Below, one piece after another: positions 1 to 64,000 of a stretch of 64,000 nucleotides of DNA (position 1 is the stretch's first letter; the number at the start of each line of letters is the position of its first letter). The position numbers and the translations under genes were made by a program. The notes beneath the pieces were generated by a model, which saw only the letters and a list, made by a program, of their open reading frames with translations, ran no database searches and was not told the DNA's origin. The DNA is from an uncultured Chloroflexia bacterium. Its GTDB lineage: Bacteria; Chloroflexota; Limnocylindria; Limnocylindrales; CSP1-4. The DNA is taken from the NCBI GenBank assembly GCA_963752475.1, contig CAVVYR010000006.1, forward strand, positions 736,001-800,000. The letters run 5' to 3'.

Positions 1-7
1 TCAAGGT

Positions 8-971
8 ATGCGCACCACCAGAATCCGCCATGTGCTGGCCGTGGTCACCGCGGCTGCGGTGCTCGCGAGCGATGACCGCCGCCACCGTGGCCTCCCCCGC
101 GTCCGCGGCCAAGCCCCGCTGCCAGGGCAAGGTCGCCACCATCGTGGGTACCCGCAAGGCCGACAAGCTCGTCGGCACCGCCAAGCGCGACGTCATCGTG
201 GCCAAGGGTGGCGCCGACCGCATCTACGGCCGCGGTGGCAACGACCTCATCTGCGCCGGCACGGGCAACGACCTCGTCGTCGGTGGCCCCGGCGCCGACG
301 TCCTCTGGGGCCAGCTCGGCAACGACCGCCTCCACGGCGGCCCCGGTCCCGACTTCATCGCGGGCCAGGTGGGCAACGACACGCTCAACGGCGGCCTCGG
401 CGTGGACAAGTGCTTCCAGGGCACCGGTTCCGGGCCCTGGGTCAACTGCGAGATCCCGGTGCCCATCCCACCCGAGCCCCCGACGCTCGTCATCGCCTAC
501 GCCGACGTCAACACCAACCACGTCTACGATGCGGGCGACGTGATGATCGCCAAGATCGTCGACACCAACGGGGACGGTGCCGTCACCGTGGGTGACATCA
601 TCAAGATGGGCCAGTACCCCGTGAGTCCTGCGATCATCACCCCCGCCGTGCTCCGTGGGCCCTTCCAGGACTGGAAGGTCAAGCAGCACGTGGTGACGTC
701 GGTAGGCGTCGAGGCGGACCCGGACTACGTCGAGGTCATGAGCGGCGCGGGACTGGAGCACATCTGGACCCGGGTCGGCGCCACGTATGACGACATCTAC
801 CAGGAGGAGGACGGGGTCGACACCTCCGCCCTCATCGACGACTTGGATTCCGGCAGCGGAGACGTGATCGTGACCGAGGCCACGCAGAGCCAGCCCACGA
901 CCGAGCTGGTCGCGGTCTGGGACTTCGGCGACGACGGCTTCCTCGATGTCGACTTCGCCCCTGGGGTGTAG
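8..971 (+). CDS. Secreted calcium-binding protein with hemolysin-type (RTX, GGxGxD) repeats; frameshift near 70
   Basis: ATG at 8 gives a signal-peptide-like MRTTRIRHVLAVVTAAAVLAS that continues in the 30..971 frame (AMTAATVASPASA-AKPRCQGKVATIVGT). It is followed by nonapeptide repeats (GRGGND, AGTGND, GGPGAD, GQLGND, GGPGPD, GQVGND, GGLGVD) and an acidic C-terminal region. Confidence 0.8.
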
Positions 972-1011
972 GGCCTGACGGGCTGGCGTCGTCCTTCAAG
1001 GATCGAAGAGA

Positions 1012-1037
1012 AGGCCCGCCCGCCGAAGGGCGGGCCT
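1012..1037. terminator. GC-rich stem-loop downstream of the RTX-repeat gene
   Basis: AGGCCCGCCC-GCCGAA-GGGCGGGCCT, perfect 10-bp stem; no U-tract on the + strand. Confidence 0.5.
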
Positions 1038-1133
1038 CGGCCGGTCCGTCTCAGGGGATCGGGGCTTGAAGACTCAGGCTCACCCGTGTCCGATACGCTA
1101 GGTGCTCACCGACCTGACACCGCCGAGGTATCC

Positions 1134-1640
1134 ATGACCGTCCTTGCCGACTACACCGACGAAGAGCAGGAGTTGCTCCGCTCAGCCATCCGATCAGCCG
1201 CGGTGGCGGTCTCGGCGGCGAGTCCCGGGCGCAAGGAAGAGACCGTCAGCGAGGGCTTCGCTGCGGCCGACTACATCCTCAAGAGCCAGCCGGACTTCGT
1301 CGGCAACACGCTCGTGACCTCGATCCTTGTGTGGCTGCAGGCGCAACTGGAGACTGACCACGTGTTCGCGGACTACCTCGCGGTGGCGTCGGCGCCTGGG
1401 GCGCTCGACGAGTCGATGATCGTGCTCGGGCGCGTCGTGCGGCTCCTCGATGAGAAGGCCACCGCAGAGGAGGCCGCCGGCTTCAAGGCCTGGCTGCTGG
1501 CCATCGCCGTGACCGTCGCGCAGGCAGGCAAGGAGGACCAGGGTTTCCTGGGCCGTGGCGGAGTGGTGGTGAATGACGCCGAGCGGTCGGCTTTGGGCTC
1601 GATCGCAACCACGCTCGGGTTGGAGCCGCCCTCGGTCTAG
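1134..1640 (+). CDS. Hypothetical protein (helical, C-terminal GFLGxGG motif)
   Basis: ORF 1086..1640; ATG at 1134 preceded by GAGGT; GC3-rich codon usage. Confidence 0.7.
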   Translation: MTVLADYTDEEQELLRSAIRSAAVAVSAASPGRKEETVSEGFAAADYILKSQPDFVGNTLVTSILVWLQAQLETDHVFADYLAVASAPGALDESMIVLGRVVRLLDEKATAEEAAGFKAWLLAIAVTVAQAGKEDQGFLGRGGVVVNDAERSALGSIATTLGLEPPSV

Positions 1641-3652
1641 GCCGTCTTCACCCGGCACTCGTCGAGGATGGCCTTGGCTCGTCCCGCCAGCTCGGACCCG
1701 TCGGCCTCGATGGCGTCGATGGCGTCGTAGTAGGCGTTCCAGGCCTGCCGCTCCTCGGCCAGCGCCAGCTGCACCATGCGGGGATCGCCATCGGTCGCCA
1801 ACGCATCGGTCACTCGCTGGGCCGCGAGGGTGGCGTACTCGCGCGCATCGTCGACCTTGCCTGAGCCGAAGAGCCGCAGGGTACGCAGCGCCACCCGCAA
1901 GACGACCAGGGTCTTCGGTGTCGCCGACGCGAAACAGCCGGTGAATGGGTCGAGCAGTCGGTGGCTCTCGGCCTCGTCGATCCCCGTGCGGGCCAGTGCC
2001 GACACATAGGCCGAGAAGACGAGGATGCGGACGTCGTCACCGATGAGCTTGCCGATCTTGGCCGCTTCCATCGACTGGTTTGCGAAGGCCTCCTTGTCGT
2101 GCCGCATGATGAGGCCTGCGGCATGCGCGTATGCCAGTCGAGGTCCGGCCTGGCCCAGAGCTGACAGGAGATAGGCCTGGTCCTCTGCGCGGCCGACCCA
2201 GGTCGGTGTGAACGGACGATGCTTCCGAAGCGCGTCGATACGGATGCCGTTGGTGCCGCCGGTGACGTGGACCCGCTCCAGCGCCCGCGTCCGGCCGTCG
2301 ATGGAAGCTCCGTCGTAACGCTCCATCATCTCCGCTCGCGTCGAGATCGACTGCGGCAATGGACTGAAGAAGACGTGCTCGTCGAGTGCCGGCAGCCGTT
2401 CCGGGATAGGTACGTCCGGCGTGAAGAGGCCATGCCCGATGTCCCGCTCATTGACGAGGGCGCCGGCGAGCATGCCCAGTTCCAGCTCCTCTCCGTCGGC
2501 GGAGCGAGCGGTGGCGCCCCACAGCGGCGTACGCAGGTGCTCGAGCACGGTCTTGCCCGTCTCGGCCTTGAGCACGTCCTGCGGGAAGACCTGATCGAGG
2601 TCGATCTTGAAGGTGGCCCGGACCTCCGACGCGACCGAGGCCTGCCACAACGCAGCCACGGCCTTGAGGAAGCTGTAGTGGCGACCGTAGCGCCCGTCCA
2701 CGCCGACCACGCGCCGCAAGCTCACGGCGACCTCTTCGGCTGGGTCGTGGAGCGCCGGCAGCAGGACCTCGTCCACGAGACGGCGTGTCTCGTCCTCGGT
2801 GACGATGACGACCTCGAGATGCTGCAGGCCGCCGTCACGGGCCAGCTCCGCCTCGACGTACCGTCGGGCGACGCCGGCGAGACCTTCGTGGGTGACGCTC
2901 ACCGAGAGCAGACAGGTGACTCGCGCGGGCTCGTCCTCGGCAGCGATGGCGGCATCGAGACCGCGCAGTCCGTAGAGCAGCTCGTTGGCGGCGGGCTCGA
3001 CGCCGATCTGGATGGGGTGGTCGAACCAGTAGCGCTGCGGTTCGGCCGCGGCGGCTCGGATGGCCTCGCGCAGCTCGGCAGGGTAGGGCAGGGCCTCGAT
3101 GTCGGTCGACTCGTCGGGCACCGTCAGCAGCACGTTGGACGTGAACAGCACCTCTCGCGCGGGGTCTGCGATGGGCTCGGGAGCCGGTTCCTCGATCTCG
3201 ACGGTACGGTGGTGTCGCAGGGCGGAGATGTGCGTGTTCTCGTGATGGCGGATACCGACCGCCTGCGGGAACAGCGCTCGCCAGATGGCCTCGGACGCCT
3301 CTTCGCCCGTGCCTGCCGCGGCCAGGGCGTCAGCAGCCGCGTCCCACTCGCGGGCGAGCTCGGCGTCGCGCTCGAAGGCTTCCTCGAGCTCCGCGTCGAC
3401 GAGGTCGAGGGCGTCGCGGTAGAACGCCGCGACCTCGCCAGCAGCGCTCGGCGGATCCTCGAGGATGCGCTGGGCCTGAGCGTGATCCGGGAGCGACTCG
3501 CCGCCCGCCGCGATGAGGAATGCCGCCGCGACCTGTGCATGTGGGTCGGCGTCATCGCTGAGCCATCGCCCCGCGTGGAACAGCGGCAGGCCGGGCACGC
3601 TGGCGTCAGGGCCGAGGGCGCGAGAGACCAGCGTCGTCAGTCGTGCGTTCAT
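1637..3652 (-). CDS. Hypothetical 671-aa protein with GT-A-fold-like motifs
   Basis: Long ORF; ATG at 3652 preceded by GAAGGA; motifs KIDLDQ, TGGT, RAEDQ and MRHD in order. Confidence 0.8.
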   Translation of the reverse strand: MNARLTTLVSRALGPDASVPGLPLFHAGRWLSDDADPHAQVAAAFLIAAGGESLPDHAQAQRILEDPPSAAGEVAAFYRDALDLVDAELEEAFERDAELAREWDAAADALAAAGTGEEASEAIWRALFPQAVGIRHHENTHISALRHHRTVEIEEPAPEPIADPAREVLFTSNVLLTVPDESTDIEALPYPAELREAIRAAAAEPQRYWFDHPIQIGVEPAANELLYGLRGLDAAIAAEDEPARVTCLLSVSVTHEGLAGVARRYVEAELARDGGLQHLEVVIVTEDETRRLVDEVLLPALHDPAEEVAVSLRRVVGVDGRYGRHYSFLKAVAALWQASVASEVRATFKIDLDQVFPQDVLKAETGKTVLEHLRTPLWGATARSADGEELELGMLAGALVNERDIGHGLFTPDVPIPERLPALDEHVFFSPLPQSISTRAEMMERYDGASIDGRTRALERVHVTGGTNGIRIDALRKHRPFTPTWVGRAEDQAYLLSALGQAGPRLAYAHAAGLIMRHDKEAFANQSMEAAKIGKLIGDDVRILVFSAYVSALARTGIDEAESHRLLDPFTGCFASATPKTLVVLRVALRTLRLFGSGKVDDAREYATLAAQRVTDALATDGDPRMVQLALAEERQAWNAYYDAIDAIEADGSELAGRAKAILDECRVKTA

Positions 3653-3895
3653 ACGTCCTTCGGGTGGTCGGTCTCGTGGAGCGGTCCGCCCGCGGGGCGG
3701 TCGTCCCAATATGCCACGGATGACATACCGGAACCAGCGCGCTTCGGGTGCGACCAGGTCCCATCCGGCCCCGGCATGCGGAGGTCACGTGGGCTGCCAG
3801 CACGGGCAGCCGAGTGGGAGAGCCGGGCGCCCGTTGCGTCCGGCGCCCCGTTCCTTGATCGCACCTTTGCCTGCGCCTGCTACGGTGGTGTCACC

Positions 3896-4438
3896 ATGAC
3901 GCGCATATCAGTCGGTCGGTCCGTCGTCACTTCGATCGCCACAGCCACGCTGCTGCTCGCGGCCGTCGTCCTGACCAGCGTGGCCCAGGACGCCACTGAG
4001 GATCACCCTGTCGTCGGCCGTTGGTCGATCACCGCGGATGAGGTCGGCGGCGCCGTGTGGGCGTTCCAGCCCAGCGGCGCGTTGGTGGTCTCCGGTCCCG
4101 GTGACGTCCTCTCGAAAGGCACCTGGATGCCGGCGGCTGGGCCGGATGAGTTCGATGCCACGCTCAAGGTGGAGATCACCGGGCAGCAGCTCGAGATCCT
4201 GGCCCAGGTCGCACCCGATGGCACCAGCATCGCGCTCTACGCCACCGCCACCGAGGCCACGCGTCCCGATGACTGGCATCCCTGGCCGGCCGAGTCGCGT
4301 CTCGTCGGGCAGCGCTTCGGGATGATGGTCGAGGAGACGCCCGTGCCGACCGAGTCGCCGGTCGATTGCCTTCGGCCCCAGTGGATCGAAGGTGCGGTCG
4401 ACTGGGATCGCTGTGACGAGGTCACGCCCGAGCCCTAG
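3896..4438 (+). CDS. Secreted hypothetical protein
   Basis: 3' part of ORF 2219..4438; MTRISVGR...LLLAAVVLTSVAQ signal peptide, then a beta-rich domain (HPVVGRW). Confidence 0.7.
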   Translation: MTRISVGRSVVTSIATATLLLAAVVLTSVAQDATEDHPVVGRWSITADEVGGAVWAFQPSGALVVSGPGDVLSKGTWMPAAGPDEFDATLKVEITGQQLEILAQVAPDGTSIALYATATEATRPDDWHPWPAESRLVGQRFGMMVEETPVPTESPVDCLRPQWIEGAVDWDRCDEVTPEP

Positions 4439-4495
4439 GCCCGCTGGCCCCCGGCACCAAGGTCTTGCTTGCCTGTGGCTGATACCCTTGGGCAC

Positions 4496-5119
4496 ATGCC
4501 TAAATCGAATGCCCAAACCGCGGAAGACCGGCCGGCCGGCGGTGATCTGACGCGAGAGCGGCTGCTGGCCGCTACGGCATCGCTCGTGGTCGAACGCGGC
4601 TGGCGTGGTGTGACCACGCGGGCCGTGGCCGACCGGGCCGGGGTCAACCAGGCGCTGGTGCACTATCACTTCGGGTCGGTCGCCAACCTGCGGCGAGAAG
4701 CTGTCATGACGCGCCTTCAACAGGAGACGGGGCGGCTCATCGACGAGCTCCTCGACGAGCGCCCACTGCCCGAGTCCATCCACCGCGTCATGCGCCTGCT
4801 CGATCGCTTCGATCTGAGTACCGACGTCGGCGTGCTCATGGCTGAGGCGATGCTGCAGGTGACGCGCGAACCGGAGATGGCCGATGCCATGGGCGGCGTC
4901 ATGGGTTCCTGGGGCGAGATGCTCGCGCCAAGGCTGGTGGTCGCCCAGGAGCGCGGTGTGGTCCGCGACGACATCCCGGCCGAACGGCTGACCGCGGTCA
5001 TCGCCTCGTTCCTCGACGGCTTCCTCATCCAGCGCATGGCCGACCAGAGCCTCGATGCCACCGCTACCGCCGAGACGCTCATCCGTTTGCTGGAGCCACC
5101 AGGGGAGGAGAGGACATGA
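4496..5119 (+). CDS. TetR/AcrR-family transcriptional regulator
   Basis: HTH motif [43 protein letters not shown]. Confidence 0.93.
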
Positions 5120-5838
5120 CGACAGACGCCGCTGCACCCGTCATCCGCCTGGAGGACGTCGACAAGACCTTCGGCCAGGGCGATCTGGCGGTTCACGCCC
5201 TGCGCGATGCCTCCGTCGAGATCGAGCGCGGCCAGTTCCTGGTCGTGCTCGGACCATCGGGTTCGGGGAAGACGACGCTGATGAACCTGATCGGCGGCAT
5301 CGAGGCTGTCACGGCCGGCACCATCACCGTCGACCGACACGAGGTCAGTGGGCTCGACGAGGCCGCGCTCACCGAGTACCGCCGCACCGACGTCGGCTTC
5401 GTGTTCCAATTCTTCAACCTCATCCCGACGCTCACGGCGCTCGAGAACGTCCAGCTCGTGGGCGAGCTCGTCGGGGTCGGCGAGCGTGGTGCCACCGAGT
5501 CGCTCGAAGCCGTGGGCCTGGTCGATCGCGCCGGTCGCTTCCCGAGCCTGCTCTCGGGTGGTGAGCAGCAGCGGGTAGCCATCGCCCGGGCGCTGGTGAA
5601 GCGCCCCACGGTGCTGCTTCTCGACGAGCCTACCGGCTCGCTCGATCTGGAGACCGGCCGACAGGTGCTCGGAGCCCTGCGCCGCGCGGCCCGGAGCTTC
5701 GGCTCGACGGTCCTGCTGGTGACGCACAACTCGGCCATCGCCCGGATGGCCGACCGCGTCATCCACCTGCACTCCGGCTCGATCGTGGAGGACCGGCTCC
5801 AGCCCGATCCGGTCGACGCCTCGGAGCTGCAGTGGTGA
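5116..5838 (+). CDS. ABC transporter ATP-binding protein (LolD/MacB-like)
   Basis: Walker [17 protein letters not shown] signature, [14 protein letters not shown]; ATGA overlap with the TetR gene. Confidence 0.95.
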
Positions 5839-8219
5839 GCCACTTGTCACGCGCGCTCTGGCGCGACATCCGCCGACGGCCAGCCCAGTTCCTCAGCGTG
5901 GCCCTGGTCATCGCGCTGGGCGTGGGCATGTTCAACGCATCCTTCGACGCGTTCCTCAACCTGACCGGCTCGTACGAGAAGCTCTACCGCGAGACCAGCT
6001 TCGCTCACGTCACCGCGGTCGGCGGCCCACGCGAGGAGGTGCTTGCCGCCGGCGACCAGATGCCGGGGCTGCGGGCCTCGACAGCTCGCACCGTGGCCGA
6101 CGTTCCATTCCTCGTCGGCGAGGACCACACGATGCTCGGTCGCGCGGTGGGCATGCAGTCGTCGGGCCAGTCGACCGTCAACGACATCCGGATCACCGTC
6201 GGCACGACCCTCGATCCGCGGACGCCGCACGGTGTGGTGGTCGAGCAGCACATGGCGGCACACTTCGATCTCGAGCCTGGTGAGGCGCTCTCCATCTCCA
6301 CGCCCGACGGTTGGGCCGAGGCGCAGGTCCTTGGCGTGGCCGCCTCGCCCGAGTACCTGTGGCCGGCCAAGAGCCGCCAGGAGGTGCTGGTCCTGCCCGA
6401 TGACTTCGGGGTCGTGTTCGCGTCGGAGTCGTTCGTGCGAGAGCTGGCACCCACGGCCCAGCGCTCGGAAGTGCTCTTCCGTCTCGCCGACGACGCGTCG
6501 GCGGAGGCCGTCGAAGACGCGCGTGCGGCCGTGCTCGCGGCCGGCGCGCTCGATGCCTTCACGCTCGACGAGCAACCCTCGAACGCCGCGCTCCAGGAGG
6601 ACGTCTCGGGATTCGCCGAGATGTCGGTGATGTTCCCAGCGTTCTTCCTCATCGCCGCCGCCTTCGCCACCTACGTGATGCTGGGGCGGATGATCTCCGG
6701 GCAGGTGGCGAACATCGGCACCATGCGCGCACTCGGCTTCCGCAGTCGCACCATCACCTGGCACTACGCTGCCATCGGCGTGGTCGTGGGTGTGGTGGCC
6801 TCGGTCGTGGGCGTGGTCATCGGAGCCCTTCTGGCTGAGGGCATCACCCGGCTGTACACCACTACCTTGAGCATCCCCGCCGCAGTCGTGGAGATCCGAC
6901 CCGCGACGGTCGCGACAGGCTTCCTCGTCGGCGTCGTCACCGGATTCCTCGCGGCCTGGTTCCCGGCCAGGCAGGCGGGTCGCATCTCGCCGGCCACGGC
7001 TATGCGCGGCCAGCTGCCTCCAGGTGGCGGGGGTGAGTCGCTGCTCGAGCGGATCATCCCGCCTTTGCGCCGGCTGCCGGTGCGTTGGCTCTCGGCCATC
7101 CGCGGCCTCGGGCGTGCACGCCGACGCAGCGTGGCGTCGGTCGTGGGCGTGATGCTGGCCACGATGCTGGTCATCGTCTCGTGGGGCTTCATCGACAGCG
7201 TGCAGGTCCTGCTCGATCGCCAGTTCGTGCAGATCCAGCACTACGACGCACAGCTGCACGTCGCCGGCCGCCCAGCGGAGCAGATCGCCACCGACGTGCG
7301 TGCTGTGGACGGTGTCACCGGGGTCGAGGAAGCGCTGGTCGTCCCGGTATCGGTGGTCGGTCCTGACGGTTCCTACACGACCACGTTGACCGCGCTCGAG
7401 CCCGAGGCCGAGATGCACGTCCTGTTGGACGCCGATGGCCGCGTTCTACCAGTGCCGGAGGAGGGCATCGTGCTCGGCCAGGCGCTCGAGGGAGCCCTCG
7501 GCGTCAAGGTCGGCGAGACGGTGGATCTGCAGATCGCCAGCCTGGGTCTGCTCGAGAGCGTGCCTGTGGCCGGCTTCGTGAAAGAGCCGCTGGGGACGAA
7601 CGCGTACACCTCACTGCCATACGCGATCGGGGCGGTGGAGGCCGCTCTTGGTGTGTCGGCGGCCGGCACCGATCCGCCGAACCTGCTGATGCTCACGTTC
7701 GCGGATGGCGTGGACGGCTCGACGATGCGCGCATCGTTGAGTGCCATCGCGGGCGTCCAGGCCTTCGTCGATTCGGACGCGCTGTACGAGCTGGTGCAGG
7801 AGTACATGGGACTGTTCTACGCCTTCGTGGGCGTGATGATCGTGCTTGGCGGCGTGCTGGCCTTCGCGCTCATCTACAACACGATGTCGGCCAACATCTC
7901 CGAGCGTCAGGGGGAGCTGGCCGTCTTGCGCACGCTCGGTCTTTCGCGGCGGGCCATCGGCTCCATGGTGACGATCCAGAACCTGTTGCTGACGATCGTG
8001 GGGCTCGTGCCGGGCCTCATCTTCGGCTGGGTCCTGGCCTGGGTCTTCATGTACGCCTTCAGTTCCGACATGTTCGCCTTCGAGCTATACGTCCGGCCGA
8101 TGACCTTCGCACTCACGTCGGTGGCCATCATCGTGGTCGGGCTGCTCTCGCAGTGGCCCGCCCTGCGCGCGGTCGGTCGGCTGGAGCTGGGGAAGATCGT
8201 GCGGGACCGTTCGTTCTGA
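5835..8219 (+). CDS. FtsX/MacB-like ABC permease (two repeats)
   Basis: Two extracytoplasmic domain + TM blocks with IGTMRALG and ELAVLRTLG motifs. Confidence 0.92.
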   Translation: MSHLSRALWRDIRRRPAQFLSVALVIALGVGMFNASFDAFLNLTGSYEKLYRETSFAHVTAVGGPREEVLAAGDQMPGLRASTARTVADVPFLVGEDHTMLGRAVGMQSSGQSTVNDIRITVGTTLDPRTPHGVVVEQHMAAHFDLEPGEALSISTPDGWAEAQVLGVAASPEYLWPAKSRQEVLVLPDDFGVVFASESFVRELAPTAQRSEVLFRLADDASAEAVEDARAAVLAAGALDAFTLDEQPSNAALQEDVSGFAEMSVMFPAFFLIAAAFATYVMLGRMISGQVANIGTMRALGFRSRTITWHYAAIGVVVGVVASVVGVVIGALLAEGITRLYTTTLSIPAAVVEIRPATVATGFLVGVVTGFLAAWFPARQAGRISPATAMRGQLPPGGGGESLLERIIPPLRRLPVRWLSAIRGLGRARRRSVASVVGVMLATMLVIVSWGFIDSVQVLLDRQFVQIQHYDAQLHVAGRPAEQIATDVRAVDGVTGVEEALVVPVSVVGPDGSYTTTLTALEPEAEMHVLLDADGRVLPVPEEGIVLGQALEGALGVKVGETVDLQIASLGLLESVPVAGFVKEPLGTNAYTSLPYAIGAVEAALGVSAAGTDPPNLLMLTFADGVDGSTMRASLSAIAGVQAFVDSDALYELVQEYMGLFYAFVGVMIVLGGVLAFALIYNTMSANISERQGELAVLRTLGLSRRAIGSMVTIQNLLLTIVGLVPGLIFGWVLAWVFMYAFSSDMFAFELYVRPMTFALTSVAIIVVGLLSQWPALRAVGRLELGKIVRDRSF

Positions 8220-8275
8220 GCGACGGTCGTCGCTTCAGCCGCTCCCTGACGTGGCCGTCGTCCTATCCTGTAGGC

Positions 8276-9001
8276 GTGAACGGGAACCGCGAGCGACCAG
8301 AGACCTCCGCCGCCGAGCAGGCGTACCTGCTGGCCATCCGCCAGTCGCGTGGTGGTGACCCGCTCAGCGCAGCCGACCTCGCGCGGCGGATGAGCGTCTC
8401 TCCGCAGGCGACGAGCGAGATGCTGCGACGCCTCTCGGGTGCCGGCCTCGTCGAGATCGGCGAGCAGCGCAACGTCTGCCTGACGACCAAGGGCAACCAG
8501 GAGGCGGACGCCATCTACCGCCGCCATGCCTTGGCCGAGTGGCTGCTGGCATCCGTGCTGGGCATCCCCTGGGCAGAGATCGATCCGGAGGCCATCCGGC
8601 TGCAGGCCCATATCTCGCCCCGTGTCGAAGCGGCCCTCGATGAGCTCCTGGGCCATCCGGAGACGTGTCCGCACGGCAACCCGATCGATGAGGCCATCGC
8701 GAGGAGACGCCCCGATGGCCTGCCGTTGAGTGACGTGGACGCGGGCGTACGAGCGACCGTCTATCGCATCACCGAGGCTGCCGAGGAAGACGGCGGGTTG
8801 GTGTCGTACCTTCAGGCGCGAGGCCTTCGGCCCGGTGCGCAGGTGACGATCCTTGCGCGTTCCGAGTCGACGGATTCCCTGACCCTCGAAGGTCCTCGCG
8901 GGCGCGCGACCCTTGGTCTGCGCCCGGCGAGACTCATCCGCGTCCTGGAGGGCGAGCCTGAGGCGGAGCTCTTCCACACGGTGCCCGACCGCGAAGCCTG
9001 A
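8276..9001 (+). CDS. DtxR/MntR-family metal-dependent regulator with C-terminal FeoA-like domain
   Basis: EQAYLLAI, HTH, RRHALAEWLL, LGHPETCPHGNPI, GLRPGAQV; GTG start 6 nt after TATCCT. Confidence 0.9.
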   Translation: MNGNRERPETSAAEQAYLLAIRQSRGGDPLSAADLARRMSVSPQATSEMLRRLSGAGLVEIGEQRNVCLTTKGNQEADAIYRRHALAEWLLASVLGIPWAEIDPEAIRLQAHISPRVEAALDELLGHPETCPHGNPIDEAIARRRPDGLPLSDVDAGVRATVYRITEAAEEDGGLVSYLQARGLRPGAQVTILARSESTDSLTLEGPRGRATLGLRPARLIRVLEGEPEAELFHTVPDREA

Positions 9002-9058
9002 GCACATCCATCCGGCCCTTCAGTGGCCTGAGCTGATCCCGAGGAAGGAGTCGACCGC

Positions 9059-10092
9059 ATGCTGGTCGTGATGTCGGTCGGAGCGACCGAGGAAGAGGTC
9101 CAGGAGGTCCGTCGCCACATCGAGGCCGATGGACTCACGCCCCACGAGAGCCGTGGCGAGCAGCGCGTGATCATCGGCGTCGTCGGCGACGTCGGACCGC
9201 GCAAGGAACAGGTCATGGCACACCTCGCCGTCCTGCCCGGGGTCGAGTCGGTCACACCCATCAGCAAGCCCTTCAAGCTGACCTCGCGTGACTTCCACCC
9301 GCAGGACACGGTCATCGAGGTGGGAAACACGACCATCGGCGGTGGCTCGCTGACGATCATGGCCGGCCCCTGCGCCATCGAGAGCCGCGACCAGCTGATG
9401 CGCACAGCCACGGCGGTCGCGGAGGCTGGCGCGACGGTGTTGCGCGGCGGTGCCTTCAAGCCTCGGACGAGCCCTTACAGCTTCCAGGGTCTGGGCATGG
9501 ATGGCGTCCGCTTCCTCGCTGAAGCCCGCGCCGAGACCGGTCTGCCGGTCATCACCGAGGTCATGGAGCCGAGCCAGATCACGCAGGTCGAGCTGCACGC
9601 GGACATCCTCCAGATCGGCGCGCGCAACATGCAGAACTTCTCGCTGCTCATGGCTGCCGGCCGCACCGGAAGCCGGTCATGCTCAAGCGCGGCATCAGCG
9701 CCACCATCGAAGAGTGGCTCATGGCGGCGGAGTACATCGTCAGCTCGGGCAATCCCAACGTGATCCTCTGTGAGCGCGGCATCCGCACGTTCGAGAAGTA
9801 CACCCGCAACACCCTCGACCTCACGGCCGTGCCGCTGCTGCACAAGCTGACGCACCTCCCGGTCGTGGTCGACCCGTCCCATGCCACGGGCCAGCGGTGG
9901 TTGGTGCCTCCGATGTCGGTGGCCGCGGTCGCCGGTGGGGCCGACGGCATCATGGTCGAGGTCCATCCCAACCCCGACGATGCGCTCTCGGATGGTCCGC
10001 AGAGCCTGACCCTGGAGATGTTCAGGGAGATGGCTCCCGTCCTGCGTCAGGTCCACTCCCAGGTGGAGCCACTCGTCAGCGTCGCGGACTGA
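9059..10092 (+). CDS. aroF: DAHP synthase (type I-beta with N-terminal regulatory domain); frameshift near 9670
   Basis: [37 protein letters not shown], then second frame [31 protein letters not shown]. One missing base restores [12 protein letters not shown]. Confidence 0.93.
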
Positions 10093-10182
10093 TCGGACAG
10101 CGCCGAACCCCGGCCCGTCCTGCATCTGGAGCGTCGCTGGCGCGAACCGTCGGTGGCGATGGGTCAGCGGAGACCATGCAGG

Positions 10183-11146
10183 CTAGTGGCCGCGCTCGCC
10201 TCTAACGTAGGGTTCGCCCAGTGCGGCCGGTGCGCCGATGCGCTTGCGGTTGGCCTCGGATGCAGCGAAGACGAGCACGAGGATGACCATCACGTACGGC
10301 AGCATGCCCAGGAAGAATGTGGCGGGCTGGTACTCATAGAAGATGTTGTAGAGACCCAGCAACGCATCCTTGCCCTGGAGGTCGAGTGCCAGCCGGAAGA
10401 TGAAGGCGACCATGTAGGCGCCGAACATCGTGCGTCCTGGCTTCCATTGGCCGAAGATGACGAGGGCCACCGCGATCCAGCCCTGGGCGATGAACGTCTT
10501 GTCCGCGTGCCAGCCAGGCACGAGCGCCATCGTCATGTAGGCGCCCGCGAGGCCGGCCAGCGCTCCGCCGAGCATCACGTAGAGGTAGCGCTGGCGGTAG
10601 ACGTTGACGCCAAGCGCATCAGCCGCGCTGGGGTTCTCGCCAACGGCGCGCAGGTGCAGGCCGGGCCGGGTGCGGAAGATCCAGATCGAGGTCAGCGGCA
10701 CCAGCAGGTAGCCGACGTAGACGAGGATCGAGTGGTCGGTGAAGAAGATGCCGCCGATGAAGCGGGATCTCGGAGAGTAGCGGAACGGTGATGACCGGCA
10801 GCAGTGGCGGGCTGCCGCTGGCGAGGCCATCGCCGAGCACCAGCGCCAAGCCGGTGCCGAGGAACGTCAACGCCAGGCCGGACACGATCTGGTTGGCCTG
10901 AAGGTGGATGGTGACGATGCCGTGGAGTCCGGCGAGTAGCGCCCCCGCGACCATGGCCAGCAGCAGTCCCAGCCAGGGGTTGACGTCCGCGCCGACCCAG
11001 AAACCGACCATGCGCGCCCAGGAACATCATGCCCTGCACGCCGAGGTTCAGGACCCCTGAGCGCTCGGCGAAGAGCTCCCCGATGGCGGCGAAGAGGAAG
11101 ACGTGCCCGCGCCGACACCGGCGGCGAGCGCGAGTTCGAGGTTCAC
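10183..11146 (-). CDS. Nucleoside/sugar ABC transporter permease (NupC-like), multiple frameshifts
   Basis: GELFAERSGVLNLG, ANQIVSGLALT, LRAVGENPSAADALGVNV, GWIAVALVIFGQW, PAALGEPY spread across frames; GTGA overlap with the upstream permease. Confidence 0.85.
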
Positions 11147-12258
11147 CGTCGCACCACCCTGACGCGGTAGCGCAGGAAGACGTCACTGGCGATGACGCAG
11201 AAGAGGATGACGCCCTGGATCATGGCCGGGATGCCGGCCGGCTGGATCTCGCGTCCGGCCAGGATGAGCGCGCCGAAGGCGATCGCCGCGACGACGACGC
11301 CCAGCGGGTTGAAGCGCGCCAGGAAGGCCACGATGATGCCGGTGAAGCCGTAGCCCGGCGAGAAGTTGTCCTGCAGCCGATGGACCACGCCGCTGATCTC
11401 GGACGCGCCGGCGAGGCCCGCCAGACGCACCCGAGATGAGCATCACCAGGATGATCGTGCGGCCGATGTTGATGCCGGCGTAGCGCGCCGCTCGGGGGTT
11501 GTCGCCGATGAGCCGGATCTCGTAGCCCTTGCGCGTGCGGTTGAGGAAGACCCACACCAGGCCGGCGGCCACGACGCGCGATGACGAAGCCGAGGTGGAC
11601 CGTCAGGCCGGCGAAGTCGCTGACGATGTCGCTGTGGTCGGTCAGGCGTGGCAGCCAGGCCTCGCGCGGGAAGCGGGGCGACATCTGGAAGCCGCCGTCG
11701 CTCCAGGGGCCGAAGACCCAGAACTTGACCCACTCTGGCAGATGTAGACGAGCATCAGCGTGGTGATGATCTCGTTGACGTTCAGGCGGGCCTTGAGCCA
11801 GCCGGCGATGCCGGCCCAGAGGGCGCCCATGCCGATGCCGGCGAGCATCATCAGCGGCAGGTAGACGAAGCTGGGCGTGCCCTCAGGGAGCCAGCCCAGG
11901 AGCACGATGGCGCTGGCGCCCCAGGCGCCCATCATCAGCTGGCCCTCGGCGCCGATGTTCCAGAGGCGCATGCGGAAGGCCACCGAACAGGCGAGGCCTG
12001 TGAAGATCAGCGGCGTGGCCTTGACCAAGCGTGTCCGAGAGGACGCCGATGCTGCCCAGCGACGAGCGCACGATGTGGGCGTAGGCGTTGATGGGGTCGC
12101 CGCCGATGAGCCAGATGATGCCCGCCGAGATGAGCAGGGCCACGACCACGGCGCCGATGGTGGTGACCACGCCCAGGCCGCGCGGCGTCTCGAGGCGACG
12201 CTCCATGTGGATGGCGAACGGCAGCCGCGCCGTGACGGATCGGTGCGGCGGCGCTCAT
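11143..12258 (-). CDS. Nucleoside/sugar ABC transporter permease (NupB-like), multiple frameshifts
   Basis: KATPLIFTGLA, WNIGAEGQ, VNEIITTLML, GYEIRLIGDNPRAARYAGI, GYGFTGIIVAFLARFNP across frames. Confidence 0.85.
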
Positions 12259-13800
12259 CGGGCCGCTTCCTCCGCTGCCGTCTCGGCGCTGGTACCGGTC
12301 ATCATCAGGCCCAGTTGCGCGACCTCGGCTTCCTCGACCGGGATCGACGGGCTGATCCGACCCTCGTAGATGACGGCCACGCGGTCGGCGATCATGAGGA
12401 TCTCATCGAGGTCCTCGCTGATGAGCAGGACCGCCATGCCCGGCTTCACGCTGCTCCAGCAGCAGCTTGTGAACCGTTTCGATCGCGCCCACATCCAGGC
12501 CGCGCGTGGGCTGGACCGCGACCATCAGTCCGGGCTGGGAGCTGATCTCACGGGCCAGGATGAGCCGCTGCAGGTTGCCGCCCGAGAGCAGTCGGGCCTC
12601 GGTGTCGATGGACGGTGCCGAGACCTCGTACGCGTCCTTGAGCTCCTGTGCCTTGGTGCGGGCGACGCTGCTGTCGATGGTCCAGCCATGGCCGATGGGC
12701 TCGGTCCGGTAGGACTTCATGATGAGGTTGTCGGTCAGCGAGAGGTTCGGTGCGCGAGCCGGTCCCGGTGCGGTCTTCGGGCACGTGCGCGACGCCGGCG
12801 TCGATGGCCTCCAGCACCGGGCGGTTGGCCAGCTCCTTCCCGTTGACCTCGATGGAGCCGGTGCACTCGCGCAGACCGGTGATGACCTCGGCCAACTCCG
12901 ACTGACCGTTGCCCGCGACGCCCGCGAGGCCGATGATCTGTCCCGAGCGGATGCGCAGGTCGACGCCTTCGAGGCACTGGACGCCGCGGTCGCTGGTGGC
13001 GCTGACGCCCTGCATCTCGAGCACGATCTCGCCCGAGGGCACGTCCGCCTTGTCGAGGGACTCCAGCACCTCGCGCCCGACCATCAGCTGGGCCAGGTCG
13101 CTCTTCGTCTTGCCGGCGGCTGGCACACCGGCCGCCGTGACCACGCCGCGTCGCATGACGGTCACGCGGTTGGCGATCTGGAGGACCTCGTCGAGCTTGT
13201 GGCTGATGAAGACGACGGAAGCACCCGTCGCGGTCATGCCCTTGAGCGTGTGGAAGAGCTCCTCGATCTCCTGTGGCGCCAGGACGGCCGTGGGCTCGTC
13301 CATGATCAGGATGTTGGCGCCGCGGTAGAGCATCTTCAGGATCTCGACGCGCTGCTGCTCACCGACCGATAGTTGCCAGATCTTGGCGGCAGGGTCGACG
13401 TTGAGGCCGGTCTCGTCGGCCAGCGCCTGGACCTTGGCTTCGTAGGGCCGGCATGTCCAGCCAGAAGCGTGGCTCGTTCGAGCCCGAGCAGGATGTTCTC
13501 GGTCACGGTCAGCGAATCGACCAGCGTGAAGTGCTGATGGACCATGCCCAGGCCGACATCGATAGCGTCGCTGGGTGAGGTGAACGACACGCTCTCGCCA
13601 CGGACCTGGATCTTCCCTTCGTCGGCCGAGTAGAGGCCGGCGAGGATGTTCATGAGCGTGGACTTGCCCGCCCCGTTCTCACCGAGGAGGGCGTGGACCT
13701 CTCCGGTGCGCACGTCGAAATCGACATGGTCGTTGGCGACCACGCCGGGGAAACGCTTGACGATCGCCCGCATCTCGACTGCGAGCGCCGGGTCACTCAT
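12255..13800 (-). CDS. Nucleoside/sugar ABC transporter ATP-binding protein (two ATPase domains), multiple frameshifts
   Basis: KRFPGVVAND, GENGAGKS, MVHQHF, MDEPTAVL, GVAGNGQ, LSGGNLQR, QPTRGLDVGA, ISEDLDE. Confidence 0.9.
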
Positions 13801-13810
13801 GGGTGTGTTT

Positions 13811-13846
13811 CAGGACCTCGGGGGCCTGGAGACCCCCGAGGTCCTG
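13811..13846 (-). other. Intercistronic 14-bp stem-loop between the substrate-binding and ATPase genes
   Basis: CAGGACCTCGGGGG-N8-CCCCCGAGGTCCTG. Confidence 0.7.
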
Positions 13847-13864
13847 GGTGACTCTTGCTAGCCG

Positions 13865-15108
13865 CTATCCCTCGGGCGGGGCCGCGGTGATGCCTTCGAC
13901 CCACCAGTACATGCAGGTACTCGCAGGTCGCCCCGTCGAACGTACTGAACTGGTCGAGGTCCCCCTGCTCGAGGGACTCGCCCTCAGGGACGACCACGTT
14001 TCCCTGGTTGTCGGTGATCGGACCGGAGAACACGTCGAAGCGATCGAACTCACCGGCCAGCATGGCGGCGAGGGTGTCCTCGACCAACTGCACGTCTTCC
14101 TCGGGCAGGTCGGCGATGCCGGGATCGGCTCCTCGCCCTCCATGAAGCCATAGAGGCCCATACCCTGGGAGTCGGCGTCGAAGTAGACCCAGCCTGGCGT
14201 ATAGCTGCCGTCGACGATGCCTCGGCGATGCGAGCGTACTCAGGGCCCCACAGCCAGTACGGCGCAGTCAGGCAGGCCGGGCTCGTGCAGGAGCCAGCCC
14301 AGTCATAGGTGATGCCCCACTTGTCGCCGAGCTCCTCGGCCACAGCGGCAGGTGCCGGCGTGTCAGCGCCGGTGAAGACGACCTGGGCACCGGCGTCGAA
14401 GAGCGATGCCGCAGCTTCGCGCTCGATCTGTGGGTCGTGCCAGGTGTTGATCCAGCGAACGTCCATGGTGCACTCGGGGCAGGTCTCCAGCGCGCCAAGC
14501 ATGAAGGCGTTGCCCAGTCGGTATTCCTCGGGGATGGGGAAGGTGGCGATGTAGCCGAGCTTGGGGTTGCCGTCGACCATCGCGCGCGAGCCGGCGAGCA
14601 TGCCGGAGAGGTACTTGAAGTCCTCCATCGCGCCCATGATGTTGCCGAAGTTCTCTTCGTTGGACATGAAGCCGGACACGTGCAGGAACTGCTGATCCGG
14701 GAACTCCTCGGCTACCGCCGACATCGGCTCCATGTAGCCGAAGGACGTCCCGATGATGTAGTCGAAGCCCTTGCGAGCGAGACTGCGGAAGACCTGCTCG
14801 GCATCGGCGCCCTCAGCCACGTTCTCCATGTACGCCACGTGGACGTTGTCCACGTTCTCGCAGACGTACTGCAGGCCCTCGAAGTGAGCCTGGCTCCAGC
14901 CACCGTCGTTGTGGGGGCCGATGAGGACCATGCCGATGTTGAACTTGCCGTCGACGGTCTCGGGTAGTTGCACGCCGCCGGCGATGGCGGAGCAGTCCGT
15001 CTCTTCCTGTGCGGCCACGATCGGTGCGCCACTGACGCCGATCGCGCTCGCCAGCAACGCGCCGGCAAGGGTAACGCGAGCCATCTTCGCCCACGAACGC
15101 ATGCTCAT
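13865..15108 (-). CDS. BMP-family (purine nucleoside-type) ABC substrate-binding protein, frameshifted near the 3' end
   Basis: Signal peptide MSMRSWAKMARVTLAGALLA; IGPHNDGGWSQAH, IIGTSFGY, NAFMLGA, WINTWHDP, FSGPITDNQG. Confidence 0.88.
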
Positions 15109-15342
15109 GCGATAGGTCCCTCCAATACGAGCGCCGGGGAAAACGCTCCCGCCCCGGTCAAGCCGACGATACGCCACCCGGCAAGCGGAATCAGGGCCGA
15201 TTGGGAGACACTCGGGCACCCATTCGGCACCAAAGGCGCGATGGCCCGCCAGGCGTCCACAGCCGATCCACCCTGTCGAGGTCGCGGTACCCTCGCTTCC
15301 ACAGCACATCCCACTACCGAGACCCGCCGACTGGAGGCATCC

Positions 15343-16977
15343 GTGGCCACGAGCGAATTCGCCGGAAAGCCCGCCGACCCCTCGATCCTCGTCGATCTGC
15401 AGGCGCTCGAGGACGCCTACTACTCGGGCGTGCCTGATCCGTCCGAGCCGTCCCAGCGAGTGGCCTTCGGCACGTCCGGCCACCGTGGATCATCGCTGGA
15501 CACCGCCTTCAACGAGAGCCACATCGTGGCCACGACGGCGGCCATCGTGGACTTCCGCCGTGAGCAGGGTATCGAGGGCCCGCTGTTCATGGGTCGTGAC
15601 ACGCATGCGCTGAGCGAGCCGGCCTTCCTGACCGCGCTGGAGGTGCTGGTGGCGGCCGGTGTCGACGTCCGCATCGATACCGCCGACGGCTTCACGCCGA
15701 CCCCGGGCATCTCGCACGCCATCCTCACCTGGAACCGTGAGCACCCGGATGTCCCGGCCGACGGCATCGTGGTCACGCCCTCGCACAACCCTCCGGCCGA
15801 TGGCGGCTTCAAGTACAACCCGCCGAGCGGCGGCCCGGCCGACGCGTCGATGACCAAGGCCATCCAGGACGCGGCCAACGAGCTGCTCGCAGGCGACGTG
15901 AAGGGTGTCGCGCGCGTGCCGGCGCCACGCGCGCGATCAGCCGCCGCACGGTACGACTATCAGGGTGTCTACATCGCCAGCCTTGGTGAGGTCATCGACC
16001 TTGCGGCCATCGCTACCTCCGGCCTGCGCGTCGGCGTCGATCCGCTGGGTGGCGCGGCAGTGGCCTGGTGGGGCGCCATCGCCGAGCTCTACCAGCTCGA
16101 CCTGACCATCACCAACGACACCGTCGACCCGGCTTTCGGTTTCATGACCCGCGACTGGGACGGCAAGATCCGCATGGATCCATCGTCGCCCTACGCCATG
16201 GCGCGGCTGGTGGAGATGCGGGCCGACTACGACCTGGCCCTGGGCAACGATGCCGACGCCGACCGCTTCGGCGTGGTCACGCCGTCCGTCGGGTTGCTCA
16301 ACCCCAACCACTATCTCGCAGCCGCGGCCTCGTACCTCTTTGGTGGGGCGCGAGCGTGGGGCGCCGACGCCGCCATCGGCAAGACGCTCGTGTCCTCGAG
16401 CATGCAGGACCGTGTCGCGGCCTCTCTCGGGCGCCGACTCTACGAGGTCCCGGTCGGCTTCAAGTGGTTCGTGGACGGGTTGCTCGATGGCTCGGTCGCG
16501 TTCGGCGGCGAGGAGAGCGCGGGCATGTCCTTCCTGCGCTTCGACGGCTCGCCCTGGTCGACCGACAAGGACGGCATCATCGCCTGCCTGCTGGCGGCCG
16601 AGATGACGGCCAGGACCGGTCGCGATCCCGGCGCCATCTACGCTGGGCTTACCGAGGAGTTCGGGGCGCCGGTGTACAAGCGCATCGATGCGCCTGCCAC
16701 GCCCGAGCAGAAGGCGGCCCTGGGCCGGCTCTCGCCAGAGGCGGTCGCGGCCACCGAGCTGGCTGGCGAACCCATCACGGCCAAGCTGACCGAGGCCCCC
16801 GGCAACGGCGCTGCGATCGGCGGTCTCAAGGTGGTGACCGAGCAGGGCTGGTTCGCGGCGCGACCATCAGGCACGGAGAACGTGACCAAGCTCTACGCCG
16901 AGTCCTTCGTCGACGAGGCCCATCTCGAGCGCATCATCACCGAAGCCCAGGCCATCGTCGCCGACGCGCTGAGCTGA
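15343..16977 (+). CDS. pgm: Phosphoglucomutase (alpha-D-glucose-phosphate-specific type)
   Basis: VAFGTSGHRGSS, TPSHNPP (phosphoserine), NDADADR metal loop, GGEESAG, RPSGTE; GGAGG before the GTG. Confidence 0.96.
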   Translation: MATSEFAGKPADPSILVDLQALEDAYYSGVPDPSEPSQRVAFGTSGHRGSSLDTAFNESHIVATTAAIVDFRREQGIEGPLFMGRDTHALSEPAFLTALEVLVAAGVDVRIDTADGFTPTPGISHAILTWNREHPDVPADGIVVTPSHNPPADGGFKYNPPSGGPADASMTKAIQDAANELLAGDVKGVARVPAPRARSAAARYDYQGVYIASLGEVIDLAAIATSGLRVGVDPLGGAAVAWWGAIAELYQLDLTITNDTVDPAFGFMTRDWDGKIRMDPSSPYAMARLVEMRADYDLALGNDADADRFGVVTPSVGLLNPNHYLAAAASYLFGGARAWGADAAIGKTLVSSSMQDRVAASLGRRLYEVPVGFKWFVDGLLDGSVAFGGEESAGMSFLRFDGSPWSTDKDGIIACLLAAEMTARTGRDPGAIYAGLTEEFGAPVYKRIDAPATPEQKAALGRLSPEAVAATELAGEPITAKLTEAPGNGAAIGGLKVVTEQGWFAARPSGTENVTKLYAESFVDEAHLERIITEAQAIVADALS

Positions 16978-17158
16978 TCCCGGCCGGGTGGGCGTACGGA
17001 TGGCCCGTGCTCTCGATAGTGCGACAGGACTAGGCAGACCGGTCCGCTCGGGGACTATCATTCGCTGATTGGCGCCTGCCCTGTTCGTCGACAGAGCCGC
17101 GCCGAACAGTGATGGCGCCGGGGGGCACCTCCTCGTCCCCGGGCGGCGAAAGGGAGCT

Positions 17159-20100
17159 ATGCAGTCGTCGGGCCCCATGCGTACGCCTTATCTCACCATG
17201 CTTGCAGTGCTTCAAGCGGTCGTGCTGCTATCGACAGTCCTACTCGCCCCTGCCTCAGTGATCGCCCAGGACGGCGAACCAGAGCCTCCCCCTGCCTCCG
17301 AGGCTCAGGCTGACCAGCAGCCGCAACCGGATCCTCAGGCGGCCGAAGAGCCCAAGAAGGACGAGGCGCCCAAGGCCGACGAGCCTAAGAAGGACGAGCC
17401 CAAGGCCGACGAGCCTAAGAAGGACGAGGCGCCCAAGGCCGACGAGCCTAAGAAGGCCGAGGAGAAGAAGGCCGAGGAGCCCAAGAAGGACCAGCCCAAG
17501 GCCGAGGAGAAGAAGGCCGAGGAGCCCAAGAAGGACGAGCCCAAGGCCGAGGAGAAGAAGGCCGAGGAGCCCAAGAAGGCCGACGAGCCCAAGAAGGACG
17601 AGCCCAAGGCCGAGGAGAAGAAGGCCGAGGAGCCCAAGAAGGACGAGCCCAAGGCCGAGGAGAAGAAGGCCGAGGAGCCCAAGAAGGACGAGCCCAAGGC
17701 CGAGGAGAAGAAGGCCGAGGAGCCCAAGGCCGAGGAGCCCAAGAAGGACGAGCCCAAGGCCGAGGAGAAGAAGGCCGAGGCGCCCAAGGCCGAGGAGCCC
17801 AAGGCCGAGGAGAAGCCGGCCGAGGAGCCCAAGGACGAGGAGCCCAAGGCCGAGGAGAAGCCGGCCGAGGAGCCCAAGGCCGAGGAGCCCAAGGCCGAGG
17901 AGAAGCCGGCCGAGGAGCCCAAGAAGGACGAGCCCAAGGCCGAGGAGAAGAAGGCCGAGGAGCCCAAGAAGGACGAGCCCAAGGCCGAGGAGAAGCCGGC
18001 CGAGGAGCCCAAGAAGGACGAGCCCAAGGCCGAGAGGGTTCTCGTGATCCTCCCGACGGAGCTTGTCCTTACCGTGGGCGACGTCCAGGCAGTCGCCGCA
18101 TACGTCTGCGTCAAGGATGACTCGCCGCGCGGTCAAGGCTGGGACCCAGCGACTGACAGTGCCTGCGACTACAGGAAGAACGCGAGGTGGTCTCTCAGCG
18201 ATCCCGACGTCGGTTCATTCAGCAAGCAGAAGGGTGAGAAGACCAAGCTGTCCGCAGTCGCCGCCATCGAGGCGACCGAGGTCATCGCTGTGACCAACGA
18301 GCTCAGCGCCAAGGTCGATCTGAGGATTCAGCCCGCCGCGGCGGCGAAGCCCGAGAAGGACGAGCCCAAGGCCGAGGGGAAGAAGGCCGAGAAGCCTCAG
18401 AAGGAGGACGGACCTCCTCCCACTTCCGACGACTCGGTGGGATCACCCGACGCTGCGGTACCTGTCGAAGACGCTGAAGGTCAAGAGCCCGCCATGGAAG
18501 GGGCTCCGATGACCGAGGAATCCGCCACGGAAGACGGCGGTACAGACGATGAGGGCGATGCTCCATCTGACTCGGGATCGGGAACCGAAGAAGGCCAGGA
18601 GATCACGCAGCCCGAGGGAGTTGAGGCTGACGGCGAGCCCGTCACCCAAGCCTGTGAAGCTGACCCCACGAGTGATGAGTGTCTGGCCGAGCTACTCGCT
18701 GTCGCGCCGCAGGCGGACGGAGACGCGACCGTCGAGCCTGCAGCACTTGGCGGCTGGTCGGTGAGCGACGCGACGAAGGACCCTGAAGGCACCGGCACGA
18801 ACAGCCCTCTCGCCTTCAACGTCCGCTTCGCTCGAACGGGAGGCATCTTCGGTTTGGGCTACGCCAGCGTACAGGTGCGGACGGTAGCCATCGGAACGGC
18901 AACGGCGGGCAGCAGTTGCAGCACTGCTGGCGTCGACTACGTCAGCCGCGGTTGGACAAGCGTGACGACACCGAACTGGTGGGGGAGCGCCAATATCCCG
19001 TTCAACGTCACCATCTGCGGCGACAGCCGACCTGAGCCCAACGAGTGGTTCCAGGTGCGGCTGCGCCGACCAACAAACGGCACGTCCATCACTCGCAGTC
19101 CGGCGACAGGGTGGATCATCGACGACGACGTCCGGTTCGCGAGCATCGCGGGCACGAAGTTCGACGACCTCAACGGTAACGGCGTCTTCGATGCGGGTGA
19201 GCCCGGCATCAATGGCGTGAGCATCGCGCTCAGCGGTCCCAGTGGTCCGCTCACGACCACCACCACGAACGGCGGCACCTACAGCTTCGGCGGGCTGCTG
19301 CCCGGCAGCTACACCGTCACCGAGACGCCTCCGCTCGGATCGCAGCCCACCGCACCGACGAGCCTCGGTGTGACCCTGACCTCGGGCCAGGACCTTGGTG
19401 GCCAGGACTTCTTCAACGCCTACGATGCCAGCGTCGCGGGCACGAAGTTCGACGACCTCAACGGTAACGGCGTCTTCGATGCGGGTGAGCCCGGCATCAA
19501 TGGCGTGAGCATCGCGCTCAGCGGTCCCAGTGGTCCGCTCACGACCACCACCACGAACGGCGGCACCTACAGCTTCGGCGGGCTGCTGCCCGGCAGCTAC
19601 ACCGTCACCGAGACGCCTCCGCTCGGATCGCAGCCCACCGCACCGACGAGCCTCGGTGTGACCCTGACCTCGGGCCAGGACCTTGGTGGCCAGGACTTCT
19701 TCAACGCCTACGATGCCAGCGTCGCGGGCACGAAGTTCGACGACCTCAACGGCAACGGCGTCTTCGATGCGGGCGAGCCCGGCATCCGATGGCGTGAGCA
19801 TCGCGCTCAGCGGTCCCAGTGGTCCGCTCACGACCACCACCGCGAACGGCGGCACCTACAGCTTCGGCGGGCTGCTGCCCGGCAGCTACACCGTCACCGA
19901 GACTGCCTCCGGCTCGGATCGCAGCCCACCGCACCGACGAGCCTCGGTGTGACCCTGACCTCGGGCCAGGACTTGGTGGCCAGGACTTCTTCAACGCTAC
20001 GATGCCAGCGTCGCGGGCACGAAGTTCGACGACCTCAACGGCAACGGCGTCATCGATGCCGGCGAGCCTGGCCTCCCGAACTGGCGAGATCACGCTCAGC

Positions 20101-22373
20101 GGCGGCTCCGGCCCGGTCAGCACCACCACCGATACCAACGGCAACTACCGCTTCGAGCAGCTCGCCCCTGGCAGCTACACCGTCACCGAGACGGTGCCCT
20201 CCGGCTGGGTGGCGACCCTGCCCGAGTCCATCGGCCCGTTCGTCCTCCAGTCGGGCCAGCGACGTCGTCGACCTCGACTTCCTCAACCTACGAGCAGGCC
20301 AGCGTCGCGGGCACGAAGTTCGACGACCTCAACGGCAACGGCGTCATCGATGCCGGCGAGCCTGGCCTCCCGAACTGGGAGATCACGCTCAGCGGCGGCT
20401 CCGGCCCGGTCAGCACCACCACCGATACCAACGGCAACTACCGCTTCGAGCAGCTCGCCCCTGGCAGCTACACCGTCACCGAGACGGTGCCCTCCGGCTG
20501 GGTGGCGACCCTGCCCGAGTCCATCGGCCCGTTCGTCCTCCAGTCGGGCAGCGACGTCGTCGACCTCGACTTCCTCAACTACGAGCAGGCCAGCGTCGCG
20601 GGCACGAAGTTCGACGACCTCAACGGCAACGGCGTCATCGATGCCGGCGAGCCTGGCCTCCCGAACTGGGAGATCACGCTCAGCGGCGGCTCCGGCCCGG
20701 TCAGCACCACCACCGATACCAACGGCAACTACCGCTTCGAGCAGCTCGCCCCTGGCAGCTACACCGTCACCGAGACGGTGCCCTCCGGCTGGGTGGCGAC
20801 CCTGCCCGAGTCCATCGGCCCGTTCGTCCTCCAGTCGGGCAGCGACGTCGTCGACCTCGACTTCCTCAACTACTGAGCAGGCCAGCGTCGCGGGCACGAA
20901 GTTCGACGACCTCAACGGCAACGGCGTCATCGATGCCGGCGAGCCTGGCCTCCCGAACTGGGAGATCACGCTCAGCGGCCGGCTCCGGCCCGGTCAGCAC
21001 CACCACCGATACCAACGGCAACTACCGCTTCGAGCAGCTCGCCCCTGGCAGCTACACCGTCACCGAGACGCTGCCAGCCGGGCTGGGTCGCGACCCTGCC
21101 CGAGTCCATCGGCCCCTTCACCCTCCAGTCGGGTGACGCGAGCATCGGCAACCCGACTTCCTCAACTACGAGCAGGCCACGATCATCGTCGAGAAGCAGA
21201 CGGTTCCCGATGGCGATCCGGCCTCGTTCACCTTCGAGGGTGATGCCGCCGGCTCTATCGTGGATGGCGCCCAGATCATCGTGGGCGAGCTGGCTCCTGG
21301 CAGCTACAGCTCGAAGGAATTGGTGCCCGTCGGATGGGTGCTGACCAGCATCGTCTGCGACGACGACAAGAGCAGCGGCGACACCGCATCGGCCACCGCA
21401 TCCTTCGTGCTCATCTCCGGCGACACGACGACCTGCGTGTTCAACGAACACCCAGCTCGTCGGGAGCATCGCCGTCACCAAGACCCCGACGCCCACCAGT
21501 CTGCTTGAGCCTGGGGGCGTGTTTTCCTACGGGGTGGAGATCATCAATACCTCCAAGGTCGATGTCACCATCACCAGCCTGGCCGACAAGCCCTACGGGG
21601 ATGTCGCGCTCATCGCGGGCACGACCTGCTCGACACCCCAGGTGATCAACCCGGGCGCCTCGTACTCGTGCTCGTTCAGTGGGGAGTTCAGCGGCAACGC
21701 AGGGGACACCCTGACTGACACCATCACTGCGGCAGGCACCGACATCCACGGGAACGCGGTCACAGCGAACGCCTCCGCGACCGTCACCCTCACCGACGCC
21801 CCGCCGGCGATCTCGGTCAGCAAGGCTGCCGACGTGAGCAAGATCGCCGAGCCGGGTGGTGACGTGACCTACACGGTCGCGGTCACCAATACGGTGGAGG
21901 AGCCTCTGGCCCTCATCGGCATCGTCGACGACAAGTTCGGCGACCTCGACGCCTCCGGTAACGGTCGTGTCAGCCAGAACGGCTGCGCCAACAAGGTCGG
22001 GACGACGATCGCCAGCGGGGCCACGTTCAGCTGTGCCTTCACCGCTCGTGTCGAGGGCAGCGCCGGACAGAAGCACGTCAACACGGTCACGGTCAGCGCG
22101 GCCGATGACGACGGCGCTGGGTCAACGAGCGCCGGCATCAAGCCCGCGGCCAACGTGGTGAAGAGCAGCGCGTCGGCAACGGTCACGATCGTGGCTGCCG
22201 AGGTCAAGGCAGCCCTCCCACCGACCGACATGCTCGTGCCGACGAGCGCATCCGGGCCGAGTGGAACGGGTGGTCTGGGTCTGTCTATGGTCTGGGCTCT
22301 CTGGGCTCTGCTCTCGGCCACGCTCATCGTCATGGGCGGCTGGGTCATCCGCGAGCAACGCCACCGCACCTGA
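17159..22373 (+). CDS. Large cell-surface protein: signal peptide, K/E/P-rich repeat, Calx-beta-like domain, 7 SdrD-B/Cna-B-like repeats, Ig-like domains, LPPTD + TM anchor; several frameshifts 19.8-21.5 kb
   Basis: ORFs 17069..21136, 20487..20876 and 21519..22373 join; GTATAG..DY..GDSRPEPNEWFQVRL; GTKFDDLNGNGVxDAGEPG repeats; C-terminal LPPTD-spacer-hydrophobic helix-REQRHRT. Confidence 0.85.
17345..18032 (+). repeat. Low-complexity tandem repeat encoding EEPK/KDEPKA/EEKKA modules
   Basis: Recurrent GAGGAGCCCAAG, AAGGACGAGCCCAAGGCC and GAGGAGAAGAAGGCC blocks; the + strand is nearly devoid of T. Confidence 0.95.
19143..21178 (+). repeat. Tandem domain array: three ~288-bp type-A units, then four ~291-bp type-B units
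   Basis: Units start at about 19143, 19431, 19719, 20008, 20302, 20593 and 20885, each with GCGGGCACGAAGTTCGACGACCTCAACGG; near-identical within each type. Confidence 0.93.
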
Positions 22374-22395
22374 GCAACCCTTCCATCACGCAGAC

Positions 22396-22428
22396 ACGAC
22401 GGCCGGGCCTCCCAGGCTCGGCCGTCGT
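22396..22428. terminator. Stem-loop between convergent genes (likely bidirectional terminator)
   Basis: ACGACGGCCGGGCCT-CCC-AGGCTCGGCCGTCGT. Confidence 0.6.
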
Positions 22429-22446
22429 CATGACTGCGACCTGGGC

Positions 22447-23412
22447 TCAACCTCCGGCGACGAGTTCCCGGAGGCGCGGTAGGCGCTCGATGGTCTCGTG
22501 GTCGAAGGGTGAGGGGATGTCCACGATGAGGTGGGTGAACCCTAGCTCGACATAGCGCTGCCACTGCTCAGCGACCTGCTCCTCGGTGCCAAAGAAGTCG
22601 TGCTCGGGGTCGATGATGTGGCGGCTGCCGTTGGCGTCGAGGCGAGCCTGCAGGGCACCTCGGGCTTCCTCGGGGTCATCTCGCAGCACGCAGAAGTGGA
22701 CCAGCGTGTGCTCGATCTCCAGCGGGTCGCGCCCGACGGCGTCGCAATGCCGGCGCAGCACTTCGGCCTTGTGGGCCACGGTTTCGAGGTCGCCGTTGAT
22801 GTTCCAGCCCCGGGCGTAGCGCGCGACCGTCCGCAGCGTCTTCTTCTCGCCGCCTCCACCGATCAGGATCGGCAGCGTGTCGACTCCACGGAAGGGCAGG
22901 GGGTGGTGCTCGAGCGCATCGAAGGCGTAGCGGCCACCAGGAGTCGACGTGACGGTCTCGCCTGCGAGCAGCGCACTCATGCCGGACACGGCCTCGTCGA
23001 GCCAGTCGAGGCGCTGCCCGAAGCCACTTCCGAAGTCCACGCCGGCAGCTGTGTGCTCGTACTCGAACCAGGCCCCGCCGATGCCAAGCCACGCGCGGCC
23101 CCCGCTGATGTGGTCGAGCGTGACCGCGGTCTTGGCTGTCAGCCCGGGGTTGCGGAAGGTGTTGGCACCGACCATCAGGCCGAGGTCGATGTGCTCGGTC
23201 GCGGCGGCCCAGGCAGCCAGCGTGGTCCAGCCCTCGTAGATCGGCTGGAGCGGGTCACCGACGATGGCGTGCATGTGGTCCCAGGTCCAGAGGGAGTCGA
23301 GATCTGCGCTGTCGGCGAGGCGGGCGGCGTCGAGCATCGAGGCCCACTCGGTCTGCTGGGGCCAGACAAGCGCTCCGACACGGATGGGGTAGCGGTCACG
23401 ATGTGTGGTCAT
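22447..23412 (-). CDS. LLM-class (luciferase-like, probably F420-dependent) oxidoreductase
   Basis: WTWDHM, EGWTTLAAWAAAT, TFRNPGLTAKTAVTLDHISGGRAWLGIGGAW, PILIGGGGEKKTL. Confidence 0.92.
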   Translation of the reverse strand: MTTHRDRYPIRVGALVWPQQTEWASMLDAARLADSADLDSLWTWDHMHAIVGDPLQPIYEGWTTLAAWAAATEHIDLGLMVGANTFRNPGLTAKTAVTLDHISGGRAWLGIGGAWFEYEHTAAGVDFGSGFGQRLDWLDEAVSGMSALLAGETVTSTPGGRYAFDALEHHPLPFRGVDTLPILIGGGGEKKTLRTVARYARGWNINGDLETVAHKAEVLRRHCDAVGRDPLEIEHTLVHFCVLRDDPEEARGALQARLDANGSRHIIDPEHDFFGTEEQVAEQWQRYVELGFTHLIVDIPSPFDHETIERLPRLRELVAGG

Positions 23413-23419
23413 GGGCCCG

Positions 23420-23431
23420 AGGCTATAGCAT
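23420..23431. promoter_or_regulatory. Back-to-back -10 hexamers for two divergent leaderless genes
   Basis: AGGCTA|TAGCAT: TAGCCT (-) lies 7 nt before ATG 23412 and TAGCAT (+) lies 6 nt before GTG 23438; the intergenic space is only 25 bp with no SD. Confidence 0.6.
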
Positions 23432-23437
23432 CGGTCA

Positions 23438-24121
23438 GTGCCTTGGCCACGTAACGCGAAGATCGCCTTCATCGGCTCACACGGGATTCGCAAGACGACC
23501 GCCGCTCTGGCGTTCGCGAGTGCCATCCAGCGTGCCGGCCGTTCGGTGGAGTTCGCCCGTGAGGTCGTTCGCGACAATCCCCTGGGCATCAACGAAGGCG
23601 CCACGGCCGAGGCACAGCTGTGGGTGCTGACCTCCCAGATCCGGCGAGAGCTGGAGCTGTCGCGCAAGGCCGAGTGTCTCGTCACCGACCGCGGCGTGAT
23701 GGACAACTTCGCCTACTACCTGCGCGCGGGTGGGGGTGAGGACCACTTCGACGTCGAGCCGATGGTGCGGAAATGGTCGCGGACGTATGACCTCGTGGTC
23801 CGCCTGACCCCCGACGTCGAGATCCGTGCTGATGGCGTGCGCTCCACCAGCGACCGGTTCCGCGATGAGATCGAGGCCATCCTCGATGCCCGGCTGCCGC
23901 GCCTGGTGCCGCGCGATCGACTCATCGTGGAGGCTGCATCCGGCATCACCGAGAACCACGACTGGTGGCCGCTCGCCGAGCAGCTCGCGTTGCGGCTGGG
24001 CGAGCCGCTGCTGGCACAGGGCGTCAGCCGTCCTCGCCCGCCACGGCAGCGACCCAGCCGGGTCGGACGCACCAAGTCGACCCACGACGACCAGCTGGCG
24101 CTCGACCTCGGGCGCTCGTAG
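23438..24121 (+). CDS. NadR/Ttd14-like AAA / nucleotide-kinase-fold P-loop protein with variant Walker A
   Basis: KIAFIGSHGIRKTT, EFAREV, LVTDRGVMDNFAY, YDLVV, ADGVR. Confidence 0.75.
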   Translation: MPWPRNAKIAFIGSHGIRKTTAALAFASAIQRAGRSVEFAREVVRDNPLGINEGATAEAQLWVLTSQIRRELELSRKAECLVTDRGVMDNFAYYLRAGGGEDHFDVEPMVRKWSRTYDLVVRLTPDVEIRADGVRSTSDRFRDEIEAILDARLPRLVPRDRLIVEAASGITENHDWWPLAEQLALRLGEPLLAQGVSRPRPPRQRPSRVGRTKSTHDDQLALDLGRS

Positions 24122-24182
24122 GCCGGGCCAGGCGCGGCGCCGCCCACGGCCCTATCCGGGCTGGGCGGTTACAGTCTTGGAG

Positions 24183-25673
24183 ATGTCGTCTTCCTTCCAG
24201 TCCTCGTTCTCCGATCCCGCTCGGCCGGGCCCGCTCGACAGTGAGGTCGCCGTCGGGTTGCTCAAGCGTGGTCAGGCGTTGGCTGAGCAGGGTGACTGGG
24301 ACCTGGCTGCCGGCACCTTCTCGCGCGTCGTGGGCGCGGGTGACCCTGCACTCCACACGGCGGCGCTCATCGGCCTGGCGGAGTGTCGATACCGCCTCGA
24401 CCAGGAGCCGGAGGCGCTGCAGGCGCTGATCACGGCCACGCAGGCACCGGAGAACGAGCTCACCTGGCGTGCCTGGAAGGAGCTGGCCTCGATGCGCGTT
24501 CGCCTCGATGACATCCCAGGCGCCGCTCGTGCCTATCGGGAGGCCGGTCGCAGGGCGCCGGCATCGGAGCAGGCGGCGATCCAGTCACGCATCGGCTGGC
24601 TGAGCAAGGAGATGGGTGATGAGGGTGGCGCGGAGCGAGCCTTCAGCCGCGCACGACCAGAGGGTGCGACACGACCGCGGATCACCTACGGCGTCCTCGC
24701 GATCACGGTCGTGATCAGTCTGCTCACGCTCGTGGGCGGTGCGGTGGAGCTCGAGGACTTGCTGCTGCTGGACAAGAGCGCCATCTACCTCGACAACGAG
24801 TACTGGCGTCTGCTCACCGTGGCCCTGGTGCACGGCTCGATCATCCACCTGCTCTTCAACATGTACGCGCTCTGGATCATCGGACCCATCGTGGAATCGC
24901 TCTATGGACCCTGGCGCTTCCTCTCGATCTACCTCATCTGCATCGCGGCCGGCTCGGTCGCCAGCTATGCCACCTCGTTCAACCCGGCGGTCGGGGCCAG
25001 CGGCGGCGTCTTCGGACTCTTCGGCGTATTGCTCGTGGCCGATCGGATACACAAACCGGCGCTGACGCGGAACGCTCGCAACCTCACGACGCAGATCGGC
25101 ATGCTCATCGGCATCAACCTGCTCATCGGCTTCACCGTCCCGGGCATCGACAACGCCGCCCACATCGGTGGCCTGCTGGCGGGCGCGGTGTTGGGTTTCC
25201 TGGTGGTGCCGACGGGTGCGACGCTCGGCTCCTTCTGGTCCCGTCCCTCGAACGACCCGGTGTCGCCGACCGGCAAGCCGCCGGACCCGGCGGTACGAAC
25301 GCGTCCGCTACGTCTCGTAGGCCTCGCCGGACTCGTGAGCGTGATCGTCGCGCTCGCCTTCATCGGCCCCATCACCTACGACGCTCGCATCTTCCAGCTG
25401 TTCGCCGGCCAGCCAGTGATGACCGCGGAAGCGATCGGCTACGCGGTAGCCGTCGCGTCGGGCCAGGCGCGCATGCTCCGGGGACAGGCTCGGCTCCATC
25501 TCGGATCGCCTCAACGGCAGGTCGACGATGACCGCACGCCGCGGTTCGGCGTCGGGGCCCTCGTCGCGAAGGAGCAGACCCAGCCACGCGGCCACGCTGC
25601 CCCGGAGCTTGAGCCGACCATCGACCGGTCCGCGCTCGATGAGCTCAGACCGGCGGAACCCGTAGCAGCCTGA
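24183..25673 (+). CDS. Rhomboid intramembrane serine protease with N-terminal TPR-like domain
   Basis: YWRLLT, HGSIIHLLFNMYAL, catalytic GASGG, AHIGG; N-terminal helical repeats (ALIGLAECRYRLD, AARAYREA). The 3' end is uncertain because of an antisense overlap. Confidence 0.9.
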   Translation: MSSSFQSSFSDPARPGPLDSEVAVGLLKRGQALAEQGDWDLAAGTFSRVVGAGDPALHTAALIGLAECRYRLDQEPEALQALITATQAPENELTWRAWKELASMRVRLDDIPGAARAYREAGRRAPASEQAAIQSRIGWLSKEMGDEGGAERAFSRARPEGATRPRITYGVLAITVVISLLTLVGGAVELEDLLLLDKSAIYLDNEYWRLLTVALVHGSIIHLLFNMYALWIIGPIVESLYGPWRFLSIYLICIAAGSVASYATSFNPAVGASGGVFGLFGVLLVADRIHKPALTRNARNLTTQIGMLIGINLLIGFTVPGIDNAAHIGGLLAGAVLGFLVVPTGATLGSFWSRPSNDPVSPTGKPPDPAVRTRPLRLVGLAGLVSVIVALAFIGPITYDARIFQLFAGQPVMTAEAIGYAVAVASGQARMLRGQARLHLGSPQRQVDDDRTPRFGVGALVAKEQTQPRGHAAPELEPTIDRSALDELRPAEPVAA

Positions 25674-26306
25674 CGCGGCTGTCGTGGCGTGTCCCTGCTC
25701 GGCGGGGTGGTAGCGATGCAGGTCTGTCGAGTGCAGGCCCTCGATCGTGGCGATCGCGACCGATGGGTCCTGGAGCGCCTCGACCAGTGGCGTGACGATA
25801 TCGCCGGCGAGCGTGCGCTCCGGCTCGAGGACGACGATGATCTCGCCGCTGCTCCTACGGAGTGCAGCCTGGAGCGCATCTCCGGCTCCGAATGCCACAG
25901 CCGTGCCGATGACCTCGTCTGCCGGTCCTTCCACGGTTTCCTGTGGCCCTCTCAGCGCCAGGACCTGCGTGCCCGCGGGAGTCGTGTCGGCGAGGGCCCG
26001 GAGCGTGGTGTCTGGCGACACGCCGGCCTCGGCGACGACGATCACCGAAGCCGGTGCCGTGGCCGGCTCGTCGAGCTGCGACGGAACCGATTCGACGGCG
26101 CCATGGAGTGTGCGCTCACCCTCGGTGATGTCGGCTGGTCGAGCGGGCTCCAGGTCGTAGCCGGCGCCGAAGTCGATGACCTTCCAGCCAGCCGTCTCGA
26201 TGCGGGCCTTGAGCTCGTCGGCGGTGTGATAGTCCCGCTGGGCGCGGGCGGTGGCTCGCTCGTCGGCGAGCGCGATGATGTCGTCGGGTACTGATGGGGC
26301 GTTCAC
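25308..26306 (-). CDS. Fusion of a CysRS C-terminal-like helical domain and a degenerate GT2-like domain
   Basis: N-terminal ERATARAQRDYHTADELKARIETAGWKVID, then ASVIVVA, FGAGDALQAALRRSSGEIIVVL, LVEALQDPSVAI, GCYGFRR. Confidence 0.7.
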   Translation of the reverse strand: MNAPSVPDDIIALADERATARAQRDYHTADELKARIETAGWKVIDFGAGYDLEPARPADITEGERTLHGAVESVPSQLDEPATAPASVIVVAEAGVSPDTTLRALADTTPAGTQVLALRGPQETVEGPADEVIGTAVAFGAGDALQAALRRSSGEIIVVLEPERTLAGDIVTPLVEALQDPSVAIATIEGLHSTDLHRYHPAEQGHATTAASGCYGFRRSELIERGPVDGRLKLRGSVAAWLGLLLRDEGPDAEPRRAVIVDLPLRRSEMEPSLSPEHARLARRDGYRVADRFRGHHWLAGEQLEDASVVGDGADEGERDDHAHESGEAYET

Positions 26307-26350
26307 CGTCCGAGCATATCTCCTCGTCTGACAGGTACCCTTCCGCGGGC

Positions 26351-27745
26351 ATGGAACGTAGCGTCTGGACCGTCACCGTAGCCACGTTCGTGCTGCAATT
26401 CGCCACCGGCCTGACCGGCGCGCTGCTGGTCTTCCTGCTCGCGGACTTCCCCGCGTACGGTGGGCCCGAGGTCGGAGCCTATGCCATCGGGGTCTTCACG
26501 GCGCTCTTCTACGCGGCCGAGCTCGTGCTCTCGCCGCCGTTCGGCTTGCTCTCGGACCGGGTGGGACATCACCGGGTGATGCAGATCGGCCCGGTCTTCG
26601 GGCTCGTTGCGGTCGTGCTCACGGCACTGACGGCGGAGATCCAGGCCGGGGCCATCACCATCGCCATCCCCATCCTCGTGGGCAGCCTGGCGGTGCTTGG
26701 CCTCACGCGTCTGCTGGAGGGCGCATCGACCGCCGCGAGCGTGCCCTCCGTCCTCGGCTTCATCGCGGCGGCCACCAGCGGCGACGAGGCGTTGCGTGGC
26801 AAGGCCTCGGCCCGCTTCGAGGTAGCCACCGTCGGCGGCCTGGCCTTCGGCTTCGCCACCGCCGGGCCCGTGTGGCAGGTCTTCGGCCCCGTCGGCTTCC
26901 TGGCCAACGGCATCATCTACGTGGCGGCGTATGCGCTCTACCGCTGGTTCGTGCCCGACGTCGCGAGGGGGACGCTCGATCCGCCCGTGGCGGCGGTCCG
27001 GAGCGGCTGGCGTCGCTATCGCCGGCTGCTGCGTCGTTCGCGCGTGTGGCTACTGGCGCCAACCTGGATCGCACTCAACGCTGGGCTGGGCTTGTACACC
27101 TCGCAGACGCTCTTCCAGTTGGTGCGCAACCCCGATGAGCGCTTCGCCGACCAGTGGCTCGTGGGCGGCTTCGATCCGATCCACGTGACCATCGCCTTCG
27201 TCATCGGTGGCGCGGTCTTCCTTGGCGGCGTCCTCTACTGGGGCAGCCGGTTCTCCGTCATGCGGCGGACGACGATCATCTTCTACGGCGTCCTCGGCGG
27301 CGTCGCCTTCGTCGTCTCGGCGCTGCTGCTGAACCACACCGGCGACGACACGGCGGTGATGCGCCTGCCGTGGCTGGCGGGGCTCGGCATCGGCCTCTTC
27401 ATCCTGGCCGGGGCGACGCCGGCGGCGCTGGGACTACTTGCCGACATGTCCGAGTCGTTCCCCGCGGACCGGGGCGCGATCATGGGTCTCTACAGCGTGT
27501 TCCTGGCCCTCGGGCAGATCGCGGGTGCGATCATCGGAGCGGTAGCGGCAGAGGCTTGGGCCTTCGACGGCATCCTGATGGCGACGCTCCTGCTGCAGGG
27601 CATCGCACTGCTGCCGCTGGCGCGGCTCCGACGCTTCGAGTTCGAGTTCCAGGCCACACCGGCGAGCGGGCCGGACCCCGAAGCCGCGGTCGTCGACCTC
27701 TCTGTCACACGGGCCTACCGAACCGACCCGGACGAGGATGGCTAG
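26351..27745 (+). CDS. MFS transporter
   Basis: Motif A FGLLSDRVGHHRV, about 12 hydrophobic segments, RGAIMGLYS. Confidence 0.92.
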   Translation: MERSVWTVTVATFVLQFATGLTGALLVFLLADFPAYGGPEVGAYAIGVFTALFYAAELVLSPPFGLLSDRVGHHRVMQIGPVFGLVAVVLTALTAEIQAGAITIAIPILVGSLAVLGLTRLLEGASTAASVPSVLGFIAAATSGDEALRGKASARFEVATVGGLAFGFATAGPVWQVFGPVGFLANGIIYVAAYALYRWFVPDVARGTLDPPVAAVRSGWRRYRRLLRRSRVWLLAPTWIALNAGLGLYTSQTLFQLVRNPDERFADQWLVGGFDPIHVTIAFVIGGAVFLGGVLYWGSRFSVMRRTTIIFYGVLGGVAFVVSALLLNHTGDDTAVMRLPWLAGLGIGLFILAGATPAALGLLADMSESFPADRGAIMGLYSVFLALGQIAGAIIGAVAAEAWAFDGILMATLLLQGIALLPLARLRRFEFEFQATPASGPDPEAAVVDLSVTRAYRTDPDEDG

Positions 27746-27781
27746 GCCGGATGCGCTCGAGAGGGGAGGTCGGCGGACGAC

Positions 27782-29416
27782 CTATTCGTCGGTAGCGTCG
27801 AGCCGCTCGCGCTCGAAGATGATGAGGTTCTGGCGCGGGTTCTTGAAGAGCTTGAGGTCCTCTTCGCGGACGACGTAGCCATCTGCCTGCTCGAGCAGAT
27901 CGATGAACCGCCTCTGGTCCTTGCAGGCGTTGGTCTTGGCCTTGCTGCCACGGCAGCCCTTGCCCTCGACGTCGAGCTGGCCGATGTCGATGATCGAAGC
28001 CAGTGGCGTCTCGAAGAGACCGACGTACTCGTTCTCGTCGATGTTGTTGAAGACGCCGGTCTTGCCCTCCACGACACCGACGCGCGTAGCGTCGACGTCC
28101 TCGAAGGTGGCGGTGATGGGCGCATCGCCTGCCGGCTTGACCAGCTTCTTGCCCTTGCGCAGCTTGGACACCACCCAGGTCGTGCCGGTCAGCGGTGGCT
28201 GCGGCTCCAGTACCGCGCGGCTGACGCCATTGACGTCGGTGAGGGTCAGCTCCGAACCGCGAAGTGAGTAGGACGAGGTGTCTTCGAGGGCTTCGATGAA
28301 GCCGGTCTCGATGTCGCCGAGCCGAAGGCCGGTGCCGGTCTGACCTTCGCAGTTGTCCTCGAACGTGCCCACGAACTCGGGTTTGCCGATGGCCACGGCC
28401 AGGCCCGATCGGGTCGTCGAGCCGCGGAAGGGACGGCAGATGCTGCGACCCTCGTAGCGTCCGCCGATGAACTGCACCAGCGACGTCGACAGCTCGTTGC
28501 CCTGCCCGTAGGTCTGCTTACCGCTCTTGTCGAAGATGACCGTCGGAGTCCAGGTCTTGCCGGCGACATCGAGCTCGGGTTCCAGCGCCAAGCGCGTATT
28601 GCCCTCGGCGTCCTCGAGCGCGAGGCCAGCGGGGCGTACCTGGAAGTCGCTGATGTCGCCGAGGGTCACGAGGAACTTCTCGGCTTGCGTGCGCGCACCA
28701 TCGGTGCAGGTGCTCATGAGCCGATAGGCCACGTCGGTGATGTCCATACGGCCTTCGTTGGTCGCGTACTTGCCCAGGAAGGAGCCGCAGCCGGTGCTGC
28801 CTACCACGGAGCCGCCGGTAAGGAACTCCATCCACGGATTGAGCCCCGCGATGACCGGTTCGACCGAAGCATCCGCGCCTCCGATGCGGGCGAGGCTCCA
28901 GCGCGAGGCCGTGGGATCGTTGTCGACCTGGGCACGGGTGAAGACCATCAGCCGTTCGCCGATGGCATCCCGGACCACCAGCAGCGAGTCGGCGCGGGCG
29001 ATGGACTCGATGCGCTCGAGGTTGGCGTAGAACTGCTCATCGAAGGCGCGTGAGGCGGGGTCGCAATCGCGCCACTGCACCTGCCCCGGGTCGTTGGGGT
29101 CGACCGACACGAAGAGCAGGTCATTGGAGTTGGAGTAGATCGAGTCGTAGGTGCTGCAGGCGCCTTCGCCCGATGCCGCCCCGGAGAACAGCAGCATCGT
29201 CGCGCCCACACCGGCTGGAACGTCCTCGAGGATGCCGTCGGCGTCCGCCTGGGTCAGCAATTGCCACTCGGCGCGGATATCCGCAGGTGTGATGGTGTCA
29301 CGCTGGGCGGCCGCGGAGGCCGGAAGCAGCGCGCTCGCGGCGAGCAGCACCATCAAGATCGTCGTCAGTGGACGCGACGATATGGAGGGGATGGCAGGCG
29401 TGTGACGACGACTCAT
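27782..29416 (-). CDS. Secreted protein with about four META (HslJ-like) domains
   Basis: Signal peptide ending AAAQ; repeated W..G.xxC..(Y/F)...C...F...L pattern (GEGACSTY, GSTGCGSF, GRSICRPF). Confidence 0.75.
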   Translation of the reverse strand: MSRRHTPAIPSISSRPLTTILMVLLAASALLPASAAAQRDTITPADIRAEWQLLTQADADGILEDVPAGVGATMLLFSGAASGEGACSTYDSIYSNSNDLLFVSVDPNDPGQVQWRDCDPASRAFDEQFYANLERIESIARADSLLVVRDAIGERLMVFTRAQVDNDPTASRWSLARIGGADASVEPVIAGLNPWMEFLTGGSVVGSTGCGSFLGKYATNEGRMDITDVAYRLMSTCTDGARTQAEKFLVTLGDISDFQVRPAGLALEDAEGNTRLALEPELDVAGKTWTPTVIFDKSGKQTYGQGNELSTSLVQFIGGRYEGRSICRPFRGSTTRSGLAVAIGKPEFVGTFEDNCEGQTGTGLRLGDIETGFIEALEDTSSYSLRGSELTLTDVNGVSRAVLEPQPPLTGTTWVVSKLRKGKKLVKPAGDAPITATFEDVDATRVGVVEGKTGVFNNIDENEYVGLFETPLASIIDIGQLDVEGKGCRGSKAKTNACKDQRRFIDLLEQADGYVVREEDLKLFKNPRQNLIIFERERLDATDE

Positions 29417-29618
29417 ACGACCTCGGTTGCGTGGCTGCGCCGGCGATGGTCTTTCAGCCGTCGGCGCGCTGGCGGCGTTTGGCCTGACAGCCTCCCACAT
29501 CTCGTGAGAATGCGGCGCAGGTGCTTGGCCGGCCTCTGTGGTTCGACTCCGTGCCGACATGGGACCGGAGGGTCACGTTCGCCGCGTCTTGCGGAGATTT
29601 GCTACAGTGAAGGACCTC

Positions 29619-29693
29619 GGGCCGCTAGCTCAACGGTAGAGCAAGTGACTCTTAATCACTAGGTTGAAGGTTCGAATCCTTCGCGGCTCACCA
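29619..29693 (+). tRNA. tRNA-Lys (anticodon CTT)
   Basis: Acceptor GGGCCGC/GCGGCTC, D-arm GCTCAACGGTAGAGC, anticodon arm AGTGA-CTCTTAA-TCACT, T-arm GAAGGTTCGAATCCTTC, encoded CCA. Confidence 0.97.
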
Positions 29694-29706
29694 TCTCGCC
29701 AACAAC

Positions 29707-29733
29707 GACCCCTCCGGGCTCTCCGGAGGGGTC
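29707..29733 (+). terminator. Stem-loop after the tRNA
   Basis: GACCCCTCCGG-GCTCT-CCGGAGGGGTC. Confidence 0.65.
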
Positions 29734-29847
29734 CAGTGTCGTCTGGGCGTTGACGCTGCGCACCCACGCGAAGGTACTAGGCGTCACCCACCGTGTCGCA
29801 CAAGCGTCCTTCTCGCACCAGGGCCGCCACGGTGTCGACACGAGGGA

Positions 29848-29947
29848 ATAGAAGAACCCCCGGACCGAAGGGAGTCGGCCCGGGGGTTCAAAGCTGAGGC
29901 GAACGGTTCCGGCGGAGGAGGTGGAGGAAGACCGACCCCGCTCGCTC
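29848..29947 (-). ncRNA. Candidate 3'-UTR structured RNA: two hairpins with C/U-rich (CCUCC-type) loops; the second is terminator-like
   Basis: Minus strand: CGAGCGG..CGGU[CUUCCUCCACCUCCUCC]GCCG..CCGUUCG, then GAACCCCCGGGCCGA[CUCCCU]UCGGUCCGGGGGUUC-UUCUAUU. Confidence 0.45.
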
Positions 29948-29968
29948 TCGAATGTGGTTGGGGCCTTC

Positions 29969-30244
29969 CTAGGCCGAGGGCGCCTCCATGATCATGCGAC
30001 GCGTGTGGCCGAGGGCCGTGACGCGGGCGAGGATGGCGGAGAGGCCGCTCTTCTCCTCGGCACGGCTGGAGCACTCGAGGACGATCGCATCGCCGTCCGC
30101 GATGGTGATCATGTGCCTGCCGCAGAGGCAGAAGGGGGCCTCGCGCTCAGCGTTCTCGATGAGTTCGAGGGCACGCTCGTTCTCGCGCTCGTTGATGAAG
30201 GGCGCCGGCTGTGCGGCGATCCCGGGCACCTGTGTGTGGGTCAT
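29969..30244 (-). CDS. Small (91 aa) hypothetical protein with CxC..H..C..H putative metal ligands
   Basis: GGGAGG SD before ATG 30244; PFCLCGRHM...LECSS...GHTRR; has its own sigma70-like promoter upstream. Confidence 0.7.
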   Translation of the reverse strand: MTHTQVPGIAAQPAPFINERENERALELIENAEREAPFCLCGRHMITIADGDAIVLECSSRAEEKSGLSAILARVTALGHTRRMIMEAPSA

Positions 30245-30312
30245 GGCTGCAACCTCCCGGTTGACTGACGAGGTTTGGGTCGTGTTCAGCGGCCCGAGCA
30301 CGGCTAGTGTTT

Positions 30313-30419
30313 CGAACCGGTCCGTATCGTACACCAGGTCGACAGACATTGCAATACGGTCCGTCTCGTTAGTTTGGGTTGCAGTCTGGTTGCAATCGAG
30401 ACGCATCGTCTCGTATACT
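30313..30419. promoter_or_regulatory. Divergent sigma70-type promoters with three palindromic operators
   Basis: Minus promoter TTGCAA(30354-30349)-17-TACGAT(30331-30326); plus promoter TTGCAA(30390)-18-TATACT(30414). Operators CGAACCG-N3-CGTATCG (30313), CAATACG-N3-CGTCTCG (30352) and perfect CGAGACG-N3-CGTCTCG (30397). Confidence 0.8.
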
Positions 30420-30427
30420 GTCGCCTC

Positions 30428-31129
30428 ATGAACGCTGAGGCAAAAGGCACAACGGCCTCGGAGGTCGATGCGTTGGACACGGCCATCGCACGCGAGACAC
30501 CATCGGATGCCGCCTCCAGGACCGCGGGAAAGATCGGCCGGCCTCGGAGCGATCGTGCCCACCGGGACATCCTCCAGGCCTTCCGGGAGCTGCTCATCTC
30601 CGACGGCTTCGACAAGGTGCGCATGGAGCACGTGGCGGCGCGGGCCAAGGTCTCCAAAGCCACCGTGTACCGACACTGGCCCAAGAAGCAGGATCTCGCG
30701 CTGGAGCTCCTGCTGGAGCTGGCCACCCCACACCTCGCCGTGCCCGACGTCGGCGACACGCGAACGGAACTCCTGGCCACGGTGCTTGGCCCCATGCGCG
30801 CCCTCACGGAGACGGACTACGGACCGGTGACGCGGGAGCTGCTCTCAGAGATCGCCCGCAACCCGGAGCTCGGCGATCCCTTCCGAGCCTCGGTCATCAC
30901 CATCCGCCGAGATGAGGTCGCGCGCGTGGTTGCTCGCGGTGTGCGGCGAGGCGACCTGCGCCCTGACGTGGATCCGACGGTGGCCACGGAGATGCTCGTC
31001 GGGCCGGTCTACTGGCGCCTGCTCTTCGGGGGTGAGTTGGACGCGCAGTTCGCCGAGGTCATCGTCGACGAAGTGCTGCAGGGTTGGTCGATGCGTGGTT
31101 GGGGCGAGGTCGCCACCAACTGGCTCTAG
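30428..31129 (+). CDS. TetR/AcrR-family transcriptional regulator
   Basis: GRPRS..AHRDIL, GFDKVRMEHVAARAKVSKATVYRHWPKK, PDVGDTRTEL, GPVYWRLL. Confidence 0.94.
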   Translation: MNAEAKGTTASEVDALDTAIARETPSDAASRTAGKIGRPRSDRAHRDILQAFRELLISDGFDKVRMEHVAARAKVSKATVYRHWPKKQDLALELLLELATPHLAVPDVGDTRTELLATVLGPMRALTETDYGPVTRELLSEIARNPELGDPFRASVITIRRDEVARVVARGVRRGDLRPDVDPTVATEMLVGPVYWRLLFGGELDAQFAEVIVDEVLQGWSMRGWGEVATNWL

Positions 31130-31149
31130 GCTCTAGGCGGAGGCAGACC

Positions 31150-31848
31150 CTAGTCACCCAGCGGTAGCGTCTCGAGCAGCACCAGGAACGGCCGGGTGTC
31201 CGCCGCCGGCTGTTGCCGTAGTCGCAGTCGCAACCAGGCGTCGCCTGCTTCTCCGGACCTCCAGTGCCCGTCGAGGCGTCGCGCCGACAAGGCGCCCATG
31301 CCCATCTCAGCCACCGCGCGCGCCATGGTCAGGCCTTCGCCCACCAGACCGGGCCCGACGACACAGTGGTCAGAGCCCGGGAAGATCGAGGCCAGGCGGC
31401 GCCGACGCTCGATGAAGGGCAGGCGTCCGAGTGATCGACCGTCGAGATAGGGCAGATCGGAGGCGACGAACGCGCCCTCGGCATAGACGTCCTCCAGACC
31501 GCCACCGCGTAGCTGCCGTCGCAACAGGGCATCGTCTGGCCGGCCCTCCTCGTCGAGCGCCAGCAGTGTGCCTTCGACGATCACGCCATCGGCCGGGATC
31601 GCGGCCAGGCTCGGGCGCAGCTCAGGGAAGATCGCCAGCGGGTCGCTGAGGTGTTCGGTGCGCAGCTCGAGCAGGCCGCCGCCGCGTCGCAGGAACGCGC
31701 GCGTGCCCGGCCACCACGGCTCGAAGAAGAAGGCGTCGTCATCGAAGGGTCGCCCGCCGTCGGTCGCCGTCGGGAAGCGCAGGCGTGCAGGCAGCGCCGG
31801 CGTCTCGCCACTGGCGTCATCGATCGGTAGGTGCAGCTGCTGGTTCAT
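31150..31848 (-). CDS. ATP-dependent DNA ligase adenylation-domain homolog (LigD/LigC-like) lacking catalytic residues and the OB domain
   Basis: PFDDDAFFFEPWWPGTRA (motif I position), FPEL, IVEGTL, DEEGRPD, FVASDLPYLDGRSL..LPFIERRRRL, GMGALSARRLDGHWRSG...WLR. Confidence 0.8.
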   Translation of the reverse strand: MNQQLHLPIDDASGETPALPARLRFPTATDGGRPFDDDAFFFEPWWPGTRAFLRRGGGLLELRTEHLSDPLAIFPELRPSLAAIPADGVIVEGTLLALDEEGRPDDALLRRQLRGGGLEDVYAEGAFVASDLPYLDGRSLGRLPFIERRRRLASIFPGSDHCVVGPGLVGEGLTMARAVAEMGMGALSARRLDGHWRSGEAGDAWLRLRLRQQPAADTRPFLVLLETLPLGD

Positions 31849-31897
31849 CTGATCGTTCCGCACCAGTCTGACACCGATACCGGGGCCAGACGCGGGG

Positions 31898-32857
31898 TCA
31901 GGCCGTCTTGCGTTTCCGTGCGGTCGACGACTTCGAGGCGGCCTTGCTCGAGCGCTTGGACTTGGTGGAGCTCGACTTCGAGGCTGAGGCCTTCGTTGGC
32001 TTGCGTGCCCGGGACTCGCGCGCCTTCGTGACCGAGACCGGCTCCTCGGCGGCCGCGAGGGGGGCCTCGTCCTTGTTGCCGCGGGCGGCGACCACGCTGG
32101 CCTCCAGCACCGCCATCAGGTCGGTCAGCTTGCTCGGCTCGGGCTCGGGCGCGGCAGCCTCGACGGGCTGGCCGGCGACCTTGCTGTCGATGACCTTCAG
32201 CAGGGCCTCCCGGTACTCGTCCTTGTAGCGCGAGGCATCGAACTCGCCCGTGAGCGTCTCGACGAGCTGGCGAGCCATGGCCACCTCGGCCGGCTTGAAC
32301 TCCTCTTTCTCTTCTGGGATGTCGAGATCGCCCGCATCGCGGACCTCGTCCGGCCAGTAGAGGGTGGAGAGCAGCATCGTCGTGCCGAACGGGTCGAGCG
32401 AGGCAAGGACCTCGCGGTCCTTGAGCACGATCTTGCAGACGGCCTGGAGCTCACTCTCGGCGAGCACGCTCTTGAGCAGGCTGAAGGCCTTGCGTCCCAC
32501 CGGCTCCGGCTCGAGGTAGTAGGACTGCTTGACGAAGCGTGCGCCGGGGTCTTCTCGACGCGAGGGCACGAACTGCTCGATCTCGATGGTGCGAACGGTC
32601 TTGAGCGGCACGGCCTCGAAGTCGTTCTCCTCGAGGACGACGTACTGGCCCTTGGACCACTCATACCCGCGGACGGTGTCAGAGCGCTTGATCTCTCCGT
32701 GTTCGGGGCAATGCACCTTCATCTGGATGCGCTTGTGGTCCTCGGCGTGGAGCATGTTGAAGGAGAGACCTCCTCGCGATTCGGTCGCAAGGAAAAGCCG
32801 GACGGGGATCGTGACGAGGCCGAACTGGATCGCGCCGCGCCACATCGAGCGTGGCAT
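31898..32857 (-). CDS. ku: Ku protein (NHEJ DNA end-binding)
   Basis: MPRSMWRGAIQFGLVTIPVRL, RGYEW, IEIEQFVP, YYLEP, LYWPDEVR, YKDEYRE, DLMAVLEASV, basic C-terminal tail; AGGAG SD. Confidence 0.97.
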   Translation of the reverse strand: MPRSMWRGAIQFGLVTIPVRLFLATESRGGLSFNMLHAEDHKRIQMKVHCPEHGEIKRSDTVRGYEWSKGQYVVLEENDFEAVPLKTVRTIEIEQFVPSRREDPGARFVKQSYYLEPEPVGRKAFSLLKSVLAESELQAVCKIVLKDREVLASLDPFGTTMLLSTLYWPDEVRDAGDLDIPEEKEEFKPAEVAMARQLVETLTGEFDASRYKDEYREALLKVIDSKVAGQPVEAAAPEPEPSKLTDLMAVLEASVVAARGNKDEAPLAAAEEPVSVTKARESRARKPTKASASKSSSTKSKRSSKAASKSSTARKRKTA

Positions 32858-32984
32858 TCCACGACTCCTGCTGCGTTTGACGTGCTCCGCTGGGTGCGGG
32901 CCGAAAGCATAGCGCTGTGCTCCTCTTATGCCTAGAGGACCGTCGGCGAGGCGCAAGGAGGATGCGCGCTATGCTGCTTGACCG

Positions 32985-33770
32985 ATGGTGCTGAGACGGT
33001 TCCTCGCCTGGTCGCTCACGGCCGCCGCTGTGTTGGCGTTGACGGCCTGTGCGTCGGGCGATGCCGCGGCCCCGTCTCCGGAGGGCACGAGCACACCGAG
33101 CTCGGAGCCAGCGGCCGAGGCTGGTGACGACGCGACCGTGGCCGCCGAGACCGCGGTCAAGCAGCGCTACCGCATCGTCTTCCTGGGTGATTCCTATACC
33201 GTCGGTGTCGGCACGGACGCTCCGCGTCGCGACAGCTGGCCGGCCCAGCTGACAGCCGCGTTGAACCAGCGTGCCGACGTGCGCATCACGCCCTACAACC
33301 TGGCGCAGGAGAGCCACCCCAGCATCCAGGTGCTCGACGAGCAGGTGGACGACGTGGCCGGGTACGAGCCCGACGTGGTCACGCTACAGGTGGGGCTGAA
33401 CGACATCGTGAGCCACGATGACGGCTACGCGGACAACGTCGCGGCCATCCTCGACGAACTCCTGCTGGTCGTCGACTCCGAGCGTATCTTCGCCATCACG
33501 ACGCCGGACCACACGCTCACAGACTGGGGGCGTGAGCGTGGTTCGAGTGAAGCCGTAGCCGAGCACAACGCCAGCCTCGTCGAGGAGGCCGAGGCACGCG
33601 GCATCACGGTCATCGACATCGGACCGGTGAACGAGCGCATCGCTCTGGACGGAGATCTGCTGGTGCAGGCCAGCCCACCGGCGCCGTACCCCACCGCCAA
33701 GCAGTACGCCGGCTGGGCCGAGCTCATCGGGCCGTACGTCTACGATGCGCTGATGAGCATCGAGCCGTAG
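32985..33770 (+). CDS. SGNH/GDSL hydrolase-family lipoprotein
   Basis: Lipobox LTAC, FLGDSYT, QVGLND; block V reads PAPYPT instead of DxxHP. Confidence 0.85.
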   Translation: MVLRRFLAWSLTAAAVLALTACASGDAAAPSPEGTSTPSSEPAAEAGDDATVAAETAVKQRYRIVFLGDSYTVGVGTDAPRRDSWPAQLTAALNQRADVRITPYNLAQESHPSIQVLDEQVDDVAGYEPDVVTLQVGLNDIVSHDDGYADNVAAILDELLLVVDSERIFAITTPDHTLTDWGRERGSSEAVAEHNASLVEEAEARGITVIDIGPVNERIALDGDLLVQASPPAPYPTAKQYAGWAELIGPYVYDALMSIEP

Positions 33771-33784
33771 TACGCTTGGAGGCA

Positions 33785-33841
33785 CTTGCCGATCCGGTCC
33801 CGTGAGGCCGGAAGCCCGGTCCCGTGAGGCCAGCAAGGAGG
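33785..33841 (+). promoter_or_regulatory. Two tandem PyrR-binding-loop motifs in the carA leader
   Basis: CCGGTCCCGTGAGGCC at 33794 and 33816, matching the PyrR loop consensus ARUCCNGNGAGGYU apart from a compensatory G-C closing pair; flanked by CTTGC/GCAAG, which overlaps the AAGGAGG SD. Confidence 0.8.
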
Positions 33842-33851
33842 AAGCCTGACC

Positions 33852-35023
33852 ATGTCCGTCGGTGCGCCGCGCGTCGCGCCTGCCATCCCTCTGCCCGCAG
33901 ACGCCGTCGTCGACCCCCGTATCGGTAGCAGGGGTCCCTGCCTGCTTGCGCTCGAGGACGGAACCGTCTTCGGTGGCGTGGCCTTCGGTTCCGACCGCCA
34001 TGGCGGTGGGGACCTCGTCGTCAACACCTCGCAGACCGGCTACCAGGAGGTCTGCACCGACCCCAGCTATGCCGGTCAGGTCGTGGTCATGACCTATCCG
34101 CTGATCGGCAATCACGGTCGCTTCGCCGATGACGACCAATCGGAGCGACCCTGGCTCAACGGGCTCATCGTCGGCCACGCGACAGCAGCCGTCCTTGGCC
34201 AGGCCCGCCAGATCGTGCACCTGCTGCGCTCGTGGGGCGTGCCGGCCATGGCCGGGCTGGACACGCGCAGCCTCGCTCGCCACCTCCGGGAGAGCGGGTC
34301 GCTGCGTGGCGTCATCACCGCCCCCGGCGAGACCGACCCGGAAGCCGCGGTGGCAGCCGCTCGCGCCGTCCCGGTGTGGGAGGAGCAGGACTTCGTCTCG
34401 CAGGTCTCGGCCGCGTCGCCGTACGAAGTCGGTGACCGCGGGCCGGTCGTGGCCGTCATCGACCTGGGTCTCAAGGCGAACATCGTCCGCTCGCTGCGCA
34501 AGCGTGGCGCCCGGGTACGCATCCTGCCGCACACGGCCACTGCCGAGCAGGTGCTGCGGCCGGACATCGACGGCGTCGTCATCTCCCCCGGTCCCGGCGA
34601 CCCGGGCATGCTGGATGCGCAGGTGGCGCTGGCCAGGGCCGTCATCGAGGATGGTCGGCCGCTCCTCGGCATCTGCCTGGGGCATCAGATCGTGGCCCGT
34701 GCTGCCGGCGCCCGCACCCAGCGCTTGCGCTTCGGCCACCACGCCGCCAATCATCCCGTGCGTGACGAGGTTTCCGGTCGCGTCACGGTGACCGCCCAGA
34801 ACCACGAGGTGGAGGTCGTCGCCGACTCGCTGCCCGATGACGGTGGCTTCTATGTCAGCCAGCGCAACCTCAACGATGGGACCGTGGAAGGGTTGCGAAA
34901 CCACGGGCTACCCATCGAGACCGTGCAGTACCACCCGGAAGGCTCGCCGGGGCCGCTCGACGCGGCCGAGGTCTTCGATCGCTTCCTGGGCCACGTGCGG
35001 GCCTACGCGCACCCGGTGACCGC

Positions 35024-35027
<4 letters not shown>
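33852..35027 (+). CDS. carA: Carbamoyl-phosphate synthase small subunit
   Basis: LALEDGTVF, NTSQTGYQEVCTDPSY, SPGPGDP, GICLGHQ, AQNH, VQYHPE. Confidence 0.97.
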
Positions 35028-38459
<3,432 letters not shown>

Positions 38460-38467
<8 letters not shown>

Positions 38468-38963
38468 CCCCCGGCTCGCGGACCTACCCACGGACGCACT
38501 GGTGCTGCTGGTCGGTCCCTCCGGTGCGGGCAAATCGACGTGGGCGGCGGCGCACTTCGCTGGCTCCGAGATCCTTTCGTCGGACGCGTTCCGCGAGCTG
38601 GTCGCCGGCGACCCGGCCGACCAGTCGGCCACGGGTGACGCCTTCAAGGCGCTGCACCAGGTGGCGAAGGCACGCCTGCGCCGCGGCCTGCGTACGATCG
38701 TGGACGCCACCAACCTGACCGAGGGTGCTCGGCGCTCCCTGCTGCGGCGCGCAGCCCACGCCGGACGGCCGGCGATCGCTATCGCCTTCGACGTGTCTCT
38801 TGAGCGATGCCTGCGGCAGAACGCCACGCGCGAGGACCGTTCGGTGCCGGAAGTGGTCATCCACCAGCATCACCGTGCCCTCAGAAACACCCTTGAGCGA
38901 CTGCCTGCGGAGGGGTTCGTCGGCATCGTACGGGTGCACGACGCCGACATCGACGCGCCGTGA
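38460..38963 (+). CDS. Stand-alone P-loop kinase resembling the N-terminal kinase module of bacterial Pnkp
   Basis: LVLLVGPSGAGKSTWA, ILSSDAFR, RLRRG..TIVDATN, RNATR-like QNATREDRSVP. Confidence 0.85.
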
Positions 38964-39024
38964 CTCGGTATGGTTCGAGACGTGGTCGCCGCAGTGGGGA
39001 TCCGATGGAGGAGGAGGTGCGCTC

Positions 39025-40071
39025 GTGCAGATCGAGCTCCAGGATACCGGCGGTGACGTAGCAGCTATCGGTATCGTGTTGGTGGCGGTGCTGATCGGCC
39101 TGGCCATCCACTGGGTCTCATGGCAGATCGTCATCCGCATCGTCATGCGCACGGACGTGAGGCTCGACGAATACGTCGTCCAGCGCACGCGCAACCCCAT
39201 GCGCCTGCTCGTCGTGCTGGCCGCAGTGCTGGTCTCGACGTTGCTGATGGGCGAGGAGGCTGCAGACCTGGTGCGTCGCGTGGTCATCTTCATCGGCATC
39301 ATCGCGCTCGGCTGGCTCGCCGTGTCGCTGACCCTCGTGGGGCAGGACATGGCTGCCGATCGCTTTCCTGACGAAGTCGATGATCTCGAGGCCCGCCAGG
39401 TCCGCACCCAGCTGGCCGTGCTGCAGCGGTTCGGCTCGGTCATCATCTGGCTGCTGGCAGTGGCGATCGCGCTGCTGACCATCCCCGGGGTACAGCCGCT
39501 GGCAGCCAGCCTCCTGGCCGGAGCCGGCGTCCTTGGGATCGTGCTCGGCGTGGCCGCCGGCCCGCTCATCGGCAACCTCATCGCCGGGATCCAGATCGCC
39601 TTCACCCAGCCCATCAAGATCGGCGACGTGGTCGTCATCGAAGGCGAGTGGGGCCGCATCGGCGAGATCACCGTCGCCTATGCGGTGGTATACATCTGGG
39701 ACAAGCGACGGCTCATCGTGCCGCTTTCGGACATCGTCAACAAGCCCGTCGAGAATTGGACCCGGCAGACGACTGATCTGCTGGCGACCGTGAGCTTCCC
39801 CCTCGACTACCGGGCCCCCGTTGAAGCCATCCGCACGGAGTTCAAGCGGATCCTCGACGAGTCGGGCATGTGGGACGGGGAAGCCTGGTCCGTGCTGGTC
39901 ACCGACAACGACGACCGCTCCATGGTGGTGCGCGTGCTCTTCAGTGCGCCTGACTCGGGCAACGCCTGGGATCTCCGCTGTCTGGTGCGCGAGAGGCTGA
40001 TCGGTTTCCTGCAGGCTCATCATCCTGATGCCCTGCCGGTGGCGCGGGAGATCCAGTACCAGCCCGAGTAG
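39025..40071 (+). CDS. Mechanosensitive ion channel, MscS family
   Basis: SLLAGAGVLGIVLG, GNLIAGIQIAFTQPIKIGDVVVIEGEWGRI, WDKRRLIVP, ENWT, AWDLRC; GGAGGAGG SD. Confidence 0.93.
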   Translation: MQIELQDTGGDVAAIGIVLVAVLIGLAIHWVSWQIVIRIVMRTDVRLDEYVVQRTRNPMRLLVVLAAVLVSTLLMGEEAADLVRRVVIFIGIIALGWLAVSLTLVGQDMAADRFPDEVDDLEARQVRTQLAVLQRFGSVIIWLLAVAIALLTIPGVQPLAASLLAGAGVLGIVLGVAAGPLIGNLIAGIQIAFTQPIKIGDVVVIEGEWGRIGEITVAYAVVYIWDKRRLIVPLSDIVNKPVENWTRQTTDLLATVSFPLDYRAPVEAIRTEFKRILDESGMWDGEAWSVLVTDNDDRSMVVRVLFSAPDSGNAWDLRCLVRERLIGFLQAHHPDALPVAREIQYQPE

Positions 40072-40134
40072 CGTCGGGCTGCGGCTTCCCCGCTAGGATT
40101 GCACGATGCCCAACGTCGTCATCGTGGTGCCGTC

Positions 40135-41424
40135 GTGAGTGACGCCGCCCACGTCCGCTTCAGTCAGCACACCCTCAGCAACGGCCTGCGCGTGATCGTC
40201 GCGCCCGATCGGGTGGCCCCGGTGGTGGCCATCAACCTTTGGTACGACGTGGGGTCGAAGCACGAGCAACCCGGCAAGACCGGCTTTGCCCACCTCTTCG
40301 AGCACTTCATGTTCCAAGGCAGCCGTCACGTGGCCAAGGCCGAGCACCTCTCGATCGTGCAGGGTGCCGGCGGCGTGCTCAACGCGACCACCTACTTCGA
40401 CCGCACCAACTACTTCGAGACGCTGCCGTCCCATCAGGTCGAGCTCGGACTGTGGCTGGAGGCGGACCGCATGGCCACGCTGCTCGACGCCATGAGCCAG
40501 GAGAACCTCGACAACCAGCGAGACGTCGTCAAGAACGAGAAGCGTCAGTCCTATGACAACCGCCCCTATGGCTCGTTCTACGAGAAGCTGATGGCCGCGG
40601 TCTTCCCGCCCGGCCACCCCTACCACCACACGCCCATCGGCTCGATGGAGGATCTTGACGCCGCTTCGCTCGAGGACGTCGAGGCCTTCTTCCGCACCTA
40701 CTACGTGCCCAACAACGCGGTCCTGACCGTGGCCGGCGACGTGGACGAGGCGCCGGTCATCGAGGCGGTCGAGCGCTACTTCGGGCCCATCGAGCCCAAC
40801 GAGCAGTTGCCCGCCTTCCGCCGGCCGCATGACGAGCCCGCCCCGGCCCACCGCGAGGTCGTGCCAGACGACGTACCTCTCGAGCGGGTGCATGTCGGCT
40901 ACCGCTGCCCCGCCTACGGCACGCATGAGTTCGACGCCCTCGAGGTCGCGACCCAGATCTTGGCCGGTGGTCGCGGCAGCCGGCTGCACAAGCGTCTCGT
41001 GCGTGAGGAGCAGGTCGCGCAGGACGTGGCCTTCTTCGTTCTCCCGTTGGTGGCCGGCTCGTCCATCTCGGCCGGCTGGGTCACGGCTCGCCCCGAATCG
41101 GACGCCGCCACGGTGGAGGCCATGCTCGACGAGGAGCTGCTGCGCATGACGCGCGAGCCGGTGACCGACGACGAGCTCGCGCGCGCACACGCGCTCATCG
41201 AATTGAGCGAGCTGTCCGCGCTCTCGCGCATGGACGAGATCGCCGACCGGCTCTCCATGTACACCACCTACTTCGACCGCCCTGAGCTCATCAATGAGCA
41301 GCTCGGTCGCTACCTGGAGGTGGATGCTGAGACCATCCGTGAGGTGTGCGCATCGGTCTTCGGTAGCCATGATCGCGCGACGATCACGTACGTCCCGCGT
41401 GCCAGCGAGGAGGCAGCGGCATGA
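40135..41424 (+). CDS. M16-family metallopeptidase, catalytic subunit
   Basis: LSNGLRV, WYDVGS, TGFAHLFEH (inverted HxxEH), NATTYFDRTNY, EADRM, YYVPNNA. Confidence 0.95.
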   Translation: MSDAAHVRFSQHTLSNGLRVIVAPDRVAPVVAINLWYDVGSKHEQPGKTGFAHLFEHFMFQGSRHVAKAEHLSIVQGAGGVLNATTYFDRTNYFETLPSHQVELGLWLEADRMATLLDAMSQENLDNQRDVVKNEKRQSYDNRPYGSFYEKLMAAVFPPGHPYHHTPIGSMEDLDAASLEDVEAFFRTYYVPNNAVLTVAGDVDEAPVIEAVERYFGPIEPNEQLPAFRRPHDEPAPAHREVVPDDVPLERVHVGYRCPAYGTHEFDALEVATQILAGGRGSRLHKRLVREEQVAQDVAFFVLPLVAGSSISAGWVTARPESDAATVEAMLDEELLRMTREPVTDDELARAHALIELSELSALSRMDEIADRLSMYTTYFDRPELINEQLGRYLEVDAETIREVCASVFGSHDRATITYVPRASEEAAA

Positions 41425-42824
41425 GCGACTCCCTGAGCGTGCTCGACACGCGACCCGAGCCTGGCCGGCCACGCGATTACGACTTCCCGGACTTCGAGCG
41501 TTCGACCCTCGGGAACGGGTTGACGGTGCTCCAGTGCCACGTGCCTGGCCGGCCCCTGTTGCAGGCCCAGCTGATCGTGCGCGGCGATGCTGGTGGCGGC
41601 GCCACCAGCGAGGACCCCGCACTCGCCGGGGCCACGATGCTTACCGCCCGGGCGATGTCAGAGGGCACGGCCGACCACGACGCGGTCGCCTTCACCGAAG
41701 CGGCCGAACGGCTGGGCGCGGAGATGGGCGCCGGTGCGGGCTGGGACAGCCTGACCGCACACGTCGAGGTGCCAAGGACGCACTTCCCACAGGCCATGTC
41801 CCTCTTCGCGGAGATGGCCTTGCAGCCGGCCTTCCCTGAGCGAGAGGTCGAACGCCTGCGGAACGAGCGTCTCAACGACCTGCGACAGGTCATGGCCGAT
41901 GCACGCCGGCGTGCGGAGAAGGCCTTCCCGGCCACGATCTACGCCCAAGGTGCGGCCTACGCTCGGCCGCTCGGTGGGCTGGAGGAGACGGTCGGACCCA
42001 TCGATAACGAGACGCTCGCGGCGCGCCACACCGCGCTGCTGCGGCCCGAGGCCTCGACGCTCATCGTCTGCGGCGACATCGAAGACCTCGCCGTCGCCGA
42101 CATCGTGGCGGGCGCCTTCGGCTCCTGGATCTCGGATGCCGAGGGCCCGCTCGCACCGACCGCTCCCGATGCGGCCGGCGCAGTGCGACGCGTCGTGCTC
42201 GTGGACCGGCCGGGTGCGCCACAGTCGGAGATCCGCGTGGGTCATGTCGGCACCGGTCGCCGCATCGACGATTTCCACGCGCTCTCGGTGACCAACGCCC
42301 TGCTCGGCGGGCTCTTCAACTCCCGGCTCAACATGCTCCTACGCGAGGAGCGCGGCTACACGTACGGTGTGAACTCGAGTTTCGACATGCGTCGTTCGGC
42401 CGGGCCTTTCGCGGTGCGTTGTGCCGTGGAATCGGATGTGACGGCCCCGGCGGTCGATGACATCATGGCCGAGCTGGCGCGGATCGCGGTCGACCCGGTG
42501 GAAGCGGCGGAGCTGGACGCGGCGCGCGACTACCTCATCGGCGTCTTCCCGCTGCGCTTCGAGACCTCTGCTCAGGTGGCCGGCGCGCTGGCGGGTCTGG
42601 TGGTCCAGGGCCTGCCCGATGACGAGCTCGACCGCTACCGCCCGGCGATCGCGGATGTGAGCGCTGACGATGTGCGAGCGGCTGCCGCCGCCCACATCGA
42701 TCCCGAGCGGGCTTCGATCGTCATCGTCGGTGACGTGACCAAGTTCGAGGAGCCCCTGCGTGAAGCGGGGTACGGCGACGTGGAGATCGTCCAGGATGAC
42801 GGCTATGGCCGCGGCGAAGAGTAG
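41421..42824 (+). CDS. M16-family peptidase, non-catalytic partner subunit
   Basis: No HxxEH; VDRPGAPQS, LGGLFNSRLNMLLREERGYTYG (R/Y pair); ATGA overlap. Confidence 0.92.
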   Translation: MSDSLSVLDTRPEPGRPRDYDFPDFERSTLGNGLTVLQCHVPGRPLLQAQLIVRGDAGGGATSEDPALAGATMLTARAMSEGTADHDAVAFTEAAERLGAEMGAGAGWDSLTAHVEVPRTHFPQAMSLFAEMALQPAFPEREVERLRNERLNDLRQVMADARRRAEKAFPATIYAQGAAYARPLGGLEETVGPIDNETLAARHTALLRPEASTLIVCGDIEDLAVADIVAGAFGSWISDAEGPLAPTAPDAAGAVRRVVLVDRPGAPQSEIRVGHVGTGRRIDDFHALSVTNALLGGLFNSRLNMLLREERGYTYGVNSSFDMRRSAGPFAVRCAVESDVTAPAVDDIMAELARIAVDPVEAAELDAARDYLIGVFPLRFETSAQVAGALAGLVVQGLPDDELDRYRPAIADVSADDVRAAAAAHIDPERASIVIVGDVTKFEEPLREAGYGDVEIVQDDGYGRGEE

Positions 42825-42836
42825 GGAGGCCGTTCG

Positions 42837-43481
42837 ATGATCGTGGTCCTTGGACGCCCTCGCGTCTACCGTCCCGAACCTGATGGTGATCTCGCCCCCG
42901 GCGGCTTGGCCGTGGAGCTGGCCCTGGCCGCAGCTCGTGAAGAGGCCGAGGTAGAGCTCGTCGGGGCTATCGGTGATGACCCCGAGGGTGATCGCATCGT
43001 GGTCGAGCTGGGCCGCGGTGGGGTCGGACACTCCGCCCTGATGCGCGACCCTGCTACTCGCACGCCGCTCATCACGCAGCCGCGTGAGGCCAGGCCGTTG
43101 CCAAGGCTCGAAGCCGCCGACGTCGAGATGGGCATGCGCTATATGCGGGAGTGCCGGGTGCTGGTCATCAGCGCCGAGCTCGATCCCGAGGCCCTGGCCA
43201 AGGCCCAGGAGATGGCCGAGTACCACGGCGCGGCGGTGGTCATGATCGCCAACGTCGGCACCGTCGACCCCACGTTGCTGGGCGATGCAGTCACGCTGCT
43301 CGAGCGACCCGTGGCCGAGGACGACGAATCAGTCGAGGACGCGCTCGTGGTGGCCGCGGACGACGCGGACTTCGGCGCCTTCGTGGCTGAGTACGCCGTG
43401 CGGCTCGATCGTGGTGAAGCACCCGCCCAGGCGTTCGCGGCTGCGCTCGGCGAGAGCGCCTGGGAACCGTCGAGTGATTGA
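42837..43481 (+). CDS. PfkB-like protein, truncated or degenerate
   Basis: GGLAVELA...VELVGAIGDDPEG resembles PfkB signature 1; there is no GxGD motif. Confidence 0.6.
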   Translation: MIVVLGRPRVYRPEPDGDLAPGGLAVELALAAAREEAEVELVGAIGDDPEGDRIVVELGRGGVGHSALMRDPATRTPLITQPREARPLPRLEAADVEMGMRYMRECRVLVISAELDPEALAKAQEMAEYHGAAVVMIANVGTVDPTLLGDAVTLLERPVAEDDESVEDALVVAADDADFGAFVAEYAVRLDRGEAPAQAFAAALGESAWEPSSD

Positions 43482-44634
43482 GGATCCGCTGGACCAGCCG
43501 ATCCTGGTGTGGGGGGAGGCGCTCCGCGACTACGACTTCGGGCCCGGCCATCCGCTGACGCCCAAGCGCTTCGGCCCCGGCGTGGACCTGCTGCGAGCCG
43601 TCGGCGCCGAGCGCATCGTGGAGCCGGAGGGAGCCTCCGACGAGCGATTGCTGCGGCTGCATGCCCAGCACTACGTCGAGCAGGTCCGTTCGTTCTCCGA
43701 CCATCCCTGGCAGCCCGCCGCCATGGGCATCGGATCGCAGGATGTACCCGCGTTCCACGGTATGCACGAGGTCTCCGCGCTCGTGGCTGGAGGCTCCATC
43801 GGCGCTGTCGAGCGCATCCTCGCGGGAGAAGCCGACCACGCCTTCTCGCCGGCAGGCGGACTGCACCACGCCATGCGCACCCGTGCCGCTGGCTTCTGTG
43901 TCTACAACGACGTGGCCCTGGCCGTGGCCCGGGCGCGGGATGCCGGACACCGGGTGCTCTACATCGACCTCGACGTCCACCACGGTGACGGCGTGGAGGC
44001 CCTCTTCCACGACGACCCGGAGGTACTCACCTTCTCGGTCCACGAGTCGGGTCGTTCGCTCTTCCCGGGAACCGGCATGGTCGACGATATCGGCGAGGGC
44101 AAGGGACAGGGCTTCGCCGTGAACGCGCCGCTCGATCACGGGGTCGGCGACGAGTCCTGGTGGACGGTCGTGGATCAGATGCTGCCAGTGCTCGCAGACA
44201 TGTTCAAGCCATCATTCATCGTGTCGCAGCACGGCTGCGACACCCATGCCCTCGACCCGCTGGCGCATCTGCGGCTGACCACCGCCTCGTACCGGCGGGC
44301 TACGGAGCTGGTGGACAAGCTGGCCCATGAGCACGCCGACGGGCGCTGGTTGGCCACCGGCGGCGGCGGCTACGATGCCTTCCGCGTTGTGCCTCGCTCG
44401 TGGGCGCTGGTGTGGCTGGCGCAGGCACATCGCGAGGTGCCGGCCAAGACGCCGGCCGAGTGGCGGGAGCGCTGGGCCGACGCCGCGGAGGCATTCGGAC
44501 AGGGCCCCATGCCCGTCGAGCTCGTGGATCCGCCCCGTACGGTCGCACCCGACCCCGATGTCATCGTCGCGCGTGAGCTCAAGCGCGCGCGAGAGTCGAT
44601 GATGCAGTCCTTGCGCCTGCAGGCGAGCTGCTAG
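43474..44634 (+). CDS. acuC: Histone-deacetylase-family protein deacetylase (AcuC-like)
   Basis: YDFGPGHPL, GGLHHA, GFCVYND, YIDLDVHHGDG, LFPGTG, GCDTHALDPL, GGGGY. Confidence 0.9.
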   Translation: MIEDPLDQPILVWGEALRDYDFGPGHPLTPKRFGPGVDLLRAVGAERIVEPEGASDERLLRLHAQHYVEQVRSFSDHPWQPAAMGIGSQDVPAFHGMHEVSALVAGGSIGAVERILAGEADHAFSPAGGLHHAMRTRAAGFCVYNDVALAVARARDAGHRVLYIDLDVHHGDGVEALFHDDPEVLTFSVHESGRSLFPGTGMVDDIGEGKGQGFAVNAPLDHGVGDESWWTVVDQMLPVLADMFKPSFIVSQHGCDTHALDPLAHLRLTTASYRRATELVDKLAHEHADGRWLATGGGGYDAFRVVPRSWALVWLAQAHREVPAKTPAEWRERWADAAEAFGQGPMPVELVDPPRTVAPDPDVIVARELKRARESMMQSLRLQASC

Positions 44635-44870
44635 GCAGAACCATCTTGGCGAAGTAGCGAGAAAGGCGGCAGTTCGACCCGGGATGCCCCGACGAGTCGC
44701 CGGTTGTCGACGTCGCAACGCTGCGGATCGAGCTCAGCGCGATTTGCGAAGTGCTGGCCAGCACGGCCCTCGACCCGGGCGCGGTGGTGGTGCCTGGAAT
44801 CAGCGAGCTTCAGATCCGTCGGCGGTGGCGGCCCCGAGCGATGGGGATACGCATCGGCCAGAATGGGCAG

Positions 44871-46277
44871 ATGAGGGACGAGCTTTCGGTCGCCATGACG
44901 CTGGCGTTCTATCCACGCGGCGGATCGGCCCAGGTGGTGCGGTACCTGGGTAGGGCGCTTCAGCGACTCGGAACCGACGTGACGGTGTGCTGTGGGTCGC
45001 TCGGGCCTCCGGGTGTGGCGTCTCACGCTGCGACGTTCTTCGACGGTCTGCCGGTCTACGCGTTGGACTTCAGCGAATCGGTCGCGTGGTTCGGGGACGG
45101 CCGAGATCCGATGGCGGCGCCGGTGCCGATCCACCCTTCGTTCGAGGACCGACCAGGAGTTCCCGACCGCGTGTTCGCTTCGATCGAGTCGGAGGCCTAT
45201 GAGCGGCAGGTCGCGGCATGGCTGGCGCTGCTGAAGGAGGCGGGTGCACCAGACATCTATCACGCCCATCACCTGACCCACGTGAACGATGCCATCCGCG
45301 CCCTTGACGCTCGACCTGTCGTCGCGCACCTCCACGGCACCGAGCTCAAGATGCTCCACGACATCCGCCAGCGGGAGTCGGGCGGGTGGCCGTACGCGGA
45401 GGAGTGGGATCAGCGGCTCGTGGCCGCCGCGCATCGGGCCGATCGCGTCATCGTGATCTCGCCCGCCGATGAGCAGCTCGCGGTCGATCTTCTTGGGCTC
45501 GACCCTGGCCGGATCGAGATCGTGCCCAACGGTGTCGACACGACGGCCTTTGCTCCGGCCGACGCCTCCGCCGCGGACCGGCTGGCCCGATGGCGCCGGT
45601 GGCTGGTCGACGATCCGCAGGGATGGGACGAAAGTGGAGAGCCCGGCACGATCGCCTACACGAAGGAGGAGGTGCACCAGGCCTTCGTGGCGGCCGATAC
45701 CGGCGACCTGCGTCCCGTGCTGCTCTTCGTCGGGCAATTCCTCGACTTCAAGCGCGTGCCGCTCCTCATCCGGGCCTATGCCCTGGTGCGCGAGGCCCTC
45801 GGTGCCGACGCCCCACCGCTGGTCATCTGGGGCGGCTATCCGGGGGAGTGGGAGGGCGAGCATCCCCACACCGTGGCGACCTCGATGGGCGTCGACGGTG
45901 TCTTCTTCGTTGGATGGCATGGACATGACGAACTGGCCATCGGGTTCAACTCTGCCGACGTGTTCGTGGCGCCCTCGGTCGGGGAGCCCTTCGGCCAGGT
46001 CTACCTGGAAGCCATGGCGTGCGGGTTGCCCGTGATCGCAACCAACTCGGGCGGTCCTCCATCGTTCGTGAACACCGATCCGGACCGACCGAACGGTTGG
46101 CTCGTCACGCCCGACGACGCCAGTGATCTTGCCACCGCCTTGATCGAAGCCGCCACCCAGACGAGATCACGCACGGAACGCGGACAGAACGCACGCCGCA
46201 CGGTGGTGAAGCGGTTCGATTGGCTTCGGATCGCAGAGCAAGTCGAAGGCATCTACCACCGGGTTCTGACTCAGTGA
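44871..46277 (+). CDS. Glycosyltransferase family 4 (GT-B)
   Basis: PRGGSAQV, HAHHLT, LHGTEL, VPNGVD, ADVFVAPSVGEPFGQVYLEAMACGLPVIATNSGG. Confidence 0.92.
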   Translation: MRDELSVAMTLAFYPRGGSAQVVRYLGRALQRLGTDVTVCCGSLGPPGVASHAATFFDGLPVYALDFSESVAWFGDGRDPMAAPVPIHPSFEDRPGVPDRVFASIESEAYERQVAAWLALLKEAGAPDIYHAHHLTHVNDAIRALDARPVVAHLHGTELKMLHDIRQRESGGWPYAEEWDQRLVAAAHRADRVIVISPADEQLAVDLLGLDPGRIEIVPNGVDTTAFAPADASAADRLARWRRWLVDDPQGWDESGEPGTIAYTKEEVHQAFVAADTGDLRPVLLFVGQFLDFKRVPLLIRAYALVREALGADAPPLVIWGGYPGEWEGEHPHTVATSMGVDGVFFVGWHGHDELAIGFNSADVFVAPSVGEPFGQVYLEAMACGLPVIATNSGGPPSFVNTDPDRPNGWLVTPDDASDLATALIEAATQTRSRTERGQNARRTVVKRFDWLRIAEQVEGIYHRVLTQ

Positions 46278-46316
46278 TCATCGGCGGCTGAGGCGCGCCT
46301 CCACGTTGAACCTGGT

Positions 46317-47171
46317 TCAGCGGTTCATGCGGTCGGGCGCGTCCTCGGTGGGAACCCGGATGAGCCGCGCGTCGTCGAAGGTGTGCGAGTCGCCGAGGCC
46401 CAGCAGCGTCAGCTCCTGCACGGCGCCGTCGGGCATGCGCGGATTGCCCACGGCGTTGGTGTCGATGCCCAGCGAGTGGCCATCGTGGTGGAAGGTCGGT
46501 CCGTCCCACTGGGGCGTGTGGCCGAAGACGACGCGATCGATGCCGGCAGCGTGGTAGGCCTCGAAGGCATCAGAGTCCCACGGGGTATCGAAGAAGCCCG
46601 AACGCACCCACAGGTGTTCGTCGGTGGTGATGCCGAGGTCGTCGAGTGCGTGCCCCGGCGCCAGCCCGCCGTGGACAAAGAGCACGTCGCGCCAACGCAC
46701 GGCCTGCGGCAGTGAGCCCAGCCACTCGAAGAGCCACGGCGCACAGCGTCGGATGCCGGCCAGCAGCTCGGTGGCGTGCTCCGGATCGAAGTCACCGCAG
46801 CCGAAGGCGTCGACCGTCCCGCGGCCGCCGTAGTCGAGCCAGGTCTCAAGCCACTCGTGAGCGCCGTCAGCCGCCATCAGCGGCATGATCTCGTGGTTGC
46901 CGCGGGCCAGCACGACCGCCCCACCCGCCGCCGCAGCCTCCGACTGCAGACGTCGCAGCAGGGCCACCAGCCCATCGATATCGCCACCACGATCGAGGTA
47001 GTCGCCGCAACCCACCAGTGCGGTCTTCGCCGGCGCCACCCAGCGACCATCCCCGTCGATCAGCCCGGCTTGCTCGAGTGCCGTCACGAGGCCCGAGGTC
47101 ACGCCGTGCGTGTCGCTGAAGGCCCAAACCGCCCAGTCGTGCGGCAGGTGGGGGAGGCGGGCGTCGAACAT
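46317..47171 (-). CDS. Calcineurin-like metallophosphoesterase
   Basis: SDTHG, GDYLDRG, RGNHE, FVHGG, VFGHTP, IDT. Confidence 0.93.
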   Translation of the reverse strand: MFDARLPHLPHDWAVWAFSDTHGVTSGLVTALEQAGLIDGDGRWVAPAKTALVGCGDYLDRGGDIDGLVALLRRLQSEAAAAGGAVVLARGNHEIMPLMAADGAHEWLETWLDYGGRGTVDAFGCGDFDPEHATELLAGIRRCAPWLFEWLGSLPQAVRWRDVLFVHGGLAPGHALDDLGITTDEHLWVRSGFFDTPWDSDAFEAYHAAGIDRVVFGHTPQWDGPTFHHDGHSLGIDTNAVGNPRMPDGAVQELTLLGLGDSHTFDDARLIRVPTEDAPDRMNR

Positions 47172-47263
47172 GGGCCCAGTATCGCCGCCTCCCGCGGCTC
47201 GCGGGCGGAAGCGCCAGAATGGAGCGGGCACGAGATCGTGGCCGCACACGGGGGAACTGAGCA

Positions 47264-47794
47264 ATGACCGACCTGACCTCGGCGGAGGCGCTGCGGGAGG
47301 CGGCCCTGGCGCAGGCCGACGCCTACTACCTCGACGACGCTCACCCGTACGGGTGCGCCGAAACCACCTTCATGACGCTCAAGGGCGTCTACGGGCTTGA
47401 CGACCCGGCGGACCCCGCAGCCGCCATCGCCCTCAATGGCGGCATCGGCTACAGCGGCGGGCCCTGCGGCGCGGTCACCGGCGCGGCCCTGGCCGTGGGC
47501 CTGCTGGCCGAGCGACGCATCGCGGACCACAAGAAGGCGAAGTTGGTCGCTCGCGAGCTGGTGCACGGCACGATGGAGGCCTTCAGCCGGGAGCACGGCG
47601 CCATCGACTGCCGCCAGCTCATCGGCTACGACCTGCGCGCTCCCGGAGAGCACGACGCCTTCATCGAGAGCGGTCTCTGGCGTGAGGCCTGCGCCGGTCA
47701 GATCAGGTTCGTAGTAGGACACCTCGCGGTGTTGGCCGACGATGAGGCCTGGGAGACGGCGGTAGACCGAGTCGAGGCGCGACCGGCAACCTGA
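47264..47794 (+). CDS. C-GCAxxG-C-C family (putative redox-active) protein
   Basis: GCAE, GGIG...CGAVTG, DCRQL, AC motif order. Confidence 0.88.
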   Translation: MTDLTSAEALREAALAQADAYYLDDAHPYGCAETTFMTLKGVYGLDDPADPAAAIALNGGIGYSGGPCGAVTGAALAVGLLAERRIADHKKAKLVARELVHGTMEAFSREHGAIDCRQLIGYDLRAPGEHDAFIESGLWREACAGQIRFVVGHLAVLADDEAWETAVDRVEARPAT

Positions 47795-47808
47795 ACCCAG
47801 ACACGGAA

Positions 47809-47840
47809 AGAGCCCTCCCGCCTACCAGCGGGAGGGCTCT
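47809..47840. terminator. Stem-loop between convergent genes
   Basis: AGAGCCCTCCCG-N8-CGGGAGGGCTCT; followed by TTCC on the minus strand. Confidence 0.7.
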
Positions 47841-47870
47841 GATCAGCCGTGTCACACGGCCATCTGTCGA

Positions 47871-49223
47871 CTACCAGGTGCAGACACCATCGTCGTCGCA
47901 CTCGGCTTCTGACTTGGCGATATCGAGGATCTCGAGGCCCTGATCGGGATCGAGAACCACGATGTCACCCTTGGTCCCGTCGTCATTGAACGGGGTGTAC
48001 GACGGGGTCACCGCGTTGACGCCGGTAGGCGTGTACGTGGCGGGTCCTGTCGCGCCGTCATAGTTGATGGCCTTACCCTCGCGCAGGAGAGCCAGGCACT
48101 CCTCGTACAGGTAGCAGGCTTCGCCGTCGGCGTCGCCGACCGCATACATGGCCGGCACCCAGTCGGAAACGTTGTACGATTCTGCCTGCTCGATGGCCAG
48201 GGCCGTATGGACCAGGAGGTCATAGCCGGAAAACGCGTACGGAGTCGTCGCGTCGTACGGCGGACACTCGGCCACGCCCTCGGTGCAGCCTTCCTGCGCG
48301 TTCCACAGCTCCTCGTAGAACTGCCAGCCTGGCGAGTCGAAGTTGGGTGCAAAGGCAGCGAAGCCGATGGCTTCTTGCGTGGGGATGGGATCGGTTCCGA
48401 GTGAGCCGATGAACTCGGCCTCGCTCCAGCCGGTCTCACCGATCCAGTTGAGTGCGAGGCCGGCCTCCGCCGCTGCCTTGATCATGTTGGCGGATTCCAC
48501 GGATCCCGCCTGCATGAGGACAGCGTCCGGTTCCAGGTCGAAGATCCTCTGGGCCTCGGCCCGATACGACGCCTGCTCCGGTGGAGCGTCGATACGGTCC
48601 AGCACGTTGAGGCCGAGGGCCTCGGCAGCCTTCTCCTCGGCGTTCGCCGCCAGCTGGAAGCCCTCCACCTCGGTGGCGAAGATCACGACGTCTTCAGCGC
48701 CGATCGAGTCGGCGTACAGTGCCCCGGCGACGCCGAGCATGTCGTCGACACCCTGGGCTCGGAAGAGCGGCTCTTCGACGCTCCCGCCGAGGTTGCCCGG
48801 GATGGCCCCGCCGTGGATGGTCGGCGCGAGCGGCGCGTCGTTCTCTGCCCACTGCTCGAGCATGTAGTCACGGTAGTTGCGGTACTGGTGAGCCATGCTC
48901 ACGATGATCTCGGCACCGTGCTGCTCGATACACTTCCTGGCCGCCTGGCCCTCCATGTCATCTCCGATGTCCTCGGAGATGAGCGCCCATGGGCGTCCGA
49001 GCGGTGGGTCCACGTTGATGACCTCATCGATGACGAAGCGGACATCGTTCGTGAGGCTGGGTCCGTACGAGGCGAAGCTTCCGGTGTAGTAGGCGAGCTC
49101 GCAGACTTCGACCGGTTCAGCTTCATCCTGTGCCGCGACGCCTACGCTGAGCGACGTGGCGAGGAGGGTCGCCCCGGCGATCGACGCCGCGAAGCGACCT
49201 GCTTGCTTGCTCCTCAAGTTCAT
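47871..49223 (-). CDS. ABC transporter substrate-binding protein (Liv/HAAT type)
   Basis: Signal peptide; TGSFASYG..., SYRAEAQRI...PDAV, INYDGATG; AGGAG SD. Confidence 0.85.
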   Translation of the reverse strand: MNLRSKQAGRFAASIAGATLLATSLSVGVAAQDEAEPVEVCELAYYTGSFASYGPSLTNDVRFVIDEVINVDPPLGRPWALISEDIGDDMEGQAARKCIEQHGAEIIVSMAHQYRNYRDYMLEQWAENDAPLAPTIHGGAIPGNLGGSVEEPLFRAQGVDDMLGVAGALYADSIGAEDVVIFATEVEGFQLAANAEEKAAEALGLNVLDRIDAPPEQASYRAEAQRIFDLEPDAVLMQAGSVESANMIKAAAEAGLALNWIGETGWSEAEFIGSLGTDPIPTQEAIGFAAFAPNFDSPGWQFYEELWNAQEGCTEGVAECPPYDATTPYAFSGYDLLVHTALAIEQAESYNVSDWVPAMYAVGDADGEACYLYEECLALLREGKAINYDGATGPATYTPTGVNAVTPSYTPFNDDGTKGDIVVLDPDQGLEILDIAKSEAECDDDGVCTW

Positions 49224-49268
49224 GAACGTTCTCCTCCTGCTGTGGCCTGGACCGAGGTCATGTGGGTA

Positions 49269-49985
49269 TCAGATCCGATAGCCCTCCTTCAGCTGCTGTG
49301 TTGTCACTTCGGCGGCGTCCACTACCGCGGTGGATTCACCAAGATTGAGCACCATCACGCGATCGGCGACCTGCAAGGCCTTGGTCGCGTTCTGCTCGGC
49401 GAGAACGATAGCTACCCCCCGAAGCAGGTGCATCTCTCTGACCTTGCCCATGAAGAGGTCGACGTAGAGCGGCGACAGCCCGGCCGTCGGTTCGTCGAGG
49501 AGCAGGACCTTGGGGTCTTGCATCAGGGCTCGTCCGCAGGCGACCATCCGGGACTCCCCACCACTCAACGTGCCGGCCATCTGACCCTGCATGTCCTTGA
49601 TCGCGGGGAACAGCTCGAACACCTCACCTAGCCGTTCCTCGTAGGGGCGAACGCCGATCATGCCGCCGACCCTCAGGTTCTCCGAGACGGTGAGGTCTGG
49701 GAAGACGCCTTGCTCCTGGGGTACGTAGGCGATGCCCCGGGCCGCGGTCTGGAAGGGGCGCAGATGAGAAACGTCCTCCTCCACGAAGCGGATGGTGCCG
49801 CCCATCAGCGGAAGCAGACGCGCCAGGGTGGCGAGGAGCGTGGTCTTGCCGGCACCGTTGGCGCCCAGCACAGCGAAGACCTCGCTGCCGACCGTGAAGT
49901 CCAGGCCCTTCAGGACCGTGACGCCGTGGTAGCCGCTCTTGAGTCCGCTGACCTCGATGATGCCAGGGGCCGGTGTCTCAGACAT
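49269..49985 (-). CDS. ABC ATP-binding protein (LivF-like)
   Basis: GANGAGKTT, YVPQ, AGTLSGGE, LLDEPTAGLSP, EQNA. Confidence 0.93.
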   Translation of the reverse strand: MSETPAPGIIEVSGLKSGYHGVTVLKGLDFTVGSEVFAVLGANGAGKTTLLATLARLLPLMGGTIRFVEEDVSHLRPFQTAARGIAYVPQEQGVFPDLTVSENLRVGGMIGVRPYEERLGEVFELFPAIKDMQGQMAGTLSGGESRMVACGRALMQDPKVLLLDEPTAGLSPLYVDLFMGKVREMHLLRGVAIVLAEQNATKALQVADRVMVLNLGESTAVVDAAEVTTQQLKEGYRI

Positions 49986-50772
49986 GCCCCTCTCCCAGGT
50001 ACTTCTCGACGACCGTGCGGTGCTCACGGATGGTCTCTGGTTCACCGTCGAGGACCACCTTTCCCTCGGCCATGAAGTGAACCTTGTCACACAGGCTCCA
50101 GATGACGTTGAGATCGTGCTCGACGATGACCACGGTCGTGTCCTCGGAAGCGAGTCGTCTCATCTCGTCCATGACCTTCTCGGTCAGATCTTCGGGCAGG
50201 CCAGCGGTCGGTTCGTCCATGAGCAGGAAGCTGGGCTTGAGGAGCAGGCAGCGCACGATGTCGAGCAGCTTCTTCTCTCCCGCCGAGAGGGCGAAGGTGG
50301 TGGGGTCATCGAAGCCGAAGTAGTCGAGGTAGTGGCGCATCTCCTCCTCATGAGCCTCGAAGACGGTCTTCTCGGACAAGACCCGGTAGGGCTGCTCGTA
50401 CCTGGATTCCGCGACCGACAGCAGCAGCGAATCCCAGATGGTCAGCTTCTCGAAGTCCATGATGACCTGGTTCGATTTCACCACACCGTGGTGTGCGATC
50501 TTCTGGGCCGGCAGCGATGAGAGCACGACGTCGCGGTCATCCGGCGTGTGGAGCGTGACCGTTCCCCTGTCCAGTGGCAGCGAGTGCATGACCATACGCA
50601 TCAACGTGGTCTTGCCCGCGCCGTTGGGTCCGATGAGTCCTTCGATGGGCGTCTCGCCCAGCACCAGGTCCTCGACGTCGACGACGACACGGCCCGAGAA
50701 GGACTTGACCGCATCCTTCACGCGGATCCGAGGTCGCGTCACCTCAGGCTGGGTCACGGCTTCACTTGCCAT
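49978..50772 (-). CDS. ABC ATP-binding protein (LivG-like)
   Basis: GLIGPNGAGKTT, MDEPTAG, VEHDL, VVEKYLG. Confidence 0.92.
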   Translation of the reverse strand: MASEAVTQPEVTRPRIRVKDAVKSFSGRVVVDVEDLVLGETPIEGLIGPNGAGKTTLMRMVMHSLPLDRGTVTLHTPDDRDVVLSSLPAQKIAHHGVVKSNQVIMDFEKLTIWDSLLLSVAESRYEQPYRVLSEKTVFEAHEEEMRHYLDYFGFDDPTTFALSAGEKKLLDIVRCLLLKPSFLLMDEPTAGLPEDLTEKVMDEMRRLASEDTTVVIVEHDLNVIWSLCDKVHFMAEGKVVLDGEPETIREHRTVVEKYLGEGHV

Positions 50773-51709
50773 GGAGCTTGCTCATGAGCTTGTCTCGCCG
50801 CATGTCGCCTAGGATGCCGAGCGGACGGAAGATCAGGATGACGATGAGCGCGGCTCCGAAGACGGCCTCCCGGAGGACCGGGATCGTCTGGGTGTACCAC
50901 TCTCGAGGGAGCGGCAGATACGACTGGACCAGGATGTCGAAGAGGCCGACGGTCATAGCGACGCCCACCACGGCACCCCAGACGCGCGCGCTTCCGCCCA
51001 GCACGAGTCCGACCATCGCCGCCAGGGTCACGGTCACACCGATCTGCCCGACATCCAGGTACCGCAACTGCACGCCGGCCAGCGCGCCGAGCAGACCCAT
51101 CCCAGCAGAGGTGACGGTGAAGAGTCCGAGCTTGGCGCGGTAGGTCGACTTGCCCAGGCTGCGCGCCAGTGGCTCGTTGCCGCCGATGCCGATGAGCAGT
51201 CGGCCGTAGGGTGAGCGATGGACCTGTCTAGCGAACAGGAAGATGCCGACGACGACAGCGGCGACAACGAGTAGCCAGACGAACTCGTCCTCCTTCACCT
51301 TGCCCACGTCGAAGGGGATCCGCAGTCCGCCCAAGCCGCGTGAGCCCCCGGTCCACTGGTCCTCCGTGGTGGCTAGGATCTGCACCGCGGCGGCGAAGCC
51401 GAGCGTGGTTACGAGCACGCCGTCGGTGTCCTGGTCAGAGATGAACCAGCCCACGACCAGGCCGGCGATACCGGTGACGACCGTGGCGATGGCAGTGCAC
51501 ACGAGGAACTGCCAGGGGTCGCCGAACGGCCAGTCGATCTGAACGTAGAGCACTCCGAACACGAACATGCCCAGGCCCCAGAAACCGACCACGCCGAAGT
51601 TGGCGATGCGCGTGAGGCCCAGCTGCAGGTGCAGCAGCAGCGCGAGGCCCGTGATCATCACGACCTGGAAGAGGCCGGTGATCAGGAAGGAGTCGAGCCA
51701 GTCAAGCAT
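50762..51709 (-). CDS. ABC permease (LivM-like)
   Basis: LQLGLTRIANFG, TGGSRGL, SPYGRLL, LARSLGK, RPLGILG. Confidence 0.9.
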   Translation of the reverse strand: MLDWLDSFLITGLFQVVMITGLALLLHLQLGLTRIANFGVVGFWGLGMFVFGVLYVQIDWPFGDPWQFLVCTAIATVVTGIAGLVVGWFISDQDTDGVLVTTLGFAAAVQILATTEDQWTGGSRGLGGLRIPFDVGKVKEDEFVWLLVVAAVVVGIFLFARQVHRSPYGRLLIGIGGNEPLARSLGKSTYRAKLGLFTVTSAGMGLLGALAGVQLRYLDVGQIGVTVTLAAMVGLVLGGSARVWGAVVGVAMTVGLFDILVQSYLPLPREWYTQTIPVLREAVFGAALIVILIFRPLGILGDMRRDKLMSKLHGK

Positions 51710-51713
51710 CGTG

Positions 51714-52586
51714 CTACACCTTCACCGCTTCAGCCAGCTTGTGACCCCGCAACTTGAGCAGGATGACGAAGCCAACGATCAGTACCAGATGCGAGTAGAG
51801 GATGTGGTCGAACGTGAGCGCCATAGCCGTGAGTGCGACTCCGGTGGCCAGTCCCACGGCGATGACGCCGCCCAGCCCCCACGCTCCGCCAACAAGGACC
51901 ACGAGCAGGATGAACAGGAACTGCTGCCAGCCGAGCAGCGGGGCCACCGAAGAGCTGACCCCATAGAACGTACCCGCCAGGCCGCCGGCTGCCCCGGCCA
52001 CGAACCAGATCATCATCGTCACGGCCAACGGCCGGATGCCGCTCACTTGAGCGAGGTTCTCATCGGCGGCCAGGGCGCGGGCCTGGAGCCCGAACCTGGT
52101 CCGGCGGATGAAGAGGTAGAGCAGCAGTGCCAGGACGATGACGGTCACGAGCGCCACCAGCCTGAACGAGGAGATCCCTACGTCGAAGATGTAGATCGTC
52201 TCCGCGGGCGGGAGGTCGAAGAACCGACGCGGGTAGCCGAAGATGAACTGCAGCCCGTGTCGCAGGAAGATCGAAAGGCCGAAGGAGATGATGATCATCT
52301 CGAGCACGCCGACACCGCGCTGTTTGGCCGGGCGGAAGATCAACAGGTACGTACCGACCGAGAGAACCCCGCTCAGGATGGCTGTCGGGATGAGGACCGC
52401 GAAGAAGTCCAGCTCGAAGGTCGTGTTCAGCCACATGCCGAAGTAGGCACCGAGCGTGATCGTTTCCGAATAGGCCACGTTGATGAGCCCGGTGAGGCGG
52501 TAGATGAGGGCGAAACCGATCGCCGCCAGCACCAGGGGCGCGTGCTCGGTGAGGCCGATGACCACCGACTGCGCGATGAAGTCCAT
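51714..52586 (-). CDS. ABC permease (LivH-like)
   Basis: AIGFALIY..INVA, TRFGLQARALAADENLAQVSGI, LVGG. Confidence 0.9.
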   Translation of the reverse strand: MDFIAQSVVIGLTEHAPLVLAAIGFALIYRLTGLINVAYSETITLGAYFGMWLNTTFELDFFAVLIPTAILSGVLSVGTYLLIFRPAKQRGVGVLEMIIISFGLSIFLRHGLQFIFGYPRRFFDLPPAETIYIFDVGISSFRLVALVTVIVLALLLYLFIRRTRFGLQARALAADENLAQVSGIRPLAVTMMIWFVAGAAGGLAGTFYGVSSSVAPLLGWQQFLFILLVVLVGGAWGLGGVIAVGLATGVALTAMALTFDHILYSHLVLIVGFVILLKLRGHKLAEAVKV

Positions 52587-52670
52587 CAGCCGTTGAGCCG
52601 GATCCGCCGGTCAGCGGTCCGGGGCCTCGTCGCTCCGCGGGGACTGGTTTCGGTCATCCGATCCTCGACC

Positions 52671-53636
52671 CTACTCGCAGCTCGTTACCGGGCCATCGCT
52701 GGCCATCAGCTTCTGTACCCGCTGGGCCACACGCTCGGCCGACAGACAATACATGTCCAGCAGCTCCTCATCGGTGGCAGACTCGGTGTAGTGGTCCTGC
52801 AGGCCGATGCGATCGACGCGCGTGGGGCGGTGCTCGCTGAGCGTCTCGGCCACCGCGCCACCGAGGCCACCGATGACGGTGTGCTCCTCGATGGTCACGA
52901 CGCGGCCGGTCTTCTCCGCGGCCTCGATGACGCCGGCCACGTCGATCGGCTTGATCGTGGGCATGTGCACCACGTGCGCCTCGATGCCGGCAGCCGCGAG
53001 GATGTCGGCGGCGTCCACCACGCGGGGCGTCTGGGTGCCGGTGCTGATGAGCGTGATGTCGCGGCCCTCGCGCACGGTCTTGACGCGACCGAACTGGAAC
53101 TTGTGTCCGGGCTCGAAGAGCACCTGGGTGGTGTCGCGCACGAGCCGGATGAAGACCGGGCCGTCGTACTCGACCGACCAGGCCAGGACCTCTCGGGTCT
53201 CGACCTCATCCGCAGGCGAGATGACGACCATGCCGGGCATGGCCCGCGCGATGGAGATGTCATCGACGATCTGGTGGGTCTTGCCCGCCTTGCCCGTGAA
53301 GAGGCCGCAGTAGCCGGCGGTGATCTTGACGTTCGCGCCGGTCTGCGCGATGAGCACCCGGATCTGGTCCAGCGGGCGGTGCAGGGCGAAGGCCACGAAG
53401 GTGCTGATGAAGGGCATCAGGCCGACCTTGGCCATGCCCGCGGCGACGCCCAGCATGTTCTGCTCGGCGATGCCCATCTGGTAGTAGCGCTCGGGGTAGG
53501 CGTCCTCGAAGAGCTTGGCCTGGGTGGAGCTGCCGAGGTCACCGTCGAGCATCACGATGCGGTCGTCCCTGCCCGCGAGCTCGGTCACGGTCTCGCCGAA
53601 GACGAGGCGTAGCTGCTTGCCCATCGGCAACGTCAT
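52671..53636 (-). CDS. Transketolase, C-terminal (pyrimidine-binding) subunit
   Basis: DGDLGSST, MGIAEQNM, GKTHQ, GPVFIRL, TIKPID, EEHTVIGGLG. Confidence 0.93.
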   Translation of the reverse strand: MTLPMGKQLRLVFGETVTELAGRDDRIVMLDGDLGSSTQAKLFEDAYPERYYQMGIAEQNMLGVAAGMAKVGLMPFISTFVAFALHRPLDQIRVLIAQTGANVKITAGYCGLFTGKAGKTHQIVDDISIARAMPGMVVISPADEVETREVLAWSVEYDGPVFIRLVRDTTQVLFEPGHKFQFGRVKTVREGRDITLISTGTQTPRVVDAADILAAAGIEAHVVHMPTIKPIDVAGVIEAAEKTGRVVTIEEHTVIGGLGGAVAETLSEHRPTRVDRIGLQDHYTESATDEELLDMYCLSAERVAQRVQKLMASDGPVTSCE

Positions 53637-54520
53637 GCCGCACCCCCATCGTTCTCGCCCAGGTCGCGCATGGCGATGGCGAACTCTTCCTCGGTGGGCA
53701 CGCCCATGTGCCACTTGTAGTCGCCGGCCATGAAGCTGACGCCGTAACCCTTGAGCGTGTTGGCGATGACGGCCGTGGGCCGCCCGGTCGGCTGCGAGGC
53801 CAACTCGAGCACGCGCACCACGTCAGTCATGTCGTTGCCGTTCATCTCGAGCACGCGCCAGCCGAAGGCCTTGAAGCGGGCCACGAGGTCACCCGGTTCC
53901 TCCGGTGGCAGGCGGTCGCTCGCGGAGTCGCCACGCCAGCCGAATTGCTGGAACCTGTTGTGGTCGACGATGCCGATGAGGTTGTCGGCCCCGAACCGGG
54001 GTGCCACGTGGGCGGCCTCCCAGATCTGGCCCTCCTGCACCTCGCCATCGCCCATGAGCACGTACGTGCGGAAGTCTTGGCCCAGGTGCCTGGCAGCGAG
54101 CGCCATGCCCAGGCCGGCGCTCAAGCCCATGCCCAACGATCCGGTGGAGATGTCGATGCCGGGCAGCTTGTTCATGTCAGGATGACCCTGGAGTCGGGCG
54201 CCCTTCACGTTGAAGGTGTACATCTCCTCGAGCTCGAAGTAGCCCGCGAGGGCCATGGCCCCGTACTGGCCCAGGGCGGAGTGGCCCTTCGAGAGGATGA
54301 AACGATCGCGATCGGGCCAATCGGGCTCATCGGGACGGATGCGCATGATGCGGCCGTACAGGGCCGCGAGGATATCGGCCGCGGAGAGGGGGCCACCGAC
54401 ATGTCCGACCTTGCGGTCGGTGACGGTGCGGATGACCGCGACGCGGATGCGCCGGGCCATGTCGCTGAGCCGCGCGATCTCCTCGGCCGTGGCGGGTGCG
54501 GGCGCGGGGTCGGTGGTCAT
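53633..54520 (-). CDS. Transketolase, N-terminal (TPP-binding) subunit
   Basis: GHVGG, DRFILSKGH, LQGHP, STGSLG, GDGEVQEGQIWEA, KGYGVSFM...WH. Confidence 0.94.
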   Translation of the reverse strand: MTTDPAPAPATAEEIARLSDMARRIRVAVIRTVTDRKVGHVGGPLSAADILAALYGRIMRIRPDEPDWPDRDRFILSKGHSALGQYGAMALAGYFELEEMYTFNVKGARLQGHPDMNKLPGIDISTGSLGMGLSAGLGMALAARHLGQDFRTYVLMGDGEVQEGQIWEAAHVAPRFGADNLIGIVDHNRFQQFGWRGDSASDRLPPEEPGDLVARFKAFGWRVLEMNGNDMTDVVRVLELASQPTGRPTAVIANTLKGYGVSFMAGDYKWHMGVPTEEEFAIAMRDLGENDGGAA

Positions 54521-54888
54521 TCGGGCCGCTTGCCTTTCTCGTAGGAGCCAGGGACGACGGGCGGGCTGAAGAAGCAGGCGATCTCGAGCGGCTCGGGGCC
54601 ATCGGACTCGGTCGCGTGCGGGGTGCCGGGGCTGACCCATACGACCGAACCGGGCTCGAGCTCTCCGACGCCGTCGGGGGTGATGATGCGGCCGCGACCC
54701 GCGACGCAGTAGATCGTCTCCTCCTGGGTGTCGTGGACGTGGCCCTCGGGCGCAGACCCCGCGGGGAAGATCGAGACCCCGAAGCTGATGCGCTCGGTGG
54801 GGATGTTGTCGGGCCCGAGATACGTATGCCAGTCACGTCCGGGCAGGGGATAGACCTCCGCCTCCTGGCGGGATACCCGCTTCATCAT
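54517..54888 (-). CDS. Cupin-domain protein
   Basis: HVHDTQEE..YC..G, VSPGTPH; GAGGTG SD before ATG 54888. Confidence 0.9.
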   Translation of the reverse strand: MMKRVSRQEAEVYPLPGRDWHTYLGPDNIPTERISFGVSIFPAGSAPEGHVHDTQEETIYCVAGRGRIITPDGVGELEPGSVVWVSPGTPHATESDGPEPLEIACFFSPPVVPGSYEKGKRPE

Positions 54889-54970
54889 CAGGTCCACCTC
54901 TTCATGCATCCCATCGGCGCCTGCGTTCGAGCGCCGTTCCCTCCGCCCGTCTGACGGTGCGGATCATCAC

Positions 54971-55198
54971 AATCGATTATCGAGGATACGCGTTTCAGGC
55001 TAGCCAATGTCAAGCGGCCCCGCAACAGGGGCCATCCGGCCTATGCACACAACCGCCTATCAACCCTCCGCCGATCGGTCCACCGGCAAGGCGAGGGCCG
55101 GGTCGCCGGGCTCGTCCGTCTTCCTCGGGCGTTCCCAGCCACCCGTCCTTGACTGTCATGCAGCGAGGCGCGTACAGTCATCGGTAATCGATTATCTA
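54971..55198. promoter_or_regulatory. Divergent promoters, each with an AATCGATTATC operator-like box
   Basis: AATCGATTATCGA at 54971 beside minus TTGACA(55013)-19-TATCCT; AATCGATTATCTA at 55186 just after plus TTGACT(55149)-18-TACAGT(55173). Confidence 0.65.
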
Positions 55199-55376
55199 TG
55201 AGTCGGGCCGCCAAGCGACCCGATGCAGGGGTGGAGGTTGCCGCTGATCCAAGTGCCCTTGAGTTGATGTCCCGACCCACGAGGTCGGGATTGATGGATC
55301 TGATGGCTCGGAGGGAGCCGAAGTCACGGACCGGCCGTGGAGGACGGCTGGCACACCGCATGGAGGCGAACGACAC

Positions 55377-57119
55377 ATGGGACTCTTGAACGACGAGGTC
55401 CTCGGACAGCAGCTCGGAGATGACTCGTTCCCGATCGAGTGGGCATCCGAAGACGAGAAGCGCCTGTTCTGGGTCTACGACGACCTGCACTGCCCCAAGC
55501 CTTTGAGCCCGATGTACGAAGACATCGGCGGCTGGTGGCTCTCCTGTGATCACATGTTCCGCCGCTTCGGCACGCCGTTCGCGACAGACTGGATCTACAA
55601 GAACATCAACGGCTACCTTTACACGACTGCCATCCCAGCCGAGGCCGGCCTGAAGTTCGAGACCCAGGAGTACAACTACCGCACGAATCCGATCGTGCCG
55701 GAGATGGGTGACGCGGACTACGCCGAGAAGATCGGCGGATACCTCAACGCCACGCTCGGCGTCTACGGCCAGAACTTCGCCGGCTGGTGGGAGACCCGCT
55801 TCGTGCCGGAGATGCAGCGGAACTTCGACTACATCGAGATGATGCTCGACCAGAAGGACGAGCTCAGCCTGGCGGATCTGGCGGTCCTCCTCGAGGACGC
55901 CATCGATATGCACGATCGCCATTGGAAGATCCACTGGATGCTCAACTTCGCGCAGCTGAGCGCGACGCTGAACCTCCGTGCGGTGATGGAAGAGACCCAC
56001 GGCCAGGCCGACGAGGTCCTCCTGGGCCGGCTGCAGAACAGCGCGAGCGACCGAAACTGGGACAAGATCCGCGCCCTCTGGGAGATGAAGGAAGAGATCA
56101 AGGGCGACGCTGAGCTGGCCCAGCTCTTCAGTGCCGAGACCGCCATCGAGATCCGACCGGCGCTCGAGGCCAGCCCCCGCGGGCAGCGCTTCATCGACGA
56201 GCGTATCGTGCCCTACCAGAAGGAGTTCGGCTGGCACGCTGTCTGGAGCCACGAGTTCGTGTTCCCCACCTTCCGTGAGGACATGACCCCCATCATCCAG
56301 CTCGTCCGCGACCAGTACGGCGAGGACTACGACTTCCAGAAGGCCATCGGCGACCTCAAGGCGGATATCGATGCCGCTGCGGTCGAGATCCTCGAGGGCC
56401 TTGAGGGCGAGGCGCTCGAGAAGATGCGCGCGGCCAACGAGATCAACCTCAAGATGGCACCGCTCACCCCGGACCACCACTTCTACATCGACCAGGGTGC
56501 CAACGCGCACGTGCGCCTCGTGCTCGTGGCCATCGGCGAGAAGCTCGTCGAGATGGGGGCGCTGGACAAGGCCGACGACGTGGTCATGTTCCGCTACAAC
56601 CAGCTTCGTGCCTTCATCGGCGATCCCGACAGCATGGATGGCAAGGCCATCGCCGCCGCCGCTCGGGAGAAGTGGCATGCCGCCGAGAAGGTGCAGCCGC
56701 TCGATTGGGTCGGTACGGCCACCGAGACCCAGCTCGCCTTCCCGTACCTCAACCTCTGGGGCTTCCCGGACAAGTTCCATCGCTCCCAGGAAAAGGTCGC
56801 GGGGCAGGTCTCGGGCATCGCCGGATCGCCTGGTGTGGTCGAGGGCATCGCTCGGGTCGTCGACTCCGAGGCCGAGTTCGACAGCCTGCAGGTGGGCGAG
56901 ATCCTCGTCTGCCAGATGACCAACCCGGCCTGGCAGGTGCTCTACGGCAAGATCATCGCCGTGGTCACCGATGCCGGCGGTACCGTCTCGCACCCGGCGG
57001 TCCTCGCCCGCGAGTACGGCATCCCGGCGGTGGTGGGTACCTCCAGCGGCACCCGCGACATCAAGACCGGTGATCGCATCCGCGTCGACGGCAACGGCGG
57101 CGTGGTCACGATCCTCTAG
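55377..57119 (+). CDS. PEP-utilising-enzyme mobile (phospho-His) domain protein without an ATP-grasp domain
   Basis: C-terminal GIAGSPGVVEG, GEILVCQMTNPAW, VVTDAGGTVSHPAVLAREYGIPAVVG, RVDG; large helical N-terminal region (DDLHCPKPLSPM, INGYLY). Confidence 0.88.
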   Translation: MGLLNDEVLGQQLGDDSFPIEWASEDEKRLFWVYDDLHCPKPLSPMYEDIGGWWLSCDHMFRRFGTPFATDWIYKNINGYLYTTAIPAEAGLKFETQEYNYRTNPIVPEMGDADYAEKIGGYLNATLGVYGQNFAGWWETRFVPEMQRNFDYIEMMLDQKDELSLADLAVLLEDAIDMHDRHWKIHWMLNFAQLSATLNLRAVMEETHGQADEVLLGRLQNSASDRNWDKIRALWEMKEEIKGDAELAQLFSAETAIEIRPALEASPRGQRFIDERIVPYQKEFGWHAVWSHEFVFPTFREDMTPIIQLVRDQYGEDYDFQKAIGDLKADIDAAAVEILEGLEGEALEKMRAANEINLKMAPLTPDHHFYIDQGANAHVRLVLVAIGEKLVEMGALDKADDVVMFRYNQLRAFIGDPDSMDGKAIAAAAREKWHAAEKVQPLDWVGTATETQLAFPYLNLWGFPDKFHRSQEKVAGQVSGIAGSPGVVEGIARVVDSEAEFDSLQVGEILVCQMTNPAWQVLYGKIIAVVTDAGGTVSHPAVLAREYGIPAVVGTSSGTRDIKTGDRIRVDGNGGVVTIL

Positions 57120-57139
57120 CGATCGGGGAAGCAGCCATC

Positions 57140-57859
57140 ATGACGGACGAAGCGGGAATCACTCGTAGCGTCCTCAGCGAGCAGGTCAAGGGTCGCCTCC
57201 TACAGGCGATCCTTGACGGCCGCTACCCGCCCGGAGCCCGGATCGTGGAGACACGCGTGGCCAAGGAGTTCGGCACCAGCCAGGCTCCGGTGCGCGAGGC
57301 GCTGCGCGATCTCGAAGCGCTGGGCGTGGTCGAGACCGCGCCGTTCAAGGGTGCCCGGGTACGGCGGCCCTCCATCGAGGAACTGCTCGAAGCCTTCGAG
57401 GTGCGCGCCATCCTCGAGGGCCACGGCGCCGTCCTGGCCATGGAGAACCTGAACGGCGACGACCTTGGCCGGTTGGCCGAGCTGACCGAGGAGATGCATG
57501 CGGCCGCGGAGGATAGCGATCCCTATCGCGAAGCCACTGCGGACACCCAGTTCCACCGCATCATCATGCACCACTCCGGGAACGCCACCCTGGAACGCGT
57601 CTGGTCCACGCTCGAGCCGTTCCTGCGGACCTACATCACGATCGTCTCGCCGGGGGTGGACCGCCGGGCGGTCGCCGACCGGCATCTGCCCATCATCGAA
57701 GCCTTGCGCCGGCAGAACCCGGACCTCATCGAGGAGGCCTTCCGGGTCCACTTCGAGGAGGCGGCCATGGCCCTGGCTGAGGTATGGCCCCATCACGAGG
57801 GCGGCACCGATGCCGCCGACAAGCCGCGGCCGGATGAGATGCCGGCCATCGCCATCTAG
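57140..57859 (+). CDS. GntR-family regulator (FCD domain)
   Basis: ILDGRYPPGARIVE..VAKEFGTSQAPVREAL, DTQFH, SGN, H...H. Confidence 0.95.
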   Translation: MTDEAGITRSVLSEQVKGRLLQAILDGRYPPGARIVETRVAKEFGTSQAPVREALRDLEALGVVETAPFKGARVRRPSIEELLEAFEVRAILEGHGAVLAMENLNGDDLGRLAELTEEMHAAAEDSDPYREATADTQFHRIIMHHSGNATLERVWSTLEPFLRTYITIVSPGVDRRAVADRHLPIIEALRRQNPDLIEEAFRVHFEEAAMALAEVWPHHEGGTDAADKPRPDEMPAIAI

Positions 57860-57881
57860 CCCCCACAACCGAAAGGACAAC

Positions 57882-58769
57882 ATGCCAGAGCTCGTACTCA
57901 GCCAGGAGATGTCGGCCGGTCCGGCGCGCCTTCGGGTCGACGTCCTTGGCGGCCCGGCCCGCGATTCCATCGTCAGCGACATGGACTTCCTCAACTACCG
58001 CCTCGCGGCGGTGACGATGGAGGACGCGGTCACGGTCGCACAGCCCGACGTCATCTGGGACGTCGAAGCCGATGTCGACATCAGCTACGACGGCCACGCC
58101 ATGAAGCTCTCGGGCGAGTGGTCCGCCGGCGCCATCCAGAAGGTGCTCGTGACCATGCTGGCGCTGCGCATGGAGGCCGTAGGCCTGCACCCGTCGCACT
58201 CGTCCGCGGTGCGCTACCAGGACCAGTCGATCCTCTTCCTCGGCGGTGAGTCCAACCACGGCAAGTCGATGGGCCAGATCGAGGCCTGTCGTCGTGGGGG
58301 CTTGCTCATCAGCACCGAGACCACGGTCATCGACGAGGACATCAAGGCGGTCATGGGCTCCAAGTCCGTGTTCCTGCGTGAGAAGCGGGCCAAGGGCACC
58401 GAGCGTGCCGACAAGGCCGCACCGACACAGGGCGTGAACAAGTTCTGGGGCGACATGCCCACGTGGGAGGAGTACCCCGACGTCAGCGAGATCGACGTGG
58501 TCGTGCTGCCGGCCATCGATGGCAACTTCGACCCCAGCACCAAGAAGCTGGGCGACTTCGAGTCCCAGTTCCAGGCGCTGCACTCGCTGCAGAACTACTT
58601 CCTCACCAACGAGCTGCTGGCGCCGGGCTTCCCGATGCCGCTGACCGACACCGAGGCCCTGCGCAAGGCCCGAGCCGAGTTCTGCCTCAAGTTCGGTGAC
58701 CGACCCTTCTACTTCGTCCGCGCAGCCACCCCGCAGGTGCTGATGGATGAGGTCGACAAGATCCTCTAG
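57882..58769 (+). CDS. Hypothetical HprK-like P-loop protein
   Basis: HSSAVRYQDQSILFLGGESNHGKS...GGLLISTETTVID; GAAAGGA SD. Confidence 0.7.
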   Translation: MPELVLSQEMSAGPARLRVDVLGGPARDSIVSDMDFLNYRLAAVTMEDAVTVAQPDVIWDVEADVDISYDGHAMKLSGEWSAGAIQKVLVTMLALRMEAVGLHPSHSSAVRYQDQSILFLGGESNHGKSMGQIEACRRGGLLISTETTVIDEDIKAVMGSKSVFLREKRAKGTERADKAAPTQGVNKFWGDMPTWEEYPDVSEIDVVVLPAIDGNFDPSTKKLGDFESQFQALHSLQNYFLTNELLAPGFPMPLTDTEALRKARAEFCLKFGDRPFYFVRAATPQVLMDEVDKIL

Positions 58770-58790
58770 GCCGAACGGAGAGAGGGGACG

Positions 58791-59681
58791 ATGCGCAGGT
58801 TCGCCTATGAGCGACCCCGGTCGCTGGCCGAGGCCACGAGCCTCCTCGTGGAGGCGGGCGACGGTGCCCGCGTCCTGGCTGGTGGGACGGACCTCGTGGT
58901 GGGCCTGCGTGACGACTCCATCCGGCCCGAGGTCGTGGTCGATCTCAAGTGGGTCGAGGAGTTCAGCGCTGAGACCATCGTCCTTCGCGACGGGCTCTTC
59001 ACCTTCAACGCGCTCGCCACCATGACCCAGATCGAGCACGACGTGCGCGTGCTCGGTCAGCTGTCTGCGTTGGCCGAGGCTGCCCGCGTGGTGGGCTCGG
59101 TGCAGATCCGCAACCGAGCCACGCTCGCGGGCAACATCTGCAACGGCTCGCCCGCGGCTGACACGGCCCCGCCACAGCTGCTCTATGGCGCGGTCGTCGT
59201 CATCGCCGGACCCGACGGCGAACGTCGCCAGTCGGTCCACGAGTTCATGCTCGGTGCCCGACGGCCGGGACCCGACAGACGCAAGGTCGACCTGCGTATG
59301 GGCGAGTTGGTGACGGCCATCGAGATCCCGATTCCGGCGGCCGACTTCAGCGCGGCCTACACTCGCCTCGTCCGGCGCAAGGGCACCGACCTCGCCTCGA
59401 TCACCATGGGTGTCTCGGTCGACGGTGCGGGCGTGACCCAAGTGGCCTACGGCAGCGTCGGACCACGTCCATTCCTGACGTCTGACGACAGCGGCGTCCT
59501 GGCCGACCCGGCCGCGGATCCTGCCGCACGGGCGGCCATCCTCGACGAGCTGCTGAGCCAGGCCGTGCCCTCGCCGCGCTCGATCCGGGCAGGCCCCGAG
59601 TATCGACTGGCGATGTTGCCTGTCCTGGCCATGCGCGCGCTCGATGCCGCGCTCGAACGACGATCCCGGAGTGCCGCCTGA
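58791..59681 (+). CDS. Xanthine-dehydrogenase-family FAD-binding subunit
   Basis: LAGGTDL, VGSVQIRNRATLAGNICNGSPAAD, EYR. Confidence 0.94.
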   Translation: MRRFAYERPRSLAEATSLLVEAGDGARVLAGGTDLVVGLRDDSIRPEVVVDLKWVEEFSAETIVLRDGLFTFNALATMTQIEHDVRVLGQLSALAEAARVVGSVQIRNRATLAGNICNGSPAADTAPPQLLYGAVVVIAGPDGERRQSVHEFMLGARRPGPDRRKVDLRMGELVTAIEIPIPAADFSAAYTRLVRRKGTDLASITMGVSVDGAGVTQVAYGSVGPRPFLTSDDSGVLADPAADPAARAAILDELLSQAVPSPRSIRAGPEYRLAMLPVLAMRALDAALERRSRSAA

Positions 59682-60178
59682 TGGCCGAGCGACGCAAGAT
59701 CAGCCTCGAGATCAACCGACGCGCGCGCGAACTCGACGTCGCCGTGCACCATACCCTCTTGGAGGTCCTGCGCGACGAGGTCGACCTCACCGGCACCAAG
59801 GAGTGTTGCGTGGTCGGCGAATGCGGCGCCTGCACCGTGCTGGTCGACGGGCAGTCGGTCAACTCCTGCCTGATGCTGGCGGTGGAGGCCGACGGCGCGC
59901 AGGTGCTGACCGTCGAGGGACTCGCGATCGACGGCGAGCTCGACCCGCTGCAGGAGGCCTTCCTCGACCAGAGCGCGGCCCAATGCGGCTTCTGCATCCC
60001 GGGCCAGCTGATGTCGGCCAGCGCCCTGCTCGACAAGATCGAGGACCCGTCCGACGAGCAGATCCAGGAGGCGCTGGCGGGCAACCTCTGCCGTTGTGCG
60101 GGCTACGAGCAGATCTTCAAGGCCGTTCAGCAGGCCGCGCGAGTCAGGCGTGGCACGGCAGAGGAGCCGAGGGCATGA
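59681..60178 (+). CDS. Xanthine-dehydrogenase-family [2Fe-2S] subunit
   Basis: GTKECCVVGECGACTV, NSC, QCGFCIPG, GNLCRCAGY. Confidence 0.96.
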   Translation: MAERRKISLEINRRARELDVAVHHTLLEVLRDEVDLTGTKECCVVGECGACTVLVDGQSVNSCLMLAVEADGAQVLTVEGLAIDGELDPLQEAFLDQSAAQCGFCIPGQLMSASALLDKIEDPSDEQIQEALAGNLCRCAGYEQIFKAVQQAARVRRGTAEEPRA

Positions 60179-62443
60179 GCGCCGAGCGCAAGATCGGCGT
60201 CTCGCCGCACCGGGTCGGCGGCTACGAACGCGTCACCGGCGCCCAGGAGTACCTCGCGGACATCCCCTTCGAGGATGTCCTCTACGCCAAGCTTGTGACC
60301 ATCCCGTGCGGGCGTGCGCGCCTCAACGACATCGACACCAGCGCCGCGGAGGCCATCCCCGGTGTGCGGCTGGTGATGACCGCTGCCGGTCTGCCCCAGC
60401 CGGTGCCTCGCTTCGGGCCGCAGTACCAGGATCGCCCGGTGCTGGCGGTGGGCGAGACGAAGTTCCACGGGGAGCCTGTCGCTGCCGTCGCAGCCGACAC
60501 CAAGGACGCGGCCGAGGAGGCTGCCCGACTCGTGGCGGTGGACTACGACGAGCTGCCGGGCGTGTATACGGTGGGCCAGGCGCTGGCCGACGATGCCCCG
60601 TTGGTGCGCGAGCCGGAGTTGCGCCCCGAGGACGACCCACATCGTGAGAGCAACGTGCTCACGACGCACGCGTTCGGTTGGGGCGACGTGGACGCGGCAG
60701 AGGCCGCCCTCGTCATCGATGAGACCTACTCCTTCCCCATGATCACCCACTTCGCCATCGAGCCGCACGGCTTTGCGGCCGCGCCGGTCGAGGACGGTAT
60801 CGCGATCTGGTCGACGATCCAGCACCCATACCTGCTCCAGAAGCTGATGGCCCGAGTGCTGGACCTGCCGCTGGCCAAGGTGCGTGTCTACGCGCCCGAT
60901 CCCGGTGGTGGCTTCGGCGGCAAGCAGAACATCAAGCTCGAGCCGCTGGTGGCCTTCATGGCGCTCGAGACCGGCCGCCCGGTGCGACTGGTGCTGACGC
61001 TGGACGAGTCATTCCAGGCCAACCGGCGCACCTCCGCCCAGATCCGCGTGCGCAGTGGCTTCACGACTGACGGCGCGCTCGTCTTCGAGGACATCATCAG
61101 CGACTACCTGCTCGGCGCCTATGCAGACATCGCGGACCGTGTCGTGTCGAAGAGTCAGTACGCTGGAGCCGGCCCGTACAAGATCCCCAGCGTGCGCATC
61201 GCCGCGCGTTCGATCCTCTCGAACACCACTCCGGCCATGGCCTTCCGTGGCTTCGGGACGCCGCAGGTCAACTGGGCGGTGGAGTCGAACATCGACGCTG
61301 CCGCCCGCGTGCTCGGCATCGACCGTGCCGAGATCCGACTGCGCAACCTGGCCACTCGTGGCGAGGAGATCATCCCCGGCGACACCCCCGCGGACGGGCT
61401 CTGGCACGAGACCGTCGAGGAGGCCATGGACATGATCGGTTGGGACGAGCCACTGCCCGCAGGCCATGGCCGCGGACTGGCGGTGGGCCTCAAGTCCAGT
61501 GCCACCACCGGGTCTCTCCTACTCCATCGTGCGGCTGCTCGCGGATGGCAGCGTGCTGGTCTTCGCCGGCACCAGCGATATGGGTCAGGGAGCGCGCACG
61601 ATCTTCGCCCAGATCGCGGCCAACGAGATGGGCGTGCCCATCGACCTGGTCACCGTGGTCATGGGCGACACCGCGGTCGTGCCCTATGACCAGCAGACAT
61701 CGGCCAGCCGGTCGACCGTCTTCATGGGCAACGCCATCATGCGTGCCTGTCGCGACATCCAGGCCCAGGTGGCGAAGATGGCGGCGGCGGCCGAGAGCGT
61801 CCCGGAGAGCCAGATCGTCGTGGGCGAGGGCGTGGTGAACCTGCCCGATCGTGACGTCTCGATCATCGACATCGTCGAGGCCGGACTGGGCAAGCTCGGC
61901 GGCGAGCTCATCGGCACGGGCATGTACCGCAAGGAGGTCCAGCCGGACCATCCTCTCGGCGGCAGCCCCGCGTTCTACGAGTTCAACTGCACGGCCGTGG
62001 AGGTCTCCGTGGACCAGGAGACCGGCCACATCACCATCCACGACCACGTCATCGTGGGTGACACCGGCAAGTCGCTCAACCCGCAGCAGGTCGCTGGGCA
62101 GGACGAAGGCGCAGCCATCATGGGCCTGGGGCACACGCTGATGGAACACATGATCCTGGCCGACAACGGCGTCATCCGGAACCTCGGTGCCATCGACTAC
62201 CGCATCCCCACGTCCATGGACCTGCCCTTGCACATGGAGAGCGCGGCCATCGAGAACGAGGACGGACCCGGTCCCTACGGCAGCAAGGGCGTGAGCGAGG
62301 GCGGCCTGCTCTCGGTCCAGTCCGCGGTGGGATCAGCGGTGGCAGAGGCTACCGGCGTGGTCATCCGCGATCTGCCCCTGACGCCCGAACACGTGTGGCG
62401 TTGCCTGCGGGACGCGCGCGCCGACGATCAAGCCAACGACTAG
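60175..62443 (+). CDS. Xanthine-dehydrogenase-family molybdopterin-binding subunit; frameshift near 61510
   Basis: VTGAQEY, IEPH, GGGFGGK, AFRGFG, then second frame DMGQG, ASRS, SKGVSEG (catalytic Glu position); an extra G in GGG explains the break. Confidence 0.93.
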
Positions 62444-62464
62444 GGAGAGGACGAGGAGGACACC

Positions 62465-63373
62465 ATGGTGAGGCCAGAGGAGATGCCCAAGCCGGGCGAG
62501 GTCGGACCGATCAAGGACATGCCCGCAGAGCAGGTGGTCAAGGCCGCCTCCATGATCAAGCAGGGCAAGATGATCTCGCTCGCGGCAGCACGCTTCAACG
62601 GCATGCCGCTGTTTCCCGGCCACCCGCCGTTCCAGGTCATCAACGCCGTCAGCCCGCGCGGCATCGTGGCCGACGGTCGCCAGCCGTGGGGTCCAGTCAA
62701 CGACGCCAACCTTGGCTACATGGCCGAGTACCTCATGTGCACCTCTCACTCTGGCGCGCACATCGACGGCCTCGCACACATGACCATCGGCGAGGACATG
62801 CACTGGTATGGCGGCGGCCGCGCGGACAAGCATCTCGGCGACCATGGCCCGGTCTTCGGTGACGCGGCCAAGATGCCCCCGTTCTTCACCCGCGGGGTCT
62901 TCCTCGACGTGCCCACCTATCGCGGTGTGCCGCATCTCCAGACCGGCGAGCCCGTCGACGCCGCAGAACTGGAGGACATCGCCAAGGCCCAGGGTGTCGA
63001 GGTCCGACCGTGGGATGTGGTCGTCATCCGCACCGGCTACATGAGCCTGTGGCCCGACTACGACGCGATGATGGCCAACAAGACGGCCGGTCCCGACATC
63101 AGCGCCGCCGACTGGCTGCTGAAGAAGGGCGTCGTCGCGACCGGCACCGACACCGAGACCTACGAGGTCCAGCCCGCCCCCGACCCGGGCCCCGAAGGCA
63201 ATCCCCAGCCGGTGCACAAACATCTGCTCATCGACAACGGCATCTACCTCATGGAGAGCCTCGACCTGGAGGAGCTGTCCAGGGAGAAGCTCTACGAGTT
63301 CGCGTTCATCGCGCTGCCCCTGAAGATCCGTGGCACGACCGCCTCGATGGTCGACCCCGTCGCCGCTATCTGA
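62465..63373 (+). CDS. Cyclase-family metal-dependent hydrolase (kynurenine formamidase/isatin hydrolase-like)
   Basis: HSGAHIDGLAH (HxGxHxD), RGVFLDV, VIRTG, GTD, PVH..LL...GI..ME, PLKI. Confidence 0.92.
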   Translation: MVRPEEMPKPGEVGPIKDMPAEQVVKAASMIKQGKMISLAAARFNGMPLFPGHPPFQVINAVSPRGIVADGRQPWGPVNDANLGYMAEYLMCTSHSGAHIDGLAHMTIGEDMHWYGGGRADKHLGDHGPVFGDAAKMPPFFTRGVFLDVPTYRGVPHLQTGEPVDAAELEDIAKAQGVEVRPWDVVVIRTGYMSLWPDYDAMMANKTAGPDISAADWLLKKGVVATGTDTETYEVQPAPDPGPEGNPQPVHKHLLIDNGIYLMESLDLEELSREKLYEFAFIALPLKIRGTTASMVDPVAAI

Positions 63374-63437
63374 TCTGACCCGACGCACCCTGTCCGAAAC
63401 GCCCTCGCCCGCCCGTTCCCGAAAGGAGCCATCCCAA

Positions 63438-64000
63438 GTGACCGACACCATGCAGGCCCTCGTCGTCCTCGAGCCCGAGCGGTTCGAGATCCAGGAGGTG
63501 CCGGTGCCTGCGCCCGGGCCGATGGAGGTCCTCTGCCGGGTCAAGGCCGTGTCCATCTGCGGCACCGACTCGCACCTCATCGCGGGTGACTACCCGGGCT
63601 TCTGGCCGCCCGCGTTCCCGATCATCCCCGGCCACGAGTGGTCCGGCGAGATCGTCGAGCTCGGTCCCGGTGCCGAGAAGGCCGGCTGGAAGGTCGGCGA
63701 CCGCGTCGCGGGCACCAGCCACGATGCCTGCGGCGTCTGCCAGCAGTGCGTCGAGGGGCGCTACAACCTCTGCGAGAACTACGGCGTGATGGACCTCCAT
63801 CGCCAGTACGGCCACAACTACCAGGGTGCCGATGCCGAGTACGTGGTCCATGGCGTCAAGTGCATCTTCCCGCTGCCCGAGAGCGTGAGCTGGGAGGAGG
63901 GCGCCGTCATCGACCCCGCGTCGATCGCTCTGCACGTGGCGAACCGGGCCCAGATCCAGCCGGGGGACAACGTCGGCATCATGGGTGGTGGCGCCATCGG
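63438..64000 (+). CDS. Zinc-dependent alcohol/polyol dehydrogenase (partial, runs off the window)
   Basis: My translation: MQALVVLEP..., ICGTD, PGHEWSG, CGVCQQCVEGRYNLC, GGGAIG; GAAAGGAG SD before the GTG. Confidence 0.93.
   Translation, partial: MTDTMQALVVLEPERFEIQEVPVPAPGPMEVLCRVKAVSICGTDSHLIAGDYPGFWPPAFPIIPGHEWSGEIVELGPGAEKAGWKVGDRVAGTSHDACGVCQQCVEGRYNLCENYGVMDLHRQYGHNYQGADAEYVVHGVKCIFPLPESVSWEEGAVIDPASIALHVANRAQIQPGDNVGIMGGGAI

Follow-up and report, generated by a model that had tools for sequence, protein, structure and literature searches.

A conserved ligase-like domain without catalytic residues, encoded next to ku, is a candidate accessory component of bacterial end joining

[quoted passage not shown] In the ligases, the lysine of motif I is the nucleophile that forms the enzyme–AMP intermediate, and we take the glutamate of motif III to contact the ribose, the aromatic residue of motif IIIa to stack on the adenine, and the Glu and Lys of motif IV and both Lys of motif V to contact the nucleotide. 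In eukaryotes, NHEJ also employs XRCC4, XLF and PAXX, non-enzymatic scaffolds that bind Ku and/or the ligase and organize end joining; bacteria are not known to have non-catalytic scaffolds of this kind. A repair enzyme that serves as an adaptor is exemplified by ImuB, an inactive Y-family polymerase that bridges ImuA′/DnaE2 to the beta clamp and whose clamp binding is experimentally established. Here, we describe a pseudo-ligase encoded next to ku, hereafter PL, which probably adds a third, non-enzymatic part to a break-repair system that is commonly described with two, because its catalytic residues are all lost while the domain is conserved and two putative docking peptides are kept.

The locus lies on the minus strand of the window, i.e., the whole stretch of 64,000 nt that was analysed, from an uncultured Chloroflexota bacterium. 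The 319-aa Ku protein (31898–32857; TIGR02772, 1e-77; PF02735, 2.7e-38) is encoded by the only ku copy found in the assembly; its conserved core is followed by a minimal C-terminal helix (KLTDLMAVLEASV) and by an extension that is basic and of low complexity, and the protein ends in RKRKTA. After a spacer of 49 nt (31849–31897, minus strand), ku is followed by the PL gene (31150–31848, minus strand), which was defined by its open reading frame, translation and PF01068 match. The first-pass annotation had described a 232-aa frame co-directional with ku at this distance, and both frames and coordinates are reproduced by translation. The protein reads MNQQLHLPI at its start and LPLGD at its end, with the stop codon at 31150–31152 (minus strand); an alternative in-frame GTG at 31863 would extend it to 237 aa, but close relatives begin at the ATG, not at the upstream GTG. 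The spacer is without a promoter-like or terminator-like site, and none was found in a scan of both strands from 30900 to 33200.

PF01068 is the sole Pfam match in PL (28.1 bits, cut-off 26.2), and the Pfam search found no OB, POL or PE domain, in agreement with the earlier description of a lone ligase adenylation domain devoid of OB, polymerase and phosphoesterase parts. The protein ends 23 residues past motif V, with no OB barrel in the structural model, and all NCBIfam ligase models score far under their cut-offs (best PRK09632, 66.8 versus 989 bits; TIGR02779, 56.2 bits with a cut-off of 227.75). The AF2 model from an 86-row alignment (pLDDT 87.4, pTM 0.81), which replaced one from a 29-row alignment (pLDDT 61, ends and last third below 50), shows the predicted PL protein in the ligase NTase fold with floppy ends at residues 1–20 and 211–232. 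Its top Foldseek matches are all ATP-dependent DNA ligases (E 1e-13 to 1e-10), with TMq of 0.71–0.72 for 9df9/2cfm and of 0.65–0.67 (25–28% identity) for the LIG domain of M. tuberculosis LigD (0.65–0.66 for 6nhx/1vs0). PL is also about 30% identical to the LIG domain of the LigD encoded in its own genome.

The catalytic motifs were assigned through a HMMER alignment of PL to the P. furiosus ligase 2cfm, all coordinates being on the minus strand. At motif I, FEIKYDG of 2cfm aligns with FEPWWPG, leaving EPWWPG (31705–31722) in place of ExKxDG, with the nucleophile Lys changed to Trp and the Asp to Pro. At motif III, IVEGELVA aligns with IVEGTLLA, so that DGE reads EGT (31567–31575) and its Glu is a Thr. 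At motif IV, EGLMAK aligns with GALSAR (31279–31296; for EGxxxK), in which E..K has become G..R, and at motif V, WLKIK aligns with WLRLR (31222–31236; for WxKxK), in which K.K has become R.R. These four replacements, already read from the DNA in the first-pass annotation, are borne out, as are the coordinates given there for motif I. In addition, the Arg of motif Ia is a Glu. The motif IIIa remnant FVASDLP (31450–31470) was placed by eye against the genome's own LigD from the common LDG anchor, and a Ser would thereby occupy the aromatic position at which FDLL of LigD has its Phe.

The replaced motifs are strongly conserved in the 121 homologues (56–85% identity, 229–240 aa). At motif I, the E, W, W and G are found in 121/121 and the second P in 120/121 (one S), and EPWWPG recurs in all but one (17 of 18) of the strongest library representatives covering the motif; the conservation of FEPWWPG, raised earlier as a point to check, thus holds across the family. 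By comparison, motif III has T in 111/121 and G in 121/121, motif IV has S in 121/121 and R in 117/121, and motif V has W in 119/121 and R in 112/121, while T-E-H-L-S-D-P-L and ADG are nearly invariant. Our claim for motif I is based on the homologues and library representatives and not on the loci found by pattern, as FEPWWPG was among the patterns of the locus search and its conservation there is partly circular. PL of this genome contains no lysine at all, 35 of 86 members are lysine-free, K reaches at most 16 of 86 in any column of the alignment, and the mean lysine content is 0.47%, whereas Ku proteins encoded at these loci average 6.93%. Because no lysine is conserved in the family and none is present in this copy, PL, as read from its sequence, cannot form the lysyl-AMP intermediate. 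The lack of lysine also rules out a split ligase made of PL and a separate OB protein. A class-wide search with P0198, a lysine-less NTase+OB protein, returned only LigD genes at 30–35% identity.

A second lysine-less paralogue, PL2, is found in sister genera as a lone dead NTase domain with FEP[SWRA]WGG, in which S, W, R or A stands at the former Lys position. PL2 is about 32% identical to PL and groups with it in the tree, and its motif III still reads DGE. The fixed Trp of PL, specific to the Ku-linked form in view of the variation in PL2, raises the improbable alternative that remodelling has given the pocket a new function, so that PL would sense a ligand, read ends or be an enzyme whose chemistry does not use lysine; the Trp pair would recognize, for example, a terminal nucleotide, 5′-adenylated DNA or a small nucleotide. 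The replaced residues are indeed the most conserved in PL, where drift would be expected of a merely structural remnant. However, PL has kept none of the residues with which ligases bind the nucleotide, neither the aromatic that stacks on the adenine nor the two lysines that bind phosphate, no candidate nucleophile was found, and the second Trp is ancestral, KWDG being frequent in both LigD and LigC. Furthermore, the Arg-to-Glu change at motif Ia and the acidity of the protein argue against DNA binding. The family as a whole has a median pI of 5.2 and a net charge of −7, a charge that would suit protein binding more than DNA binding.

PL occurs in 57 of 151 genomes of the Limnocylindria-type class and in 49 of 50 genomes of one family, and was absent outside the class in a 301-genome sample of the phylum. 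The family is thus limited to one class of uncultured bacteria. Its loss of the catalytic residues and of the OB domain, together with a PF01068 score barely above threshold and a few frame-shifted relatives (L029, L037 and L059, all long-read MAGs), could suggest that PL is a pseudogene in decay, or what is left of a truncated ligD or ligC and is picked up by gene callers. This reading has practically no probability left and is refuted by intact frames in 77 of 80 loci, by lengths held at 229–240 aa, by motifs that are invariant across 43–85% identity, by the presence of the gene in nearly all genomes of that one family, and by its dN/dS. In the closest pairs, the NG86 dN/dS is 0.08–0.26 for PL and 0.05–0.20 for Ku of the same genome pairs; only these pairs were used, as the values of distant pairs (median 0.43) are saturated and GC-biased and not meaningful. 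PL is therefore selected about as strongly as Ku. Contigs from RNA libraries show natural variants at 31702, 31708 and 31717, each of them at the third position of its codon. The ratio below one anticipated for a functional gene is thus observed, and the earlier view that PL is not a decaying gene is upheld by the invariant motif I, the low dN/dS and the maintained ku link. It had also been considered that relatives might carry a normal KxDG ligase at this place while the PL copy evolves neutrally: a sister family does encode a ligase with KxDG, predicted to be active, after ku (L100, L101), but neutral evolution of PL is contradicted.

The link to ku, which had been proposed for examination across homologues, is kept: in 73 of 80 related loci, the gene directly upstream of PL is a co-directional ku, and five of the seven other loci have no more than 181 nt of upstream sequence. 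The spacing in 58 loci ranges from a 4-nt overlap, which is frequent, to +67 nt. PL occurs without ku at L025 and L081; in L025, the neighbouring GDSL and TetR genes are retained and ku is missing from between them. The terminal R[RK]RK[ST]A of Ku does not co-vary with PL, since it is also present in Ku of the PL2 genomes and of family f3. Four RNA-library runs from two studies yielded contigs that are short and of low depth and cover parts of ku, PL and the TetR and GDSL flanks, none of them bridging ku and PL; as DNA carry-over is possible, these contigs do not speak for transcription or co-transcription. Two apparent fusions were rejected, as the Ku–PL fusion P0270 (479 aa) has frame-shifted stretches at both junctions and is a miscalled ORF, and P0134 (856 aa) is a PL fragment run into LigD.

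PL is not the only ligase-related protein of this genome. The same genome encodes an intact LigD (908 aa, PE-LIG-POL order, ELKLDG), a LigC-like ligase with EPKWDG and a LigB-like ligase, so that the ligD or ligC sought elsewhere is present as LigD and LigC-like proteins with intact motifs, predicted to be active. In 5 of 80 loci, ligD lies immediately upstream of ku-PL, and it lies just downstream of PL in G005, G038 and G125. The presence of canonical LigD in the genome, and beside ku-PL in five loci, indicates a canonical NHEJ system with an extra component, not a replacement. Accordingly, the earlier idea of an adaptor or regulator in a non-canonical Ku system stands as regards a conserved, Ku-linked dead domain, but not as regards 'non-canonical', given the canonical three-domain LigD. 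The homologues of PL are publicly annotated as 'bifunctional non-homologous end joining protein LigD' or 'ATP-dependent DNA ligase', and this annotation overstates the ligase content of these genomes.

PL carries a conserved peptide at each end. Residues 4–9, QLHLPI (31822–31839, minus strand), match the beta-clamp hexamer QLxLxL, in a flexible stretch (pLDDT 50–66, residues 1–20) followed by a variable, indel-rich linker. Among the 121 homologues, the columns of this hexapeptide have Q in 115, L in 116, L/F in 115 and L/I in 112, and QLxLx[LI] is found in 70 of 77 assessable loci; these are the unbiased counts, as the locus rows of alignment A2 were chosen for the N-terminal motif and its 84/86 is biased. 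The position of QLHLPI and its likeness to a clamp motif are thereby confirmed. In the accessible text of PMC4564189, the clamp-binding consensus is given as QLxLxL or QLxLF, and in that of PMC5397184, E. coli Hda binds the clamp through 6-QLSLPL-11. Two PL members read exactly QLSLPL, and DinB and the ImuB-like protein of the same genome have the ordinary motifs QMGLF and QLTLF. The Q-L hexapeptide is missing in 7 of the 77 loci, one of which is cut by a contig end, while four others (L065, L076, L081 and L086) form a subgroup that keeps only an alternating hydrophobic pattern. Clamp binding by the N-terminal peptide of PL is thus suggested by its similarity to known motifs. At the other end, the tail TRPFLVLLETLPLGD (31153–31197, minus strand; consensus T-R-P-[LF]-L-[VA]-L-[LI]-[EQ]-[RK]-L-P-L) is present in 78 of 79 assessable loci and is modelled as flexible (pLDDT about 57). 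The same tail is found in PL2, in lysine-less NTase+OB relatives, in P0148 and in the Ku-adjacent ligase of L100 and L101. As the replaced motif, the hexapeptide and the ku link are all conserved across the family, their co-occurrence is more than chance.

Binding of PL to Ku was approached by structure prediction. Two copies of Ku with PL scored 0.52 (runs of 0.56, 0.47 and 0.52), compared with 0.02 for the best of three controls, in a job with its own alignments and a format unlike that of the calibration; the runs share at least 29% of their contacts with a partner pLDDT of at least 72, and no interface was reported. In the calibration, 58 of the 80 solved complexes came up to the mark, as did 2 of the 110 mismatched pairs, but scores of up to 0.60 that reached it comprised only 7 of the 80 solved complexes and both mismatches. 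The prediction lends weak support to Ku–PL binding. In the accessible text of PMC13717202, the C-terminus of M. tuberculosis Ku binds the POL and LIG domains of LigD (D522, R567, K579, L580), and the helix of LigD K579/L580 may correspond to the invariant ERRRRL helix of PL.

These results can also be read as a Ku-associated decoy or gate without a link to the clamp, a possibility to which we give less weight. The acidic dead NTase domain of PL would occupy or mask the basic LigD-binding C-terminal arm of Ku and compete with the LigD ligase domain, thereby restraining or timing end joining, and the partner of the two end peptides would be Ku, LigD or PL itself. The linkage and tight spacing with ku, the weakly supportive complex score, the published contacts of the Ku C-terminus on the LigD NTase surface, and the match between an acidic PL (pI 5.2) and a basic Ku extension all agree with such a role, as do the sharing of the tail with the predicted active ligase after ku (L100, L101) and the retained ku adjacency of members without the Q-L consensus (L076, L086). 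By contrast, the N-terminal peptide closely fits the clamp hexamer, exactly so in the two QLSLPL members, and a hexapeptide on a flexible end is the usual placement of clamp motifs. PL2 has the same QLxLxL N-terminus and a ...LIQRLPL tail, and none of the 13 PL2 loci fetched, from 12 genomes, lies near ku, with ku found elsewhere in the five PL2 genomes searched; as both peptides are retained there without ku linkage, they need not serve Ku. In addition, the data do not separate inhibition from activation.

We favor over a decoy, as slightly more likely than not, the reading that PL is an accessory or adaptor subunit without catalytic activity, associated with Ku in bacterial NHEJ. PL would be a paralogue of the LigD/LigC adenylation domain, stripped of the OB domain and of all nucleotide-binding and catalytic residues, and would be co-expressed with Ku from a predicted two-gene operon under purifying selection. 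The acidic NTase core and/or the C-terminal LPL tail may dock on Ku, in parallel to the contact of the LigD ligase domain with the Ku C-terminal arm in M. tuberculosis, and PL may tether Ku-bound ends to the clamp and/or organize the access of LigD. A more specific combined version, which we regard as doubtful, takes PL to belong to the Ku complex as its stoichiometric third subunit and to couple Ku-bound DNA ends physically to the clamp, with the invariant EPWWPG as a newly evolved binding site and PL as one branch of a wider, undescribed pseudo-ligase clade. The EPWWPG pocket would bind the Ku C-terminal arm or a DNA-end nucleotide, and a lysine-less LigC/LigD-like clade with common docking tails would have arisen from an active Ku-adjacent ligase; if so, end joining in the Limnocylindria-type class would be clamp-coupled.

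Should the N-terminal peptide act as its sequence suggests, it would to our knowledge provide the first link between Ku and the sliding clamp. Neither a dead ligase beside ku nor a Ku–clamp link was found in the literature searched, nor in the accessible parts of PMC8656161, 10.1101/869602, PMC10140301 and PMC11936186. Within a class that is widespread in soil and freshwater, almost all genomes of one family carry PL, which would represent a clean example of an enzyme turned adaptor.

Our comparison with known systems reveals that the LIG domain of bacterial LigD (M. tuberculosis, about residues 449–759; 1VS0, 6NHX and 6NHZ) and LigC have the NTase fold found in PL, keep the same ku company, and have in common with it the framework PFDD...FE..W.G, LDG and ERR..L. 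Unlike them, PL is without the nucleophile, the nucleotide-binding residues and the OB, POL and PE domains, is acidic, and has extra end peptides. Hda resembles PL in that its hexapeptide has the same form and likewise stands at the very N-terminus, in a flexible stretch, but it is an AAA+ protein that regulates DnaA, and the motif alone is no proof of clamp binding. XRCC4, XLF and PAXX are unrelated to PL in sequence and fold and are alike in the proposed role of accessory organizers; as a selected non-catalytic ligase paralogue in a ku operon, PL would be a bacterial counterpart of these eukaryotic accessory factors. The closest functional analogy is ImuB, represented in the same genome by an ImuB-like ORF with QQLTLF: its fold and pathway are unrelated, and clamp binding, established for ImuB, is only presumed for PL, but both are dead paralogues of repair enzymes, maintained by selection, encoded in the operon of their partner and equipped with a clamp-type peptide.

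The 319-aa Ku protein is encoded at 31898–32857 on the minus strand (TIGR02772, 1e-77; PF02735, 2.7e-38). It is followed 49 nt downstream on the same strand by an intact 232-codon ORF that starts at an ATG (31150–31848), which encodes a pseudo-ligase (PL) derived from the adenylation (NTase) domain of an ATP-dependent ligase. An in-frame GTG upstream at 31863 is an alternative start giving 237 aa. Re-translation reproduced exactly the coordinates given in the first-pass annotation. A TetR-family gene (30374–31129, plus strand) is convergent with PL and a GDSL-type hydrolase gene (32985–33770, plus strand) is divergent from ku; neither is part of the ku–PL unit. Scanning of the ku–PL interval revealed no promoter-like or terminator-like sites.

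PL is a dead, lysine-free and acidic ligase NTase domain. Its single Pfam domain, PF01068, scores narrowly above threshold (28.1 versus 26.2 bits), and PL scores far under all curated NCBIfam ligase cut-offs. In a HMMER alignment with ligases of solved structure, EPWWPG falls against E-I-K-Y-D-G (motif I), VEGT against VEGE (motif III), GALSAR against EGLMAK (motif IV) and WLRLR against WLKIK (motif V), bearing out the replacements initially read by the first-pass annotation as EPWWPG, EGT, GALSAR and WLR. By-eye comparison with the genome's own LigD further shows Ser in place of the motif IIIa aromatic and Glu in place of the motif Ia Arg. The window's PL contains no lysine, and the family has a median pI of 5.2 and a net charge of –7. 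The AlphaFold2 model (86-row alignment; pLDDT 87.4, pTM 0.81) is confident at residues about 21–210 and floppy at residues 1–20 (pLDDT 50–66) and 211–232 (about 57). Its Foldseek matches in the PDB are all ATP-dependent DNA ligases, with TMq of 0.69–0.72 for archaeal ligases and 0.65–0.67 for the LIG domain of M. tuberculosis LigD. In our 86-member alignment of the family, 35 members have no lysine; mean lysine content is 0.47% compared to 6.9% in the neighbouring Ku, and arginine makes up 10.6% of PL.

A word-indexed protein search with PL returned 545 proteins at E<=1e-3, of which the best 120 were aligned with the query. These are all 204–297 aa long (mostly 229–240), share 56–85% identity and are for the most part metagenome proteins with no name, a few bearing Limnocylindrales or Chloroflexota labels; the JGI annotation of PL matches is 'bifunctional NHEJ (non-homologous end joining) protein LigD'. 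Across the 121 sequences (best 120 of 545 plus the query), F-E-P-W-W-P-G never varies, save that the second Pro is Ser in one sequence; the substitutions in motifs III, IV and V are likewise fixed, and no alignment column shows a conserved lysine. That the pocket thus remodelled has become a new ligand-binding or end-reading site seems to us improbable. An index-free HMMER search of the family profile against 1.84 billion representatives yielded 24 clusters at E<=1e-30; FEPWWPG is present in 17 of the 18 that span motif I, and the remaining one, P0134, joins a fragment of PL to a LigD ORF. In the ESM Atlas the PL clusters go under 'hypothetical protein', and just 22–41% of members have PF01068. 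Nei–Gojobori dN/dS is 0.08–0.26 for PL and 0.05–0.20 for Ku in the same closest locus pairs, to which the estimate was limited as more distant pairs are saturated. The two signs of constraint that the first-pass annotation had proposed to look for, a conserved EPWWPG and dN/dS below 1, are both present. PL is a conserved family under selection about as strong as that on Ku, and not a product of decay, which refutes the reading of PL as a pseudogene. Long-read or noisy assemblies contain frame-shifted PL copies (L029, L037 and L059) and chimeric ORF calls, P0270 (Ku–PL) and P0134 (PL–LigD), which might be taken for fusions.

Scanning one genome per species gave 135 relatives, with 80 loci kept; FEPWWPG was one of the two search patterns, which makes the conservation of motif I in these loci partly circular. 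At 73 of the 80 loci, ku is the gene directly upstream of PL, in the same orientation, so the ku adjacency noted at first pass extends to related loci. In 58 delimitable loci the distance from ku stop to PL start is –4 to +67 nt, often a 4-nt overlap, a tight spacing that suggests translational coupling, of which it is the usual signature. Among the seven loci without ku, five extend at most 181 nt upstream, PL is preceded by a BP74_N-type gene in L081, and L025 (PL at 4911–5690) has GDSL and TetR neighbours as in the window and lacks ku between the GDSL gene and PL. The PL of L025 has a degenerate tail (VVPLRDLLARLPVRE). Full-length ligD is directly upstream of ku–PL in five of the 80 loci (L019, L022, L059, L076 and L086) and just downstream of PL in three genomes (G005, G038 and G125).

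The window's own assembly (4.25 Mb, 88.8% complete) contains one detected ku, a 908-aa PE-LIG-POL LigD with ELKLDG, a LigC-like ligase with EPKWDG and a LigB-like ligase with EDKYDG. Hence the active ligD and ligC sought elsewhere in the genome were both found, and PL adds to the canonical system rather than replacing its ligase. The 'non-canonical Ku system' of the first-pass annotation holds in that an extra component accompanies ku, and fails in that canonical LigD is present and no ligase is replaced. The LigB-type ligase (L001:1048–2770, minus strand) is split between two ORFs that overlap, one with the DNA-binding domain (2060–2770) and one with NTase+OB (1048–2289), which could reflect a frameshift or an assembly error.

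PL-grade matches (at least 176 bits; next matches at most 120 bits) occur in 57 of 151 genomes of the Limnocylindria-type class. They are found in 49 of 50 genomes of family f4 (46 of 47 without the three unpublished genomes G087, G123 and G096), in 7 of 44 genomes of f1, the family of the window, and additionally in the window's genome, and in 0 of 49 f3 (four further unpublished genomes among them), 0 of 6 f2 and 0 of 1 f5 genomes. Of 301 genomes sampled across the phylum, 17 have PL (E<=1e-40), all of them in f1 or f4. The ku–PL loci L050 and L054 belong to MAGs with the labels Solirubrobacterales and Gaiellaceae (Actinomycetota), which could reflect mis-binning or gene transfer.

In family f3, ku is followed by an active-looking NTase+OB ligase (ELKWDG, DGE, EGIVAK) on the plus strand at L100 (about 5400–6740) and L101 (about 5320–6660), with ligD divergent upstream. 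This ligase ends ...RPRLIVLNSLPFPVS, a tail of PL's kind, and the arrangement is likely the ancestral state of the ku–PL operon. Library protein P0148 is an NTase+OB protein without the catalytic lysine that has EPSWDG, a QLTLQL N-terminus and a PL-type tail; P0150, P0159 and P0198 likewise have NTase+OB without lysine, a [DN]WDG motif and a PL-type tail. A search for this type in the window's class found none. A lysine-less paralogue in other f1 genera, PL2, is a lone dead domain of about 245–260 aa with FEP[SWRA]WGG, DGE kept, QLxLxL and ...LIQRLPL at its ends, and about 32% identity to PL. At all 13 fetched loci (L087–L099, 12 genomes; e.g., L092:3375–4106 and L089:3140–3877), PL2 is distant from ku, and in the five PL2 genomes searched for Ku, ku is elsewhere, beside ligD in G128 and G089. 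In a midpoint-rooted FastTree (LG+gamma) phylogeny of the NTase core (64 hand-chosen sequences; 193 profile columns, end peptides left out), PL is monophyletic with support 1.0, and PL, PL2, the lysine-less forms and the Ku-adjacent active ligase form a clade apart from LigD/LigC with support 0.96; the joining of degenerate sequences may be an attraction artefact. In the simplest history, an active tail-bearing ligase after ku would have lost first the lysine and later the OB domain.

Eight LigC/LigD-like proteins of 330–365 aa have an OB domain and no catalytic lysine (P0148, P0150, P0159, P0198, P0204, P0237, P0254 and P0258). The motif is FEIDWDG in P0150 and FSV[DNE]W[DEA]G in the last six; such proteins mostly end ...P(T)V(L/I)xxLP(L/I), and one is labelled as an Acidobacteriota MAG. 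A third lysine-less, ligase-like ORF (237 aa; L005:1057–1770, plus strand; contig C1, about 154962–155675) is present in the window's genome, flanked by genes for an NAD-dependent epimerase and a possible glycosyltransferase. It reads VEPLWSG at motif I and DGI at motif III, scores 22.7 bits for PF01068, under the cut-off, and has neither QLxLxL nor the LPL end peptide.

One complex of two Ku copies and PL was predicted from our alignments of both proteins. It scored 0.52 (runs 0.56, 0.47 and 0.52), compared to 0.02 for the best of three controls, and was graded 'weak support' in a job format that differs from the calibration. In calibration the mark was attained by 58 of the 80 solved complexes and, among 110 mismatched pairs, by 2; just 7 of those 80 complexes and both passing mismatches did so at <=0.60. 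At least 29% of contacts are common to the runs, partner pLDDT is at least 72, and the output defined no interface. Given the operon prior, the prediction modestly raises the odds of Ku–PL binding. PMC13717202 reports that the M. tuberculosis Ku C-terminus contacts the LigD POL and LIG domains (D522, R567, K579 and L580); in our own mapping (K481 = chain position 32 of 1vs0) these residues fall in the NTase subdomain, and K579 and L580 map to a helix reading ERRRRL in PL, nearly invariant in the 121 sequences (best 120 of 545 plus the query). This helix is conserved across ligases generally and is thus a weak point for Ku contact. PL might instead be a Ku-bound decoy or gate with no clamp link, which we consider possible and rather doubtful.

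PL is encoded in the ku operon, alongside intact LigD, and carries two conserved flexible end peptides; we infer that it acts without catalysis as an accessory or adaptor protein associated with Ku. The C-terminal peptide reads T-R-P-[LF]-L-[VA]-L-[LI]-[EQ]-[RK]-L-P-L, followed by 0–3 residues; its L-P-[LF] is invariant in the 121 sequences (best 120 of 545 plus the query), and 78 of the 79 loci that could be assessed have such a tail. As an adaptor, PL would dock on Ku or LigD through this tail and/or its core. The literature searched, including the text of a LigD review (PMC8656161), an NHEJ survey (10.1101/869602), PMC10140301 and PMC11936186, describes neither a lysine-less ligase beside ku nor a Ku–clamp link.

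The N-terminal peptide follows the pattern Q-L-x-[LF]-x-[LIFV], with Q in 115, L in 116, L/F in 115 and L/I in 112 of the 121 sequences (best 120 of 545 plus the query, a sample not selected by motif), and the stretch after it is variable and indel-rich. Consistent with the QLxLxL motif recognized at first pass, it is present in 70 of 77 loci with an in-frame motif I; among the other seven, one is cut by a contig end and four form a subgroup with the alternating hydrophobic pattern alone. Clamp motifs in the window's organism look ordinary, since its DinB ends ...QMGLF... (L102, G000:C8:339679–343125) and an ImuB-like degenerate Y-family polymerase ORF has QQLTLF (L103, G000:C6:453180–456572). 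The N-terminal peptide of PL would dock on the beta clamp. PMC4564189 gives QLxLxL as the hexameric clamp-binding motif, which the PL pattern matches; this pattern likewise matches the N-terminal 6-QLSLPL-11 of Hda, which, according to PMC5397184, occupies the clamp cleft.
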